Position numbers and translations under genes: made by a program. Shown piece after piece: positions 1-2,126 of a stretch of DNA of 2,126 nucleotides; position 1 is the first letter of the stretch; each line of letters opens with the position of its first letter. The stretch comes from Naegleria gruberi (lineage: Eukaryota). The notes beneath the pieces are model-generated. The model saw only the letters and a list, made by a program, of their open reading frames with translations. It searched no databases and was not told the origin of the DNA. The stretch lies in assembly GCA_000004985.1 (NCBI GenBank), contig GG739288.1; one strand, given 5' to 3'.

Positions 1-17
1 TTGAATTGTATCTGATT

Positions 18-938
18 TCAGTCAACTGGGTAAAACATCATTAAAGTCATGCTATCTGTAATTTCACAACTTTTAACAATCATCTGTTCCATTTTTTTCG
101 ATTTCAGCAGTTTTGAATCTTTAAACATGACACCTTCATCAACCACTAAAAAGTGTGATGCATCTTCCTCGTGTTTACATTCTTTAAAATTGCAAGTACC
201 CAATCCAAATTCTTCATCAAAGTAATGTGTAACAATCTTCTCAATTATCATTGGTGGAACACATTGACCCTCTTCTTCATCCAATGATTGTAAAATTGGG
301 TCATTTCTCTTGTATCTTCCCAGGGAATCATCTGGAGGCATTCTAAGCAAAGACTGTGAAATGTCTAAACAGTTATTAGGGTATATTACCCAAGTTACAT
401 CACTATCGTATTCAACTTCTTCCCAATCACTGTTTTTCCAGTATCTAATGTCATCTCTTTTACGAATTGAAGTTTTCAACCAAATCAAATCACTTTCTCC
501 AATAAAATGCTCACGATTTGTCAAGTTGAGCAGTTGAGTGTGACCTCTGTTGTTCATCACCAAGTATTGGGGTGTGAAATTTTGTGGAATTGGTTCTCTC
601 ATGTCAGCGTGAAATTCAAAGTGTGGACCAAGTGGCTTGCTACTCATTTGTTCTGAATCATTTTCTAGCAAAATCAAGGAAAATGGTTCGAAACTAATTG
701 GGCATGATAGGGTGTCACTCATACAATCCTCACAACAGTATGTGCTTGGGTCTAGTTCAGGAAACAATTCACAATAACAATGAATGCAAAAATATCTGTC
801 AACATGTTGATTTGATTGGATAAAGTAAACTTGTTCAAAGTGTGAGTTTTCTTTCAAGTTTCTTGTCGAGTTGTGTTTTGGCATTTTTTTTTCTTGTTGT
901 TTATTCGAATTGTTTAGTTGGCACTCGAATTTATTCAT
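18..938 (-). CDS. Hypothetical Cys-rich protein of 306 aa, family not recognised; stop TGA at 18-20
   Basis: This is an uninterrupted 930-nt ORF in AT-rich DNA, where stops are otherwise frequent. The ORF track's start at 945-947 is a TTG. The first ATG is at 936-938, in an A-rich context (ggaaaaaATGa, A at -3). The protein begins MNKFECQLNN... It contains the Cys cluster FCIHCYCELFPELDPSTYCCEDC and the motifs HVD and PHFEFHAD. No canonical splice donor interrupts the frame. Confidence 0.6.
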   Translation of the reverse strand: MNKFECQLNNSNKQQEKKMPKHNSTRNLKENSHFEQVYFIQSNQHVDRYFCIHCYCELFPELDPSTYCCEDCMSDTLSCPISFEPFSLILLENDSEQMSSKPLGPHFEFHADMREPIPQNFTPQYLVMNNRGHTQLLNLTNREHFIGESDLIWLKTSIRKRDDIRYWKNSDWEEVEYDSDVTWVIYPNNCLDISQSLLRMPPDDSLGRYKRNDPILQSLDEEEGQCVPPMIIEKIVTHYFDEEFGLGTCNFKECKHEEDASHFLVVDEGVMFKDSKLLKSKKMEQMIVKSCEITDSMTLMMFYPVD

Positions 939-1088
939 TTTTTCCAATAGATAAAAATAGTTTTTGGGATGAAAAACAAACTTTCATGTTTTAGAGCCAT
1001 CAATGATCCAATTTTGGATAATATCAAATCCAATATTTACATTTTCAATTCTTAATTAACCAAAAAAAACAACTTTTAGTAAAATTAC

Positions 1089-1094
1089 TTTATT
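1089..1094 (-). terminator. AATAAA polyadenylation-signal-like hexamer directly after the Rab-like stop (TAA TGA ATAAAG)
   Basis: Seen on the minus strand 3 nt after the stop. It is followed by a T-rich stretch (minus strand GTTTTTTTTGG, 1059..1069). Confidence 0.35.
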
Positions 1095-1096
1095 CA

Positions 1097-1495
1097 TTAA
1101 CAAATGATACATTTCTTCTCATTACCTTCCTTCTTTGCCTTCTTATCTGACAATTTTGTTGTGCTTGTTACTGTTGCTGCTTTAGGTTTATTATCCAAAT
1201 TCTTCTTAATTTCCAAAACCATTCTTATGAAAGCTTCCTCAACATTGGCCGAAGATTTTGCACTCGTCTCAATGAATGGCATATCATACCGGTTTGCTAA
1301 TTGTTCACCCTCTGAACGTTCAATTACTCTCTCAGCGGTTAGATCTGATTTACAACCAACCAAAAATTTTGTAATATCTACAGGAGCTGCCTTGTCAACT
1401 TCATTAATCCATTGACTGACATTATCGAAGGAGGATTGGTCAGTGATTGAGTAGGCGATAAATACACCGTGTGCATCTTTGAAATAACCTGGATG
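1097..1495 (-). CDS. Rab-like gene last exon (HPGYFKDAHGVFIAYSITDQSSF...LVGCKSDL...FIETSAKSSANVEEAF...KKCIIC), stop TAA 1097-1099 followed in frame by TGA
   Basis: Continuous frame covering Rab beta4-alpha5. The G5 motif ETSAK is conserved. The ORF track starts at an internal TTG (1361-1363), but the frame is open back to the acceptor at 1495. Confidence 0.85.
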   Translation of the reverse strand, partial: HPGYFKDAHGVFIAYSITDQSSFDNVSQWINEVDKAAPVDITKFLVGCKSDLTAERVIERSEGEQLANRYDMPFIETSAKSSANVEEAFIRMVLEIKKNLDNKPKAATVTSTTKLSDKKAKKEGNEKKCIIC

Positions 1496-1526
1496 CTGTT
1501 CGATAATTAGGTAAATAAACTTATAA

Positions 1527-1542
1527 GGTGGTTGGTTGGTTG
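1527..1542. repeat. Tetranucleotide repeat GGTG(GTTG)3; on the minus strand (CAAC)3CACC within intron 5
   Basis: Direct reading. Confidence 0.85.
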
Positions 1543-1549
1543 ACTTACA

Positions 1550-1577
1550 CTATTTCACAATTGTGAGCTATTTCACA
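1550..1577. repeat. Tandem ~18-bp duplication: CTATTTCACA at 1550-1559 and again at 1568-1577, enclosing the 10-bp perfect palindrome CACAATTGTG (1556-1565)
   Basis: Direct reading. It lies inside putative intron 5 of the minus-strand gene. Confidence 0.8.
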
Positions 1578-1599
1578 CCAAGAGTTGTAAAACACTTAC

Positions 1600-1609
1600 A
1601 TTTTCAATG
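1600..1609 (-). CDS. Possible 10-nt micro-exon CATTGAAAAT (A|IEN); the only frame-consistent canonical model
   Basis: Exon 4 leaves phase 2. Every candidate exon 6 acceptor (TAAG|TTT, ACAG|CAT, CCAG|GT) needs phase 0 or phase 1. The only GT donor in between is AAAAT|GTAAGT at 1599/1600. Only the 10-nt exon starting after tcAAG satisfies the frame. The 21-nt alternative (1600..1620, NAPSQALK, which aligns with Rab DTAGQERF) is off by one nucleotide. Confidence 0.2.
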
Positions 1610-1665
1610 CTTGACTAGGACTAATATCAAATATTAAGTAAATCATATGATAATGTCTTACTTAC
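1610..1665 (-). other. Intron 4 (45 nt if the acceptor is GATATTAG at 1621, 56 nt if the acceptor is TCAAG at 1610)
   Basis: The donor GTAAGTAAGAC is unambiguous. The acceptor choice is uncertain; see findings. Confidence 0.5.
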
Positions 1666-1769
1666 GCATTCCATATTTGTAATTTCAATGTTTTTCCATC
1701 CATTTCAATGGTACGAATTTTAAAGTCAACTCCGAGAGCGGAGTAATAAGTATCTGAGAAGGTATTGTC
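1666..1769 (-). CDS. Rab-like gene exon 4, switch I / beta2-beta3 ([34 protein letters not shown] + GC, phase 2 out)
   Basis: Strong match to Rab [24 protein letters not shown]. The exon ends at the perfect donor GC|GTAAGTAAG. Reading on in frame gives GCG TAA, a stop. Confidence 0.85.
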
Positions 1770-1812
1770 CTGAGAAAGGGGTAAGTTTGTGTGAAATATG
1801 TGGTTTACATAC
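1770..1812 (-). other. Intron 3 (43 nt), GTATGTAAACC...CTTTCTCAG
   Basis: GTATGT donor, pyrimidine tract, CAG acceptor. The ORF track reads through this intron. Confidence 0.8.
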
Positions 1813-1856
1813 AGAATAACGAAGGAGAAGTGATTTTGTTCCAACTTTACGATCAC
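1813..1856 (-). CDS. Rab-like gene exon 3, P-loop region ([15 protein letters not shown])
   Basis: GT GAT CGT AAA GTT GGA ACA AAA TCA CTT CTC CTT CGT TAT TCT. It aligns residue for residue with Rab GDSGVGKSCLLLRF. The ORF-track 'M' at 1854-1856 is a GTG. Confidence 0.8.
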
Positions 1857-1895
1857 CTAATATCATGTTTAGTTTAGTTTAGTTTCCCTACTTAC
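1857..1895 (-). other. Intron 2 (39 nt), GTAAGTAGGG...GATATTAG; contains (TAAAC)n
   Basis: Canonical GTAAGT donor and TAG acceptor. The intron interior is a pentanucleotide microsatellite. Confidence 0.7.
1867..1886. repeat. Pentanucleotide microsatellite (GTTTA)3GTTTC; on the minus strand (TAAAC)n inside intron 2
   Basis: Direct reading of plus 1867-1886. Confidence 0.9.
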
Positions 1896-1924
1896 CAAGG
1901 AAGAGTATTTTTACAAAATAATCA
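1896..1924 (-). CDS. Rab-like gene exon 2 (phase 2 in, phase 1 out)
   Basis: T GAT TAT TTT GTA AAA ATA CTC TTC CTT G encodes (Y)DYFVKILFL(G). This matches the Rab N-terminal beta-strand YDYLFKLLLIG. Confidence 0.7.
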
Positions 1925-1967
1925 CTACAAAGTTCAAATTACTACATGTCTGCAACAAATAACTTAC
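1925..1967 (-). other. Intron 1 (43 nt), GTAAGT...TTGTAG
   Basis: Canonical donor and acceptor. Splicing removes an in-frame TAA and joins MDPSY|DYFVKILFLG. Confidence 0.6.
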
Positions 1968-1981
1968 TATGATGGATCCAT
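1968..1981 (-). CDS. Rab-like gene exon 1 (ATG GAT CCA TCA TA, phase 2 out)
   Basis: ATG at 1979-1981 follows an A8 leader (aaaaaaaaATGG). Upstream, the reading frame of exon 2 hits an in-frame TAA, so an intron is required there. The donor GTAAGT follows immediately, on the minus strand at 1962-1967. TA|T completes Tyr of the conserved YDY. Confidence 0.6.
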
Positions 1982-2001
1982 TTTTTTTAAATTTGTGAAA
2001 A

Positions 2002-2051
2002 ATGAAACCTTTCAATAAAGGATTTATTCAAAAAGAGCGACCTCACTACTT
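2002..2051 (+). CDS. Possible first exon of a divergently oriented gene (MKPFNKGFIQKERPHY + TT, phase 2) running off the window
   Basis: ATG at 2002-2004 with an A-rich leader. The open frame abuts the GTAAGT donor. After the putative intron the frame continues TT|C TTC TAT TAT TGT. The coding region is very short, so support is weak. Confidence 0.2.
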
Positions 2052-2111
2052 GTAAGTACGAGAACATGATCTACTTCCAAACGAACTTTGACTAACTATG
2101 TTTCTACTTTA
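2052..2111 (+). other. Putative plus-strand intron (60 nt): GTAAGT donor, ACTAAC branch site at 2091-2096, pyrimidine tract, TAG acceptor at 2109-2111
   Basis: All three consensus spliceosomal intron elements are present with appropriate spacing. The branch A lies ~15 nt before the AG. Confidence 0.35.
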
Positions 2112-2126
2112 GCTTCTATTATTGTT

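Follow-up and report, generated by a model that had tools for sequence, protein, structure and literature searches.

A Rab1-like gene of Naegleria gruberi NEG-M has specifically lost the phosphate- and Mg-binding residues of a small GTPase while keeping the scaffold of the fold and an open reading frame. Judged from its sequence, the product is a plausible candidate for a lineage-specific class-i pseudoGTPase, with a young pseudogene as a serious rival. We put at roughly 55% the probability that the gene has been maintained, at least until very recently, as a protein-coding gene whose product is unable to switch between GTP and GDP. A pseudo-GTPase had been proposed in a sequence-only reading of this DNA; the kept fold and frame, the lost pocket and hints of constraint speak for that proposal, while a frame that depends on a microexon and the absence of any orthologue outside N. 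gruberi among the sequences searched speak against it.

The window analysed is an entire unplaced scaffold of 2126 bp. The gene lies on its minus strand, from the ATG at 1981-1979 to the TAA at 1099-1097, exactly as the sequence-only reading had placed it, and the 199-aa protein modelled there is identical to an existing GenBank record annotated as "rab family small GTPase" (EFC35390.1 / XP_002668134.1). The model comprises six exons and five GT-AG introns (Table 1). This annotation is computational, and a second NEG-M copy has been modelled from an ATG within intron 2. In the published literature, we found no paper mentioning any of the six accession numbers linked to the gene. A neighbouring ORF carries haplotype-specific lesions; near the scaffold end, it has a 1-nt deletion in the NEG-M scaffold relative to a metagenome contig (L015).

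Table 1. Features of the Rab1-like gene on the NEG-M scaffold, in order of transcription.
Feature	Position	Strand	Description
Exon 1	1968..1981	-	MDPSY-, then GTAAGT donor; aligns with the Rab1 N-terminus MNPEYDY
Exon 2, 29 nt	1896..1924	-	-DYFVKILFLG, strand β1; identical in the metagenome contig
Exon 3, 44 nt	1813..1856	-	Degenerate P-loop GDRKVGTKS; identical in the second NEG-M copy and the metagenome contig
Exon 4	1666..1769	-	Switch I, interswitch, then N-A replacing D-T; phase 2 end, GTAAGT donor
Switch-I Thr to Ala codon in exon 4	1739-1737	-	
Ambiguous switch-II junction	1496..1665	-	Three GTAAGT donors: 1665, 1599, 1548
Annotated intron 4	1665-1610	-	GTAAGT..CAAG
Annotated 10-nt microexon	1609-1600	-	CATTGAAAAT, encodes 'IEN'
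Annotated intron 5	1599-1496	-	GTAAGT..CAG
Alternative in-frame reading	21-nt exon 1620-1600 + 1-nt exon 1549	-	Yields WNAPSQALKIHPGYF
Predicted peptides across the switch-II junction			WNAIENHPGYFK or WNAPSQALK
Last exon	1097..1495	-	HPGYFKDAHG...CIIC, helices α3 to α5, stop 1099-1097
GCKSD in last exon	1357-1343, Cys codon 1354-1352	-	
ETSAK in last exon	1270-1256	-	
Candidate C-terminal membrane anchor	1100..1147	-	DKKAKKEGNEKK-CIIC, polybasic stretch and CaaX-like box

The protein matches the Pfam Ras profile PF00071 over residues 10-164 (profile positions 1-161 of 162; E=3.4e-42, 144.2 bits, gathering threshold 21.6). Its best solved relative is human Rab1A (E=7.5e-55), with which the alignment needs one 6-residue gap, in switch II, in agreement with the earlier description of a Rab alignment that is gap-free outside this region. 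The top PDB and database matches are all Rab1, followed by Rab8 and Rab10, rather than Ras, Rho or Arf. An AlphaFold2 model (pLDDT 67.7), for which the input alignment consists of canonical Rabs, contains six strands and helices α1, α3, α4 and α5, lacks α2, and leaves switch I disordered (pLDDT <50). Its top Foldseek matches are Rab1a structures (TM ~0.67-0.77, ~46-51% identity), and each canonical Rab in the databases searched differs from the protein by ~50%. The RabF motifs of Pereira-Leal and Seabra reportedly read IGVDF (F1), KLQIW (F2), RFrsiT (F3), YYRGA (F4) and LVYDIT (F5). Relative to this consensus, the Naegleria protein carries LGVDF (4/5), KLQIW (5/5), YFKDA (2/5) and IAYSIT (3/6) at F1, F2, F4 and F5, and the set is incomplete because RabF3 has been deleted. 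On balance, we regard the gene as an N. gruberi-specific paralogue derived from Rab1, with its nearest relatives in the Rab1/Rab8 group.

Alignment with Rab1A and its homologues bears out all of the substitutions described from the sequence. The P-loop GDSGVGKS reads GDRKVGTK(S), breaking the Walker A pattern of G1 (GxxxxGK[ST]) by Lys to Thr and Ser to Lys replacements in columns that are 98-100% conserved; Lys thus occupies the Mg-binding Ser position, and Arg and Lys occupy the equivalents of Ras G12 and G13. In switch I, STIG has become SALG, with Ala for T40, and the G3 motif WDTAGQE is represented by WNA and a short segment. The G4 motif GNKSD reads GCKSD, losing the Asn and keeping the Lys and Asp, and ETSAK of G5 is retained. 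The claim that every nucleotide-contact motif is substituted thus stands for G1, G2, G3 and the G4 Asn, but not for G5 or for the Lys and Asp of G4. The Asn had moreover been named as the guanine-specificity residue of NKxD; the main such residue is the Asp, which the Naegleria protein retains.

Five phosphate or Mg ligand positions are replaced, equivalent to Ras K16, S17, T35, D57 and G60. At invariant columns (87 columns, each at least 95% conserved across 115 Rab1/8-like homologues), identity is 4/15 in G1-G3 as against 43/61 elsewhere (Fisher p=0.0028). The pattern of motif loss is far from chance, and upholds the view that scaffold and reading frame were kept while the phosphate- and Mg-binding residues were specifically lost. 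Outside the pocket, most replacements are conservative (L/I/V/F, Y/F, R/K); the interswitch matches the Rab1 consensus at 19 of 21 positions and PFIETSAK at all 8, and the base-binding elements xKxD and SAK retain 5 of 6 conserved columns. These substitutions suggest that the protein may have lost nucleotide binding.

The C-terminal lipidation motif had been listed as retained, but the tail ends in CIIC and not in the CC or CxC of the Rab1 form. CC or CxC closes 98 of the 115 homologues, whereas a Cxxx ending occurs in only 3, all Rab8-like. The last 20 residues include 7 K/R, against a homologue median of 1. The tail has been remodelled into a polybasic stretch with a CaaX-like CIIC box, a possible substrate for prenylation.

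Identical degenerate motifs are found in the second NEG-M copy, which lies on a 467-kb scaffold (467,654 bp) and encodes a 97% identical protein (4 amino-acid differences in 188 residues), and in the metagenome contig, which is 97.8% identical to the NEG-M scaffold. Orthologues sharing the substitutions, which the sequence-only reading suggested looking for, were not found outside N. gruberi: none is present among 5.8 billion clustered proteins, and HMMER, run exhaustively over 1.84 billion representatives, gave no further close relative, its top hits being multi-domain or tandem Rab models. A metagenome scan for orthologues returned canonical Rabs only, at ≤50% identity. Prokaryotic gene callers pick up a 103-aa ORF antisense to the last exon, and a contig search through this ORF led again to the same metagenome contig alone. 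Because no orthologue was found in other taxa, long-term conservation of the degenerate state cannot be shown.

The integrity of the reading frame hinges on the gene-finder microexon, located in the degenerate switch II. Between exon 4 (phase 2) and the last exon (phase 0), one GT-AG intron is never enough to keep the frame (0 models); in-frame solutions across the junction require internal exons of 1-31 nt. The splice sites had been called canonical; all are indeed GT-AG, but only by way of the 10-nt microexon, whose annotated acceptor is the third and weakest AG, an AAG. Use of the first AG (TATTAG, 1621) together with the CAG acceptor at 1496 gives a frameshifted mRNA. In-frame splice models built on GTAAGT donors throughout are conserved in both DNA haplotypes. 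Positions 1665-1543 are identical between the NEG-M scaffold and the metagenome contig, and the junction differences between them, including a 1-nt deletion, are confined to 1542-1531. The Rab-profile scores of the 59 in-frame models lie within 220.9-230 bits; the score thus fails to discriminate among them and was rejected as a selector, and DxxG is restored in 0 of the 59. The DTAGQE position reads NAIENH in the annotated model and NAPSQA in the alternative. In the latter frame, which follows the first AG, the residues after Trp are N-A-P-S-Q-A against the canonical D-T-A-G-Q-E; 5 of the 6 codons lie one base from a codon for the canonical residue, and the Gln codon is unchanged. The segment CCTAGTCAAGCA (1619-1608) was considered as leftover AGQE codons, with 18 matches against 17 expected across the scaffold; because this codon pattern is not significant, the remnant idea stays a suggestion.

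Comparison of the coding sequence with the metagenome contig provides modest evidence of purifying selection. Three synonymous and two non-synonymous changes separate them (pN/pS ~0.18, P=0.065), where neutrality predicts a synonymous to non-synonymous ratio of ~1:3.8; all five substitutions fall in the last exon, which has no indel. The 600 coding nt carry no indel, whereas 5 indel events fall in the 503 non-coding nt of flanks and introns (P ~0.02). Divergence along the gene is uneven, with 2 differences in 1981-1543 and 10 in 1542-1097. The homology-supported exons of the 600-nt coding sequence contain neither stops nor frameshifts in either DNA haplotype. In a neutral-decay simulation, 16% of replicates were free of stops at 10% amino-acid divergence and ~1% at 20%, which favours the earlier argument that a decaying pseudogene would first gain stops, as these usually appear at the observed amount of change. 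The constraint looked for is thus hinted at by a low pN/pS in one DNA comparison, but with weak statistics (P ~0.02-0.07, 5 substitutions).

These data bear differently on the other ways in which the gene could be explained. One explanation is that the degenerate motifs arose from errors in sequencing or assembling a very small scaffold with low coverage; it would draw on the scaffold's size, its unplaced status and the 1-nt deletion in the neighbouring ORF. The independent metagenome contig nevertheless matches every degenerate motif and all of the 1665-1543 junction exactly, and the motifs are again identical on the 467-kb scaffold, so that canonical motifs are restored in neither. As the lesions recur in three independent sequences, such an error is excluded, and we consider this explanation effectively refuted, with a negligible chance of being correct. 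The gene might also be a young unitary or duplicated pseudogene, in which the switch-II phase mismatch is a true frameshift or deletion masked by the microexon and stops have yet to accrue. The frame problem coincides with the missing residues in switch II, where a single-intron join is lacking and the annotated acceptor is an AAG; the gene is confined to one species, its NEG-M copies differ at four amino acids, and the lesions of the neighbouring ORF mean that good conservation is not a general property of the locus. Yet the replacements cluster in the pocket instead of being scattered, the coding nucleotides are free of stops and indels beside indel-bearing non-coding DNA, the ratio of synonymous to non-synonymous changes departs from neutrality, and the in-frame models are shared by both haplotypes. 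The 29- and 44-nt exons, set between ~40-nt introns, are validated by homology, and tiny exons are therefore normal for this gene. We hold a pseudogene to be possible rather than probable.

The conservation of xKxD and SAK, with K116 and D118 in place, could instead point to an atypical functional protein whose remodelled pocket still binds a ligand, whether guanine nucleotide or something else, but lacks normal hydrolysis, as a class ii/iii pseudoGTPase or in a constitutively loaded state. A Lys-Ser pair does persist, shifted downstream by one residue (GTKS). All five phosphate and Mg ligand positions are replaced, however, the α2 helix is missing, the Arg and Lys at the G12 and G13 equivalents are bulky, and no functional P-loop of the form GxxxxGxK[ST] is known to us. 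An atypical binder of this kind seems to us quite improbable.

If the gene is instead maintained and its product does not switch, the loss of the Walker-A Lys and Ser, the switch-I Thr, DxxGQ and most of the switch-II helix would have left a G-domain scaffold. Membrane anchoring would proceed through the polybasic CaaX-like tail, a route presumably independent of REP/GDI recognition of nucleotide-bound Rab. The conserved interswitch surface (F45, W62 and the Y/F of the hydrophobic triad) could be constitutively offered to one or more Rab1/8-binding partners, in the role of a nucleotide-independent adaptor or decoy. We propose only tentatively this complete picture of a nucleotide-free Rab1-derived protein, in which a polybasic CaaX anchor in the style of K-Ras or Rab8 would replace REP-dependent double geranylgeranylation, a constitutive decoy or adaptor would serve Rab1/8 partners, and the mRNA would need either the 10-nt microexon or the 21-nt and 1-nt exons at the switch-II remnant. 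If so, it would be, to our knowledge, the first class-i pseudoGTPase in the Rab family to occur as a stand-alone protein.

Among known systems, Rab1/Ypt1 (human RAB1A/B, yeast Ypt1) gives the best sequence and fold match, with the same order of secondary structure, and the Naegleria protein keeps the interswitch, the YDY motif at the N-terminus and PFIETSAK. It differs from Rab1/Ypt1 in the replaced Walker-A Lys/Ser, switch-I Thr, DTAGQE and NKxD Asn, in a switch II that is 2-6 residues shorter and predicted to lack α2, and in a polybasic CIIC tail where Rab1 has CC or CxC. Rab8 is the sister group nearest to Rab1; it and the Rab8-like CaaX Rabs share with the Naegleria protein a Cxxx box and basic residues at the C-terminus, but the G-domain scores lower against Rab8 than against Rab1 (E ~1e-44 vs 1e-55), and Rab8 G motifs are intact. 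Trypanosome RabX1/RabX2 are also among the closest known systems (PMC2748683).

In the scheme of Stiegler and Boggon, as cited in PMC13393502 and PMC12490416, class-i pseudoGTPases have a G-domain fold with neither nucleotide binding nor hydrolysis. ArlEM of Eumicrosporea, a putative class-i member from the Arf family, is likewise a small-GTPase paralogue restricted to one lineage; its G motifs are mutated, elements of secondary structure are deleted, and its sequence and AlphaFold models led to its being classed as a pseudoGTPase (PMC13393502). Whereas the Naegleria gene is known from one species, ArlEM has been conserved in many species of microsporidia, and this breadth speaks for a function (PMC13393502). 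The AAGAB psGD and the p190RhoGAP pseudoGTPase domains are protein-interaction modules with a G-domain fold and no nucleotide binding (PMC12490416, PMC5593906), a combination that the Naegleria protein may share. Those domains have been proven by experiment, are ancient, lie within larger proteins and have no recognisable Rab sequence identity, whereas the Naegleria gene is a stand-alone, recently derived and putatively lipid-anchorable copy of Rab1.

Either way, this is a single-species gene and not a new principle. As a pseudogene, it would warn that gene prediction in eukaryotes can use microexons to save a reading frame, and that protist annotations of "rab family small GTPase" include non-GTPases. 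If functional, it would represent a recent and cleanly traceable passage from a Rab GTPase to a nucleotide-independent scaffold, in which the Rab1 parent is obvious, the fold intact, the pocket specifically erased and the membrane anchor rewired. It would then be a naturally occurring test of which Rab surfaces can function once the switch is gone, in an organism used in studies of cytoskeleton and trafficking.

The exon reconstruction from 2126-1060 yields a Rab-like gene of six exons, whose 600-nt coding sequence translates into 199 aa. Introns are GT..AG in all five cases, with GTAAGT donors in four and GTATGT in one. A cluster look-up matched this model letter for letter to EFC35390.1 / XP_002668134.1 ("rab family small GTPase"), so the gene had already been annotated, by pipeline; with a search of 5.8 billion proteins, it also identified the 2,126-bp window as an entire Naegleria gruberi NEG-M scaffold. 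The accession numbers appear in no paper of the searchable literature.

Exons of the Rab-like gene, from exon reconstruction
Feature	Window coordinates	Strand	Remark
E1	1981-1968	-	
E2	1924-1896	-	29 nt
E3	1856-1813	-	44 nt
E4	1769-1666	-	
Microexon	1609-1600	-	10 nt
Last exon	1495-1097	-	stop codon 1099-1097

The gene clearly descends from Rab1. Its product matches Pfam Ras (E=3.4e-42). Among solved structures, Rab1A and Rab1B come first (7.5e-55), ahead of Ypt1, Rab8 and Rab10, and the alignment is broken only by a six-residue gap in switch II. The AlphaFold2 model (pLDDT 67.7) contains the sheet and helices alpha1, alpha3, alpha4 and alpha5, lacks alpha2, has a disordered switch I and retrieves Rab1a structures in Foldseek. 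The protein does not pass as an active GTPase on the defining motifs G1-G3 and falls short in three of the five RabF motifs; it is accordingly not to be classed among working Rabs.

Judged by residue conservation, the phosphate/Mg half of the site is the part specifically erased. Across 115 Rab1/8-like homologues, 87 columns are at least 95% conserved, and the query is identical at 52 of them. Identity falls to 4/15 in G1-G3 vs 43/61 at the other invariant columns (Fisher p=0.0028), and five further conserved columns are deleted in switch II. Pocket replacements comprise S17R, G18K, K21T, S22K, T40A, D63N, T64A, A65I, G66E, Q67N, E68H and N115C; a Lys-Ser pair persists one residue out of register (GTKS vs GKSC). 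Mismatches outside the pocket are mostly conservative (L/I/V/F, Y/F, R/K), the interswitch is identical at 19/21 positions, PFIETSAK is identical at 8/8, and G5 is retained together with the Lys and Asp of G4. The sequence-only reading, in which substituted G motifs sit in a Rab scaffold with an intact G5, is borne out on both points.

Its description of the lipidation motif as retained does not stand, since the tail is of a different type. The C-terminus is DKKAKKEGNEKK-CIIC, compared with CC or CxC endings in 98 of the 115 homologues, among which Cxxx tails occur only in Rab8-like proteins; the last 20 residues contain seven K/R (homologue median 1). CaaX boxes are processed by FTase or GGTase-I without REP. 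The putative CaaX tail would suit a Rab that has lost the ability to offer REP or GDI a switch surface with nucleotide bound.

A second NEG-M copy, P0001 (XP_002678222), lies on a 467,654-bp scaffold and encodes a 97% identical protein with four amino-acid differences, the same 24-residue stretch and GCKSD. Its model starts at an ATG within intron 2 and thus lacks strand beta1; the main-scaffold annotation is probably truncated at the N-terminus, and these gene models are to be taken as unrefined computational ones. Intron 2 (1857-1895, minus strand) contains a tandem (AAACT)3-like run, GGGAAACTAAACTAAACTAAACATG, with repeated CTAAC-like branch-point motifs and the in-frame ATG (1866) used by P0001. 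A further copy, L015, is a 3675-nt ENA metagenome contig found by searching with the neighbouring ORF; it is 97.75% identical to window 2126-1024. Both copies carry the same degenerate motifs, which excludes assembly error as their source.

Several features surround the locus. The neighbouring ORF (18-947, minus strand; L015 1162-2208) is an intron-less orphan without a Pfam match, annotated 'predicted protein' (P0270, 288 aa), whose N-terminal part is rich in Cys (CIHCYCELF...CCEDC); a search of 5.8 billion proteins gave no relatives beyond this ORF and its L015 copy, which continues ~170 codons further. A 1-nt (T) deletion at window ~20-21 (L015 1666-1667; gttgac-tgaaat vs gttgacttgaaat) creates a TGA stop at 18-20, so that the ORF stops 17 nt short of the end of the scaffold; the deletion reflects either a genuine frameshift allele or a sequencing error at the scaffold terminus. 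Window 528-1023 is missing from L015 (junction 1158/1159), a 496-nt difference by which L015 lacks the intergenic region plus ~140 codons from the start of this ORF, through either structural variation or metagenome mis-assembly. Downstream, beyond the window, L015 2443-3630 (minus strand) holds a 395-aa ORF with a C-terminal tail that is acidic and Asn/Gln-rich, and with no Pfam match. On the strand opposite the last Rab exon, a 103-aa ATG-started ORF (1104-1415, plus strand), called as a gene on the ENA contig by a prokaryote-style caller (P0272, 98% identical), is almost certainly an artefact of coding-strand codon structure; searching with it recovered no further contigs carrying the locus.

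The serious rival, though less likely than the reading favoured below, is that the gene is a young pseudogene in which the gene finder masked a frame lesion at switch II. In its favour, exhaustive enumeration found no single GT-AG intron that joins E4 in frame to the last exon: E4 closes in phase 2 with a strong donor (1665), and the last exon starts in phase 0 after CAG (1496). Every in-frame model of the junction requires internal exons of 1-31 nt, and the first AG with the 1496 acceptor alone gives a frameshifted message. In mitigation, E2 and E3 are validated by homology, so that exons of very small size are usual here. The annotated microexon uses the third AG past the donor (CAAG, 1610), skipping TATTAG (1621) and CCTAG (1615). 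An alternative model uses GTAAGT donors only and the first AG each time, with 21-nt and 1-nt exons and introns of 45, 50 and 53 nt, comparable to introns 1-3 (39-43 nt); its reading, WNAPSQALKIHPGYF, follows WDTAGQERF colinearly and preserves the Gln, with a nucleotide resemblance to those codons that is not significant across the window. Rab-profile scores (220.9-230 bits) do not discriminate between junction models, and none of the scored in-frame models restores DxxG. The intact ORF with canonical splice sites claimed earlier holds only through an unverified microexon.

Pointing the other way, E1-E4 and the microexon show no differences from L015 base by base, and the last exon has five substitutions, three synonymous (GAT>GAC, GGT>GGC, GCA>GCT) and two non-synonymous (I>T, T>A), both common to L015 and P0001. 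Introns and flanks have nine substitutions and five indel events, among them a 1-nt deletion at 1542 that confirms that stretch as intronic; all five indels fall in the 503 non-coding nt of 1103 aligned (P ~0.02 by length). The dN/dS check proposed earlier agrees in direction (Nei-Gojobori pN/pS = 0.18), with P = 0.065 for at most two of five non-synonymous changes under neutrality, figures that rest on tiny counts, partly clustered complex events, from one contig. Divergence is uneven, with 2 differences in 1981-1543 vs 10 in 1542-1097. When neutral decay was simulated from the present coding sequence, 16% of replicates remained stop-free at 10% amino-acid divergence and ~1% at 20%; the protein differs by ~50% from each canonical Rab recovered in database searches. 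Taken with the clustering of radical changes in the pocket, these figures argue for decay of that site under continued constraint on the remainder, the signature of a pseudoenzyme and not of uniform decay. Atypical binding of a ligand by the base-binding elements that remain is a long shot. We favour, at roughly 55%, a paralogue that arose from Rab1 within this lineage, has ceased to cycle nucleotide and is still, or was until recently, a maintained coding gene.

No orthologues with these degenerate motifs were found outside N. gruberi in a 90%-clustered collection of 5.8 billion proteins, in 1.84 billion representatives scanned exhaustively with HMMER, or among the metagenome contigs scanned. 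P0003, a 948-nt Logan transcript contig, is at 52% the most identical of the canonical Rab1-like proteins found, and only P0002 among them has a lower E-value. Its resemblance is notable in the region of alpha5 and G5 (VPFIETSAKTSSNVEEAFLQMALEIKK), a Thr occupies the place of the NKxD Asn in its LLVGTKSDL, and it may represent a heterolobosean relative of the parent lineage.

The evidence for a pseudoGTPase is computational, is confined to one species and depends on the unverified splice. In action, here read from sequence, the candidate is likened to the AAGAB psGD (PMC12490416) and the p190RhoGAP domains (PMC5593906). The closest resemblance is to ArlEM of Microsporidia (PMC13393502), likewise proposed from sequence, although ArlEM is conserved across species and the Naegleria gene is not. 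The erosion pattern is clean and the tail rewired; on the favoured reading, the Rab-like protein is a class-i pseudoGTPase candidate that would pair a polybasic CaaX anchor with an interswitch surface left intact.

Follow-up and report, generated by a model that had tools for sequence, protein, structure and literature searches.

Single-nucleotide exons have been established experimentally in Arabidopsis APC11 (PMC4674806) and in Fusarium CYP621A (PMC12940212), the latter inferred from a phase mismatch, an intron of more than twice the usual length, and an AG-N-GT arrangement (PMC12940212). The junction between exon 4 and the last exon of a Rab-like gene in Naegleria gruberi resembles both cases: the flanking phases are incompatible, an apparent intron of about double length can be split by an AG-N-GT in its middle into two introns of normal size that restore the frame, and automated methods misannotated the region in the known genes, as they may have done here. 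APC11 and CYP621A have the support of cDNA or SRA reads and a strictly conserved motif that fixes the length, whereas the N. gruberi junction falls in a degenerate region, admits a rival path through a 10-nt exon, and belongs to a heterolobosean protist. The middle base also differs, being T in the N. gruberi candidate and G or A in the known cases.

The encoded protein is closest to canonical Rab1/Ypt1 and Rab8/Sec4, with best matches at 44-51% identity, such as a RabD2a-like protein of Anaeramoeba (P0002) and a Rab of Acrasis kona (P0070). It shares with them the full-length Ras/Rab fold, the core strands, ETSAK, the helix NVEEAF, and a lysine-rich tail with a cysteine box, but other canonical motifs are replaced (P-loop GDRKVGTK, SALG, NAPSQ, CKSD) and the tail reads CIIC instead of CC or CXC. 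The gene has no ortholog outside N. gruberi-like genomes: an exhaustive HMMER search for an intact one among 15 billion proteins returned none above ~51% identity besides the gene's own cluster, so homology does not dictate the length of the junction. Two of its introns nevertheless share position and phase with introns of Anaeramoeba Rab1, intron 2 at LLLI^GDSG and intron 3 at LLRFA/DDTY. In that Rab1, WDTAGQ lies on an 18-nt exon, TGGGACACTGCTGGTCAA (L003 2133-2150), which is in frame by itself (phase 0/0) and sets a precedent for a micro-exon at this place. The N. gruberi gene also has a tiny, GT-AG-flanked candidate exon over the DTAGQ segment, but its phases are 2/2 and its boundaries differ. 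Pseudo-GTPases, which keep the fold core and long-maintained open reading frames but no longer have the motifs for binding and hydrolyzing nucleotides, provide an analogy that is functional only.

Gene models and undisputed exons

The window, by which we mean the whole stretch of DNA analyzed here, is an entire unplaced 2126-bp scaffold of N. gruberi NEG-M, to which two annotated proteins, P0121 and P0122, were both placed by exact look-up. The Rab-like gene lies on the minus strand and is annotated as EFC35390.1 (P0121). Its GenBank model already contains the 10-nt exon (...WNAIENHPGYF...), and the concatenated exons of the annotated set (CDS 600 nt) translate exactly to P0121. A near-identical NEG-M copy, P0001 (EFC45478.1), is joined in GenBank via the same AIEN 10-nt exon, but the two models differ in their 5′ structure. 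Since both models are automated and unlike at the 5′ end, they constitute no independent evidence for the junction and no evidence of transcription. A literature search on the accessions found no paper. The neighboring annotated gene, P0122 (EFC35389.1, NAEGRDRAFT_76955, 288 aa; 18-884, minus strand), is outside the finding and served to locate a second haplotype.

All exons and introns of the Rab-like gene are on the minus strand. Exon 1 (ATGGATCCATCATA, 1968-1981) contains the ATG (1981-1979), ends in phase 2 at a GTAAGT donor, and is followed by a 43-nt intron (1967-1925, GTAAGT..TAG). Exon 2 (29 nt, 1896-1924, ..YDYFVKILFLG) ends in phase 1, and the 39-nt intron 2 (1895-1857) separates it from exon 3 (44 nt, 1813-1856), which encodes the degenerate P-loop. 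Intron 3 spans 43 nt (1812-1770, GTATGT..CAG). Exon 4 (104 nt, 1666-1769) has the same sequence in the second haplotype and, as the preliminary description had stated, ends in phase 2 at GC/GTAAGT, reading ...TGG AAT GC before the donor. The last exon (1097-1495) encodes HPGYFKDAHG...KKCIIC and ends with the stop codon TAA at 1099-1097. Both of its previously proposed entries exist: one in phase 0 behind aacag (ACAG/CAT), the other in phase 1 behind catccag and before GT, with the exon starting at 1488. The four uncontested introns measure 43, 39, 43, and 45 nt; their donors are GTAAGT or GTATGT, and their acceptors are TAG or CAG.

Splice sites between exon 4 and the last exon

The most conspicuous element of the junction is a 21-nt exon, TCCTAGTCAAGCATTGAAAAT (1600-1620, minus strand), with attag before it and gtaagt after it. 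It is preceded by a 45-nt intron 4 (1621-1665, GTAAGT...attag). Read from exon 4 as (GC)T CCT AGT CAA GCA TTG AAA AT, it encodes (N)APSQALK and leaves in phase 2, so that a direct join to the last exon is frameshifted and stops after 109 aa; the one-nucleotide discrepancy noted earlier is thus borne out. A second TAG acceptor, also in frame, would allow a 15-nt variant starting at 1614. The annotated 10-nt exon, CATTGAAAAT (1609-1600, minus strand; tcaag before, gtaagt after), is the 3′ part of the same 21 nt. It is flanked by AG and GT, keeps the frame, and implies a 56-nt intron 4 that reaches 1610 (1665-1610, ...tcaag). Its acceptor is not the proximal strong YAG, and the other acceptors of the gene are all TAG or CAG. 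Counted from the sole branch-like motif, a TTAAT, the first AG is that of the TAG at 1623-1621, 13 nt downstream; the AAG acceptor at 1612-1610 is the third, with TAGs at 1623-1621 and 1617-1615 preceding it. The YTNAY motif is absent from introns 1 and 2, so branch-point reasoning is weak and a minor argument here.

Downstream of the 10-nt exon, the annotated model treats 1599-1496 as a single 104-nt intron, which encloses a third perfect GTAAGT (1548-1543) directly after TAG-T. The preliminary description overlooked this donor. Its 10-nt exon behind a weak AAG does close the frame, and it is identical to the one in GenBank models EFC35390.1 and EFC45478.1, but it is not the only frame-consistent solution, as had been claimed, since a path through the 21-nt exon and one further nucleotide uses strong sites. 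When any GT or GC donor and any AG acceptor are admitted, with one or two introns allowed, 72 paths close the frame; the 10-nt exon is the unique solution if the search is limited to two introns, the two obvious GTAAGT donors, and a CAG acceptor. With strong sites only, every stop-free in-frame path uses T1549, in the window and in the second haplotype alike. Two solutions with GC donors, AAT/GCGTAA and CAA/GCATTG, were discarded because their sites are weak and either overlap with perfect GTAAGT donors or lie ahead of them.

A candidate single-nucleotide exon

We tentatively take the 21-nt exon followed by a 1-nt exon, T1549 (the 21+1 model), as the best reading of the junction. Between exon 4 and the last exon there would be three short introns (1665-1621, 1599-1550, and 1548-1496), each opening with a perfect GTAAGT and closing at a YAG (45, 50, and 53 nt). 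Proposed intron 5a (1550-1599, minus strand, 50 nt, GTAAGT...gtgaaatag) is the same in the second haplotype. The 10-mer TGTGAAATAG occurs in it twice, at 1577-1568 and 1559-1550, so that the acceptor is duplicated; splicing at the copy at 1568 would shorten the intron to 32 nt and create a 19-nt exon that has a TGA in frame. The candidate exon itself (1549-1549, minus strand) has aaatag before it and gtaagt after it. Proposed intron 5b (1496-1548, minus strand, 53 nt, GTAAGT...cgaacag) begins with a variable (CAAC)3 patch at 1542-1531. T1549 would complete the codon AT+T (Ile) and bring back phase 0, and the mRNA would read ...LQIWNAPSQALK-I-HPGYFKDAHG..., an open frame of 203 aa. The spliceosome would use the sites of all three introns and probably remove the introns one after another, since the footprint of U1 would take in both the 3′ AG of one intron and the 5′ splice site of the next.

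Several features are consistent with the 21+1 model. The anatomy of single-nucleotide exons is present, with an AG-N-GT inside an over-long intron, incompatible flanking phases, and resulting introns of normal size (50 and 53 nt, where the others measure 39-45 nt); the annotated model requires introns of 56 and 104 nt. An internal GTAAGT alone is expected in a shuffled intron with p=0.022 and the full YAG-N-GTAAGT with p=0.0006, an optimistic value because the TAG-T-GTAAGT was spotted post hoc, after hunting for solutions. Against the Rab1/8 profile, the 21+1 model scores 230.9 and the annotated model 222.7. The prior is low, since 1-nt exons are extremely rare. In contrast to the Fusarium gene, the length is not dictated by a conserved motif, because switch II is too degenerate.

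The 21-nt exon would be a degenerate descendant of the DTAGQE-coding segment. Its first 13 nt match the canonical xGCxGGxCAxGAA in fixed register at 7-10 of 13 positions, a similarity that stands out from the window's own non-coding 21-mers (P=0.013, <0.002, and 0.010). At the protein level the profile homology of NAPSQALK is not significant (p=0.075), which is why we rely on the DNA-level test. The earlier suggestion that NAPSQALK is a remnant of DTAGQERF thus finds support in the DNA of these 13 nt and little in the protein profile. The annotated model places 11 of the 13 nt in an intron, and the AIEN that it encodes instead matches the Rab profile less well than random 10-mers do on average.

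The competing paths predict distinct transcripts. After the exon-4 sequence AAATATGGAATGC, the 21+1 model gives TCCTAGTCAAGCATTGAAAATTCATCCAGG, with TTGAAAAT-T-CATCCAGG and AAAAT-T-CATCC as diagnostic stretches, and the annotated model gives CATTGAAAATCATCCAGG, in which GGAATGC is followed by CATTGAAAAT and then by CATCCAGG. Use of the 21-nt exon only would place TTGAAAAT directly before CATCCAGG in a frameshifted TCCTAGTCAAGCATTGAAAATCATCCAGG, the path with the 21-nt and 19-nt exons (21+19) would read ...GAAAATCTCACAATTGTGAAATAGTCATCCAGG with its TGA, and exon skipping would bring CATCCAGG straight after exon 4. The corresponding junction peptides are NAPSQALKIHPGYFK in the 21+1 model and NAIENHPGYFK in the annotated one. 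RNA-seq of N. gruberi exists (ENA PRJEB23822; PMC6142364), although standard read aligners are unable to place an exon of 1 nt.

A second haplotype and possible coding constraint

A metagenome contig, ENA ERZ929261 (L001), was sequenced and assembled independently and is 97.8% identical to the window. The two are identical over 1665-1543, which includes the 21-nt exon and intron 5a, and over 1530-1496, and the GTAAGT at 1548 is intact. Between these blocks, at 1542-1531, L001 differs by four substitutions and one deletion of 1 nt, which rules out a coding role for this stretch. Models with an extended last exon (acceptors 1550 or 1544, reading CKSTNQPPYKFIYLIIEQ...) were rejected, since the deletion, which falls at 1539, would break them. 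No further relatives came to light: a search for more contigs with the antisense shadow ORF recovered L001 alone, and a scan of JGI metagenome contigs with the last-exon protein gave 387 pattern matches and 0 relatives.

Within the last exon, the haplotypes differ by three synonymous and two non-synonymous changes and by no indel. The pN/pS is 0.18 (2 non-synonymous : 3 synonymous, p=0.065), and all five indel events between the haplotypes lie outside exons (p=0.02), a signal that is based on five substitutions and five indels and is gone if clustered changes are merged (p=0.19). There is thus weak evidence of constraint on the coding sequence between haplotypes, with neutral evolution weakly rejected on small numbers. 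Indels favor low-complexity non-coding DNA in any case.

A degenerate Rab protein

The identification of the gene as a degenerate Rab, made in the preliminary description, is upheld by the Pfam Ras family (PF00071, E=3.6e-44, residues 10-168) and by scores of 218-231 bits against the Rab1/8 profile. The reading frames are intact although identity to any other protein is at most 51%. The guanine-nucleotide motifs have changed to different degrees. In G1, the P-loop GxxxxGK[ST] is lost, with GDSGVGKS aligning without gaps to GDRKVGTK (Lys to Thr and Ser to Lys); the switch I threonine of G2 is gone (STIG to SALG); and G3, DxxGQ, is altered from WDTAGQ to WNAPSQ in the 21-nt model or WNAIEN in the annotated one, the glutamine being kept only in the former. 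G4 has lost its asparagine and retains Lys and Asp (GNK[SC]D to GCKSD), and G5, ETSAK, is fully retained. Switch II is two residues shorter than in canonical Rabs under the 21+1 model and six shorter under the annotated model. The C-terminus, ...EKKCIIC, is CAAX-like, as in the Rab8-type tails CSLI and CTLL (P0054, P0095), and not a typical Rab CC or CXC. Given the loss of canonical GTPase motifs, the product is probably a GTPase-dead Rab-like protein that still bears a C-terminal cysteine box. The locus as a whole is best explained as a real, intron-rich, lineage-specific Rab1/8-like gene of N. gruberi, which would be expressed and functional.

Alternative readings of the junction

The locus may instead be unproductive or a young pseudogene, which we regard as possible but unlikely. 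A GTPase-dead Rab-like gene, long functional, would have been disabled recently, for instance when the A-run in ..TTGAAAAT became one base shorter or a nonsense change arose, and the annotated micro-exon would be a forced-ORF artefact. Transcripts would then join the 21-nt exon directly (stop after 109 codons), skip it (stop after 102), or include a 19-nt exon at 1567-1549 with its TGA. This agrees with the phases at the junction, where joining the 21-nt exon directly breaks the frame and the 21+19 path keeps it but carries the TGA, and with the degeneracy of all of G1-G4, the orphan status of a gene that has no ortholog above 51% identity anywhere, the inconsistent automated models of the two NEG-M copies, and the individually weak selection tests; moreover, none of ten isoform products, in both haplotype versions, was found in the protein collection by exact look-up. 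The defect would, however, have to be common to two, probably three, haplotypes ~2% apart, which show none of five indels and only two non-synonymous changes within ~600 nt of exon. Five exons are still open despite ~50% divergence from any Rab, and the internal TAG-T-GTAAGT (p=0.0006 to 0.02, the lower value optimistic) is left unexplained except as the relic of a lost exon. That the annotated model is right, with the AAG acceptor (1610), the 10-nt exon at 1609-1600, one 104-nt intron, and a product of 199 aa, seems to us improbable. In its favor, GT-AG introns with two perfect GTAAGT donors suffice to close the frame, GenBank uses this model for both copies, and exons of 10 nt occur far more often than exons of 1 nt. 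Heteroloboseans do use AAG acceptors, for example in intron 1 of an Acrasis Rab, but there the AAG is the first AG, and here it is the third, with two TAGs skipped. The annotated model also discards the 11 nt in which homology to the ancestral G3-coding DNA is clearest, in favor of an AIEN that fits the Rab profile worse than the average random 10-mer, removes six residues from switch II where the 21+1 model removes two, and needs a 104-nt intron more than twice as long as the others with an unused perfect donor directly after a TAG; the models behind it are automated and unlike at the 5′ end between copies. If the 21+1 model is correct, the annotated exon would be the frame-forcing output of gene-prediction software unable to place a 1-nt exon.

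Two further explanations have very little probability. N. gruberi possesses selenocysteine machinery, which counts in favor of recoding, either as selenocysteine insertion or read-through at the TGA of the 21+19 path, which is otherwise in frame, or as a programmed -1 frameshift on an mRNA with the 21-nt exon. An X XXY YYZ slippery heptamer is absent at ..TTG AAA ATC ATC.., the window contains no SECIS or other Rfam family at E<=1, and there is no rationale for placing a selenocysteine in a degenerate switch II, all of which makes recoding highly improbable. A sequencing or assembly error, with one base missing from the 21-nt exon, had been offered in the preliminary description as another way out. 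The scaffold is small (2126 bp), the 21-nt exon ends in an A-run, and in the neighboring gene, 20 nt from the scaffold end, the scaffold and L001 do disagree by 1 nt; but the independent contig is identical over 1665-1543 and 1530-1496, and the second NEG-M copy is likewise modeled with an AIEN join, implying that its phases clash in the same way. The identity of the junction in L001 excludes such an error for practical purposes, and we give it almost no credence.

Implications for splicing and annotation

Under the 21+1 model, the T1549 exon would probably have originated from a cryptic TAG-N-GTAAGT in an intron or as the last base of a collapsed exon, rescuing a one-base frame defect. It is conceivable, at a confidence short of even, and slightly below that which we attach to the model as a reading of the junction, that N. 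gruberi constitutively splices T1549, which would then follow the plant and the fungal exon as the third known nuclear case and the first from any other lineage. If the exon is not real, the locus serves as an annotation warning: EFC35390.1 and EFC45478.1 would rest on an unsupported 10-nt exon and inconsistent 5′ ends, and the gene may be a GTPase-dead Rab paralog that was disabled recently. If it is real, an extreme capability of the spliceosome, shown before only in Arabidopsis and Fusarium, would reach a deep-branching protist lineage, and the intron-defined spliceosomes of short-intron protists would be able to handle 1-nt exons. Gene predictors would then replace such exons with implausible micro-exons, and forced micro-exon or pseudogene calls would systematically conceal them in protist annotations, where phase-mismatched exon pairs around an AG-N-GT could reveal more.

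Annotated models of the Rab-like gene

The Rab-like gene lies on the minus strand of the window. A protein search with its conceptual translation returned a sole close match, P0001 (EFC45478.1), a 'ras family small GTPase' of 188 aa from Naegleria gruberi, encoded by a near-identical copy of the locus on a 467-kb scaffold. By exact look-up, two annotated N. gruberi NEG-M proteins map to the scaffold that the window spans from end to end: P0121 (EFC35390.1 / XP_002668134.1), a 'rab family small GTPase' of 199 aa, and its neighbor P0122 (EFC35389.1, NAEGRDRAFT_76955), of 288 aa. Exons 1 (1981-1968), 2 (1924-1896), 3 (1856-1813) and 4 (1769-1666), a 10-nt exon CATTGAAAAT (1609-1600) and the last exon (1495-1097), all on the minus strand, translate exactly to P0121 when joined. 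The same 10-nt exon (...LQIWNAIENHPGYF...) appears in the public models of both loci; it therefore already existed as an automated gene prediction, which is not independent evidence. The 5′ ends of the two models differ: the P0001 start ATG lies inside P0121 intron 2 (aaacATGATATTAG|GTGAT; window 1857-1870, minus), so that P0001 begins MILGDRK without the exons 1 and 2 present in P0121. Two near-identical loci have thus received inconsistent automated models. The collections queried held no transcript-derived sequence for the Rab-like gene; RNA-seq of N. gruberi exists (ENA PRJEB23822; PMC6142364).

Exon phases and splice paths

Reading of the sequence bears out the phase conflict reported in the preliminary description. 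Exon 4 ends in phase 2 at GC|GTAAGT, the last exon can be entered in phase 0 at aacag|CAT, and the 21-nt exon TCCTAGTCAAGCATTGAAAAT (1620-1600), between attag| and |gtaagt, codes for (N)APSQALK and ends in phase 2; joined directly to the last exon, it shifts the frame, and a stop follows after 109 codons. The 10-nt exon behind tcaag| does restore the frame, but calling it the only solution, as had been proposed, goes too far: a permissive search (any GT/GC donor, any AG acceptor, one or two introns) gave 72 frame-closing paths, mostly through poor sites, and further paths close through strong sites at T1549. The observation is thus confirmed and its interpretation partly supported.

The annotated 104-nt intron (1599-1496) holds a third perfect GTAAGT (1548-1543), with TAG-T directly 5′ of it. 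In a strict search (GTA[AT]GT donors, YAG acceptors, introns of at least 30 nt, intron number free), every stop-free in-frame path runs through the one-nucleotide exon T1549, combined with the 21-nt exon (WNAPSQALKIHPGYF; introns of 45, 50 and 53 nt), with a 15-nt exon that uses the second TAG acceptor, or with no other exon. A path with 21- and 19-nt exons, via a duplicated acceptor at 1568, also stays in frame, but a TGA interrupts it. Two copies of the 10-mer TGTGAAATAG lie 18 nt apart (1577-1568 and 1559-1550, minus) and give identical acceptor contexts; they may be a small duplication that lengthened the proposed intron 5a (1599-1550) from 32 to 50 nt.

The four uncontested introns measure 43, 39, 43 and 45 nt, with GTAAGT/GTATGT donors and TAG/CAG acceptors. 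The annotated model requires introns of 56 and 104 nt plus an AAG acceptor; counted downstream from the only branch-like motif, this AAG is the third AG, and two TAGs are bypassed. In shuffles of the intron interior, GTAAGT arises by chance in 2.2% and YAG-N-GTAAGT in 0.06%, the latter figure being optimistic because the pattern was defined after the sequence had been seen.

The 21-nt exon as a possible G3 remnant

The Rab-profile score is best with the 21- and 1-nt exons (230.9 bits), against 222.7 for the annotated model and 218 with no insert. Since 7.5% of random 21-mers reach the best score, the protein-profile signal is suggestive at most; AIEN, from the 10-nt exon, scores no better than a random 10-mer. 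At the DNA level, the proposed descent of NAPSQALK from DTAGQERF fares better. In the register of the Trp codon, AAT GCT CCT AGT CAA GCA stands against canonical GAT ACT GCT GGT CAA GAA, with one-base differences codon by codon. The first 13 bases match Acrasis at 7, Anaeramoeba at 10 and Batrachochytrium at 7 positions (P = 0.013, <0.002 and 0.010, with every non-coding 21-mer of the window itself as the reference), and the annotated model assigns 11 of these 13 G3-like bases to an intron. It is therefore very likely that the ancestral exon boundary lay at the TAG acceptor at 1621, and probable that it still lies there.

A Rab-like protein with altered GTPase motifs

The product belongs to the Ras family (Pfam, E=3.6e-44). 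Aligned with 22 canonical Rab1/8 proteins, it retains the core, while residues invariant in all 22 are replaced: GDSGVGKS by GDRKVGTK in the G1 P-loop, STIG by SALG in G2 (switch I), WDTAGQ by WNAPSQ (21-nt exon) or WNAIEN (annotated) in G3, and GNKxD by GCKSD in G4. Switch II is shorter by 2 residues with the 21- and 1-nt exons and by 6 in the annotated model. In its core (YFKDAHG, LGVDF) the protein resembles Rab1 more than Rab8. The tail, KLSDKKAKK...CIIC (window 1100-1165, minus; columns 195-230 of the Rab alignment), resembles CAAX-type Rab8 tails, such as that of a fish Rab8B-like protein (KLSDKKSKKIK…CSLI), which suggests a CAAX-type rather than CC-type prenylation signal.

Opposite the last exon lies a 103-aa antisense 'shadow' ORF (window 1104-1415, plus; 762-1073 on metagenome contig L001). 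It was called as a gene on that contig, and the resulting protein-database entry, P0271, is almost certainly spurious.

Gene structure in related Rabs

Exact exon chains were rebuilt for two canonical Rabs, Anaeramoeba Rab1 and an Acrasis kona Rab. The Anaeramoeba introns LLLI^GDSG (phase 1) and LLRFA|DDTY (phase 0) share position and phase with introns 2 and 3 of the window gene, which suggests that these positions are old in Rab1-type genes. Anaeramoeba flamelloides Rab1 carries WDTAGQ on its own 18-nt micro-exon (2133-2150 of its locus, L003), flanked by introns of 124 and 142 nt; a micro-exon over G3 thus has precedent in the family. In A. kona, a heterolobosean like Naegleria, with reported intron lengths of 9-95 bp (PMC11589745), the Rab introns measure 42, 47 and 38 nt, and the sole AAG acceptor comes first among the AGs that follow a gttaac branch-like motif, in contrast to the annotated Naegleria AAG.

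A second haplotype

Searching with the neighboring protein led to P0123, encoded on a 3675-bp metagenome contig in ENA (ERZ929261; L001) whose DNA shares 97.8% identity with window 1024-2126. There is no difference over 1665-1543, which takes in intron 4, the 21-nt exon, the proposed intron 5a, T1549 and the third GTAAGT, or over 1530-1496; the junction interval differs only at 1542-1531, by four substitutions and one deleted nucleotide. This only variable patch is a (CAAC)3-like microsatellite (1527-1542, minus) directly after the third GTAAGT, and its changes exclude models in which it is coding.

All five indel events across the gene fall in introns or flanks (p=0.02 under random placement). 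Exons differ by three synonymous and two non-synonymous changes (pN/pS=0.18, one-sided p=0.065); P0001 carries both replacements plus two more. The coding versus non-coding contrast is non-significant once clustered changes are merged (p=0.19), and the comparison points weakly to constraint. Among about 15 billion proteins, none exceeds ~51% identity to the product; the five exons are nevertheless open, with intact splice sites, which argues for a coding gene through most of its history.

The neighboring gene

The neighboring gene (window 18-884, minus) matched no Pfam family and has just one relative among 5.8 billion proteins, making it an orphan. Its P0122 ORF stops at window 20-18, 20 nt from the scaffold end; L001 (1660-2208) has one extra T relative to window 1-21, and the P0123 ORF runs ~180 codons further (…MFYPVDLKSDTIQYFF…). 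P0122 is therefore probably a model cut short at its C terminus, owing to a single-nucleotide difference or to poor sequence quality at the scaffold end. L001 lacks window 528-1023 (496 bp; junction GGATTTGA|AACTTGACAAATCG, no clear microhomology), which holds the gene's N-terminal ~120 codons, a Cys-rich CIHCYC…CCEDC stretch among them, and the 5′ flank; its absence reflects either a deletion haplotype or metagenome mis-assembly. The gene differs from L001 chiefly within window 126-189, mostly by non-synonymous changes (NFKECKHEEDASHFLVVDEGVMF vs KYKECKHEEDTFHFIVVDEGIKF).

A candidate single-nucleotide exon

Experiments have established single-nucleotide exons in Arabidopsis APC11 (PMC4674806) and Fusarium CYP621A (PMC12940212). 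In Fusarium, the clues were exon phases that do not fit together, an intron over twice as long as the median and a conserved AG-N-GT, and SRA reads confirmed the exon; the authors propose that exons of this kind originate where a cryptic AG-N-GT rescues a one-base loss (PMC12940212). The Naegleria junction, here read from sequence, shows the same anatomy. The proposed introns 5a and 5b (1548-1496), of ~50 nt, would be recognized by intron definition and could be removed one after the other. Either order would keep the other intron's signals intact: with 5b out first, the 3′ site would read aaatag|TCATCC; with 5a out first, the donor would read AATT|GTAAGT.

We rank first, tentatively and at somewhat below even chances, a 21-nt exon followed by a 1-nt exon, in a Rab-like gene that is functional though its product is catalytically dead. 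An unproductive gene or young pseudogene, including use of the TGA-containing path, comes second as a possible though rather unlikely reading, and the indel placement and low pN/pS argue weakly against it. That the annotated 10-nt exon is correct seems unlikely: it closes the frame, but its acceptor choice, its intron lengths and the G3-like bases it leaves intronic all stand against it. Recoding or other explanations are improbable, and a sequencing error, an option in the preliminary description, is excluded for practical purposes by the L001 identity over 1665-1543 and ranks last.

The product is probably a GTPase-dead Rab-like protein that may be prenylated and would be restricted to N. 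gruberi-like amoebae.
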